From the NCBI GenBank assembly GCA_951406725.2, contig OX597817.1:42284001-42348000 (forward strand): a stretch of 64,000 nt of DNA, written 5' to 3'. Each line of letters starts with the position of its first letter. Within the stretch, counting starts at the first letter, position 1. The DNA is from Octopus vulgaris. Lineage: Eukaryota. This document shows positions 1 to 64,000 of the stretch, piece after piece. The notes beneath the pieces were generated by a model. The model was given only the letters and a program-made list of their open reading frames with translations, did no database searches and was not told the DNA's origin. A program made the translations under genes and the position numbers.

Positions 1-971
1 AATACTCTTCCATCTATCTGGTAGACTTGCAAGACCCCTCTTCCAAAATTCACTTGCCTGTGATGAAAAATAATTCCTCCAGTACTGTTCTGACCTCATC
101 TACAGAATTCATATTTTTTCCATCCAAATGATTTTGAAGACTGCAGAACAAATGATAATCAGTTGGTGCAATGTCCGGCGAATGCGGTGGGTGGGACATC
201 GTTTTCCACTCAAACTGTTCCAGCCTTTGGAATGTCATCCTTGCTGTATGTGGCCAAGCATTATCCTGATGGAAGAACACATTTCATCTTGAAACCAAAA
301 ATGGTCATTTTTCTTCTAATGCTGACTTAAGCCGTTCAAGCTGCTCACAGTAGATCTCCTTTATTATCATTTGGTTTGGGTTTAAAATTTCAAAGTGGAC
401 TAAACCTTTCATATACTACCAAACAGATAACAACCCCTTACATGGGTGAAGCCCCTCTTTAGCTTACCCACTGTCTTTGGTGCTTGACAATTTTATAGAG
501 AACCCATTTCTCATCACTAGTCACTATTCAGTCCAAAAAACGTTCATTGGTGCGATGTGACAGCAAAGAAGAGCACACATTCACTCTCTGAGCACAATTA
601 GACTTGGAAAGTTTGTGATGAACCCATTAACCCAATTTGCTGACTTTTCCAATGGCATGCAGGTGTTGATGAATGATTGCGTGACCAAATCCAAGCTTCT
701 TTGCTAGTTCCTCAACAGTTACGATGGGATTTTGCTCCACCAAGGTTTGCAGGAGGTCCTTGTCAAGCTCTTCAGATCTTCTAGGGCAAGGCTCATCTTC
801 TAGGCTGTAGTTTCTAGCTCAGATGTTCTGGAACTACTGTTGATACTGGCTTACACTTACTGTCTGATCCCCATACACTGCATTGATATTCCTTGCACTT
901 TCCACTGCATTGTTGCTTTTATTGAACTCATAAAGCAAAATATACTGAATATGCTCCTTTGTCACTTCCAT
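1..971 (-). pseudogene. mariner transposase pseudogene
   Basis: N-terminus MEVTKEHIQYILLYEF at 971; C-terminal DD34D motifs HQDNAWPH and HPPHSPDIAPTDYHLF in ORF 50-280; stops and frameshifts between. Confidence 0.9.
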
Positions 972-1155
972 TATAGCTTTGAAAAAATAGCTGTTAAAAT
1001 CGAACTGCACTCTTCAAAACTTGCACTAAGAATAAGGACAAGCTAAAATTACTATCTGGCTTTATAGCAAGTTGATTTAGGTAGTTTATCCTGTCCCTCT
1101 CAGACTTTTATTTCATGCAGTTGAAAAAACCACATTATTTATGGGATGACCCAAT
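1..1155 (-). mobile_element. Tc1/mariner DNA transposon (mariner family), degenerate; 3' end lies outside the window
   Basis: TIR-like end ATTGGGTCATCCCATAAATAATG on the minus strand near 1155; transposase relic inside. Confidence 0.9.
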
Positions 1156-1210
<55 letters not shown>

Positions 1211-1217
1211 TGTGTGT
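1155..1217. repeat. (TG)n microsatellite
   Basis: direct sequence. Confidence 0.95.
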
Positions 1218-1378
1218 TGGGTTTCTTTCAGTATCATTCAACCAATTCCACTCACAAGGCTTTGATCATCCTGAGGCTATAATAGAAAACACTTGCCCAA
1301 GGTGCTACACAGTGGGACTGAACCCAGAACCATGTGATTGGGATGCAAGCTTCTTCCCACACAGCCACATCTGCACCT
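1218..1378 (-). mobile_element. tRNA-derived SINE family A (CORE-like domain), 5' part
   Basis: minus strand GTGGCTGTGTGG...GGTTCAGTCCC...CCTTGGGCAAGTG; about 20 copies in the window. Confidence 0.8.
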
Positions 1379-2154
1379 AATTTTTATGACCAGTGATGTC
1401 ATTGCTACAGATCTCATCTCCACTGCTTTCATTTCCACTGCTTCTTTCATCATCACTACAGTTATCATCATCGTCACACCAGTTTCATTGCTGTTGTGAT
1501 GAGAAACAATTGCCAGAACCAAATCGTTTTATTTGGCTTAAACATTCAACTTCAGTATTTGAAGTACAAGTGTAAACATGTTCGTTTTTATTGCATATGG
1601 CTGGCTGCCAGTCTCCAACAAAAGTATAGCAATACTTTACGTCCGGAAGTAGTAATAACGATTTCATAGCATTCACCAGTACTTTTAAATATTTAAATCC
1701 ATCCAGTGGTCTCCAGATTCTTGTTGAGCAGTGAGGAAATTTGTATGGTTGGAGCCATGATTTCCTCTTCAATAATTGGATCAATACTGAACTGTTCCTG
1801 CTCACATGCTTACTGAGTCAAACTGCTTTGCATGTCAAAGCAGCAACCATCAATAGATCAACCATCAACAGATGCAGAGCTTACAACATGGGCTGGATTC
1901 CTCTACAAGTGGTCATCATTGCAACCATCAATGGAACCAGAGTTTGATTGGTTCCCTATGGAGCTCCAGATTGAGCCATATTTTTTGTTGTGATTGTGTC
2001 AGTTTGATCATTGGTATATTGCATATGAACACAGAGATAAATAACATCAATTTGTTTCAACATCCTTAACTTGTGGCTCATATTGTTGAGCTTGGTTCAA
2101 CTTGTGGCTGAGCCAAGTTCAGAAAATCATCCAGCCATCCATCCATCTATCCAT

Positions 2155-2500
2155 CCATCATCATCATCATCGTTGTCATTTAACGTCTGCTTTCCATGCT
2201 AGCATGGGTTGGACGATTTGACTGAGGGCTGGCGAACCAGATGGCTGCACCAGGCTTCAATCTTGATCTGGCAGAGTTTTTACAACTGGATGCCCTTCCT
2301 AATGCCAACCACTCCGAGAGTGTAGTGGGTGCTTTTACATGCCACTGGCACGGGGCCAGTTAGGCAGTACTGGCAACGACCTCACTTGAATCTTTTACAC
2401 ATGCCACCGGCACAGGTGCTGGTAACAGTCATGCTCGGATAGTGTCTTTTACGTGCCACTGGCACAGAGGCCAGATAGCCATTCTGGCAACGATCATGCT
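2155..2500 (-). mobile_element. repeat family C (RTE-tail SINE or non-autonomous RTE) with (GAT)n tail
   Basis: TTTAACGTCTGCTTTCCATGCTAGCATGGGTTGGAC...GGATGCCCTTCCTAA; same 3' end as the RTE at 54960-56065. Confidence 0.8.
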
Positions 2501-3429
2501 CATCTAAGTAAAGACTGTTTCATTGATGAGTGATACTGAAAGCGAAACAGTGTTTCTTGATGAGTCAGATTCATCACAATTCTTCTAAGATGTCACCCTG
2601 TAGTGACTTTTCTTTTTCTGGCAGCTTTCTTGAAGAAAGGGCCTCTGTTGTAGCATTTAGACATTTGGCTTGACTGTTTTCAATAGGATGGCATGGAAAA
2701 TTGCTTAATCTGGGACACTTGCCAAAGGTACCATGCAGAGGGAATGAACTTGAAATCACATTGTTGAAAAGTGAACTTCTGAACCACACAGCCATGACTG
2801 AGCTTCTTATTGTTCCTCAAAAGGGTACAAGCAACTTGAGACATAAATTGGGATGCTTACTTGGGGTGGATCAAAGTCAGAGCAACAAACATAGAGAATA
2901 TATTTTGAAAGCAGTGAATTAGCTTAAGTGCTGTCATATCTGAACATGCAAAGGAAAACCTTGTTTATTCACCCATAACCATAAAAAAGTAGCTATAAGA
3001 GTTATAGAGTTATAGAATGATAGGGGTCACTTGAAATTGACACTGAAATGCTCAAAACGTTGAGTGACATGAGTTTGACATTGAGAGAATGGTAGAATTA
3101 TGAGATGCATTCATCACAAGTTTTTTTTAAAAATATCTCCCATAGAAAAAAAGCAAGTTCTTAGATTTGACATAGTGTCATAATCAAGTCATTCGAGAAT
3201 GATATAAAAGTTTACATAATCGATGATTTCAGGTGGTGATATATTGAGAAGTATCTAGTAAGAGCAGAACATCAATAGCTGTGTTATCTTTACTGGATAT
3301 GTGTCAGATGTCAAAACTGTTGAGTGATAATTCCTTATACCAATGAATAATCTTATCATTCTTCATTTTTTGCGTTACTTTTTCTGACTAAAATATGAAT
3401 GAGATAAGCTCACAATGCAAAATATATTT

Positions 3430-3680
3430 GAAGTAGAAATGAAAAAAAAACCTCACCACTTCCTAACGCTTTCTAGCCATTCAAGAATTTGGAACTGGAG
3501 ATCTCCATTTCCAGCAACTTCGAGGTCCACCTCCCAGTGGTGCCGGGTGTCATTGAAGAGCCCTCGACTACAAGACGACCGAAGTTTTTTTTTTTCCAAG
3601 GTCTGGGGTCTCCTGCTCCTAAACCCTAGACCATCACCTATCACCCTTACACGTCTTGTTGCTTAACAACAACAACAACA
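3430..3680 (+). mobile_element. probable LINE 3' end fragment with (AAC)n tail
   Basis: GC-richer block ending abruptly in ACAACAACAACAACA; family not identified. Confidence 0.3.
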
Positions 3681-4348
3681 GTCCTTGTGCCAAAATTTGA
3701 AACCAGTGTAGATCCAACTTCGCATTTATGGACCCGGGTGACTTTTATGAGACTTTCTGTTTTTTTAATGCATCTATGTGCCATCAAATACAGTAATTAT
3801 CAAATTTGGATAGATTTTGACCGGTATTGATATTTTAAAACTCTCAATGTTTTCTATGAGAATCATAGTCTTCCTTTCAATTGATTTTCGATTTGTTTTA
3901 TGGTGAGAAAATTTCTTAGAGAAGAGACTTCTTCACATTGGCACTTTTACACCTTATGGAGCAAAGGTCAACAACTGCTTCTACCTGAACTTTCATTCCC
4001 ATTTCATGTTGATGTTTCTGCTTCTCTCCAGTTGGATCCCTGCTTCTTGGAGGAGGCTCTGTTCTCTCAGGTTGTATTTGTTTTGAATTGCCATCGAAGC
4101 TAACTTTTCTTTTTTCAAGGTGGAGAAACTGGCTCTACACAAAATCATTTTCATATCTGGGAAGATGTGATTCATATTAGTTTGGCCTCTTTCCAGCATG
4201 ACCTATTCAGCTCTCTTAGGAGACACACAAGCCACCTTGTCACTGAGGCACACAAGCCACCTTGTCACAACAAGGACAGGACCTTGTGGGGCTGGAGAAG
4301 AAAGCAACAGGTTTGTTACATCATGTAAATGACAGGTTTATTACACAT

Positions 4349-4578
4349 GGCAAGCTGACAGAAACGTTAGCACGCTGGACGAAATGCTTAGCAATATTTC
4401 GTCTGCCGCTAGGTTCTGAGTTCAAATTCCGCCGAGGTCGACTTTGCCTTTCATCCTTTTGGGGGTCAATTAAATAAGTACCAATTACACACTGGGGTCG
4501 ATGTAATCAACTTAATCCGTTTGTCTGAACTTGTTTGTCCTCTCTGTGTTTAGCCCCTTGTGGGTAGTAAAGAAATGG
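4349..4578 (+). mobile_element. SINE family B (Nin/Deu-domain-like) with TSD
   Basis: B-box GAGTTCAAATTCC, central GCCTTTCATCCTTTTGGGGGTC...AAGTACC; flanking direct repeat GGTTTATTACAC. Confidence 0.8.
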
Positions 4579-5544
4579 GTTTATTACACTGAGAAAGGAG
4601 ACCTGGGATCAAAGTCCTGGAGACACCAGTTTCAGCAGAGAGTGGAACTTCAGGCAAAACAGGTGAAATTGAGGGGCATTAATAATATACATCAGTAGAT
4701 ACAGTGTGAGATTCACAAAGTTTTTGTGAGGCTACTTAGAATTGTGACATAAGATTCAATGTGTTCACTCTGTAGTTGTTTCATGACTGCAGTAGGAATC
4801 TACAAAATACTGAATCTTGCTGCTTAATGAGGATATGCTGAGAAGATAATCATCATCATCGTCGTCATCGTCATCATTGCCATCATCATCATCACTACTA
4901 CCATCATCATCATCACCCCCACCACCACCACTACTACCATCATCATCATCATCATCATCATCCTTTAATGTATGTTTTCCATGTTGGCATGGGTTAGACG
5001 GTTTGACAGGAGCTGGCCAGACTCCAGTCGTCTGTTGTGGCATGGTTTCTACAACTGGATGACCCTTCCTGACACCATGAAGGGTAACTATTACAGAATT
5101 GTAGTCAACATAATTTACAATATGGCTAAAGATTGATGGTGAGATGAAGTTAGTAAAGTTGAGTGAATCATTTTCATTCTGTAGGTCTGGGAACTCAGTA
5201 AGAAAATTTTAAGAACATAGTTTTCATTGGTGTCTATGCTTGCAGCTAATGAAGTGCTGTCAGAATGATGTGGCCAAAGAGATTCTTCTGTTGTTGTTGT
5301 TGTTGTTGCATTTCACTACTTCAAGACATGACCCGGGGCACTTTCTTGTCAAACTTATGGAGGTAATTGTTTCTAAATTGTAGCTAAATAAATTTCAGTA
5401 ATGAGAGACAGTTGCCTAGAATCGTATTTTATTTGGTAAAAGCATTCAAAGTGTTAAGTGGGAAGGTGTTCGTTTTTATTACAGCCTTCAACTATGAAGT
5501 GTACCATAATGCCCTAGACCAGAAATAGCAATCATCCTGCTGCA

Positions 5545-5885
5545 GCTATCATCATCATCATCATCATCATCTTCCTCATCATCATCATCATCATCATCAT
5601 AACCACAACTATTGTTGTGAACACCACCATCATCATCATCATCATTACTGTGGCTATCATCATCATCATCATCACCCCTATCATCATCATCACCACCTCC
5701 ACCATCATCATCGTCATCGTCATCATCATCGTCATCATCACCACCACCATTATCATCTTTGTCAGTATCATCATCATTGCTGTCATCATTATCATCATTG
5801 TCGTTGTCATCGTCGATGTTGTTGTCATCATCTTTGCTACCATCATCATCATTGTCATCACGGCTTTCATCACCACCACTACTAC
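5545..5885. repeat. cryptic (CAT/CAC/CGT)n trinucleotide tract
   Basis: direct sequence; source of the poly-D/poly-M ORFs. Confidence 0.95.
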
Positions 5886-6770
5886 TTGATCCAGCAAGGA
5901 TTCCTCTGTAGGGTTGCATGACGTGCTAGAAATAGCAGCCAAAACTCTCACATCACATCTGTCTAGATTAAAAAAGAAAGGTCATAATGCTTTTACATTA
6001 AGTCATCTTGGTTAGATAAATAATCAGAAATCAGTGGACTATGAACTATAAGGTTATGAGTTCAAATCTTCAGATCTTCCTCAGTGGGATGGTGGTGCTG
6101 TTACACACAGAGACACAGCTGAAGATATTTCAACCAATTGAAAAGAAGTCACTGACAAATACACTTTAATCTCTTACCCAGTAATAAGCTGTCTTCTCTT
6201 TCTCTCCCTCTCTCTCTCTCCCTCTCACTTTCTCTCTCTCCCTCTCTCCTCTCTCCTCACTTTCTCTGTCTTTTCTACCACTGCTACAATGGCCTTTTTG
6301 TCTCTGCTAATCATGTGCCGTCTCTCCTTCCAGCACTGTCAACACAGGCATTTCTTCATTTCTTGCCCTTACATGGTTTCCAGCCTCACACTACCCCACG
6401 CCTCTCCTACACTCAGTCATTTGTTCCCAGTATGTCAGTCTTCTGGAAATCTTTCCTGCTGCTACTAACTTACTAACCATGGAACATTAATAGATCATTA
6501 ATAAGCACAACACTAAATAACTTCAGTCATACTAGACTCGACAGGTCTGTAAATGCCACGGGTACAGCACCTTCCTCAACATAAAAGCCAATAGGAAAAA
6601 AAGAATAAATAATATAAAAGCCATCTGTGTATCATACATAATGCAAATACAACATGAAAAGCAAATTGACTGCAGTATTTTTCCAGAAATGACATCTCCT
6701 ATGGATGTACTGTGTTTAAAAACACAAATGTATAGTGATTGATGAAAATTATCTAGCAGTGGCTGTGAGA

Positions 6771-6815
6771 ATGCCAGATGCATGTTTCTGCCTTGTTGGG
6801 CTTTGTCAGTAGCAT
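6771..6815 (-). ncRNA. degenerate type I hammerhead ribozyme
   Basis: minus: ATGCTA CTGACAA A GCC caacaa GGC A GAAA CATGCA TC TGGCAT; 6-bp stem I; core G8>A. Confidence 0.6.
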
Positions 6816-7492
6816 AGGAGCATGTACCCACTGCTAAATGAATGTTAAGATCTGTCACTACTGATATAATTTCTTATTTGTACTTGTGATGGCATTTATC
6901 TGAGATGGGCTGAGACAGTTCTGACCAACGAGTTCACCATGTCCCTCACAAATGCTGGCAACATCCAGCAGTCAGCCACAATTGAGGCTTTAGGGAATAC
7001 CCACTCTCAGTTCCACTGCTGAAGACCATAGATGCAGGGGCTCACCTGTGCTTCTATGTCTACCTTTATCATTGTCAGTCAAATCTTCAGTTGTCTTCCA
7101 GTTTGTTTGTGCCAACCAAGGAGAGGAGCCAGGTTGACTGCCATGTGAATGAATTCCCTTGGAGGCTGACAGAGAGTATGGCCAAACCATCTTAGAAGTC
7201 TTGTGAGTAGAGCTTGTTTCAGAGAGTTTATGCAACAGGATTATCGAATTTCGGGGTTCAAAATGAAGTCCAATAGATGAACATGCAGAATTTGACATAA
7301 GCAGTAGTGGTCAAAGATTTCAAGTTCTTGGAGATCTTTGACCCTCACTGGCTAGGATTTGCACCCATAGAGAAGAATAACCTAGGTGAGTGCTTGGAAA
7401 ATATTTTTTGTGTATAACACTTGATGTGTTATACACTTTTAATGTATTACACACTTTTGTGTAAATTTTGAGCATAATATTTGATGTAAATA

Positions 7493-8058
7493 TTGAGTTG
7501 TCTGGAAAGTTCATGCTGATTTTTAAAGGAAAGAAAAAGGTCAATAAATACTTGCCATTACATTTTTAATCAACCAAATATGAACCATTTTGTTGCACAA
7601 TGCATCTCCATCTTTCCTTTAACATGAAAATACCCTCTTCCCAGAATTGAGGTGGTTTCATGGCAAAGAATTCATCAAGGTATCTCTTTACATCATCCAA
7701 GGAATTGAAATTTTTATCATTAAGACTATTCTGCAGAGACCTGAATAAGTGGAAATCTGAAGGAGCAATATCTGGTGAATATGGATTGTGGGGTAATACA
7801 TCCCAGCCGAGCTGAAGCAATTTTTGTCTGGTTCCCAAAGCATCAAGTGCCAAAAATGAACTTTCTTATCTTCCATTTTAAAGGGTTACAGAATTAACAC
7901 AGGTTATAGGAACATAAACTTTCTTCCCTGAAAAGATAGCTTAAAATGTGCTCCAAATGGAGGTGTAGTCAAATCCTATTTTACGGACTCAACCATGTTC
8001 TAAAATAAGTCAAAAGGTAAGCTACTATAAATCGGCACAAACTTTCCGGACAACCCAA
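7493..8058 (-). mobile_element. internally deleted mariner (MITE-like), TA TSD
   Basis: TIRs TTG(G/A)GTTGTC(C/T)GGAAAGTT at both ends with TA flanks; MEDKKVHF fused to LGWDVLPHNPYSPDIAPSDFHLF. Confidence 0.95.
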
Positions 8059-8183
8059 TACATTGTATAAAAGCAAATTAGCAGAAGTGTTCATCTGGAG
8101 ATAATATATCTTATGGACTGATTGTATTTATAAGCAGAAATGTATTAGTAGCAGATGATTATTGTCCAGCTGTAGCAGTGAGA

Positions 8184-8228
8184 ATGTTAGATGTGCATTT
8201 CTGCCTCATTGGGATTTGTCAGAAGCAT
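8184..8228 (-). ncRNA. degenerate type I hammerhead ribozyme (second pLTR copy)
   Basis: minus: ATGCTT CTGACAA ATCC caatga GGC A GAAA TGCACA TC TAACAT; paralog of 6771-6815. Confidence 0.45.
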
Positions 8229-8399
8229 AGAAGTATGTATTTATTGGCAGCCACATGCTAAGACAAAATCTGTCAACATTGATATAGGGAAACAGTAATT
8301 GAAATAATTCACTGATGCTGCAATTTGCCACCGGGCTGAATAAAGATCTGTTATGTGCAACGGAAGCAGTATTAAATTAAAGTAGCTGCATGATTATCA

Positions 8400-8945
8400 T
8401 AATTAATGCAGATGCATTGTGAAAAGGCAAATTAAATGCAGTATTCTTTCCCAAGACAAATAGTGCTGGCAAAATCTGCATTCTCAAAATTGTAAAACAT
8501 CTTGAGAAACCATACTCTGGGCATCAAGACCAAGATCTGTATATTGAACTGCTGTGTCTACCCTGTGTTAATATACAGAGGTGAAGCATGGTCTATGACA
8601 CCAAAAATCAGAAGGTGCTGTGAAATGTGATTCTTAGGGAAAATATTCTTTTTTTTTCTATTCTAGGCACAAGGCCCAAAACTTTTGGGGAGGGAGCCAG
8701 TTGATTAGATCAACCCTAGTATGCAACTGGTATTTAATTCATCAACCCCCAAAAGGATGAAAAGCAAAGTCGACCACAGCAGAATTTAAACTCAGAGCAT
8801 AAGACAGATGAAATACCACTAAGCATATCGCCCAGCATGCTAATGTTTCTGCTGGTTCGCCACCTTATTCTTGGGAAGAATATTGAGAATAGTATGGACA
8901 GACAAACTATCTAATAAAGAAATGATGACCCAGGTTGTAGTAAAT
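8400..8945 (+). mobile_element. RTE-clade LINE RT fragment, split by a family B SINE (~8650-8865, minus)
   Basis: translates LAKSAFSKL*NIL...LNCCVYPVLIYRGEAW, resuming as LRIVWTDKLSNKEM. Confidence 0.7.
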
Positions 8946-9879
8946 AGGATATGTCTTCATAGGATAAGGGCTGGAAGAAATAATGCTAAGGAGTTTTTTC
9001 AACATGGCTGAAGCGGGAAGACCAATAATGGCTTGAAAGTCATAACATGCCGGCAGAAAATAACATCACTAGGTGAGACAATCTGACACTGAATTAGCTT
9101 CGCTGATTGACAGGTGACGCTCTCATTTAGAGAATGCATGGGCTGAGACTACGTGCCTTCGTTGGTCAGTTAAAGTTGAGACAGTGTCACGTGACAACTT
9201 GCTGGGGCTGCCTGCTGGAGCCTAGCAGCAGGTATTTAAGGAAAGAATTTGACAAGACACTCGTTGATGTTACATCAAAGAGGCCAGGGAACAGAAGAAA
9301 GAAAGAGAAAGAAGACATACACTCAACACCAGAGCTGAAGACACCTCCAAAAGGGGGGCACCCCGCCACATCAATACAGTAGAGGAGTAGGGGCCGAAAC
9401 CGGACGTGGTTTTTCCTGATGATGTCTTGAGCTAACTGAATCCTATAAAGGAGCTGTTGAGGAAGGTAGCAGACCACGAAACATGGTTGAAATTCCTCCT
9501 CCATGATTCTACTACCTTTCCACCTTTTATGAAAAGGATAGACTAATGCCTAAATTTACAAACCTATCATTCCCATACAAGCATTACAATATGGTTTTAT
9601 AACCAGAGAAGCAAATCTGACATTTTCTTTCGGCAAGAATCTATACTGGATGCTTCATCACATTTTACAATTCTATGTAAAACAATAAAGATTATCATTT
9701 GAAAATATCTTTAATGCTCTTCTCTTTTGGCAACAGACTTATCTTTATCACTTTATCACCTTTCTATCAGCTTGTCTCTAACCCTGCGCTTTATTTTCAC
9801 TTTTTGCCTTTTTTATATACTCCCTCATTCTTTCTTTTCTTCTCTTATGCACACAACTGTTTACATATCCTCCAGCATC

Positions 9880-10275
9880 TTGCTCTCTCCCCCCTCTCTC
9901 ACTCTCACACACACACATACACACACATACACACACATACACACATACATACATACACACACACATACATACACACACACACATTCTCATGTAAACAATG
10001 ATTACATATGCTACAACATTCCCTCTCTTTCTCTCTCTCTCTGCCTATCTCTCACTCCCTCTCTTACTCTCCTCTCTTTCACTTTCTCTCTCTTACTCTC
10101 TTTCTGTCACTCTCTCTTTCTCTCACTCTCTATGTCTCTCCTTACCTCTCTCTTGCTCTGGCACTTTCATTCTCTTCTCTCTCAATCTACCTCTCTTTCT
10201 CTCTCTCACTTTCTCTCTCTCTCACTTTCTCTCTCTCTCACTCTCTCTCTCTCTCCTTCTCTCCCTTTTGCTCTC
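9880..10275. repeat. (CA)n plus degenerate (CT)n tract
   Basis: direct sequence. Confidence 0.9.
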
Positions 10276-10449
10276 CTAAAGTAATTTACCCAACTTTAGC
10301 AATGATCACTTTTTAATTTTTAAAACACTGTAAAATATTTATTTTAAGCCAAGTAATTAACTTGTTTGTCATAACCAACGATTAATTCCTGAAAAACAAA
10401 ATCTGGCAGAATTAGGAACCAAACAATGAAAGTTCTCTAAAGGAAAAGC

Positions 10450-10540
10450 CTGCTGCTGCTGCTGTTGTTGTTGTTCTTGTTGTTGTTCCTGATGTCATTG
10501 CTTTTCTCATTGTTCTTGTTGCTGCTGTTATTGTGTTTGC

Positions 10541-10592
<52 letters not shown>

Positions 10593-10647
10593 CTTCTTCT
10601 TCTTCTTCTTCTTCTTCTTCTTCTTCTTCTTCTTCTTCTTCTTCTTC
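10450..10647. repeat. compound (GCT)/(GTT)n/(CTT)n microsatellite
   Basis: direct sequence. Confidence 0.95.
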
Positions 10648-11237
10648 CAATCAGGACACACGCCATTAGCCACAAAGAATTATCTCTAATTCAAGCCTAC
10701 TCTAAGCTACTAAGAATGCGTGTGGCAACTTGAAGATCCAACCACCACACGCGATAGACTGGTGGTTGCACTGGTGCAAAAGCTACATTGTTATCCTCAT
10801 TCTGTAAACGGTGGCTTTTTAACAGATGGAGAGCTGAACCATCCTGGGGTACAGAGGATTCGCAATCTAGACTAGGGTCTGAAAGTTTACTATACCATAG
10901 TGGGTTACACCATGGTTCCTCTGCTTTGTGGCAGAAGTAGGCAGAAAGAGTGAGAGAAAGTTGTGATGAAAGAGTGCAGCGGGGTTCACACGCCCACCCA
11001 CCCCACCGGAGCCTCGTTGGGCCATTGTGCCTCCACTCTCTTGTTGTTGTCATTGCAATTGTTGTTGTTTTGTTGTCATTGTTTCGTTGTTTTGCCCTGT
11101 TGTGGCTTGAGAGGTTGTTGGTCTGGTCTTTGGTGATGGCCGGTTGGAGTGATGAATGAAAATATGTTTCTTGGGCTGCATGTAGAAGTAACTGAGCAAC
11201 AACTGTGAACATTTTACAGAAGATTTTATTATCTTTA

Positions 11238-11617
11238 GGCGCAGGAGTGACTGTGTGGTAAGAAGCTTGCTTACCAACCACATGGTTCTGGGTTCAGTTC
11301 CACTGTGTGGAACCTTGGGCAAGTGTCTTCTGCTATAGCCTCGGGCTGACCAAAGCCTTGTGAGTGGATTTGGAAGACAGAAACTGAAAGAAGGCCGTCG
11401 TATATATGTATATATATATATGTGTGCGTGTGTGTATGTTTGTGTGTCTGTGTTTATCCCCCCAACATCGCTTGACAACCAATGCTGGTGTGTTTATATC
11501 CCCGAAACTTAGCAGTTCGGCAAAGAATAAGTCCTGGGGTCGATTTGCTCAACTAAAGGCAGTGCTCCAGTATGGCCACAGTCAAATGACTGAAACAAAT
11601 AAAAGAGTAAAAGAGAG
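11238..11617 (+). mobile_element. SINE family A, full length with internal (TA)/(TG) tract
   Basis: tRNA-like head, CORE-like CCTTGGGCAAGTG, tail GACTGAAACAAATAAAAGAG. Confidence 0.85.
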
Positions 11618-12252
11618 TTATCACGCATAAAGATAAACTGTGTTGACCTTTTACAAATAACAACAGCAATAATTACATACTGGGAGAGATACTGCTTGGA
11701 GTTTAGGCTAAGCTGTTGATATGGCAAAATGTAGCTTACTCAACATAAATGAAAATGGTTGTGCTATATTCGTGGTCAAGCCAAGTGAGATCAGAGTCAT
11801 TATCAATTCCAGCATTATGTAACTAGCATCTGTGCCTGTGGCATTAGGAAGGGCATCCAGCAATAGAAACCATGCTAAATCAGAGTGGAATCCGGTGCAG
11901 TTTCCCAGCTTACTAGTTTTCAGTCAAACCGTCCAACCCATGCCAGCATTGAAAATGGACGTTAAATGATGACGGTGATGATGATGATGAGGATGATGAT
12001 GAGGATGAGGATGGAGGTTCCTGTCATCTATCTGTGCCCATCTGCTGTAGCCACCTTCTTGGCTCATGCCAAGTAGTTTTTATAGGAGACCGCAAGTCAA
12101 ATTCTAGAATGTTCAAGAAAACCTGTCCACACTATTGTTTTGTGAAACTATGATGGTTTGCTTGTGATGTCTGACCATGCACCCAGGGACCTGAGTTCAA
12201 ATCAGTCCCATCTCAACCCTGATAAAGCAAACTTACGAGGCAAGGTTTATAT

Positions 12253-12600
12253 CAGTGGTTCTTAACCCAAACAGTGAACCCTCTTCAGGCCATTGCCAGC
12301 TCACAAGGGATTCACAAATATCAAGAAGGCTCTTGAGCCAAAGGAATTGGTACTGGGTATTTTAGAGGGGTGGTAGTCATGATTTTTCATAGAAATCTAA
12401 TATTTTAACCAAGTATAATACTTATATTTTTAACACACTTTTCCAAAACATTTTTGTCAAGATTAGGATATGAATCAGATATTGCATTATCAGAGAACAG
12501 AAAACATTAACTAAAGATGCACCAATGTCCATTGTAATTTCATTATCTGAGTTCTCACTAATTACTGATGCAAGTAAAAGATAAAAGCTAAGTAATATAT
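12253..12600. mobile_element. possible hAT (Charlie-like) non-autonomous element end
   Basis: begins CAGTGGTTCTTAACC, a typical hAT TIR; partner TIR not found. Confidence 0.3.
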
Positions 12601-12944
12601 AAAAGGTTATGTAATATATAAAAGCTATATAATATTAATTGTTGTTATTGTTGCTGTTTGGTTTTATCTTAGTTCTGATAAGCAGACCTATGACCAAAAA
12701 AATTTCAGCCATGGCTATCTTGTATTGTTTAAGTATATCTTGGACTACATTATCCAGCATGTCCTTCTAATTTTTAAGAAAGCAGGGTAAGATTTAAGGA
12801 AGATGTAGCTTTTGTTTCTAGCCATTTGCATGGACAAGTAGAGGCATCTGGTTTCAACGGAGGTGTTGTCATGCTGGAGCACTGCCTCCTAGACTATAGT
12901 CAAATACATTGACTCCAGCTATTTTTGTGACAGATACTCTCTAT

Positions 12945-13322
12945 TACTCTTTTACACTTTTACTTGTTTCAGTCATTTGACTGCGGCCATGCTGGAGCAC
13001 CGCCTTTAGTCGAGTAAATCGACCCCAGGACTTATTCTTTGTAAGCCTAGTATTTATTCTATCGGTCTCTTTTGCCAAACCGCTAAGTTAAGGGATGTAA
13101 ACACACCAGCATCAGTTGTCAAGTGACGCTGGGGGGACACAGACACACACACACACATATATAATGGTTTTCTTTCAGCTTCCATCTACCAAATCTACTC
13201 ACAAGGCTTAGGTCGGCCTGAGGCTATAGTAGAAGACACTTGCCCAAAGTGTTATGCAGTGGGCCTGAACCCAGAACCATGTGGCTGGTAAGCAAGCTAC
13301 TTACCACACAGCCACCCCTGTA
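12945..13322 (-). mobile_element. SINE family A
   Basis: reverse complement of the 11238-11617 type. Confidence 0.85.
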
Positions 13323-13997
13323 CCTATGTTGTTTATTCTTCATATTTTCTTTTTCTATCTTATATAGCATGAAGCTATTTTTGGATATTCATGTGCTGTT
13401 GTGTACACGTACCCATAACTTAGCGGTTTGGCAAAAGAGACCAATAGACTAAGTACTAGGCTTACAAAGAATAAGTCCGGGGGGGGGGGGGCGATGTGCA
13501 CAACTAAAGGCAGTGCTCCAGCGTAACAAGTAAAAAAGAATAAAAAACTGAGATATTGGTGGGGTTTTGGTAGGGTTCTTTGCTGCAAAACATGTGAAGA
13601 AATCTTGATCGAGGCATGGCTACGTAGTTAAGAAGAAACTCACTTTGCAACCGTATGTCTGTAAAATATCATTCAGTAAAACAGGACTTTGGGCTACAAC
13701 ATTGAAAAACCACAGGTGTCAAGCAACCAATTAAAGGTAATCCACATTCCCATTATTCCAGAGATATTTGGCAACTGCCTGAATGGCAAAACATAATGTC
13801 TACACTAGCAGCCAGTCGTTTATTATACAGAGTACAATGTGGTAATCTGCTCATGTTGCCCTTCTTCTTAGCTATATTTGTTCCTCTATAACACTAGGCT
13901 CCTGAGGTGGATACAACAAAGATAGACAAGGTGGATTTGGTTGGAGTATGAAAGTTGTTGATCCTTACAACTTATCATTACTGTATTTGGTACTCAT

Positions 13998-14156
13998 GTA
14001 GAAGTGGCTGTGTGGTAAGTAGCTGGCTTACCAACCACATGGTCCCGGGTTCAGCCCCACTGCATGGCACCTTGGGCAAGTGTCTTCTACTATAGCCTCG
14101 GGCTGACCAAAGCCTTGTGAGTGGATTTGGTAGATGGAAACTGAAAGAAGCCTGTC

Positions 14157-14222
<66 letters not shown>

Positions 14223-14625
14223 ATATGTTTGTGTGTCTGTGTTTGTCCCCCCAACATTGCTTGACAACCGATGCTGGTGTGTTTACATCCCTGTAACTTA
14301 GTGGTTCAGCAAAAGAGACCGAAAGAATAAGTACTAGGCTTACAAAGAATAAGTCCTGGGGTCGATTTGCTCGACTAAAGGTGGTGCTCCAGCAAGGCTG
14401 CAGTCAAGTGACTGAAACAAGTAAAATAGAGTAAAGAGTATATATATATATATATATATATGATGGGCTTCTTTCAGTTTCCGTCTACAAAATCCACTCA
14501 CAAGGCTTTGGTCAGCCAGAGGCTATAGCAGAAGACACTTGCCCAAGGTGCTATGCTGTGGGATTGAACCCAGAACTATGTGGTTGGTAAACAAGCTACT
14601 TACCACACAGCCACTCCTGCGCCTA
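13998..14625. mobile_element. two family A SINEs in opposite orientation (13998-14440 plus; 14462-14625 minus)
   Basis: direct similarity to other copies. Confidence 0.85.
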
Positions 14626-14984
14626 TGTTATATTTAAAATTTAATTGAAAGAAACACAGAGCATCTCAAAATAAATATAGTAATGAAAGGGTTAAGAGAG
14701 TGGGATCACAACATTCCTTCCAGACAGGACTGGAGTCCATCATAGGGTTACACATTTACAGCTGAGTGAAATGGAGCAACGTGATATGAAGAGTTTTGCT
14801 GAAGAACACAATGCATCACCTGGTCCAGGAATTGAAACCTTGAGTTTGCAATTATGTGCCACATCTTAACCACTAGGCCACGTGCTTTCAGTGTATGGAT
14901 GTATGATGTGTATTAAAGATAACTTTTAGGTAAATATGTAGCAATGGGATCCAAATGGAAGGCAGTGAGCTGACAGAAACGTTA

Positions 14985-15445
14985 GTGAAGGTGCATGGCT
15001 CAGTGGTCAGAGCATTGAGCTTACGATCGCGAGATTGTGATTTCGAATCCCGGACTGGGCTGCATGTTGTGTCCTTGAGCAAGACACTTTATTTCACATT
15101 GCTCCAAAAAATCGTGGCAAGCTGGCAGAATCATTAGCATGCCGTGTGAAATGCTTAGCGGTATTTCGTCTGTCGTTACGTTCAGAGTTCAAATTCCGCC
15201 GAGGTTGACTTTGCCTTTCATCCTTTTGGGGTCAATAAATTAAGTACCAGTTACGCACTGGGGTCGGTGTAATCGACTTAATCCCTTTGTCTGTCCTTCT
15301 TTGTCCCCTCTATGTTTAACCCCTTGTGGGCAATAAAGAAATAAGAAACGTTAGCACACCGGGCAAAATGCTTAGCAGTATTTCGTCTGTCCTTACGTTC
15401 TGAGTTCAAATTCAACTGAGGTCAGCTTTAACTTTCATCCTTTCA
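14985..15445 (+). mobile_element. nested SINE cluster (family D head, family B copies)
   Basis: tRNA-like head GGCTCAGTGGTCAGAGC...TTCGAATCCC followed by family B units. Confidence 0.75.
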
Positions 15446-15675
15446 AGAATAGAAAAGCATGGGATCGAAATGGAAGGCATTTGAGGAAGAGGAAAACGAA
15501 GGCAGACATGAGAAGGAATAGTGAAAGCTGACCCGGAAAGGTTGGACCTCCTGAAGAGGTCAAAGGAGAGCAGCAAGTGATGAGATGCTTGGTTACACAA
15601 GACCCTTACGACCTGTGCAAGAGGAGAAAACATACATACAATGATGGCAATAATAATTAAGGTGACGAATAAAGT

Positions 15676-16480
15676 TATGGTGGTGATGGTGGTGGTGGTG
15701 GTGGTGTTTTTGGGGCGGCATCAGCAATGGTAGTGATGGTGTTAGCGGTAGTAGGGATGATGATGGTGGTGGCAGTCATGGTGGTGGTGGAGGTGGTGGT
15801 AGTAGTGATGATAGTGGTGGAATTTGTGGTGGTGGTGGTGGGTATGATTTTGGCAGTGGTGGTAGTGGTAGTAGTGATGATGGTGATGATGGCAGTAGTG
15901 GTAGTGGTGGTGGTGGGTATGATTTTGGTAGTGGTTGTAGCAGTAGTAGTGATGATGGTGGTGGTGGTGCAGTAGTAGTGATGATGGTGGTGGTGGCAGT
16001 AGTGGTGGTGGTGATGTTGGTGGTGGTAGCTGTAGTAGTGATGATGGTGATGATGGCAGTAGTGGTAGTGGTGGTGGTGGGTATGATTTTGGTAGTGGTT
16101 GTAGCAGTAGTAGTGATGATGGTGATGGTGGTGGTGCAGTAGTAGTAGTGATGATGGTGGTGGTGGCAGTAGTGGTGGTGGTGGCAGTAGTGATGGTAGT
16201 GGCAGTAGTGGTGGTGGTGGCAGTAGTGGTGGTGGTGGCAGTAGTGGTGGTGGTGGCAGTAGTGGTGGTGGTGATGTTGGTGGTGATGTTGGTGGTGGTA
16301 GCTGTAGTAGTGATGATGGTGATGGTGGCAGTAGTGGTAGTAATGATGGTGGTGGCAGCATTAGTAGTGGTGGTGGTGGTGGTGGGTGTGATTTTGGTAG
16401 TGGTGGTAGTGGTAGTAGTGATGATGGTGATGGTGGCAGAAGGGGTGGTGTCGGTGGTGCTGATAACAACAATGATGATG
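15676..16480. repeat. cryptic (GGT/AGT/GAT)n tract with internal duplications
   Basis: direct sequence; explains the 265-aa Pro/His/Thr ORF. Confidence 0.95.
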
Positions 16481-16594
16481 GCTAGTGAAAAAGATAGTAA
16501 TCTTTATAATATGCAGCATTTAATGAGGTGAATTTGAGAAACAAAGAGAAATGTTTATCAAGTAATTAAGTATATGAGGCATGATAATCAAAAC

Positions 16595-16946
16595 TATATG
16601 TGTGTATGTGTGCGTGTGTGAGAGTGAGAGAGAGAGAGTGTGTGTATGTGTGTGTGTATAAGTATTTATATATATGTATGCAGGTATGTGTGTGCAAGTA
16701 TGTATGTGTGTGTGTGTATGTGTGTATGTATGTGTATGTATGTATGTATGTATGTATGTATGTATGTATGTATGTATGTATGTTTGTATGTATGTTTGTG
16801 TGTGTGTGTCTATATATATGTATGTGTGTGCATGTGTGTATGTATGTATGTTTGTGTGTAAGTATTGCATGTATGTATGTTTGTGTGTGCGTGTCAGTAT
16901 GTATGTTTGAATTTATGTATGTTTGTGTGTGTGTGTGTGTGTTGTT

Positions 16947-16978
<32 letters not shown>

Positions 16979-17165
16979 TGTATGTATGTATGTATGCATG
17001 TATGCATGCATGTATGTGTGTGTATGTATGCATGTGTATGTATGCATGCATGTATGTATGTATGTATGTATGTATGTATGTATGTATGTATGTATGTATG
17101 TAGCTATGTATGTATGTATATACATATGTGTGTAATCATGTATTCATGTATATATGTATGTATGT
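16595..17165. repeat. (TG)n/(TATG)n compound microsatellite
   Basis: direct sequence. Confidence 0.95.
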
Positions 17166-17580
17166 GGAGAATGTCTGGGATGAAAAGGTGCTGGTAATAG
17201 ATGGCAATGATAATAGAGGAATTTATGGACGTAAAATACTTTGATCAAAAGAATTAATATTTACTGGTTAAATAATACATGGCAACAATGAGTAGACATA
17301 TAATGTTCTGCAGACTTTTTCAGAATAATAGCTTCAAGAAATATGTGGTTCATCATTGTTGTAGTAATAAAGTTTTCTAACATAAGCACAAGGACAGAAA
17401 TCTTTTTTTAGCACTGAAGAATCGATTTATAATGATTGATTCCAGTACGTGTCTGGTACTTGTTTTATTGACTGCGGCAAGATAAAAGGTAAGGTTGACC
17501 TCCTCCAAGTTTGAACTCAGAACTTAAAGAGTTGTAATGGAATAACATAAAATATTTTGTGCAGCACTAACAATTTTGCT

Positions 17581-17890
17581 TGTGGAGGCACATGGCCTAG
17601 TGGTTAGAGCAGCGGACTCGCGGTCGAGGGATCGCGGGTTCGAATCTCAGACTGGGTAATGTGTGTGTTTATGAGCGAAACACCTAAGCTCCACGTGGCT
17701 CCAGTAGAAGGTAATGGCGAATTTCTGCTGATTCTTTCACCACAACTTTCTCTCACTCTTTCCTCCTGCATCTTGCAGCTCACCTGCGACAGACCGGTAT
17801 CCTGTCTAGGTGGGGAACCTATATGCCCAGGAAACCGGGAAACCGGCCCTTGTGAGCCAGGCATGGCTCGAGAAGGAACAAACAACACCA
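17581..17890 (+). mobile_element. tRNA-derived SINE family E, well preserved
   Basis: A box TGGCCTAGTGG, B box GGTTCGAATCT, (AAC)-rich tail; related fragment at ~10900-11050. Confidence 0.8.
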
Positions 17891-18243
17891 ACAATTCTGT
17901 TAATGTGGTTTCAGATTAAACTGGGTTTTTTTTTTTGTTGCAGTGAAGAGGTGTTTTTTTTTCTGTCTTCTATTTGCCATTCCATCATCATAAGTCTGAA
18001 AAAAGATAAAATTTATTCAAATTTCAAAAATGATAAGCATTAATTGCAGAGGAAGCTTATATAGCTTATGACACTTTATCAAAGATGATGACAACATCAG
18101 TTCAACACATTTATCCTCTTCTGTCTCAAGTACATTGTTTCTGATGGTGGCTGACGAGACTGATAAGAGATAAGTAGACAAAGAATAGACAAGACCAATA
18201 TGAGATAATAGAGGAAGAATAGTGCTACAAAAATGACCATTAA

Positions 18244-18462
18244 CCCTTTAGCCTTTAAACTGACCATATCCAGCCAAAATACTCTACTTGTTTTATTTTC
18301 AAACAGGCCAGGTCTGGCCTCTCACACTGACTCTACAATGCCATTCTAGAAATACAAATTCCATCATTTACATCTCACAGGTATGAGATAATGCATGACT
18401 AATTTAAAACAATGTCAATAAATAGGCATCACATTTGACAGAATAACCTGAATGCTAAAGGG
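18244..18462. mobile_element. piggyBac-type MITE
   Basis: TTAA-CCCTTTAGC...GCTAAAGGG-TTAA: TIRs with TTAA TSD. Confidence 0.85.
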
Positions 18463-19159
18463 TTAAAACTGTGATGAAAATATTTTTTGTGTTAATTCGC
18501 ACAACGTTGGAAAAGATTAAAATAAATGGGGGAAAAAAAAAACAAACAAGTAAATTCATCTGACAACTCATCATCATTATCATAATTTAACGTACGTTTT
18601 CCATGCTGGCATGGGTTGGATGATTTGACAGGAGCTGGCCAGCCGGGGAGATGTCCAGGCTCCAATTATCTGTTTTGACATGGTTTCTATGGCTGGGTGC
18701 CCTTCTTAACACCAACCACTTTACAGAGTGTGCTTTTACATGGCTCCACTTGGGCACTTTTACATGGCACCTCACAGCTGCTTTTGCATGACACCACATG
18801 AGTGCATTTTATGTGGCACCAGCACCTGTAAGGCAAAGAATCCTCACCTAGGAATGAGAGTGGGAGCCTCTATGTATGAATGGCCATGATTATACTTGCT
18901 TGATATGTCTTCTCACTGACAGCAAATTGTCACGACTCCCAGCCCCTTGTCATCTCTTCAGTGCGGCCCACTGTCTGAAGATCCTTTCTCACTGCTTCAT
19001 CCAACAATTCTTAATTTAACAGATAAGGAAGGTACATTTGATTACAATAAACTCCACCCATTACTATATTGATATTTTTTATTAACTTTGGATGGATAAA
19101 ACTAATGTTGACCTCAGTGGAATTTAAACACAGACCATAAAGAGAAGTTACTATACACC

Positions 19160-19485
19160 AGTGAAGGTGCATGGCTCAATGGTTAGAGCATTGGGTACAC
19201 AATCATGAGGTAGTGAGTTCAATTCCTGGACTGGGCTGTGTGTTGTGTTCTTGAGCAAGACATTCTGTTTTATGTTGCTCCATTTCACTCACCTGTAGAA
19301 ACGAGTAATGACATCACTGGTGCCAAGTTGTATCAGGCTTTATCTTTCTCTTGGATAACATCAGTAGCAAGGAGAAGGGAGGCTGCTATGCATGAGTGTC
19401 TGCTGATCTTCCATAAACAACCTTGCCTGGACCTGTGCCTTGGAGGAGAACCTTCTAGATACAATCCCATGGTTATTCATGACTG
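19160..19485 (+). mobile_element. tRNA-derived SINE family D
   Basis: head GGCTCAATGGTTAGAGC...GAGTTCAATTCC; other copies at 25860-26195 and 43020-43360 (minus). Confidence 0.8.
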
Positions 19486-19685
19486 AATAATTTACCATTT
19501 TTTTACTATATACCACAAGGTATTTTCTCAAATTCCTTGCTGTTCCTACCAATCCACCAACCTAAGTACTTAATTTATTGACCTTGAAATGATAAAAGAC
19601 AAATCCAAAATTGTTGGAATTTGAACTCAGAATGTGAAGATGGACCAAACACCACTAAGCACTTTAACCAGCATGCTAACAATTC

Positions 19686-19980
<295 letters not shown>

Positions 19981-20630
19981 CCTTATCAGAAGGGTATACT
20001 GGGCTTCATATATTTTACCCTAGTGTCACTTTGATGGCATGCACTGTTCACTTATTCAACAACAACAACAGCAACAACAACAACAATAATAATAATAATA
20101 AGTACCAGCCAGTGGCTGTCATGGATTCTGATCTTAACTGATTGGAAGTGTTATCATGTACATTGTTTTGTCTTGGTATAAAAGATGGGCTACAGCAAAT
20201 ATTCTGCTCAATACCACAGATTTGCTTGTCAATTGTTTGACCTTAACCAGTTGACCATGTCCCTTAGTGGCTGATGATATGTGCATCTCTGACCACAAGC
20301 AGAAGTATTGGGGGAGCATCATAACTATGTGTTGAAAGGAATTCTTAGAGGTTTGGATAATTCACCTTTAGAAACATGGATGGTTCATTCAACATCCTTA
20401 ATCCTTTTTCAGGGACCTTTTGAGTGGGATGGGCTACTCGACCGGAAGAAAATTCTAACTGGGCCCCACCTGCAAGGTCATGCGCTGTTTATCTTGATAT
20501 GAGATCACCATGTCATGCACATATGGTTGTGATGCATGTGCCTGGTGTATCCTTATCAGACAGGTAGTGGGGGAGCATCATAGCCATGTGTTGAGAGGAA
20601 TTCTTTGGGGTTTGAATAATTCACCTCTGG
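19981..20630 (-). mobile_element. probable R4/Dong-derived non-autonomous element pieces abutting (TAA)n
   Basis: embedded in TAA/CAA repeats; minus-strand KSVVLSRIFAVAHLL loosely resembles the RLE-element C-terminus; internal duplication GGGGGAGCATCATA. Confidence 0.4.
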
Positions 20631-20824
20631 AATACTGATGTTCACATCATTGAATTTTTGAATATCTGAATTTTTTTTTTTTTTACTTCCTTTCTTTTTT
20701 TAAAAGTTTTACTGTGGTTTACAGCTTTTGTAATTGTGCAGTTTCTATATATATATACCTCCTTAATTTTTTTTACCTTATTGTGCATTTTTTTTTACTT
20801 TATCATGCATTTGTGTTGTTGCAT

Positions 20825-21210
20825 TAAAAGGTATATGGAAAGAAAGAATGGTGGCAGAGGACTAATTAGTATAGACCATTGTATAAGGAGGGAAATGAGA
20901 ATGCTTGCTGAATATTTGATAAATAGTGATGAAGACCTGCTGCAATATGGCACAAAAGATATGGATGTAAATGCAGAGGAAATGATGGTCAAGGAAGAGT
21001 TTAACCAAAGAGCTGGGGAGAAGAGAAAAGACCTTCTTGAAATGAGAATGCATGGACAGTTTGAAAGGAATACACATGACGTTAAGAATAATACAGCATT
21101 GTGGGCATGGCTTAAAAGAGGTGATTTGAAGCATACCACCGAAAGCCTGATCATTGCTGGACAAGACCAGGCTCTTGCTATCAATTCAGTGAAGTATAAC
21201 ATATATAAAA
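20825..21210 (+). pseudogene. R4/Dong-clade non-LTR retrotransposon ORF fragment
   Basis: RYMERKNGGRGLISI...MHGQF...WAWLKRGDLKHTTESLIIAGQDQAL matches conserved R4/Dong post-RT motifs. Confidence 0.85.
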
Positions 21211-21274
21211 TACCGTTAAGCATTTCACTCGGCGTGTTAACATTTCTGCCAGCTTGCTGCCTTACTTCTACTAT

Positions 21275-21640
21275 TAATCTTTTCTACTCTAGGCACAAGG
21301 CCCGAGATTTTTGGGGAGGGGGCCAATCGATTAGATCGATCCCAGTACACAACTGGTATTTAATTCATCGACCCTGAAAGGATGAAAGACAAAGTCAATC
21401 TCAGCAGAATTTGAACTCAGAATGTAAAAACAGACAAAATACTACTAAGCATTTCGCCCAGCTCACCACCTTGCAAATCGTTTATATTGACATCAGTGTT
21501 CAACTGGTACATATTTTATGGACCTTGAAAGGATGAAAGGCAAAGTCAACCCTGGCAGCATTTGAACTTAGAACATAGAGTACCAGAAGAAATGCCACTA
21601 AGCATTTTGTCTGGCATGCTAATGATTCTACCAGTTCACC
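21275..21640 (-). mobile_element. tandem family B SINEs
   Basis: two GAAAGGATGAAAG...TTTGAACT units. Confidence 0.75.
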
Positions 21641-22470
21641 GTCATTGGTTTGGTAATAATAACAACAACAGTAATTATTATATCAGTGTCTGAGATACAA
21701 AAGTAATTTTGAGTCATGGTTTGCTTTTACACAATTATTTCCAATTAGTCAGGATACACAAGAGAATATTTTTATGGATAATTCAGTTTCTAGTGAATCA
21801 TTAAAGGTAAATTTATAGCAAAGTACTCTGTTACTTAACTAGGATGGTTTCAGTTAAAATTATATTTATTTTTGTATGGATGTGTACTTTTTTTAATTTT
21901 TTTTTATTTTTTACATGGATGCATTAATCAATTAATATGCAGTAGTTTATATTTGTGGCTTGGTCACCATTAGCAACTACGAGCGTCTAACGAACTTCCA
22001 CTTGCACCAGAATACTTCATCTAGTAGTTGTATAATTCTTAAGAGAAAAATTAATCAATTTCATGTTTAACTTCCTGTTCTTAGAGAACATCTGCCTTCT
22101 TTCTTCCTTTATTTTTCTTTCTTTTTTTCGTTTTGACATGTGGATGAGTGCATGTTCTACCTGAGTACGCGCACAATTGCATTTTGCATCCCACTCACTT
22201 AAAAACTTATAACCTTTACACTTTGGGCATGAAACAATGTTGATAGAATATTCTTTTTTTTTTTTTTTTGAATATTTGTTTTAAGATGGAAAAAAATGGT
22301 ATTTCTGCAAATTGAATTTCAATAATAACTTGCAAACAATAAAATGGTCCATGCAGAAGAATATGACCAAAAAATGTTAAAGATACATTATGCATCAAAA
22401 TAGTTTGTCAATAAATTCATTGTAGTATAAAGAAATAAGTAAAGGTCAGGATGAAAAATATTGTTTTGTA

Positions 22471-23032
22471 TTGAGTTGTCCGGAAAGTTCATGCCAATTT
22501 ATAGTAGCTTACCTATTGACTTATTTTAGAACATGGTTGAGTCCATAAAATAGGATTTGACTATACCTTCATTTAGAGCACAGTTTAAGCTATCTTTGCG
22601 TGGAAGAAGATTTATGTTCCTATTACCTGTGTTAATTCTGTAACCCTTTAAAATGGAAGATAACAAAGTTCATTTTCAACACATGATGCTTTGGGAACCA
22701 GACAAAAATTGCTGCAGCTCGGCTGGGATGTGTTACCCACAATCCATATTCACCAGATATTGCTCCTTCAGATTTCCACTTATTCAGGTCTCTGCAGAAT
22801 AGTCTTAATGGTAAAAATTTCAATTCCTTGGATGATGTCAAAAGATACCTTGATGAATTCTTTGCCATGAAACCACCTCAATTCTGGGAAGAGGTTATTT
22901 TCAAGTTAAAGGAAAGATGGAGATTCATTGTGCAACAAAATGGTCCATATTTGGTTGATTAAAAATGTAATGGCAAGTATTTATTGACCTTTTTCTTTCC
23001 TCTAAAAATCAGCACAGACTTTCCGGACAACC
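22471..23032 (+). mobile_element. internally deleted mariner (same family as 7493-8058)
   Basis: TIRs, TA flanks, same deletion junction. Confidence 0.95.
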
Positions 23033-23437
23033 TACATTTTAGTGCAAGATTAGCATATGTGGCAGACAGAGCTGATTACATTGACCCCAGTTCTTCCTTG
23101 GTACTTTATTTTATCGACTCTGAAAGGGTGAATGACAAAGTTGACCTTAATGGTATTTGAGCTCAAAACATAATTAGCCAGAAAAATGCCTCTAAGTATT
23201 TTGTCCAAAATACTTAATGATTCTCTCAGTTGGTTGCCTTATCAGTGTGAAAACTATTAAAATCAATAAGTTTTATATTTTACAAAAACCACATATCTAC
23301 TTTGATGTGACAATATCTCATCTACAGACTTTATAATCTTATACATTAATAACAATTCTATATTGCTATATTACTCCTCTGTGCACTAAGATCTTCCGGT
23401 TAAATGGAGAATATGACCAAAGTACACTTTTATACTA

Positions 23438-23999
23438 TTGGGTTGTCTGGAAAGTTTGTGCCGATTTTTAAAGGAAAGAAAATGGTCAATAAATACTTGC
23501 CATTACATTTTTAATCAACCAAATATGAACCATTTTGTTGCACAATGCATCTCCATCTTTCCTTTAACTTGAAAATACCTTCTTCCCAGAATTGAGGTGG
23601 TTTCATGGCAAAGAATTCATCAAGGTATCTTTTTACGTCATCCAAGGAATTGAAATTTTTACCATTAAGACTATTCTGCAGAGACCTGAATAAGTGGAAA
23701 TCCAAAGGAGAAATATCAAGTAAATATAGTGGGGTAACACATACCAGCTGAGCTGAAGCAATTTTTGTCTGGTTCCCAAAGCATCAAGTGCTGAAAATGA
23801 ACTTTCTTATCTTCCATTTTAAAGGGTTACAGAATTAACACAGGTAATAGGAACATAAACCTTCTTCCACGAAAAGATAGCTTAAACTGTACTCTAAATG
23901 GAGGTGTAGTCAAATCCTATTTTATGGACTCAACCATGTTCCAAAATAAGTCGAAATGTAAGCTACTATTAATCATCACAAACTTTCTGGACAACCCAA
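23438..23999 (-). mobile_element. internally deleted mariner (third copy)
   Basis: TIRs TTGGGTTGTC, TA TSD, same deletion junction. Confidence 0.95.
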
Positions 24000-24684
24000 T
24001 ATAGTAGCTTAAAAGCCGCACTCCATGCAGACTTTTAAAATAGCTCCTGCAGAGGGCTAATTCAGCCTGTGTCCCAAAACTAAAGAGAGCTAAATAGCAT
24101 GACTATGATACATCTGTAATGACTATTAATTCTGTAATGCAGTCCTTCTCTTGTTCCAGTCCAAGTTCAATTCCAGCTGTTGGCCAATTTGTCCCAAAGT
24201 TCTTATTTTGATGTAAAATTAATGAAGCAAATTTCATTATTTTCCTCCTTAATCTCTGACATCATCTAACAAATGCCAACCAAGACAGCATACATCAGCC
24301 AAGCTTTACATGCTTGAAATAACAACCCAAAAGCTTTTAAATCTGATCCCAAGGCTGTAATATATATACATACAACAGGCTTCTTTCAGTTACCAAATTC
24401 CCTCACAAGGTTTTGGTTGGCCCAAGGCTTTAGTAGCAGACACGTGACCAAGGTGCCATACAGTGGAACTGAACCCTGAACCATGTGGTTGGGAAGCAAG
24501 TTTCTTACCACACAGCCACTCATGCACCTAGTGTATATATATATATATCTGATATACACAAATGAAACAGTATTTAATTAAAATAGCCAACTATGTACCA
24601 TACTTAATCTATACACACAGTCGATAGGCTACTTACTGCAGTATTTATCCTGAGATAACATCTCTTACAGATATGAGAGTATTG

Positions 24685-24725
24685 CATCATTGAAAAAGCC
24701 CTGAAAAGCTAAAATGCATCTGATG
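24685..24725 (+). ncRNA. decayed type I hammerhead-like motif inside an inverted repeat
   Basis: CATCA TTGAAAA AGC cctgaaaa GCT AAAA TGCA TC TGATG: all three stems preserved, three core substitutions. Confidence 0.45.
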
Positions 24726-26199
24726 TTCTTGCTGGTCACTGCTTGAATGAATTTTTGTCTCCCTCAGATATTTAGCGTTTTTAACACAGCACATCAATAA
24801 GTGACATTGTCTCAGGACAAATACTGCAGTAACAGGCCTATCAACAGCACGTATGCATTAAGTGCTAAGATACATAGATGGATATGTGAATATATAAACA
24901 TATACATACATACATACATACATGTGTGTGTGTGTGTGTGTGTGTTTAGTAAAAGAACAATGTTGATTTCCATTAAATTCCATTAAATGTATTCACGTTT
25001 CTACAAAGGAAAGGTCAGAGTTTGATCTAAGAATAAACACGAAATAGTCTTTAAAATTCTGTGAGATGGATGTTTGTCCCAGGGCAATGTAGACTACCTA
25101 TGAACTTTCATAAAATTGCAGAGGAATTTTCTTCAAAGAATTTTTCCAATTGATTAAGCAGAGGTTAGAAACCTCCAGGAACCTCTTTTTTTTACATCAA
25201 AAGATTGTAATTCATTTAATCAAGATCATGGGAGGTCACATGCTAAAATATTTATCATATAAAATAAAATGTACTATAGAAATTAATTAAAAGCATAATT
25301 GTATTTTTTTTTTTTTTGCATTTGCATACAATCTATAAGTTATTAATTATCTTTCTTGACCAGTATACTATTATTAGAGTGACAAATTATTATGGCAGAT
25401 TATGGATTAGTAGTCAAATAGAGAACAGGCTGCAAATAGTACCCCAAAAAAGTAAGTGGCTTTTAGATTGTGGTTTCTCCAGTCTTTAAACAGAAGTTAA
25501 GGGAAATGCACCCATTACACTCTCGGAGTGGTTGGCATTAGGAAGAGCATCCAGCTATAGAAACTCTGCCAGATCAGATTGGAGCCTGGTGCAGCCATCT
25601 GGTTCACCAGTCCTCAGTGAAATCGTCCAACCCATGCTAGCATGGAAAGTGGACTTTAAACAATAATGATGATGATGATGATGACTTATAATTAATACTC
25701 GTTTATGTGTTGATTGTTCCTCAGATATGGTTGTGCGTTTAAGAAGTTTGCTTCCCAACCACATGGTTTTAAGTCCGGGCCTATCAAAACCTCATGAGTG
25801 GATCTTGTAGATTGAAACTGAAAGAAACCCATTGTGTGTGTGCGTGTATATAAAAGTAAGTAAAGACATCCTTCGGTCATGAATGACCATGGGATTGCAC
25901 CTAGAAAGTTACCCTCTGAGGTACAAGTCTGGGCAAGGTTGCTTATGGAAGGCCAGCAGTAACCCATGCATACCAGCTTCCCCTCTCCACACCACTGATG
26001 TTATCCAAAGGCAAGGCAAAGAATATTACAGCTTGGCACCAGTGATGTCCCAACTCATTTCTACGGCTGAGTGAACTGGAGCAATGTGAAATAAAGTGTC
26101 TTGCTCAAGAACACAACCACACAGCCCAGTTCAAGAACTGAATTCACTACCTAATGATTGTGAAACTAACGCTCTAAACACTGAAACATGCACTTTATT

Positions 26200-26338
<139 letters not shown>

Positions 26339-27141
26339 GTCCTGACATCATGTGATTGCTATAAATGAATGTCCTTCATTTTCAAAAGTCTGAAAAAGCA
26401 TCCCTGGTTGGGGAGAAATATTACCTTGCCTGGAAACAGCTAAGTGTTGGTAACAGGAAAGGCATCCAGCTATAGAAAATCTATCTCAATAAACTCCATC
26501 TGACTCATGCATGCATGGAAATTGGAATGGACATTAAAACAATGGCGATGACGATGAGAATCTTTCCTTTTCTAGGCACAAGGGCCAAAATTTTTGGGGG
26601 AAGAAGGCCAGTCGATTAGATCAACACCAGTATGCAACTGGTACTTAATTTATCAACCCCGAAAGGATGAAAGGCAAAGTTAACCTCGGTGGAATTTGAA
26701 CTCAGAACGTAAAAACAGACGAAATACCGCTAAGCATTCCACTCGACATGCTAACGTTTCTACCAGCTCACCACCGTGATGATGACGAAAATGAAGTCCG
26801 ACTCATGTCTACAATACAACTTAGGTTAATGCTGTCATCTCATCTCTAATATCCAGTATTAGATTCTGAAATAACCACTTATTAATTTTTCTGTATTCTA
26901 CTTGTCTTACAGAAACCTTTCATTGCAAGTTCATGACATAACTTATGCATCATGTAATCAACTATCTTCAGGTTGTTATCATTCTTACATGTGTCAACTG
27001 ATGCTACTGAAGCTCAGCCACTTTCTCAAATCGTTCACAATTAGTCATTATTCTTCGTTAATTTTGTAAATCATAACAGATTGTATTTAACTCATTCCTC
27101 TCTGGCTGACACCATTCATTCATTATTGATATTTCATATAG

Positions 27142-28060
27142 AGCGGAGAGCTAGCAGAAGCATTGGCACGCCAGGCGAAGTGCTTAGCGGTATTTCGTCT
27201 GCCGCTACGTTCTGAGTTCAAATTCTGCCAAGGTCGACTTTGCCTTTCATCCTTTCAGGGTTGATTAAATAAGTACCAGTTATGCACTGGGGTCGATATA
27301 ATCAACTTAATCCGTTTATCTGTCCTTGTTTGTCCTGTCTGTGTTTAGCCCTTGTGGGTAGTAAAGAAATAGGTATTTCGTCTGCCGCTACCTTCTGAGT
27401 TCAAATTCTGCCAAGGTCGACTTGCCTTTCATCCTTTCAGGGTTGATTAAATAAGTACCAGTTATGCACTGGGGTCGATATAATCAACTTAATCCGTTTG
27501 TCTGTCCTTGTTTGTCCTCTCTGTGTTTAGCCCCTTGTGGGTAGTAAAGAAATAGGTATTTCGTCTGTCTCTATGTTCTGAGTTCAAATTTTGCCTAGGT
27601 CGACTTTAAATTTCATCCTGATAAACTAAGTACCAGTTGTATCCTGGGGTCGATCTAATCAACTGGCCCCCTCCCCAAAACTTCTGGGCCTGGAGGCTAG
27701 AGTAGAAAAGATCATTATAATATTTATTAAAGGTGGCAAGCAGGCAGAAACTTTAGCATGTCGGGTGAAATGCTTAGTGGTATATCATCTGTGTTTATGT
27801 TCTGAGTTCAAATTCTGCCAAGGTCAACTTTACCTTTCATTCTTTTGGGGTCGATAAATTAAGTACCAGTTGCATACTGGGGTTGATCTAATCAAGTGCC
27901 CCCCCCCCCTCCCAAAAAATTCTGGGCCTTGTGCGTAGAGTAGAAAAGATTATTATAATATTTATCAAAGGCAATGAGCTGGCAGAAACATTAGCATGCC
28001 AGGAGAAATGCTTAGCAGTATTTCATCTGTCTTTAGATTCTGAGTTCAAATTCCACCAAG
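27142..28060 (+). mobile_element. tandem multimer of family B SINE units
   Basis: ~183-bp units restarting at GGTATTTCGTCTG (~27189, 27372, 27555), then two more headed copies. Confidence 0.85.
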
Positions 28061-28326
28061 ATGAGAGTGCAATGAGTGCTCTTACATGCCACTGGCACAG
28101 GTGCCATTTTCGTGACACCAGTATCTACTACGACTGTGATTTTGCTTGGCTTGATGGGTCTTCTCAAGCATGACATAATGCCGAAGGTCTTGATCATTGC
28201 CTCTGTGAGGTCCAACACTTGAAAGGAACTCAACCGCTTTGCCTCTGTGAGACCCAATGCTGGCAGGAACTCAGCCACTTTGCCTCTGGGAAGCCTGTAT
28301 GTGTGTCTCTGTTAATGTATATATGT

Positions 28327-28372
<46 letters not shown>

Positions 28373-28829
28373 TTGTGTGTCTGTGTTTGACTAAAATTTT
28401 TGTTTCATTGTCTGTTTTGGCTTAATTTCTACAGCTGGATGCTCTTCCTATCACCACCCACTTTATAGAGTGTACCGGGTGCTTTTTACATAACACCAGC
28501 ATCCACACCAATGCTTCTTTTACATGACACCTTGCTTTTAAACTATCAGTTCAGTTGTGGTGAGCAGGTCTTCTTGAATACAGCAATGCACTACATATCC
28601 TGGTCCTTAGTCATTTCCAATATGTGACTGGTACTTTATTTCATCAAACCCAGGAGGAAAGGCAAAGTTGCAAAGATGACATTGGCCAGATTTGAACTCA
28701 GAATGCAAAGGCCTGCACATAACTAAATATCACAAGTGTTTGTCCAATGCTCTAAAGATTCTACCATACAGGAACAACTAATTTCTATACATTTCTTTTT
28801 TGGTGTATTTTTATTTATGCATATATGAG

Positions 28830-29170
28830 TTCCTTTCGAGTGTTGAGCCTCATGGAGACAATGACCAAGACCTTTGGCATTATGTCATGCTTGAGAAGAA
28901 GACTCATCAAGCTGAGCAATATTGCAGTCCTGGCAGATACCAGTGTCACGCAAATGGCACCCGTGCCAGTGTCACATAAAAGCACCCATTACACTCTCAG
29001 AGTGGTTGACGTTAGGAAGGGCATCCAGCCATAGGAAAACCATGCCAAATGAGACTGGAGACTGGCACAGCCTTCCAGTGTACCGGCCCAGTCAAACAGT
29101 CCAACCCATGCCAGCATGAACAACAGACGTTAAATGATGATGATATGATGATGATAATGATGATGATTCA
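28830..29170 (+). mobile_element. family C / RTE 3' end with (GAT)n tail
   Basis: similarity to other copies. Confidence 0.75.
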
Positions 29171-29319
29171 TGTCTGCTTTAGCAGTTATAATGAATATGT
29201 GCATGTGTGTATTGTAAGCATATTCAAAGAGGTATATATTGGGAGATATGTGTGATGGCAGCAGCTGTTTCTCATGTCCAAGAATTTCAATTTCCTCATG
29301 ATTGAGTTGTTCTTCATGT

Positions 29320-29690
29320 TGATGGCGTGGATGACTGAGAAAGCTAATCCTTGCATGAAATAGGCAGGAACAAAGATGGCAAGGGAGAGATGGGGAAAGG
29401 GGCAGTTGTTGTTGCTGTTGCCATTGCCCTGGTTACATCTTGCATTCCTGACGCTTTTCTTCAACTTTTCTTCCTTCGTTTACTTTTGACTTTAAAAAAA
29501 GGTGACTTTTAGTGGTGATGAAGTGACACCAGAAGGATTCAGTTTCTTGCATTTTGTCTCTTTCCCAACCATTATGAGGGTTGGTTTTAGCTGGTCTTTG
29601 TAACAACCTAAATGACATCCTCATCATCTTTTCCCAGTAGTTTAGCAACTGGGAAGAGTATTTCATGGGGAAATCACTCTCCTTTCATTG
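29320..29690 (-). pseudogene. RTE (BovB-like) LINE C-terminal fragment with C2H2-like finger
   Basis: EEKRQECK*...PCHLCSCLFHARISFLSHPRH. Confidence 0.7.
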
Positions 29691-30208
29691 TAACCTCTTT
29701 TATTAACCATTGTAGTCAGTGTTTCCTCAACGTTGATTCTATGATTTGACTGTTGACTTTTTTCTAGGATTGCATTGTTGGTTATGCATGGAGGTACATG
29801 GCTTAGTGGTTAGGGGATTGGACTCATGATCATAAGATACCCAAACCAGGTGGTGTGTTGTGTTCTTGAGCAAGACACTTCATTTCATGCTGCTCCAGTT
29901 CACCCAATTGGTAAAATGAGTAATTCTGCAGCAGATAAGCATCCTGTCCGGGGAAGAATTTATAAATTTATACACCAGAAAACCAGAAAAGTAGCCCTGT
30001 ATCCCTTATGAAGTAATATGGGCTAACCATTGTTGATTATGTAGCCCTCTCCCTCAAATACATGTGTATATGATTGTAAAAAGATTTACTAAAATGTATG
30101 TGTGAATTGTAATATAAGGAGATACACTTTCCATCTTCTTTTTCCTTCATCTGATCAATGAATGACCCCAGATGATTTTCATGACAAGCATACGTTTGTC
30201 ATGGAGTT

Positions 30209-30340
30209 TTTGTAGAAGAATATAAAGATTATTATTTTTTTTATCTTTTACTTGTAGAAGAATACAAAGATTATTTATTTTTTTTTATCTTTTACTTGTA
30301 GAAGAATATAAAGATTATTATATTTTTTATCTTTTACTTG
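30209..30340. repeat. three ~43-bp tandem repeats at a SINE tail
   Basis: TTGTAGAAGAATATAAAGATTATT...TATCTTTTAC x3. Confidence 0.85.
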
Positions 30341-30555
30341 TTTCAGTCATTAGACTGCAGCCATTTTTGGACACCACCTTGAAGAATTTATAGTTAAATG
30401 AATACGACCCCAGCATATTTTGCTGAAGCCTGGTACTTATTCTATTGGTCACTTTTGCCAAACCACTAAGCTACAGGGATGTAAACACACTAACACTGGT
30501 TGTCAAGCGGTAGTGGGAGGGAGGGACAAACAGGCACAAAAACACATACACACAA

Positions 30556-30595
30556 TGGCTGAAGACTAGCCACACACTTGAAACTCAGAGTACCA
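30556..30595 (+). ncRNA. type I hammerhead-like motif with weak stems
   Basis: TGG CTGAAGA CTAG ccacaca CTT GAAA CTC A GAG TA CCA; both core boxes intact. Confidence 0.5.
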
Positions 30596-31539
30596 CATAG
30601 TCTGAATCAAACTGTTTTGATCTATACATGTAACTCCCAATAAATGTGTTGAGTGCCCTTCTTTCGTTTCCCTACCCACTCCTGTACATATACTCTTTTA
30701 CTCTTTTACTTGTTTCAGTCATTTGACTGTGGCCATGCTGGAGCACCACCTTTAGTTGAGCAAATTGACCCCAGGACTTATTCTTTGTAAGCCTAGTACT
30801 TATTCTATCGGTCTCTTTTGTCGAACCGCTAAATTACGGGGATGTAAATACACCAGCATCGGTTGTCAAGTGATGTTGGGGGGACAAACATATACACACA
30901 CACATATATATAATATCTACACAGCTTTGGTTTTTTATCTTATTACACAAAAAATTCTTATACACAGGCTGACATACAACTAACATTTGAACCCCTTACT
31001 CACAAAATTACCGAATCTGGAACTTAACTATGGTCTGTCTATAGCACTTATTCAGCATTACCTGACACCTTTGGGTCTCAACGACACCATTTTCTCTTAT
31101 ATATATATATATATACAACAAGCTTTTTCAGATTCCATCAACCTAATCCACTCACAAGGCTTTGGTCAGCCAGGGGCTATAATAGAAGCTACTTTCCCAA
31201 GGTGCTATTCAGTGGGATTGAACCAGAGGCAAGTGGTTGGGAAGGAAGCTTCTTACCACACAGCCACACCCGCACATTTTATCAAGACACCATCTTGTTA
31301 ACTACAGTCACTTGTGAGAGAGTGACAGAAAGAAATGGGGGAGTAAGAGAGAGAAAGGAAAGGGAGAAAAAGAGAGAGGAACAGAGAGAAAGGTGGGAAA
31401 TAGAAGTAGGATAAAAGAGACAGAAACAGGGAGAAAGACAGGAAAAGAATGCGGTAGAGAGGGAAGTAGGGAGAAAAATATAAAAGAGGAAGAAAAGCTG
31501 ATCTCAGTATTTCACTGGTATTTCATATAACAATCCCAA

Positions 31540-31771
31540 GGTGGAGAGCTGGCAGAAACATTAGCACGCCGGGCAAAATGTTCAGCGGTATTTCGTCTGC
31601 TGCTAGTTCTGAGTTCAAATTCCACCAAGGTCGACTTTGCCTTTCATCCTTTCAGGGTCGATTAAATAAGTACCAGTTACGCACTGAGGTCAATATAATC
31701 GACTTAATCTGTTTGTCTGTCCTTGTTTGTCCTCTCTGTGTTTAGCCCCTTGTGGGTAGTAAAGAAATAGA
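31540..31771 (+). mobile_element. family B SINE with 21-bp TSD
   Basis: TATTTCATATAACAATCCCAA at 31519-31539 and 31772-31792. Confidence 0.9.
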
Positions 31772-32402
31772 TATTTCATATAACAATCCCAAAAAGGATG
31801 AAAAGAAATGTTTACCTGTGTTTGGATTTGAACTCAAAGAGCCAAGCCAAATTCCATCAGAAATTAATTTAGCCAACACACTAATAACTTAGCCATTTCA
31901 CTACTTTATAGGGTGGCACCCAGAAAATGTAAATTTATTTCACTATATTCCTCGACTACTTTAATAAATTCTTCAGTGTATGTCACAAATTATCAATGTT
32001 ATGTCAGAGACAATGCTGATATCCCGACAAGCTTAACGAAATGATATATTTATTCTCTAAAATGAGATGAGATTCTTCACAATTATAGAAACTTAATCAG
32101 TTTAGATACATCAGTAACCAACAGAAAGTAATTTTGTCAATAAATAAATTTCCTTAAACACATCACTGATGTGAATGTTAGTGTAACATTTGGCATTATT
32201 ACCAATTCAGTAGTCAATCTAATTTCATTTGCTTGAAGAGAACTGAAATATAGAAATGGTTATAGAGTCTAGTAATTCATTGTTATTCCTTGATTCTAAC
32301 AGATTAACCCTCGATGTACAATTTTATAGATTTTTACCAGATAAAACAAGGATAATCTCTCGCTAGGCATTGCCTGCTATTTTGCTTCAAAATAATATGT
32401 GT

Positions 32403-32404
<2 letters not shown>

Positions 32405-32462
<58 letters not shown>

Positions 32463-32504
32463 TTATATACATATATATACATATATATATATACATATAT
32501 ATAC

Positions 32505-32535
<31 letters not shown>

Positions 32536-32562
32536 TATATACATATATATATATATACATAC

Positions 32563-32597
<35 letters not shown>

Positions 32598-32610
32598 TAT
32601 ATCTATACAT
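32405..32610. repeat. (TA)n/(CA)n microsatellite
   Basis: direct sequence. Confidence 0.95.
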
Positions 32611-32958
32611 GTCTTTTATTTGCTGTTGTCGTTTAACCCCAGGTTAGCTTCAAGTGAGCAGACCAATGATCAAAGGCATCCTAACCATACCATCCTGTCT
32701 ATTTTCAGTGAAGATGGCTGAATGTGATATTAGAAAGATTTGGCTGCTTTTTCTAGCAGCTTTCATGGCTAGAAGTTGTTCTTGTGGATCATGTCACTAC
32801 ATACGAGTAGAATAAACGAGATAATGGTTGGTTAAAGCTATGAGAATTAAACTGTGAATATATTGGTGTTACATACTATTACAGTAGAAATGAAAAACTA
32901 GTTTAAAACTCTTCTACATACATCTCTCTTTATTTCTCTTTGATTTTTCTCTCTCTCA

Positions 32959-33032
<74 letters not shown>

Positions 33033-33077
33033 TCATCATCATCATCATCATCGTTTAACGTCCGTTTTCCATGCTGG

Positions 33078-33841
33078 TGTAGCAATAACCATTTTAGCCA
33101 TTTTGAAAAGTGGCGCAAATTGGCAATATGACATAATGTCTTTGCCGAAGAATTATCATTTTCGTTTTTTTCCCATTGGTTAATATAACTGCTCATATAA
33201 AGATTCTAAAAGTTTCGTAAAGAATATTTGTCCTGAATTTCGATTCTTTTTAGTCAAGTTGAGCAGTTATAAAAACCCTGGATTTGGGGAAAGACTTTAG
33301 TGTTTGTTGGAAGTCACTTAACTCCATGACACTCACTCTTTTGAGACATCAGTAATTTTCATGCCATGTCTAGAGTTAATCACAAATCTAATTTGATTTG
33401 TAGGTTAAATTATTAGTTAGAAAAGAAGAAATTAGTTAATGAATTTATAGTCGTTCTTCTTCACGACAAAGTTCTTTCCTACTGTAAATAATATAAAATG
33501 TTATATTTATATAATAAAAACTAATTAAAAGAAAATGTTTCTCTTCACATTTGTTTTTCAATTGAGCATAAATAAATATGCATTTCTGTAATCTTTAATT
33601 TATGTTTCTTATAGCGGTTTAAAAGGACACAAAGAAAATATTATACATACATGTCATATAGCGTTTCATGCGTATATGTCTCTATGACGTTATAACTGTA
33701 GTTAGGGTTTTAGGTATAATGATAACACTTTAGTACAAGTGACGTTGAATCATTATATTCTCCCTTACTCAGAGGAAAGCCAAATAAAATAATATAACCT
33801 AAGAGAAAGCTTAAGATAATAAAACAAAAACCGCCGTAAGA
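33078..33841. mobile_element. probable solo LTR inserted into a family C repeat
   Basis: host repeat split with 4-bp TSD CTGG (33074-33077 and 33842-33845); minus-strand ends TCTTACGG...GCTACA, one change from TG...CA. Confidence 0.6.
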
Positions 33842-34271
33842 CTGGCATGGGTTGGACGGTTTCACTGGAGACTGGCAAGCCAGGAGGCCACACCAGACTC
33901 CAATCTGATCCGGTAAGGTTTCTACAGTTTGATGCCATTCCTAATGCCAACCACTCTGAGAGTGTAGTGGATGGTTTATACATGCCACCAGCACGGGAGC
34001 AAATCAGGTAGCACTGTCATTGGCCATGTTTGGATGGTGCTTTTTACATACCACCAGCATGAGAGCCAGTCAGGTAGAACTGGCAATGACCCGTGTGTGC
34101 TTGGTGCTAATTCCATGCCACCAGCACAGGAGCCAGTCGGGTGGCACTGGCATCAGCTACAACTATAATTTCCATTTGATTGTGATTTGATTTGAATTTT
34201 GATTTTGATTATATATATGTGTGTGTGTGTATATATATATATGTATGTATATGTATGTATGTATGTATGTT

Positions 34272-34306
<35 letters not shown>

Positions 34307-34311
34307 ATGTG

Positions 34312-34343
<32 letters not shown>

Positions 34344-35210
34344 TACATATGCTAGCATGGAAAGTGGACGTCAAACGATGATGATGATGATATATATATA
34401 TATATATGTATGACGGGTTTCTTTCAGTTTCCGTCTACCAAATGCACTTACAAGGCTTTGGTTGGCCCGAGGCTATAATAGAAAACACTTACCCAAGGTG
34501 CCATGCAGTGGGACTGAACCCAGAACCATGTGGTTGGTAAGCAAGCTACTTATCACAATCAAAATCTAAAGACTTTTGATTAGTCTACAGCTGAGCCAGG
34601 GTGCTCCTTGCAACAGTTAAAGGGACTATGTTGATATACACAATATTAAACCCTGCTATTTCTTTGCTATGTAATATTTGTTGAAGTTATTATTCTTTGG
34701 GAATTATTCACCTCTTTACAAACTGGATTACTGATGGCACTCAGCAAAATTGCTTCTAGAATAGAAAAGACCGTCTAGAGTAGAGTAACTACTTCAATGC
34801 TGAGATACCTTATAAGAAAGTCATTGATGGGAATAGATTAACTTTAAGAAGCAAATCTAACACAGGTTAATTCTGGACAACCATTCTTCGCGATTTTCAT
34901 CTTATTACTGAAATAGCCGACAGCTAAATCATTAAATGTTCATGATTCTGTCCATTGTGTCATTACTGCTATACTGTGTCACCTAAAGCTTGGATTATTG
35001 TGGTTTGGTTATTCACCCAATCTCAAAGACTCTAAACATAGGTGTCCTAAATGTGCAGAGATAGAAATTTTCTCAAAAGTTCAGGCTTTATTTATGACCC
35101 AATGTGTTAGATCTCTGGATCATGCTGCTCATTATAATGATATTTTATGATAAAGAATACTGAAATCTGTTTGAGATTTTTGATTTTAAAATATTTATTC
35201 TTACTAGACT

Positions 35211-35570
35211 AGGCACAGGAGTGGCTGTGTGGTAAGTAGCTGCATGGCACCTTGGGCAAGGGTCTTCTACTATAGCCTCGGGCCAACCAAAGCCTTGTGA
35301 GTGGATTTGGTAAACTGAAAGAAGCCCGTCGTATGTGTGTGTGTGTGTGTGTGTGTGAGTGTGTGTGTTTGTGCGTCTGTGTTTGTCCCCCCAAGTTTGC
35401 TTGACAACTGATGGTTGTGTGTTCAAATCCCTGTAACTTAGCGGTTTGGCAAAAGATGGCAATAAAATAAGTACTAGGCTTACAAAGAATAAGTCCTGGG
35501 GTCGATTTGTTTGACTAAAGTTGGTGTTTCAGCATGGCCACAGTCAAATGACTTACACAAATAAAAGAAT
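35211..35570 (+). mobile_element. SINE family A
   Basis: similarity to other copies; deletion in the head. Confidence 0.8.
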
Positions 35571-35679
35571 TACTGTAAACAAAACATGTTGTCATTACTA
35601 TGAACTTCAAAGATTATTGTTCTTGGACTGTTCTTGAGATACTTCAAAGATTATTGTTCTTGGACAGGTGTGATAACAG

Positions 35680-35990
35680 TACCTGTCAAAACGTTAGCTG
35701 GTCGTTGAGTGTTGTTGCCACTGTCCATCCATTGATTTTGTGTTGTCACAATGCTCTGGTCAATTGTTGTTCTGTCTTCTGTGTCCAGTTTGATGTCTCC
35801 AGTGTGCTGTTTATTGGTAGTGGCTAAAATGCACAGAATGCATAGTGGTGGTCTGACTCCAAAAGAGTGCACCAAAGATGAAATTGTTGTTAGATTCAGT
35901 TCCACATGAAGTCTTGGTTTGGTTAGATTTTTTAAGACATTCATAATATTCTAGTGAATCGCAACCATATTCTTGGATTGTATTGTCACA
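35680..35990 (-). mobile_element. possible very degenerate RTE-type LINE 3' fragment
   Basis: TRIL*MS...TKPRLH...TISSLV resembles RTE TRMLR...TKxxLYGxLxxIS. Confidence 0.3.
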
Positions 35991-36879
35991 TCAGATATAG
36001 TGATGCAGGTTTGATTGCTAAATATTCCTGCAATGTGCATCAGATTGCTGTTTATCACAGTGATTTCTTTTGAATAGTAATCAAAAGACTTTTGTGTCAG
36101 ACCAAACTGAATTTAGTGGCAATTATATCTTTTCTGGCTATAGAAGATCAGTTATATTAATTAAAAAACACCCCTGTATTACCTAATTACTTACAAAGGA
36201 ATTTCAAAATAAATGGCTCAAACAATTAAAATGGAATTAAAAGCATTCATTCCACAGAGAGAATGATTTGAGTCATTTATTCCCTAACTATTGTTTAGTT
36301 ATTGTACTATTCCTTGGGTTATAGTAGAAGGACTCTGCAGCCTGGGTTAACAAGCTATTGAGTCCTTCTGCATTGATGAGGCATCATTTTCAGGCATCTT
36401 TGGTCATATTTTATTTGATAAAGAAGGTGGTATGGAGTAAATAAAACAGATGTTCAACACCAGAATTGTTAACTGTGTTGCATGCTAGAAACAACACTGC
36501 TATCATTACAAGTAAGGAACTTTGGTTCTTGTAGACCAAATTTGGACAAATTTTGAACCACTTGAAGCAAAATGTGAAAGTTACTGTGTCCATTATGGAA
36601 TTGGTGAATCTCTTGATTTAAGTAGTTGTAATGATGGGATGACATGGATCAACAGAATTGAATCCGTAGTGAAGGGGACCCCAGGAGAAGTATTCAATCT
36701 ACCAGTGTTGTTAAGCTCTTATATATCAGAAGGGGATTAAATAAAGTCCTCTTCACACCTCAATAATATTACACACACACACACACACATGTTTTTATGT
36801 ATACATACATTCCTATCTCACACACACACACACACTTTATACATTTATATATATATGTGTGTATGTACATATATATATA

Positions 36880-37940
36880 TATCATCATCATCATCATTGC
36901 TTAACATCCACTTTCTATGTTGGTATGGGTTGGACAGTTTGACTGAGGACTGGCAAGCCAGATGGTTGCACCAGGCTCCAATCTGATCTGGCAGAGTTTT
37001 TACAGTTGGATGCCCTTCCTAACACCAACCACTCCAAGAGTGTAGTGGGTGCTTTTACATGCCACCAGCACGAGGGTCAGTCAGGTGGTACTGGCAATGG
37101 CCACACTCAAATGGTGTTTTTTATGTGCCACCTGCACAGGAGCCAGTCCAGTGGCATTGGCAACGACCTCGCTCAAATATTGTTTTTCGCGTGCCACCGG
37201 CACAAGTGCCAGTAAGGCAACACAGTGAAAGGTAGGTTGTATGATGCCTGTGTAAGAACAGCTATGCTGCATGGTAGTAAAACATGGACTGTGACATCTG
37301 AGGACATACGTAGGCTTGAAAGAAATGAAGCCAGTATGCTTCATTGGATGGGTAATGTCAGTGTGTATTTATGACAGAGTGTAAGCATCTTGAGAGAAAA
37401 GTTGGGCGTAAGAGGCATCAGGTGTGGTGTGCAAGAGAGACGACTGTGCTGGTATGGACGAGGACAGCTGTGTAAAGAAGTGCCAATCTCTAACTACACA
37501 GGGAGCCTGTGGTAGAAGTAGACCCAAGAGGATATGGGACGAAGTGGTGAAACATGATCTTTGAACATCACAGAGGCAATGATAGGAGACTGAGACCTTT
37601 GGAGATATGCTGTGCTTGAGAAGATCCATCGAGCCAAGTGAAATCGTAGTCATGGATGATGCTGGTGTCACATAACTGGCACCCATGCCAGTAGAACATA
37701 AAGAGCACTTTTTGAGTGTTCGGCAAAGTCATTTTGAGCAGTGGGCCTCACAGAGGCAATGACCAAAACCTTTGGCATTATGTTGTACTTGAGAAGAAAA
37801 TCCATTAAGCCAAGCAAAATCACAGTCATGGCAGATACTGGTGTCACGCAAATGGCACATAAAAGCACTCATTACATTCTCAGAGTGGTTGGCATTATAA
37901 AGGGTATCCAGCTGTAGAAAACCATGCTAAATCAGAATGG
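36880..37940. mobile_element. family C repeat (minus) joined to an RTE RT 3' fragment (plus, ~37225-37940)
   Basis: KGRLYDACVRTAMLHGSKTW...RLERNEAS; matches the 55137-55472 ORF. Confidence 0.8.
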
Positions 37941-38539
37941 AGTTGAATTTTGAACCCAACCCAGGGTTCTCGTTCCTAAGGTTTTTTTTGCTGATGTATA
38001 TATACACAGGCCTCTTTTAGTTTTCATCTACCAATTCCACTCACAAGTCTTTGGTTGGCCTAGAGCTACAGTAGAAGCCCAAGGAGCCAAGCAGAGTGAC
38101 TGACCACAAATCAACATGGTTAAGAAGCAAATTTCTCAACCACACAGTCTTGTGTGTGTATGTATGTGTGTATGTATGTGTGGGGGAGAGAGAAGGGAGA
38201 GGGAGAGAGCAGGTTATGTGACTGGGCAGTCACAAGCAGTTGTGAAGAACAAGAAACCCTACAAATTGATAAGTCAGTGTCCCTTAAATAGCAACAGCTA
38301 AACTATTTTGATAAACACTCTATTTTGGACTTTCAGTTATGTGTTTTTATGTGTTTGTTCTATAAATGTTTGCTGTTGAACTGTTTCTTGTTATATCTAA
38401 ATTATCATCTTGCAAATTATTTACGTCATAATATAAACAGCATTTGGATTTGTTCTGAGATAATTTTGAATTGGAAAACAAAAAATATTGGAAAATTGGC
38501 AGAAAAAAAGAAAGGATATTTTACAATACACTCGTTGTT

Positions 38540-38542
<3 letters not shown>

Positions 38543-38598
<56 letters not shown>

Positions 38599-38674
38599 CA
38601 TTATTATTATTATTTTTCAGGTCACTGCCTGGAATCGAACCCAGAATCTTGGGGTTAGTAGCATATTATTATTA

Positions 38675-38722
<48 letters not shown>

Positions 38723-38765
38723 TCACTGCCTGGAATCGAACTCAGAATATTGGGGTTAGTAGCAT
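38543..38765 (-). repeat. (TTA)n tracts with two ~47-bp tRNA-like cassettes
   Basis: minus GCTACTAACCCCAAGATTCTGGGTTCGATTCCAGGCAGTGACCTGAA then (TAA)n, twice. Confidence 0.7.
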
Positions 38766-39659
38766 ATGTGGGCGTATGATGTAGTGGCATCATTGTTTGT
38801 TATTTAGCCACACATCCCAGAGTTAGACATCCTGTCTTTTTAGGGGCGTTTTAGAACAACATTATCTATTGCATCCTTTCGTTTATTAAGACGGTATGTT
38901 ATTATTTCAGTTAATTTTAGCTGTTATTTCTATCTTGTCAAATGACCACAGAGAGATTCCCACACAGACTCAGCATGATACAACTATAATGAGGAAGTAA
39001 AAGACAAAATTGCTGATACAGATGTCTTGGAATTGAGACACGGTGTGAATGTGAGGGAAAAAAATGCGAAGTATTGAACTAGCAATATTTGACTGAGAGA
39101 GGCATAGCACAACTAAGATGAAAGAAAGAGAAAACATTGTAGGATCAGGTAAGAAGTGTCAGCAGAAAGACATAATTTGAAGGAGAGGAACTGGCATAAA
39201 AATAATGATATATCATTGGTTAAGATGATGAAAGAAGACATCCTTTTCAACTTAGCTTGCTACTTCCAGTTACTTTTGTGTGTGTCATTAATTTGATAAT
39301 CTTGCTTGACCACATAAGAAGTGATATGCTACAGAGGCTCAATCACACACGTAATTTACCCCTCATACATAATAAATATATGCGCTCACATGGTCATACA
39401 TAATAGATATGCACACTCACACACACGCACTTAAAGCATACATGCATCATGTGCAGACGTTCTCTCGCATATCTAAACAGGGTTGTTATTCGAAGGCTGT
39501 TGTAACAGAAAAGGTTAGATGGATGATGTTGTTTTTGACATAATGAACTAAATCCCTTGAAAGGGCTGCTCCAGTGTGGTCACAGTCCAATGACTGAAGC
39601 AAGCAAAAGAATAAAAAAAATAACTATGAATTACACATTTCGCACAAACACAGACATAT

Positions 39660-40215
39660 AGCAAAGGCATGGCTGTGTGGTATGGAGGTTGCTTACCAAC
39701 TACATGTGTCTAGGTTCAGTGCCACCGCATGGCACCTTGGACAAGTGTCTTCTACTATAGCCTCAGGTTGACCAAAGCCTTGTGAGTGGATTAGGTAGAT
39801 GGAAACTGAAAGAAGCCCATCGTGCATGTGTGTGTGTTATTATGTCTGCATTTGTCCTCATCACCACTTGACAACCAGTGTTGGTGTTTTTATGTCCCCA
39901 TAACTTAGTGGTTCAGCAAAAAAGACCAATAAAGTACCAGGTTTAAAAGAAAACTACTAGGGTCACTTCATTTGACTAAAAATTCTTCAAGGCAATGCTC
40001 CAGCATGGCCACAGTCTAAAGACTGAAAGAAGTAAAAGATATACATACATAGGCACAGGCATGGTTGTATGGTAAGAAGCTTGCTTCCCGGCCACATGGT
40101 CTGGGTTCAGTCCCACTACATGGCACATTGGACAAGTGTCTTCTACTATAGCCTTGGGCTAACCAAAGCTTTGTGAGTGGATTTGGTAGACAGGAACTGA
40201 AAGAAGCCCATCATA
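39660..40215 (+). mobile_element. two tandem family A SINEs
   Basis: similarity to other copies. Confidence 0.8.
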
Positions 40216-40421
40216 TATATACATAAATGTATCAAGTATATACTTGTTCTTTAAATTCATCTGAAATCGGAGTCACGTTTATGGATTAAATTACTTAATC
40301 TTACACTTCTTCATATTATATATTTTCCTCTTTTGTCTCAAGTTCCTCTTGAGCACTTCTAAGTGCAAACCTTAACTTTGTGAGAGAATTTCTGAATAAT
40401 CATATTCTTTCTCAAAAGAAT

Positions 40422-40472
<51 letters not shown>

Positions 40473-40483
40473 ATGTGTGTGTG

Positions 40484-40662
40484 GTTGAAATTTACAGAAA
40501 AACAAAAGACGAAGACAGGTGTATAAACAACAAACAGGTGTATTAGTTTAATGCTCGGGAAGGTGAGAAAGTCTTTTACGTTTCGAGCTTATACTGTTCA
40601 ACAGAAAGGAACAAGAGGAAATAAACAGAGAGTAAAAAAACTTTTGGAGCTAGCGCTCAATC
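40484..40662 (-). mobile_element. Penelope pLTR-like short element with variant HHR (40573-40608), between (TG)n and (TA)n
   Basis: minus CTTT CTGTTGA ACAGTATAAGCTC GAAACGT A AAAG; second copy at 61620-61790. Confidence 0.6.
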
Positions 40663-40909
40663 ATATATATATATATATATATATATATACATGTGTGTGT
40701 GTATGTGTATGTTTGTGTGTCTGTGTTTCTCTCCCACCATCATTCGACTAGTGATGTTGGTGTGTTTACGTCCCCATAACTTAGCAGTTCGGCAAAAGAG
40801 ACAGACGGAATAAGTACTAAGTTTACAAAGAATAAGTCCTGGTGGGGGTCGATTTGTTTGCTCCAGCATGGCCATGGTCAAATCAGTGAAACAAGTAAAA
40901 GAGTGAAGA

Positions 40910-41135
40910 ACATGGAAATGCTACCAGTCGAAAGCTTTTACATACCAGAAGCCAGCAAGTGTATGGGGTCATCAGGAGAGAATGCGCACCATTTCAGCAC
41001 CTATCTCTCAACGGCATTATAGCACACCAGTCCCCGACCACCACCACCACCATCACCAATCCCAGTCCAGGATTCGAACTCACAACCTCACAATTGTAAG
41101 CTTGACGCTCTAACCACTGAGCTATGTGCCTTCAC
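40910..41135 (-). mobile_element. tRNA-headed SINE
   Basis: minus AGCTCAGTGGTTAGAGCG...GAGTTCGAATCC. Confidence 0.75.
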
Positions 41136-41223
41136 TGTGTTGTATACCAGTTTAATATTCCTTGTAGTCTTTTTATAATCCAAAAGATATGAATGTCTAC
41201 AGTTATTCTCAATATTTAAATTT

Positions 41224-41254
<31 letters not shown>

Positions 41255-41652
41255 CATATGTGCATGTATGTGTGCTTGTGTATGCATATATGTGTCTACC
41301 TTACGCATATATGTGTCTCCCTGCATGTATTTGTGTGTGTATGTGTCTGTTTATGCATGTGTATCTGTCCATATATACATGTGTGTAGATATTTATACAT
41401 GTGTGAGTGTGTGACAAACTCACATCCTGTCTCTTCTCTTTCTGTTTTTCCCTTTCTAAATATATTTTATGTGTTTATGTAAATGTGTGTGTGTGAGTGT
41501 GTGAATATATCTGTATGCATATGCATGTGTCAGCGTATATGTGAATGTGTATGTGCATGTAAATATGTGTATTCACACACACATATATATATAAAGATCT
41601 CTATTGATATTTTTAATTTTGCTCAGAATGTAGACACTTACTTCTTCTATAG

Positions 41653-41746
41653 CACAGGGATGAAACTGATAGGAACATTAATATCAAGAATAAGAAAACG
41701 ACTTCAAAGGAAAGAGGTATACAAGATGAAAACAGAAAGCTTAACA
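41653..41746 (+). other. candidate spliced exon
   Basis: acceptor CTTACTTCTTCTATAG, donor ACA|GTGAGT, open frame HRDETDRNINIKNKKTTSKERGIQDENRKLN; no recognisable homology. Confidence 0.3.
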
Positions 41747-42629
41747 GTGAGTTGTGCTGATTATTTTGCTTTCATACCAAATTCTAGAGGACTTCCTTCG
41801 TGTCTCATTGGTATTGAAGTGTAAACCAATAACAAGAAGTTAAACCTCAAGGGACACGTTCACACGAAGCACAATGCTTTGCAAGAAAATATATTCAGTT
41901 GGAGATAACAGGATGTGTATTCTGTATAGGAAGTGAAATTTAAAGCAGTATAGAATAAGAGTTATATATAAGATTTTTAGGTAATACGAGTGCTGTTGGT
42001 TTTATGATAGGTCATGAAGTAATTGAAAGGAATCCTTTAAAAACTGGTGAATGCACGAATCACAGCTTCGACATAGAACCAGAATATCTACAGAAAGCAC
42101 TTCAAGCACTCGATAAGATGTCATTGATTAGCTTTTGTGTTGTTTGCTTGAATTGCGAGAAATATTGGTTGCAAAATTTGGCACAAGGCCAGCAGTTTTG
42201 GAGAAGGGGATAAATCGATTACATTGACCCCCAGTGCTTAATTGGTACTTATTTTATTGATCCCTCAGTACTCAACTTGTACTTATTTCTATTTCTTTAC
42301 TACCCACAAGGGGCTAAACACAGAGAGGACAAACAAGGACAGACACATGGATTAAGTCGATTATATCAACCCCAGTGCATAACTGGTACTTATTTAATCG
42401 ATCCCAAGAGGATGAAAGGCAAAGTCGACCTCGGCTGCATTTGAACTCAAAGCATATAGATGGATTGAAATGCTGCTAAGTGTTTAATCTGCCAGCTCAC
42501 TGCCTTGTAATGCTAGAAATATTAGCTAACACTTTCATCAAATCACATTACACTGTTATAAATAAAGAAGGGCACTTTAAACATGTTTCTACATCGTCAT
42601 CACCATCAATCTCTTAACATCTATTTTCC

Positions 42630-42788
42630 ATACATTATTTATATTTGACGGATATTTGTCCTCATCTAGTTTGTTGTTAACACAACATTTCAGCTGATAT
42701 ACCCTCCAGCCTTCACCAGGTGTCTTGTAAATGTAAATAATGAAAATAACGTACATAATTCCTCATCTCTTAAATATAGAACTGTATT
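42630..42788 (-). mobile_element. short pLTR-like insertion with degenerate HHR (42679-42724) and 11-bp TSD
   Basis: minus GACAC CTGGTGA A GGCTG gagggtatat CAGCT GAAA TGT T GTGTT; TSD ATCTATTTTCC at 42619-42629 and 42789-42799. Confidence 0.6.
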
Positions 42789-43519
42789 ATCTATTTTCCG
42801 TGTTGGAATGAGTTGGATGGTCTGACAAGATTCAATGAGCTACAGGACTGAGTCAAACCCCAATGTCAGCTTTTGCATGGCTTGTATGACTGGATGCTCT
42901 TCCTAAATCAAACCACTTTATAGAACATACTGAATAGTTGACTTTGCTTTCCAACTTTTTAGGCTCAATAAATTAAGTACCAGTTGAGCTCTGAAGTTGA
43001 TGTAATCAACTAGGGTAAAAGGTAAAGACCCCTTTCAGTTATTAATGATCATAGGATAACAGCCAGAAAGTTACCCTTCAAGGTACAAGTCTGGGCAGGG
43101 TTGTTTATGGAAGACTAGCAGTCTCCCTAGCATACTAGTATCCCCTCTCCATGCTACCAGTGTTATCCAAGGGAAAGGCAAAGGCCGATACAACTTAGCA
43201 CCAGTGACATCGCAACTCATTTCTACAGCTGAGTGAACTGGAACAACATGAAATAAAGTGTCTCGCTCAAGAACACAACACACAGCCAAGTCCAGGAATT
43301 GAACTCACTACCTCATGATTGTGAGCCCAACACTCTAACCACTGAGCCATTTACCTTCTGTAATCAACTAGTCCCACTGAATTTCCAGTCTTGAACCTAT
43401 AGTAGAAAGAATTATTATCATTGTTGTTGTTGCTGTTTTCATCATTTATCTCACATTATTACAGTATTGACCAGGCCATCAGATGTTGTTATACATCACT
43501 GGTCACAATGAGCTTCCAA

Positions 43520-43935
43520 TTCTTATTTCTTTACTGCCCACAAGGGGCTATACACAGAGGGGACAAACAAGGACAGACAAACGGATTAAGTCGATTATAT
43601 CGACCCCAGTGCATAACTGGTACTTACTTAATCGACCCCGAAAGGATGGAAGGCAAAGTTGACCTCGGCAGAATTTGAACTCAGAACGTAAAGACAGACG
43701 AAATACCTATTTGTTTACTACTCACAAGGGGCTACACACAGAGGGGACAAACAAGGACAGAGACATGGATTAAGTCGATTACATCGACCCCAATGCGTAA
43801 CTGGTACTTATTTAATCGACCCTGAAAAGATTAAAGGCAAAGTCGACCTCGGCTGAATTTGAACTCAGAACGTAGTGGCAGACGAAATACCACTAAGCAT
43901 TTCTCCCGGCATGCTAACATTTCTGCCAGCTCGTT
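43520..43935 (-). mobile_element. family B SINE dimer
   Basis: same internal-restart junction as at 27372. Confidence 0.85.
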
Positions 43936-43989
43936 GCCCTCTTCTAATTTTGTCTTCATTGCACCATTCTTTTACATCTTGGTACTATT

Positions 43990-44215
43990 TACTTATCCAA
44001 ATCATCTTCCCCTCATCATGAAAGCCTTCTAGACGGCCTCTTCCAATCTCTTGGATAGCACTCTGCAACTGCATAGGTCCACCTGTTGTCTGTGAACCTT
44101 ACAACATGGCCAGCCCAGCAGAACTCGTATTTCTGTTATTCTGTGATCCCATCATTCACTCCATTCCATTCTTGAATAATCTCATTTCGAATACGCTTTC
44201 ATGTTATCTATCTCA
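43990..44215 (-). pseudogene. RTE-1-type LINE 3' RT fragment
   Basis: minus WAGHVVRFTDNRWTYAVAECYPRDWKRPSRR. Confidence 0.8.
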
Positions 44216-44614
44216 ATATTGAAAAAGAAAGAAAAAAGGCCGCCATAAAGGAATATTGATTTGGTCAGAATAGGTAGCAATAGTAAAAAGTTGTAAACTG
44301 TTGGTCAAAAATAATAGTGTTCTATGATTTACACCAATTTACAAATATGATGATCTAAGTAGTGACAACTATTGACTAAATAACAACAAACCACAGACAG
44401 TTCTACGTACTGCTGTTAGTCGGATGAATTTATTGAATGGAAATTATGAAGGAAAACAAGCGAATGAAAAGAAAAACAGAAACGAGTAACAAAGTTAATG
44501 TGTTATATTGTGAAGCAAACGAAGAAATATTGATGTTTTGGACAATTTGTGCTTTCTTAAGATAGGTAGGTTGAGAAGAAAGGAGAAAAAAGATATTTGC
44601 ATAAAGTAAATGTC

Positions 44615-44908
44615 TGTGTGTGCATGCATGCGTGTATGTGTGTGTATGTGTGTGTGTGTGTGCATGTGTGTACATGTGTGTGTGTGTGTGCCTCTGTGTA
44701 CATGTGTGTGTGTTTGTGCCTCTGTGTACATGTGTGCATGTGTGTGTGTGTGCGTCTGTACATGTATGTGTGTATGTGCCTCTGTGTACATGTGTGTGTG
44801 TATGCCTCTGTGTACATGTGTGTGTGTGTGTGCCTCTGTGTACATGTGTGTGTGTGTGCCACTGTGTACATGTGTGTGTGTGCCTCTGTGCACGTGTGTG
44901 TGTGTGTG
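44615..44908. repeat. (TG)n-derived minisatellite TGTGCCTCTGTGTACATG(TG)n
   Basis: about 7 units visible. Confidence 0.9.
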
Positions 44909-45444
44909 ATAAAGGCAGCATGCTAAACAATGCCAAAATGGAGTTGGGCAGAAATTTGTGGTTTCTAACAGAGAAGAGTATGATGATAGGAGAGAAAACA
45001 TTGATCAACGCATGGAAAGAGATAAGATAACAGACATACAAATAAGTAATTGGTATGTATATGCTATGTATGAGAGTGTGATGGGGTAGGAGAGAATTTT
45101 TATGGTGCGTGTGTGCGAGTGTAGGTAGGGATTAGTGGGGCATGTAGTTATGAAGTGCATCGATGTAGGTATGCAGCATGCATGTTTATGAGTGAGTGTA
45201 AGTGTAAGTATAAGTGGGACTGGAAGTAGTATAGGTAAGTACAAGGCACAGTGATATGGACATAGCCTGTGTGAAAGCAAAATGAAAGGGAGAAGAAGTG
45301 AAGGTAACGACCCAAGATGAAAATAGTTTTAGGTGGAAAACAAAGACTTGTGTATGTGTGAAAGGCCAGTGGAAGGGAGCAGGTGTGAATATGCAGACGT
45401 TTGTTTGAATTGAGGGCATAGATAAGAGAAAAGCTAATCAATAT

Positions 45445-45820
45445 AGGCACAGGTGTAACTGAGTGGTGAGTAACTTGCTTCCCAACCACATGGTTCTGGG
45501 TTCAGTTCCACTATGTGGCATCTTGGACAAGTGTTTCCTATTACAGTCTTGGGCCAACCAAAGCCTTATGAGTGATTTCATAGATGGAAACTGAGAGAAG
45601 CCCATTGAATGAGTGTGTGTGTGGGGGGGGGGGTTCCACCACCACTGCTTGACCACTGGTATTAATGTTTTCATGTCCCCATAACTTAGCAGTTTGGCAA
45701 AGGAGACCAATAGAATAAGTACCAGACTTATAAAAATGTACTGGGGTTGATTCATTCAACTAAAATTCCTCAAGGCAGTGCCCTAGCATGGCCACAGTCT
45801 AATGAGTAAAACAAAAGATG
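45445..45820 (+). mobile_element. SINE family A
   Basis: similarity to other copies. Confidence 0.8.
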
Positions 45821-45971
45821 AATGATAAATAAGATTAACACCTGATCGGGTAGCTGTCTCCAATCAGAAAATTAACTGTTGTTCTTGGAAGATCAAGGTA
45901 ACTGGATTACAGTGATGTTGTTGAAGAGAAGATGGCAAGATGTAGGAATGACCCACAGAACTGAAGAGTTA

Positions 45972-46203
45972 AGGCGGTGAGCTGGCAGATCCGTTAACAT
46001 GCCGGGTGAAATGCTTTGTGGTATTTCGTCTGCCGCTGCATTCTGAGTTCAAATTCCACCGAGGTTGACTTTACTTTTCATCCTTTCGGGGTCGATAAAT
46101 TAAGTACCAGTTGTGAATTGGGGTCGATGTAATCGACTTAATCCCTTTGTCTGTCCTCGTTTGTCCCCTCTATGTTTAGCCCCTTGTGGGCAATAAAAAA
46201 TAA
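45972..46203 (+). mobile_element. family B SINE with ~17-bp TSD
   Basis: AGAACTGAAGAGT(T/C)AAG on both sides. Confidence 0.85.
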
Positions 46204-46868
46204 GAACTGAAGAGTCAAGCAATAGTTTGAACACATCCTTTGCCATTCTGATGGTTATCCAGCAGATGCTCTCTAATTCCATCAGCTAACCTTTTACCGG
46301 TTTTCTTATATATTAAGCATGCAATCAGCATTTAAGGCAAACGGTTATGTTTTGGTGGAGCATGCATATAAAGTGGTCAAGGATTTGGAAAGTGAAGCTT
46401 ACACAATGTTGGGTAATAAAGGGTTGGCCAAAGACATGAGTGCTAAAATGGAACTAAAGCAAGTGAATTCCATCCTCTTACCCCACATCTTTCACAAATC
46501 TCCTGATTCACTGGTTCCTCAATATCTCCTCATCTCACCCCATTCACACTTACTCCGACTTATGATTCATGTGTCTCAGCTTCCTCTGTAGCTAAGACTC
46601 TGACATCCAAGCTAAATCCCACTAAATGATTCACTTGTTCTTTGACAGAGCTATCCTAAACTAGCCATCAACTAGCACTAACTACTGAATTTTCTTCTGC
46701 TCCCTTTCCTAAGCCCCCACCAGATTATCAGCTTTGTTCTCTTCCTCTTTACCATCTATTTTACCATCACCTGATCCCTTGAGTGCTCCATCATTTGTAA
46801 CTTACATTTCTTCCAATCCAACCCACATTTTCCTTGAACAAGCTCTCTTCTTCATATTCTTATACACT

Positions 46869-46907
<39 letters not shown>

Positions 46908-47082
46908 CATTTTGCTGTTACTTGCCCTGTTAATCCGCCAGTCATGCATACATATTATCAAACTCTCTCCTAACCACACACATACAAGCATAAATACAAA
47001 CGTATATACATGCGTACATGTACTTATACGTACACACATACATATATACATGAAAGCATACATGCATATATATATATATATA

Positions 47083-47394
47083 TGTGTCCTCCTGGGGCTA
47101 AAAACTACAGTAGCATCCACCCTTAGGGGTTAGCCATATTGAAATGGCAAAAAAATCTAATTCTCGGCGACAACTATGATTGTCACACGCTGACGAGCGG
47201 TCAATACCTCGAAACTCGAGTCCGTGTGTATCATAAGTTGAAGACGGGAAGGATGACTTCCCTTTGCAAATACTGACAGGACACAGATAGTGTGTCTATG
47301 GCCAGCTGGAGGAGTGTGTCCTCCTGGGGCTAAAAACTACAGTAGCATCCACCCTTAGGGGTTAGCCATATTGAAATGGCAAAAATACGTCACG
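47083..47394 (+). mobile_element. retrozyme-like element: 232-bp unit, 1.3 copies, within (TA)n
   Basis: 71-bp identical direct repeats starting at 47083 and 47315; central HHR; multiple hairpins; TA repeats on both sides. Confidence 0.85.
47171..47240 (+). ncRNA. type I hammerhead ribozyme, predicted cleavage after GTC at 47222
   Basis: CACACG CTGACGA GCGG tcaata CCTC GAAA CTCGAG TC CGTGTG; palindromic stem III ACTCGAGT; stem I extension CAACTATGAT/ATCATAAGTTG. Confidence 0.9.
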
Positions 47395-48845
47395 ATATAT
47401 ATATATATATATACACATAAATGTATTTGTGCATGCATACAAACTTACTCTCTGCTAACCATTCTATTTCTTTACTATGCATAACTGATGTTCACTCACT
47501 GCCTGTCACTCTCCTCTTCCATTCCAGTAACCATTATCCTCTGCTTATTTCAATTTCAACATTGTTTACTATGCTTTTTTCCCCAAGAAATTTTCTTTTC
47601 TTTCAGCCAATTTTGACAAAGGACATATTGCCCAAAATATTAATATCACTTTCTTTTCTCCATCTTGTAATACACTAACTTTACAACCATTTTACTTTTT
47701 TTTATTATTTATATGTTTATTTTTTCTTTTGCCTTTTGCTTGTTTCAGTCATTAGACTGCAGCCATGCTGGGGCACGACCTTGAAGAGTTTAGCCATACA
47801 AATCAAACCCCTATACTCTTTTTTCCATTTCAAGTCTGGTACTTATTCTATCAGTCGCTTTTGCCAAACCTGTGTGCTATAGGGATATTAACAAACCAAC
47901 ACCAGTTGTCAAGCAGTGAGGAGGAACAAACACAAGCACAAAGGCACACATACACATATATAAATATATTTATATGACAGGTTTCCACACAGTTTCCATC
48001 AGATTCACTCACAAGGCATTTGTCAGCCTGGGGTTTTAGTCCTTGCACACAGGCATGTCCTCCTGCATTCTTATTCAGCTGAGCATTCCTAATCTTGTGG
48101 GTTTGTGGTGTGCCAGTGCCGCATAAAAAGCACCCATGCCGGTGCCACGTAAAATCACCCAATACATTCTGTAAAGTGGTTGGCATTAGGAAGGGTATTC
48201 AGCCATAGAGACCACGACAAAACAGACATGGAGTCTGGGCAGCTCTCCAGCTGACCAGCTCCTGTCAAACCATCCAACCCATGCCAGCATGGAAAACAGA
48301 TGTTAAAGGATGATAACGATGATAGAGGTGGTGGTAGTGGTGGTCGTCGTCGTCGTCGTTGTAGTCATTGTCGTTGTCATTGTCATTGTCGTCGTCGTCA
48401 CCATGATGATGACGACGACGATAATAATGATGAGAATGAGGCAGACTAAAGACCAAATTCCTTAGAGACTGGATTTCTTAAATATCTTGAAACACTTATA
48501 GTGTCTTAGAAGACATAATCTCTACATGTGGATCATCATCATCATCATCATCGTTTAACATCTGCTTTCCATGCTAGCATGGGTTGGACAATTTGACTGA
48601 AGTCTGGCAAACCAGATGGCTGCACCAGACTCCAATCTGATCTGGCATTCTACAGCTGGATGCCCTTCCTAACGCTAATCACTCTGAGAGTGTAGTGGGT
48701 GCTTTTACATGCCACTGGCCCAAGGGCCAGTCAGGCGGTACTGGCAATGGCCATGCTCAAATGGTGCTTTTTATGTACCACCTGCACAGGAGCCAGTCAG
48801 TCAGCGGCACTGGCAACATCCTCGCTCCAAGTATTTGGAACTTAC

Positions 48846-48906
48846 CACATCAGAGTAGATGCAGATATCTTACCTTTTGGTGAAAATGAATACACAGTTA
48901 ATTTAC
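48846..48906 (-). other. candidate small spliced exon (33 or 61 nt)
   Basis: minus acceptor (TTTC)n...TTCCTGTTCAG; donors AAG|GTAAGA (48874) and GTG|GTAAGT (48846); open frame GKLTVYSFSPK. Confidence 0.35.
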
Positions 48907-49085
48907 CTGAACAGGAAGTTACAAAGAAAGAAAGAAAGAAATTACAGTGTTGACCTTAAAATATGTCATTTGACTAAACATTTTGTTTTTACTTCGTCTC
49001 ATACTGTGAAGACTCTTCTTACAAAATATGCATTTATAAAATTCAGGAAAATTTCAAGAAATATATACAAAGATTTCAGAAAGCA

Positions 49086-49603
<518 letters not shown>

Positions 49604-49639
49604 ATTTTTTTCATTTTCATATCAAGCCGTCTTTGCTCT

Positions 49640-50125
49640 TTAACCCTCTCGATACCAATCACCTGAGACCTGCACGGATTCTGATACAAAGTTTTCCTGT
49701 TTTAAAGTTTTTATATTCAAATTAAAACACTGCATTAGCATAACTTCATGTAAGAAATGTTTTGTTTATCTTTTTATAAATGATATTCCAAACAACAGTT
49801 TAGTATAGAAATAAGTGTAAAAGCAAATGTCAGTGGCTTCTTGATTCTTTTTAAAATTAACATGAACACAAAGCTGCATTTCATTATGAATATAGCCATG
49901 AAAGAGTAAAAGCAATGGGTAAAGCAGAGACCCTTTCATCACTATATTTCTGCTGCAATATACAGACTTTGTTTCAGTTATTTTTGGAAATACTGAAATA
50001 AAATAAATATATCATTATTAAGCTGTTGTTCAGAACATAAATTAGCATGAAATTTTGATGCAAATGTTTTAATTCAAATCACTAAAACAGAGAGTTTGTA
50101 TCATAGAATCAGGAGTGGTTCCAGG
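49640..50125. mobile_element. possible piggyBac-type MITE, partial
   Basis: starts TTAA-CCCTCTCGATACC; other end not intact. Confidence 0.35.
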
Positions 50126-50524
50126 CATCCTGTGGAGTCAGGTGCTAGCAGAAACATTAGCACGCCGGGCAAAATGCTTAGTGATAGTTCGTCTGTCTTT
50201 ACTTTCTGAGGTCAAATTCCACCGAGGTCAACTTTGCCTTTTATCCTTTCAGGGTCAATAAATTGAGTACCAGTTGCATACTGGAGTCAATCTAATCAAC
50301 TGGGCCCCCTCTGCAAAAATTTCGTGCCTTGTGCCTAAATATCAAAAATTGTCAAAGTGTAGTACAATGGTTTTGCTATGGAATGGTGGAACTATTTTTT
50401 CTGTTTTTGAAAAAGCAACATTTTGGACTTACAACACTTTTGCATAATAGCAACAATATCATCATCATCATCATCATCATCGTATCTTTTAAAAATCAGT
50501 TTGTGGGCAAAGACATGATTTTAT

Positions 50525-50905
50525 AGGCACAGGCATGGCTGTGTAGCAAGAAGCTAGCTTCCCAATCACATGGTCCCAGGTTCAGTCTCACTGCATGGCA
50601 CCTTGGACAAGTGTCTTCTACTACAGCCATCAGTTGACCAAAGCTTTCTGAGTGGATTTGGTAGATGGAAACTGAAGAATGCCCATTATGTGTGTGTGTA
50701 TGTATCTTCATGTCTGTGTGTGGTATTGATGTGTTTACAACCCTGTAATCTGGCAGCTTGGCAAAAGAGACCATTAGAATAAGTACCAGGCTTAACAAAT
50801 AATAAGTATTGGGGGGGGGAGTTGTTTCATTTGACTAAAATTTCTTCAAGACAGTACTCCAGCATGGACTCAATCAAATGAATGAAACAAGTAAATTATA
50901 AAAGA
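50525..50905 (+). mobile_element. SINE family A
   Basis: similarity to other copies. Confidence 0.8.
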
Positions 50906-51093
50906 TCCAGTATTTCATTAGCTGTTTATGGTTGGAGGAGGCTAACTGCAGGTCAACAACCTCATAATCAATTTTAGTTAAGTGCTGCATATCAAGCTAG
51001 CATTTTCTAAATTGACCGTTACATACCAAGCAATTTGCAACAGTCAGAAAATAATTTTTTTATGTATTTCATTTCCTTTTATTTTATTATAAT

Positions 51094-51127
<34 letters not shown>

Positions 51128-51277
51128 ATGTGTGTGTGTGTATGCATGTATGTATGCACGCATGTATGCATATATGTATGTATGTATGTAAGTATATATA
51201 TGTATGTAAGTATATATATGTATGTAAGTATATATATGTATATGTACTTAAGTATATGCATATATATGTATATATGT

Positions 51278-51308
<31 letters not shown>

Positions 51309-52039
51309 CTGCCCATTATTTTAGCTCTAATTATATAGAGAAAAACCGATTTCATTTTTGAGTGAAGCCATCATGGCTATATTTATTTAAAATTACACTT
51401 TCTACAAGAAATTTTTAAAAAATAGCATGGAAGTAGTTTTAAGATTGTTCTCACCTTTTGTCAGTTCCTCATCTAAAATAGGAGACTTACTTAATTCTCA
51501 GAAGAACTGTCATTTTTAGAAGACAGATCCTATCATTGATTCCAATTATTTCTGAATTGGTCTTGCCATCTATTTATGTTTTGTGGTAACTGAAAATATA
51601 TTTAACATAAAAACAGGATATTTCTCTCAGATGTCAGATTATGAAAGATAATAGTTTTTAAAAAGGCACAAGGCCATAGATTCAAAGGAAAAAAAAGATT
51701 GTGTGATGTTTAAACCTTTCTTGGGAGACTTAGTAACGTAAATAAAATTATAATTGCTATAAATGGCAATGGATACCAAGTCTTGGCTTCAGATTACATA
51801 CTTTCACTCTATGACACCATCCTAAAATAAACCAATGAAGGAGTTAATACATGACAGTCCAACTTCTTGGAAATAGCTGCCAAATCTCCCTCAAATCACA
51901 CCCAATCTTAGAAATAAATAGAAATAGTTCTTGATACTCTGTTTAGAAAAAAGGTAGGATGGTCATAACTGGAAACATTTTAATTATATTTGTTTGAGTT
52001 AAATAATGACAGCAGCTAATAAATATTTTGTAATATGGA

Positions 52040-52695
52040 TGTAGCCAGCCCACTTATGCATACTTTTCCTTCTTTGGACATGAAACTCTGCTTGCGAAGA
52101 CCTGTTGAGGCAAGTGATATTGAAATTGAATTCGAAATCGAACCAAATTTGAGGACTGGCACCCATGCCAACTTCCCTTCATTGGACACTAAACTCTGCT
52201 TGTGAAGATCCGTTGGGACAAGTGAAATTGAAATTGAACCAAATTCGATGACTGGCACCTGTGCCAGTGGAGCGCTAACAGCTCCATCCAAGTGGGATCA
52301 CTGCCAGAGCAGCTGTCTGGCTTCTGTGCCGTTGGGCACGTAAAAAGCACCATTTGAGCATGATCGTTACCAGCGTCGCCTTACTGGCACGTGAACACAA
52401 CATTCGAGCGTGGTCATTGCCAGTGTCACTGAACTGACTCCTGTGCAGGTGGTACATAAAAAACACCATTTTCAAGCGTGGCCATTGCCAGTACTGCCTG
52501 ACTGGCCCTTGTGACGGTGGCACATAAAAGCACCCACTACACTCTCATAGTGGTTGGCGTTAGGAAGGGCATCTAGCTGTAGAAACTCTGCCAGATCAGA
52601 TTGGTGCCTGGCACAGCCATCTGGTTCGCCAGTCCTCTGTCAAATCGTTTGGAAAGCATGGAAAGCAGACGTTAAACGATGATGATGATGATGAT
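52040..52695 (+). mobile_element. long family C element with internal duplications and (GAT)n tail
   Basis: duplicated ~120-bp block, GCACGTAAAAAGCACC subrepeats, RTE-type 3' end. Confidence 0.8.
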
Positions 52696-53146
52696 TGTAG
52701 ACATTACATTCATCTTTACATTCTGAGTTCAAATTCTACTAAGGTTGACTTTGCCTGTGATCCTTTTGGGGTCGATAAAATAAGCACCAGTTGAACACTG
52801 GGACAAGTGTAATTGACCTACCTGCTCCCAAAAATTACTGGTTTTGTGCTGAAATTTTAAACCAATAATATTGTAGGCATTAATTTTTCAAAAATAATTT
52901 GATGCTCTCTTTAATTATATTAAAGTAATCAACAACTTTGAGTATTGTTTTATACTAATCATTGAAATCCTAATAGTAAAATAATTTTATTTTCAATGTT
53001 GCAGCATTAGAAGAGTTAATTCTTTAGAGAGTTCTGGATTCTATCACATCCACACTTTGATGGCATCAAGTTTTGTGAACAACATCTCTATAAGGAAGCG
53101 CCAAATTTTTAGCCTGAAGCAATTCAATCAGGTTTCAAATCCTGTC

Positions 53147-53295
53147 TTGTGACTTTTGCTGTAATTACAGTCTTGTGACTGCAACTGCATCAAGAATCTT
53201 GTGATCGCAACTGTAATTGCAGTTTAGTGACGACAACAACAGCAATATCACTCATGTGATGGCAACAGTAACAGCAGTCAGGTGACTTCAATAGT
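53147..53295. repeat. degenerate ~26-bp minisatellite, about 6 units
   Basis: CTTGTGAnnGCAACTGTAATTGCAGT-like units. Confidence 0.7.
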
Positions 53296-53568
53296 TCAGA
53301 AAAGTGTGTGCATGCACCTGATGTGGCCTTTTTTTCTTTTTATGACATCATGTGCAGTAAACACAGTAATTTTTCTTTTAAGTGCTAAGTCCATCTAAGG
53401 AAAGGACAAACTAATCTTAGAACATGCATCACTTTTTTTACTCAACAAATTCTTGATGAATAAATAAGATTTTCTATTAATCAAAATTCTCTTTGTTGCT
53501 TTCTCTCACAGCATTTCTATCATTCTTTACCTAATACTTATTTTCTTAGTGTATTTTCTATCATTCCT

Positions 53569-53694
<126 letters not shown>

Positions 53695-54027
53695 TCTATT
53701 TCACAACACATTTCTTACATTTTTCTGGTTATCAGTAAGCATGTCTTTCTTCTTATTTATATATATGTTTGCTATACTTAATAATGCAAGTTACAAATTT
53801 GTTGTGAAAATGCTGTAGGTTTCCCATTTCATCTGCTTCAGAATCAGATATTAACTCTTGGAATTTATAAATAAATAGATGCAATATTTCAAAGTGTATT
53901 TTCATGTTCATGTGTCTATGAAAGAGGCTGAGCAAGGAACCAAAGATGAAGGAAATGGAGTTCATTGACTGGGACTATATGTATATGTATGTACGTATGT
54001 GTGTGTGTGTGTATACATACATATATA

Positions 54028-54385
54028 TCATCATCGTTTAGCGTCCGCTTTCCATGCTAACATGGGTTGGACGGTTCAACTGGGGTCTGGGAAGCCAGAA
54101 GGCTGCACCAGGCCCAGTTTGATCTGGCAATGTTTCTACGGCTGGATGCCCTTCCTAACGCCAACCACTAGTGGATGCTTTTTACGTGCCACCGGCACAG
54201 GTGCCAGACGAGTCTGGCAAACGGCCACGATCGGATGGTGCTTTTTATGTGCCACCAGCACGGGGGCCAGGCGAGGCTGGCAACGGCGACGAACGGAAGG
54301 TGCTTTTTACGTGCCTTAGGCACGAGGCCAGTCGGGGTGGCGCTGGCAAAGGCCACGAACGGATGGTACTTTTTACGTGCCACTA
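54028..54385 (-). mobile_element. young (CpG-rich) family C element
   Basis: similarity to other copies; ~60-bp internal subrepeats. Confidence 0.85.
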
Positions 54386-54432
54386 TATATATTTATATAT
54401 ATATATCGTCATGATCATCATCTTCATCATCA

Positions 54433-54484
<52 letters not shown>

Positions 54485-54959
54485 CATATATATGTGTCTG
54501 TGTGTGTGTGTGTATAAATTCAAATTATGATGAATGTAAACAAAGTTTGCTTTAGAAGCATTGAGATGTCTTAGAAATTTAAAGAAGTGATTTTAAATTC
54601 TCAAACGCAGGATAATGCTAATAATATAGCCTGAACAGGATAAGCTACCCCTATTTGCAGAAAAAAGTGTTGGCGGCTGATATATATATATGTATAGATA
54701 TAGAAATTACTTTAATTTAATGAATTAAATAGAACAAAATCAATAATAAACAAAACAAAAAGAGTTCAAAGGTCCCAGATTTTGTGACATATATACCCCA
54801 CTTCTCTGCCCTGCATGGGATGCACATACTGAGTGGACTGGGCCAAGTGATATCTCAAGAACCCATTGCACTGCTTGGTCCAGGAATCGAAACCACAATC
54901 TTATGATCATGAGTACAATATCATAACCACTCAACCATGTACCTTCACAAAGGAGGACC

Positions 54960-56065
54960 CTTCCCTCGAATAGGCGACCATGTTCGATTTGTAGGAAAAG
55001 TGTAGGCAGGAATTCCATATAGTGTACTCATTGCAAGCTATGGACACACAAGAAGTGCAGTGGATTAATAAGGTTATCAGAAAAGATAGTTTTCATATGT
55101 AGAAGATGCACAGAATCAACAAAAACAACAGAGACTTTGGAAACTGATTCTCTTAAATGCCCTGGTAGCTCATTAGAGATAGAAGATAATTTCTGCTACC
55201 TAGGAGACCAAAGTAGTAGTGAGAGAGGATGCACACAGGGTGTGCTACTTAGAATAAGAATGGGATGGAGGAAATTCAGAGAGCTGTTACCTCTGTTGGC
55301 CACTAAAGGCTTCTCTCTCCAAGTGAAAGGAAGATTATATGAGGCATGTGTACAGATAGCAATTCTACATGGTAGTGAGACAAGGGCCCTGAATGCAGAG
55401 GACATGCAAAGGTTAGAAAGGAATGAGGCTAGTATACTCTGCTGGATGTGTAATGCAAGTGTACATGTTTGACAGAGTGCGTTTTGAGAGAAGTCAGGCA
55501 TAAGAGGAATTTGTTGCTATGTGCAAGAGAGAAGACTGCATTGGTTTGGTCATGTGATGTGGATGGATGGATGCCAACAGCTCCATAGAGAAGTGCTGAT
55601 CTCTCAAAGTAGATGGAACATGTGGAGGTGGGAGACCTAGGAAGACATGGGATGAAGTACTGAAGAATGACTTCAGGATGCTGAACCTTTCAGGCGAGAT
55701 GACAAAGGACCAAGATGCCCGGGACCTTGTTATACGCAAGAAGACCTGTACTCCATAGCAGAAGTGTTAAAACTGGTCCCTCTGATGGTGAAACGCACTT
55801 GTGGTGGTGCCACATAAAAGCACCTGTGTGATCTCACATAAAAGTGCCTGTGCAGTGATGCATAAAAGTTCCTATGTGGTGTCAGGTAAAAGCACCCAGC
55901 ACACTCTGTAAGGTGGTTGATGTTTGGAAGGGCATCCAGCCATAGAAACCATGCCAAATCAGACTGCAGTCTGGTGCTGTTCCCCAGCTTGCCAGCTCTG
56001 GTCAAACTATCCAACCCATTCCAGCATCGACAACAGACATTGAATGATGACGATGATGATGATAC
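54960..56065 (+). mobile_element. 5'-truncated RTE-clade LINE with 3' UTR and (GAT)n tail
   Basis: LEIEDNFCYLGD...RIRMGWRKFRELLPLL...KGRLYEACVQIAILHGSET; frameshifted continuation. Confidence 0.9.
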
Positions 56066-56231
56066 GTACACACACACATGCATATATATATATATATGTA
56101 TGTATATATTTATATTTTTATATATATATATATCATCATCATCATCACCATCTTCTTCATCATCATATATGTATATAGGTATATATACATATATATGTCT
56201 ACATATGTATTTTTGTGTGTGTGTGTAAATA

Positions 56232-56267
<36 letters not shown>

Positions 56268-57324
56268 TGTATGTATGTATGTATGTATAGATAGATATCA
56301 TAGATATATATCATTAACACCCTAAACATTAACATATTTTGTTTTGTATTGTTTTTCTTTTCCTTTATTTTTCCTATGTTGTTTTCAGATGTGTAGGTGT
56401 TTACTTACGTTTCCAAAGTGGAAGCCTCTTAAATCACTGAGAGTCATTTGACCTGCTAGAAAAAGATGTCAAACCTCCACCAAACCACAGTGATCATGGC
56501 TGAAACACCTTTGATTATAGGGCCACACAATCAATAACAGCAACAGCTCATCCGTAGATTACATAATTGTCTTTGCAACTACCCTTGATGAACATACAGC
56601 TTTCACTAAATCTTCTCAATTGTTTTATTCACCCTTGCTTTACTGATCTTCACAGTTTGAGCTTTCTACAGGCTCTACCAAGAATTAATCTTCCCAATCT
56701 CATGATTTTCCCCTCGTCCATTAAACTCTAATAATGATAATTATTTGTCTCCTTTTCAATAACTCTGAAAGAAAAGCAGAAAACCCAAATTATTTCCAAT
56801 ACATTTCTCTGAAATGAATATTTAGTTTGTCAGCCTTATGGTATTTATTATACATTGCCATACCTCCTGCTACTTTCTCTCTCCTAACTAAATTTAACAT
56901 ATAGTTTCTCAACTTCCTCTTCTAACATTCATACATTCATAAGCTAGAAAATACCCTCATAAACTATATTACAGTTTCATTTCCATGACATTCTCTATCA
57001 TTCAGCTTAAAACTCCTTGACAGTATGTAGCACAGTGCTAGAGCTGGTTTGGCAGTAAGACAAACATACAATTAGCTATATATATATATATATATATTTA
57101 ATCAATATAGGGTGGCAAAAAAATTTTGTAGAATTCTTTTGCCACCAGCGGCCTAGTAGGAAAAAATTAAAATAGTCATAGACCATTTTTAAGTTCAACA
57201 TCAACAATAAAGGAACGGCCATAATAGGCCATTCACCCACTAGAAATAACAGCCAAAGCTTCAACCGCAAATAAAAGTTAATTCAGTAAACCAGGAGAAA
57301 ATTTAAAAAACATTTACCCTGTAA

Positions 57325-57429
57325 TTTCTTATACGATATACTGTTTCATCTGCTGATTAATGGTAAACTAACCTGATTAAATTAAATCAAGCCAATCTTC
57401 CACAGGCCCTCAGATTCTTCAGTAAGAAA
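57325..57429 (-). ncRNA. type I HHR with long stem II, copy 1 (stem III mismatch)
   Basis: minus TTTCTTA CTGAAGA ATCTG...CAGAT GAAA CAGTATATCG TA TAAGAAA. Confidence 0.75.
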
Positions 57430-57816
57430 TAGCCCAAGACGGAACAGATATTTTCACGAGGCATTTCCGACATTGCCAAGTTTATATCTGACCTAAAATT
57501 TTCAAATCGTCGCACTCGCGCCAAATTTATCGGCAGCAAGTAAATATAAGCCGTCGATTCCATTACGGAATTAACCAGAAAATTCATAATTAATCAATAT
57601 AGGGTGCCAAAAAAATTTTGTAGAATTCTTTTGCCACCAGCGGCCTAGTAGGAAAAAATTAAAATAGTCATAGACCATTTTTAAGTTCAACATCAACAAT
57701 AAAGGAACGGCCATAATAGGCCATTCACCCACTAGAAATAACAGCCAAAGCTTCAACCGCAAATAAAAGTTAATTCAGTAAACCAGGAGAAAATTTAAAA
57801 AACATTTACCCTGTAA

Positions 57817-57921
57817 TTTCTTATACGATATACCATTTCATCTGCTGATTAATGGTAAACTAACCTGATTAAATTAAATCAAGCCAATCTTCCACAGGCC
57901 CTCAGATTCTTCAGTAAGAAA
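57817..57921 (-). ncRNA. type I HHR with long stem II, copy 2
   Basis: as copy 1; stem III TGGTATATCG (U-G wobble). Confidence 0.8.
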
Positions 57922-58308
57922 TAGCCCAAGACGGAACAGATATTTTCACGAGGCATTTCCGACGTTGCCAAGTTTATATCTGACCTAAAATTTTCAAATC
58001 GTCGCACTCGCGCCAAATTTATCGGCAGCAAATAAATATAAGCCGTCGATTCCATTACGGAATTAACCAGAAAATTCATAATTAATCAATATAGGGTGGC
58101 AAAAAAATTTTGTAGAATTCTTTTGCCACCAGCGGCCTAGTAGGAAAAAAATTAAAATAGTCATAGACCATTTTTAAGTTCAACATCAACAATAAAGGAA
58201 CGGCCATAATAGGCCATTCACCCACTAGAAATAACAGCCAAAGCTTCAACCGCAAATAAAAGTTAATTCAGTAAACCAGGAGAAAATTTAAAAACATTTA
58301 CCCTGTAA

Positions 58309-58413
58309 TTTCTTATACGATATACCGTTTCATCTGCTGATTAATGGTAAACTAACCTGATTAAATTAAATCAAGCCAATCTTCCACAGGCCCTCAGATT
58401 CTTCAGTAAGAAA
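58309..58413 (-). ncRNA. type I HHR with long stem II, copy 3 (intact)
   Basis: stem III CGGTATATCG, GTA cleavage triplet. Confidence 0.85.
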
Positions 58414-58775
58414 TAGCCCAAGACGGAACAGATATTTTCACGAGGCATTTCCGACGTTGCCAAGTTTATATCTGACCTAAAATTTTCAAATCGTCGCACT
58501 CGCGCCAAATTTATCGGCAGCAAATAAATATAAGCCGTCGATTCCATTACGGAATTAACCAGAAAATTCATAATTAATCAATATAGGGTGGCAAAAAAAT
58601 TTTGTAGAATTCTTTGCCACCAGCGGCCTAGTAGGAAAAAATTAAAATAGACGGCTTATATTTATTTGCTGCCGATAAATTTGGCGCGAGTGCGACGATT
58701 TGAAAATTTTAGGTCAGATATAAACTTGGCAACGTCGGAAATGCCTCGTGAAAATATCTGTTCCGTCTTGGGCTA

Positions 58776-58880
58776 TTTCTTACTGAAGAATCTGAGGGCC
58801 TGTGGAAGATTGGCTTGATTTAATTTAATCAGGTTAGTTTACCATTAATCAGCAGATGAAACGGTATATCGTATAAGAAA
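58776..58880 (+). ncRNA. type I HHR with long stem II, inverted copy (intact), predicted cleavage after 58873
   Basis: TTTCTTA CTGAAGA ATCTG [58 nt] CAGAT GAAA CGGTATATCG TA TAAGAAA. Confidence 0.85.
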
Positions 58881-59027
58881 TTACAGGGTAAATGTTTTTT
58901 AAATTTTCTCCTGGTTTACTGAATTAACTTTTATTTGCGGTTGAAGCTTTGGCTGTTATTTCTAGTGGGTGAATGGCCTATTATGGCCGTTCCTTTATTG
59001 TTGATATATATATATATATATATATAT

Positions 59028-59545
59028 AGCCAAGTGCAATATAATACCATAAAGGAAAAATTCAATTGTCACTAAATGTGACTAATGATGCCAAGACACC
59101 TACATTGCTAGAAATTGGAGTAAAATACTCTTTGTGATGTAGGAAGAGCACAAATGTATACACACACGCTGACAGGGGAAGAACCTGTTCCATGACCGAA
59201 CTGAGAATCTCTCAGACTAGACGTCTAGTTTCGCATATTTCCGTATGCTTTTTCAGTGAGAACAACCCAATCGGCTGGTGTTGGCTAATTCCTTCAGTCA
59301 GCATATATGTATTTACCATAGAAATCTATGAATGCAAAGGAGTATACAAAAATTTAATATAAACAGCCAAGCACAATATAATACCATAAAAGTAAAATTC
59401 AATCATCACTGAGACAACCTTTGTCAAATTTAGCTTACATTTATTTGATCTATTAACATCAGGTGTGGATTTTTCAATTATTTTCCACTTAATCACATGT
59501 TGTGTTGCATTAGATTTTAAGCTCCATACGTGGCTTGCCAACTTA
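59028..59545 (-). mobile_element. Penelope-like element 3' end: GIY-YIG C-terminal fragment plus a 337-bp HHR unit with partial tandem repeat
   Basis: LASHVWSLKS...IKWKIIEKS...SNKCKLNLTK resembles PLE LSxHIWxLK...IxWxI...CxLCxxEK; direct repeats 59028-59073 and 59365-59410. Confidence 0.75.
59210..59261 (-). ncRNA. type I hammerhead ribozyme, core G8>A
   Basis: minus TCTCA CTGAAAA A GCATA cggaaa TATGC GAAA CTAGACGTCTAG TC TGAGA; 14-nt perfect palindrome in stem III. Confidence 0.8.
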
Positions 59546-59643
59546 GCAGCTTTTTAACCTTCTGCATTTTTTCATATACTTCCTTCTCAACTTTTCATGT
59601 TTCTTCTCTCATTCAATTTTTAGTTCATTATAATACGTGGTTT

Positions 59644-59694
59644 CTACCTGATGAATATGTTTGAGGTATTTCTCAACGTATGAAACTATTAATC
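59644..59694 (+). ncRNA. partial hammerhead-like motif truncated by a family C insertion
   Basis: CTGATGA ATATGTTTGAG gtattt CTCAACGTAT GAAAC; 3' strand of stem I absent. Confidence 0.45.
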
Positions 59695-60640
59695 ATCATC
59701 GTTTAACGTCTGTTTTTCATGCTGGCATGCATTGGACAGTTTGACTGGGGTTTGGGAAACCAGGAGGCTGCACAAGGCCCCAATCTGATCTGGCAGCGTT
59801 TCTACAGCTGGATGCCCTTCCTAATGCCAATCACTCCGAGAGTGTAGTGGATGCTTTTTACATGCCACCAGCACAGGGGCCATAGGAGCTGGCATCAACC
59901 ATGATCAGATGGTGCTTTTTATGTTCCACCAGCACAGAAGCCAGTGAAAGCAGCACTGGCATCAGCCACGTTCGGATGGTGCTTTTTACATGCTACCAGC
60001 ACAAGGTTCACAACTACAATTTCCATTTGATTTAATTTTGATATTGCTGTTGATGTTGATATACTTGACTCAATAGGTCTCCTCAAGCACAGCATGTCGC
60101 CCTACAATACAAGGTACTTTTGAGTGGGCTGGTTATGCGACACTGGTGTAGGTTACAGCTGTGGACTCATTTTATTTGCCGGGTCTTCTCAGTCACAGCA
60201 TATCTCCAGAGGTTTCAGTCTTTTGTCATTGCCTCTGTGAGGCCCATCATCCAAAGGTCATGCTTCACCACCTAATGTATGCATGTATATATATATACAT
60301 ATATATATCAACATCATCATCATCATCATCATCGTTTAACGTCCGTTTTCCGCGCTAGCACGGGTTGGACGGTTCGACCAGGGTCTGGGAAGCGAGGAGC
60401 TGCACCAGGCTCCAGTCTGATCTGGTAGTGTTTCTACAGCTGGATGCCCTTCCTAACGCCAACCACTCCGCGATTGTAGTGGGTGCTTTTTACGCACCGG
60501 CACAGGTGCCAGAGGAGTCTGGCATCGGCCACGATCGGTTGGTGCTTTTAACGTGCCACCGGAACAGAAGCCAGTCGAGGCGGCGCTGGCATCAGCCACT
60601 TTCGGATGGCGCTTTTTATGTGCCACCGGCACAGAAGCCA
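59692..60640 (-). mobile_element. two tandem family C elements
   Basis: starts at ~59692 and ~60312. Confidence 0.85.
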
Positions 60641-61051
60641 TATATATATATATATGTACGTATATATATATATATGTATATATATATATAAATGATAAAG
60701 CTCTTTTCTGTGTAATATGGATTCATTATGTTGGTTTCCTGGTTTCTGTGGTGTATATATTACCTCACTGGATAGGATGCTAGTCCTTTACAGAATTACA
60801 TTTATGCCAACTGAATGAATTGGAGCAACATAAAATGAAGTGTTTTGCCCAAGAATACAACACATTGCTCAGTCCAGGAATTGCTCCTACAATTGTACAA
60901 TCAGGAATTTAACCCCTTAGCCACTAAGTTACATACCTCCACTTGTGTGTTTGCGTGTGTGTATACATATATGCAGATATTCATACACATGTATGTGAAC
61001 TTGTGTGTTTGTGTGTGTATACACATACATACATATTCGTACATGTGTGAG

Positions 61052-61089
<38 letters not shown>

Positions 61090-61244
61090 CAAATACACAT
61101 ATTTGTACATGTGTATGTGTTTGTGTGTATACACACACATATTCGTACATGTGTGTGTGTGCGTTTGCGAGTGAGTGTGTGTATGTATATACATACACAC
61201 ATATTCATACATGTGTGTGTATACGTTTGTGTGTGTGTGTGTGC

Positions 61245-61530
61245 AAGCACATTGACATTGCACATCCAGTGAAGCATACTAGCTTCATTTCTTTCAAGCC
61301 TACACATGTCCGCGGCTGTCACAGCCCATGTTTCACTGGCATGTAGCATAGCTGGTCGCACACAGGCATCATACAATCTGCCTTTAACTCTGAGTGAGAG
61401 GCCCTTTGTTACCAGCAGAGGTAGGAACTCTCTGAACTTTGCCCAGTCTAATCTTATTCTTACAGCTATGCTCTCAGAGCATCCACATCCACTACTAACT
61501 TGGTCAACTAGATAATGGAAGCCTAACTTG
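61245..61530 (-). pseudogene. RTE LINE RT fragment
   Basis: GFHYLVDQVSSGCGCSESIAVRIRLDWAKFREFLPLLVTKGLSLRVKGRLYDACVR. Confidence 0.9.
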
Positions 61531-61586
61531 ATCTCCAAGATAACAGAGACTAACTTGGTCACCTATATATATATATACATATATAT

Positions 61587-61619
<33 letters not shown>

Positions 61620-61790
61620 GTTGGAATTTATAGAAAAAGAAAAGACAAAGACAGGTGTATAAACAACAAACAAGTGTAATAGTTTGATGCGCAGGAAGGT
61701 GAGAAAGTTATTTACATTTCGAGCCTACGCTCTTCAGCAGAAAGGAACACAAGGAAATAAACAAAGAGAGAATAAAAAAAGCTTTAGGGG
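61620..61790 (-). mobile_element. pLTR-like short element with variant HHR (61711-61743), abutting (TA)n
   Basis: minus TTT CTGCTGA A GAGC gtag GCTC GAAATGT A AAT; paralog of 40484-40662. Confidence 0.6.
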
Positions 61791-62904
61791 CTTTTATATG
61801 TGTGTGTGTGTGTATACACATATACATATGTGTGTGCATCTTTGTGACTGTTTGTGTCCTCACCACTGCTTCACAATCGATATTGTTGTGTTTGCATCCC
61901 TGTAACTTGGTGGTTCAGCAAAAGAGACAGATAAAATAAGTGCCAGGCTTAGAAAATGAGTACTGGAGTTGATTCATCCAACTAAAGGTTCAAGGGCGTG
62001 TCCTAGTATGGCTGCAGTCAAATTAGACTGAAACAACTAAAAAAAAATCACAGTAAAATATAAATTAATAGATTGTTTTGTTTTGTTTTGTTTTTTTTGA
62101 GGTTTTTTTTTAATTACAACTGTGATTAAAATTTTTGTAATAATTGTTTCTGACATTCATTTCTCGAGCAGTCCTTAATAGGGTCTTGTAGAAGTGATCC
62201 TTTTTCTCACTTGTTAATTCTGTCCAGAAATATTACAATGGCATTAACATAATCAATAACTTAAACAATAGGAATCTATTACATAACCCAACCACAACCC
62301 ACGCTAGCACGGAAAACGGACCTTAAATGATGATGATGATGATGATAATGTATGTATATATGTGTGTGTGTGTATAATATGTGTGTCTATATATAATGTG
62401 TGGATATATATATATATGTATATACATATATATATAATATATGTGTGGACATATATATATATGTATACATATATATATATATATATATAATATGTGTGTA
62501 TACATATATATTTATCCACTTCTCATTTATAATACTTAACCACTAAAAATATTTTTTCATCATAAGCTGAAGAATTATTTCCAAGTCAATAAATAATTAT
62601 ATATATTTTCTTTCCAGTCAGGTTGATGTATCTCTATATTAGAATTCTTCTACCAATAATTCTTTCTAATTTTGGTACAAGGCCAGCAATTTTGAGAGGA
62701 TGGGCGTTAGTCAATTACAATGACTTCTATGATCAAATGATACGTATTATATTGACTCCAAAATGATGAATGGTAAAATCAGCATTGATGGAGTTTGAAC
62801 TCAGGATGTAAAGAGCTGAAAGAATTGGTGTTAAATGTTTTGCTTGTGAAGCTAATGATTCTGCCAGCTCACCATCATCGAATTCTTGTGCATATATAAA
62901 TATA

Positions 62905-63343
62905 TGAGTGCCTTGGATACAAATTCCTGGACTTTTACACCTACGGATTACTGTTACCATTCTTCCGGAGTATGCCACTGAAATCGTGATTGGAAATCAA
63001 AAAAATTTGTCCGTGACTCTTCCACTTTTTCCTCGTCCTTTTTTACCTTTCTTCTTCTACCTCCATTTTTCCACTTGTGTCGCCACCACTTACACCTACA
63101 CAGACATTCACCACTTCTCAACATGCCTGACTCCAAAATGTGACCTCGTGTGTACCGTTGGCGATTTTTTTCCTCTGTCTTCCCTTCTCTGGATCTTTCC
63201 TTCTCCTATGTTTCTGACGAAGAGCTCTGCTCGAAACGTTAAACCCTCCTTCTTTCCTTCTTTCCTGAGCGTCCAATAATACTATATTTGTTCCACGTCC
63301 TCGCGTTGTTGTGTTTTTTTGTGCTTTCTTGTTTGGATTAACA

Positions 63344-63374
<31 letters not shown>

Positions 63375-63853
63375 TATATGTATACATATATGTATGTATA
63401 TATGTATGTATCTGTGTGCCTGTGTATCTCTGTTTGTCCCTACCACCACTACCACCATCACCGCCACTACTGCTTGACAATCGGTGTTGGTGTGTTTGTG
63501 TGGCCATGTGGTAAGAAGATTGCTTCTCAACCACATGGCTCTAGGTTCAGTCCCACTGCAGGGCACCTTGGGCAAGTGTTTTCTACTATAGCCTTAGGCT
63601 GACCAAAGCCTTGTGAGAGTATTTGGTAGACAGAAACTGGGAGAAGCCCAGACTGCATGTGTATCGTTGGCTATTTTTTTCCTCCATCTTCCCTTCCTTG
63701 GATCTTTCCTTCTCCTATGTTTCTGACAAAGAGATCCGCTCGAAATGTTAAATCCTCCTTCTTTCCTTCTTTTCCTGAGCGTCCAATAACACTATACTTG
63801 TTGCACGTCCTCACGTTGTTGTGTTTTCTCTTTGTGTTTTCATGTTTGGATTA

Positions 63854-63908
<55 letters not shown>

Positions 63909-64000
63909 ATATATTCAAATTCTGACCGCGTGTGTACCATTGGCGATTTTTTTCCTCCATCTTCCTTTCTTTGGATCTTTCCTTTTCCTATGTTTCTGAT
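62905..64000 (+). mobile_element. Penelope-like pLTR cluster: three ~200-bp copies (63140-63342, 63657-63856, 63922 to window end) separated by (TA)n and a SINE
   Basis: repeated TGTGTACCGTTGGCGATTTT...TTTGGATTAAC unit with minimal HHR; upstream WIQI/LDFYTYGL loosely resembles a PLE ORF end. Confidence 0.75.
63210..63244 (+). ncRNA. minimal type I hammerhead ribozyme (dimer type)
   Basis: GTTT CTGACGA A GAGC tct GCTC GAA ACGT T AAAC; decayed copy at 63719-63753, third copy cut by the window end. Confidence 0.8.

Follow-up and report, generated by a model that had tools for sequence, protein, structure and literature searches.

How does an insertion come to consist of a tandem array of non-coding units and, head-to-head with it, an inverted piece of the same unit? 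The question is posed by a locus in the genome of Octopus vulgaris, in a stretch of 64,000 nucleotides that was analyzed as a whole and is referred to here as the window (assembly GCA_951406725.2, contig OX597817.1, positions 42,284,001 to 42,348,000 of the forward strand; coordinates count from its first letter). An earlier note on this DNA had seen in the arrangement the signature of twin priming on a multimeric or circular RNA. Our analysis points to a different mode of priming. We propose that a Penelope-like reverse transcriptase/endonuclease inserted the element in a single event, priming on both strands of a (TA)n target and copying one RNA molecule, likely a ligated circle, from two fixed internal sites, and we put the probability of this reading at roughly two in three.

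Structure of the insertion

The tandem part of the insertion, arm A, occupies positions 57098–58650 and comprises 3.16 units of 492 nt (98% matches): 57098–57589, 57590–58081, 58082–58573 and a partial unit at 58574–58650. Unit positions are numbered from u1 = 57098, and the RNA sense is the minus strand. The inverted part, arm B (58646–59005; 360 nt, u462 to u103, RNA sense plus), is 99% complementary both to 57692–58051 and to 57200–57559. Remnants of the target flank the whole, (TA)n at 57077–57097 on the left and (AT)n at 59004–59028 on the right. The geometry described in the earlier note is largely borne out. The inversion is present in the assembly, with its flank-proximal end at u103 and running into the (AT)n tract; the tandem, said to stop at about unit position 77, ends at u78 by our measurement; and the 24 nt missing between the two correspond to u79–u102. 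At the head-to-head junction (58646–58650) arm A u78 meets arm B u458–462. The AAT(A/C)G microhomology reported there can be recognized, although it is short and imperfect, with only the last G exact.

The units of the window differ by a few single substitutions and by homopolymer lengths. With a GC content of 35% and a longest ATG frame of 66 aa, the unit is non-coding and encodes neither a reverse transcriptase nor a GIY-YIG endonuclease; the fold of the monomer is more stable than that of any of 100 shuffled sequences (z −5.2). Both outer ends coincide with sites that are fixed throughout the family, that of arm A with a downstream start site (u485–u2, blurred by AT microhomology) and that of arm B, at 59005, with an upstream one. 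The segment of about 103 nt separating these start sites is present at the A end only (57098–57199, minus strand). This segment, the “tail”, contains a 15-bp hairpin at about 57111–57146. The junction string of the insertion is unique among 64 loci compared; the locus is otherwise an ordinary member of its family.

A predicted hammerhead ribozyme

Inspection by hand revealed a type I hammerhead on the minus strand of the tandem and on the plus strand of the inversion, in agreement with the ribozyme sense assigned earlier. It is composed of a stem I of 8 Watson-Crick pairs, a CUGAAGA core, a stem II of 5 bp with a 58-nt loop, GAAA, a stem III of 4 bp and a GUA triplet, and is predicted to cut between u234 and u235 (57331|57332 in unit 1). 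In unit 1 (57324–57430, minus strand) a substitution at u245 breaks one stem III pair, and in unit 2 (57816–57922, minus strand; predicted cut 57823|57824) one at u246 leaves a stem III wobble. The copies in unit 3 (58308–58414, minus strand; predicted cut 58315|58316) and in arm B (58775–58881, plus strand; predicted cut after 58873, at GUA) are intact. The predicted cut site is crossed three times by arm A and a single time by arm B. An Rfam scan of the window gave no match at gathering thresholds. A type III hammerhead with a cut at u344 was also considered and rejected for its poor stem I pairing; the type I reading is preferred because its stem I pairs perfectly and because its cut agrees with a pile-up of cDNA ends (see below).

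Over 13 copies belonging to several subfamilies, the hammerhead core is unchanged, the triplet is GUA or GUC, and N7 can be any of the four bases; 97.5% of stem cells are paired. Covariation falls short of significance: there is a single double change, and 55 of 500 shuffles score equally high. The 43 constrained positions of the ribozyme carry none of 22 locus-wide variants, where 2.1 would be expected (two fall at N7), as against 7 of 89 single-unit variants. These counts are suggestive of purifying selection on the ribozyme, without reaching significance.

A 492-nt unit bearing a type I hammerhead makes the element a retrozyme, and we file it on structure as a metazoan non-LTR retrozyme, for which self-cleavage and a circular RNA are predicted. 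As such elements are portrayed in excerpts of the literature, it resembles them in repeating a non-coding unit in tandem, every unit bearing one type I hammerhead, in its low GC (under a ceiling of about 45–50%), in its dispersal and in its co-occurrence with Penelope-like elements (PMC7229834; bioRxiv 10.64898/2026.07.22.740005). It departs from the retrozymes of the former source in the length of its unit, 492 nt as compared to 150–450 bp, and in its 58-nt stem II loop.

A dispersed family with two fixed start sites

A search of the genome (2.8 Gb assembly) with one unit gave at least 223 matches in 39 scored loci, out of 808 candidates; all 39 were mapped, and they were not chosen for their ends. 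Forty more loci are the first listed exact (TA)n-u103 matches. Exact ends of this type, or B ends, number 183 genome-wide, versus none for a control pattern. A further 20 fetches came from the top of the list of (TA)n-u1 matches, of which there are 595 on the reverse strand; 19 were taken as listed and one was picked. They added older subfamilies (85–99% identity). Two fetches holding two insertions each were kept out of the resulting set of 97 single-insertion loci; all four of these insertions are two-armed. The sample is non-random, with 39 of 808 candidates scored and the other 60 fetches being first listed pattern matches. The 39 scored loci define a dispersed, multi-copy family of a non-coding ribozyme-carrying repeat that is present on many contigs and resides mostly in TA microsatellites; the copy in the window is a young one.

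Two inward-pointing arms, placed head-to-head, are found in 76 of the 97 loci (32/39, 32/40 and 12/18 by sample), and in several of the other 21 the second arm is too short to be mapped. Two-arm insertions invariably combine one start at u484–u7 (A) with one at u96–u113 (B), about 105 nt apart: the one-of-each rule holds in 80 of 80, and neither A+A nor B+B pairs occur among them. In the 39 loci not selected by their ends, 35 of 72 outer ends map to u485–u2 and 35 exactly to u103, with one each at u101 and u215; that is, 35 of the 36 outer ends at u101–103 are exactly at u103. At either end the insertion is bordered by (TA)n in 63 of 64 young two-arm loci, and no poly(A/T) was found at the outer ends. 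Inner junctions vary between loci. Among 64 loci, 63 are distinct; 55 are simple, of which 32 show an overlap of at least 1 nt (as given by BLAST), 19 have inserted bases and four are blunt. The longest arms measure 9.4 units. Arm A is longer than arm B by more than 125 nt in 18 of the 64 loci, and B longer than A in 30.

These regularities alter the weight of several arguments. The earlier note expected circularly permuted ends from a circular template and fixed ends from DNA-level tandem duplication. The outer ends are fixed rather than permuted; yet they do not imply duplication at the DNA level, because the inner junctions differ. Similarly, since the u103 end is family-wide, the outer end at 59005 must be seen as the fixed B start and not as a product of chance priming. 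The array end at 57098 does lie away from the ribozyme cut, as had been pointed out, but this cannot be used in favor of a circle given that a Penelope-like reverse transcriptase starts internally, according to excerpts of PMC11167929.

A few loci show peculiarities of their own. L116 and L120, which have different flanks, share the same structure (a B arm of 409–410 nt and an A arm of 21 nt) and an identical junction, located at the tail hairpin. In L036, L050, L062, L096 and L098, pieces of the unit in opposite orientation are inserted at or between the arms; three of these pieces start at u144–147, and the one in L098 starts at u232, adjoining the cut.

Penelope-like families in the same genome

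The same kind of layout is found in two families of Penelope-like elements of the octopus. Family 1 (L159:6664–9348 on the minus strand, L160–L178), traced from a frame met by chance in L088, is young and autonomous. It has an 895-aa frame from Met, the motifs DKT, YRDD and CxxC/CxH, its own type I hammerhead, a tandem period of 3623 nt and a tail of ~160 nt. Its copies lie head-to-head in (TA)n, with ends at p726–736 and p888–896, one of each in all 27 loci where both ends are visible (a hand tally in which 12 loci had been picked for their inverted pair). When compared with excerpts of PMC8557442, family 1 appears Hydra-like by motifs, rather than by a tree; the label rests on motifs since Pfam gave no match on family 1 frames, even at E 0.1. 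Family 2 (L173:174–1000, L179–L208) is very young, with frames of up to 717 aa and most of 150 scored endonuclease matches identical. It carries a motif resembling a hammerhead in which, in the copies examined, U4 is replaced by C and GAAA is preceded by one additional base. Its ends, at +28–33 and +99–100, are about 70 nt apart, and one of each is present in 8 of 8 insertions (hand tally). The layout of both families is that of the known Penelope “tail”.

Direct kinship between the retrozyme and these elements was not detected. The unit matches the family 1 non-coding region no better than shuffles do (local p 0.24, global p 0.14) and has no significant match to families 2 and 3; no pLTR homologous to the retrozyme was found in the three families examined. 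The sole strong match in the partner search (L223) proved to be a nearby retrozyme-like piece. With no frame above 66 aa, the retrozyme is filed as a non-autonomous client and not as an autonomous member of the Penelope-like group. A lead to the partner enzyme comes from L105 (289–801), the only chimera among the 97 loci, in which a retrozyme B arm is joined head-to-head to the 3′ end of a family 2 element, inside (TA)n. This chimera indicates that two RNAs can end up in one insertion.

The RNA template

The inner ends of the arms are informative as to the nature of the template. They accumulate in u205–237, at the predicted cut or a little before it: 18 of 64 A arms and 20 of 64 B arms end in this interval, where chance would give 4.3 for each kind of arm. 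Both arms end within u200–240 at 13 loci, compared to 5.6 by permutation (p 5e-5). In the two-arm loci chosen by their B end (n = 32), 28 of 51 first passes stop at the cut as opposed to 1 of 22 later passes (Fisher p 5e-5); in loci selected for full units, later passes stop there in 9 of 100 cases. Arms that go past the cut often end at u490–u50 (10 of 45 B arms and 10 of 41 A arms). The run-off pattern reads as the product of two template classes, one with a 5′ end made by the ribozyme and one that is endless.

Sequence variants were scored in 79 young loci, after masking 46 homopolymer-adjacent positions (with one change kept) and 6 nt at arm ends. Twenty-two distinct variants are locus-wide, that is, present in every covering unit; 14 of them are private to one locus, and 10 of these 14 occur in both arms. 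Wherever a variant is fixed in one arm it recurs in the other (26 of 26 locus-sites), in line with the earlier suggestion that both arms derive from the same RNA sequence. Single-unit variants (111) rarely recur between loci (6 sites). Nine variant sites are partly shared between units, in 5 of the 79 loci. At sites covered once per arm, seven variants are shared and seven discordant, and the latter may be later mutations. Three locus-wide variants also exist as single-unit variants elsewhere, something for which chance could suffice. A mutation that must have arisen in one unit and yet fills a whole array would seem to have gone through a monomer stage, followed by amplification. As the window copy has no locus-wide variant, the part of our reading that concerns one molecule and a circle is carried over to it from the family. 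In a sequencing run whose RNA status is a guess (X3), one contig of 523 nt spans one period plus ~30 nt; it is at most a weak hint of a monomer circle, as a tandem transcript or DNA would fit it equally well.

Could the template have been linear throughout? Two-site Penelope-like priming might act on an uncleaved multimer, or on a short insertion, with no RNA circle ever involved; long uniform arrays would then reflect either source arrays that were already homogeneous or duplication of the DNA once the insertion was in place. Excerpts of PMC11167929 offer some comfort to this possibility, in that unprocessed RNA is dominant in vitro and ribozyme cleavage unnecessary, and so does the fact that autonomous family 1 likewise makes 3.6-kb tandems. 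Certain long arms also speak for it: L114 carries two linked variants in units 4 and 6, which are not adjacent, and L066 has a variant pattern of near period 3. However, a linear route should confine a new mutation to one unit, and this is at odds with the private locus-wide variants, most of which are in both arms, and with the large excess of single-unit over partly shared variants and their scarce recurrence between loci. Neither would it account for the drop in stopping at the cut after the first pass. On balance we regard a template that was linear in all cases as unlikely. The L114 and L066 patterns nonetheless suggest that some long arrays, at least, involved block duplication of the DNA or a multimeric template. 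Variants common to non-adjacent units of one long arm were noted in L063 as well as in these two loci; a duplicated DNA block, a multimeric circle or the repeated misreading of one damaged base could each produce them.

Template jumping generally leaves scars. A monomer bottleneck would be explained equally well if the reverse transcriptase, in telomerase-like fashion, jumped from the 5′ to the 3′ end of a cut linear monomer without covalent circularization. One locus has a 6-nt duplication exactly at the cut (L055), and the piece inserted in L098 starts at u232. Against this, 231 of ~232 passes through the cut are insertion-free, no substitution or deletion affects u234–244 in any of them, and in the B-end sample the cut is not a preferred stop once the first pass is over. 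Such clean read-through favors ligation over jumping, and we consider the latter improbable.

Arm lengths correlate (Spearman 0.52, 64 loci); however, a scheme in which two reverse transcriptases travel one ring without passing each other is unsupported as a strict rule, since 18 and 15 of the 64 loci lie beyond its limits.

Priming of the two arms

The analysis supports the earlier note in so far as reverse transcription would have been primed from both sides of one break. The question is whether the second priming occurred as in LINE-1 twin priming, in which a cDNA started from the RNA 3′ end is complemented by another primed by chance just upstream of where the first one stopped. There are genuine similarities: in both systems the two nicks prime on one RNA and microcomplementarity joins the cDNAs, giving a 5′ inversion (bioRxiv 10.1101/2024.08.27.596794), and the geometry in the window, with its 24-nt gap and its microhomology, would on its own be compatible with such an event. 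In LINE-1, though, the sites are the poly(A) tail and a spurious, variable internal position (bioRxiv 10.1101/2024.08.27.596794). In the retrozyme both sites are fixed and internal, the second one at u103 (183 exact ends), and poly(A) is absent. Nor is the inner end of the first arm tied to the second start: it falls no more than 30 nt away from u103 at 8 of 64 loci, 7.9 being expected, which renders the 24-nt gap uninformative as a signature of twin priming. Moreover, the arms overlap broadly in unit sequence, and inverted copies are the majority in our sample (76/97), unlike those of LINE-1. The insertion works like a Penelope-like one, three defining features of L1 twin priming fail, and L1-type twin priming is refuted as the mechanism of the family; we see hardly any chance of its having operated.

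Equally slight is the prospect of a fold-back, be it of the cDNA snapping back on itself or an artefact of reads or assembly: arm B of the window, the shorter of the two, might have been copied from arm A, with unit variants that do not discriminate, and near-palindromic junctions are in excess outside the cut cluster (6 of 51 versus 1.3 by permutation, three at the tail hairpin), but two different fixed outer ends are not expected from fold-back, two Penelope-like families have the same layout, contigs from a separate DNA run (X5) likewise contain joints linking opposite orientations (weak evidence, as the sides measure 20–28 nt and none of the short contigs spans the locus), and a general fold-back is excluded by the finding that either arm can be the longer one.

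A model for two-site insertion

Excerpts of several studies on Penelope-like elements provide the elements of a model. The PAc protein nicks and extends both strands of AT-rich DNA in vitro; synthesis begins internally, at two RNA positions delimiting the genomic “tail”, and the protein is predicted to be a dimer (PMC11167929). Genomic copies are known with inverted 5′ arms and a tail of 30–40 bp that is often one-ended, and the Hydra clade targets (TA)n (PMC8557442; PMC3846280). Head-to-head repeats have been attributed to self-priming on an antisense template (PMC3846280). The octopus retrozyme resembles the Hydra-clade elements in its inverted 5′-truncated arm, its one-ended tail, its (TA)n target and the position of its hammerhead upstream of the starts. 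It differs from Penelope-like elements as excerpted in having no encoded protein, a longer tail (about 105 nt) and multi-lap arms. Start pairing is strict here, whereas the choice of start site by PAc in vitro did not differ between strands. Run-off at the cut can be seen in the octopus family, whereas RNA reads with an end at that point were not found in PMC11167929.

The first element of the model is observed: a dispersed family lying in (TA)n pairs one A with one B start. We suggest that a Penelope-like protein, probably dimeric, introduces a nick into each strand and initiates a cDNA from each of the two sites, an idea that draws on excerpts of PMC11167929 and on the layout of the two Penelope-like families in this genome. 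The positions of the inner ends suggest two outcomes. If the ribozyme has made the 5′ end of the RNA, both cDNAs would come off the template near u234 and yield short copies; if the RNA is a circle, they would continue beyond the cut and complete further laps through strand displacement, as many as the longest arms contain. The two cDNA ends would then be joined through 1–7 nt of microhomology or short inserts; such junctions are observed, and the pathway leading to them is presumed. By this model, the inference of nearly four units copied in one event is half right: the insertion is multi-unit and arose in one event, but through two cDNAs, of 3.16 and 0.73 units. The circular template, likewise, is likely on the strength of the evidence set out above and not on that of the reasons originally given. 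We lean slightly towards a more specific picture, in which every long insertion would be the trace of a single RNA circle, copied in vivo by a Penelope-like dimer whose two active sites each keep to a start point of their own and travel along the ring with strand displacement. Every short insertion would be the trace of the same machinery at work on cut linear RNA.

Retrozymes as a class are already known, and so is the tail of Penelope; a literature search, mostly at title level and with supplements set aside, did not return a head-to-head two-arm layout in retrozymes. The two-arm insertions, the fixed starts and the tail set the octopus family apart from retrozymes as excerpted from PMC7229834, where the word “inverted” does not occur, and the 2026 preprint; excerpts of PMC13282606 and PMC6431247 hold nothing further on mechanism. 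In the retrozyme paper, Cervera and de la Peña (2020, PMC7229834) proposed that a reverse transcriptase copies the circle into tandem cDNA, while Li, Clavereau and Pollet (bioRxiv 10.64898/2026.07.22.740005) lean on unequal crossover for tandem growth, again going by excerpts. In those same texts the role of retrozyme circles as templates for tandem DNA is stated to be open, as is, in excerpts of PMC8557442 and PMC11167929, the formation of tandem and inverted repeats and of the tail in Penelope-like elements. The family described here provides countable footprints for both questions, namely the strict pairing of starts, the run-off limited to first passes and the private locus-wide variants in both arms. 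It also constitutes a small substrate, a 492-nt unit in which both starts and the predicted cut are placed within a few bases, and the presence of young, intact candidate enzymes in the same genome opens the model to in vitro work. Should the more specific picture of dimer and circle be correct, two-site, two-strand priming would be the normal mechanism of Penelope. Tail, inverted pLTR and tandem pLTR would then have a common explanation, and a retrozyme array would arise with several units from the outset, in a single step.

Additional features of the loci

Three further observations concern the surroundings or contents of the insertions. Within the retrozyme arm of L059, a 180-nt common interspersed repeat ending in (GAT)n is inserted at u344 (2224–2403); on comparison by eye, repeats resembling it seem to be present in the window at about 59690–60630. 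Upstream of the insertion in the window, a pyrimidine tract followed by CAG and a short open stretch (56375–56440, plus strand) has the look of a putative terminal exon. If the insertion were part of the 3′ region of that exon, its arms would form a 360-bp hairpin in the host transcript. Finally, adjoining the (AT)n flank on the right are two 54-nt copies of a sequence, 85% alike, at 59020–59073 and 59357–59410.
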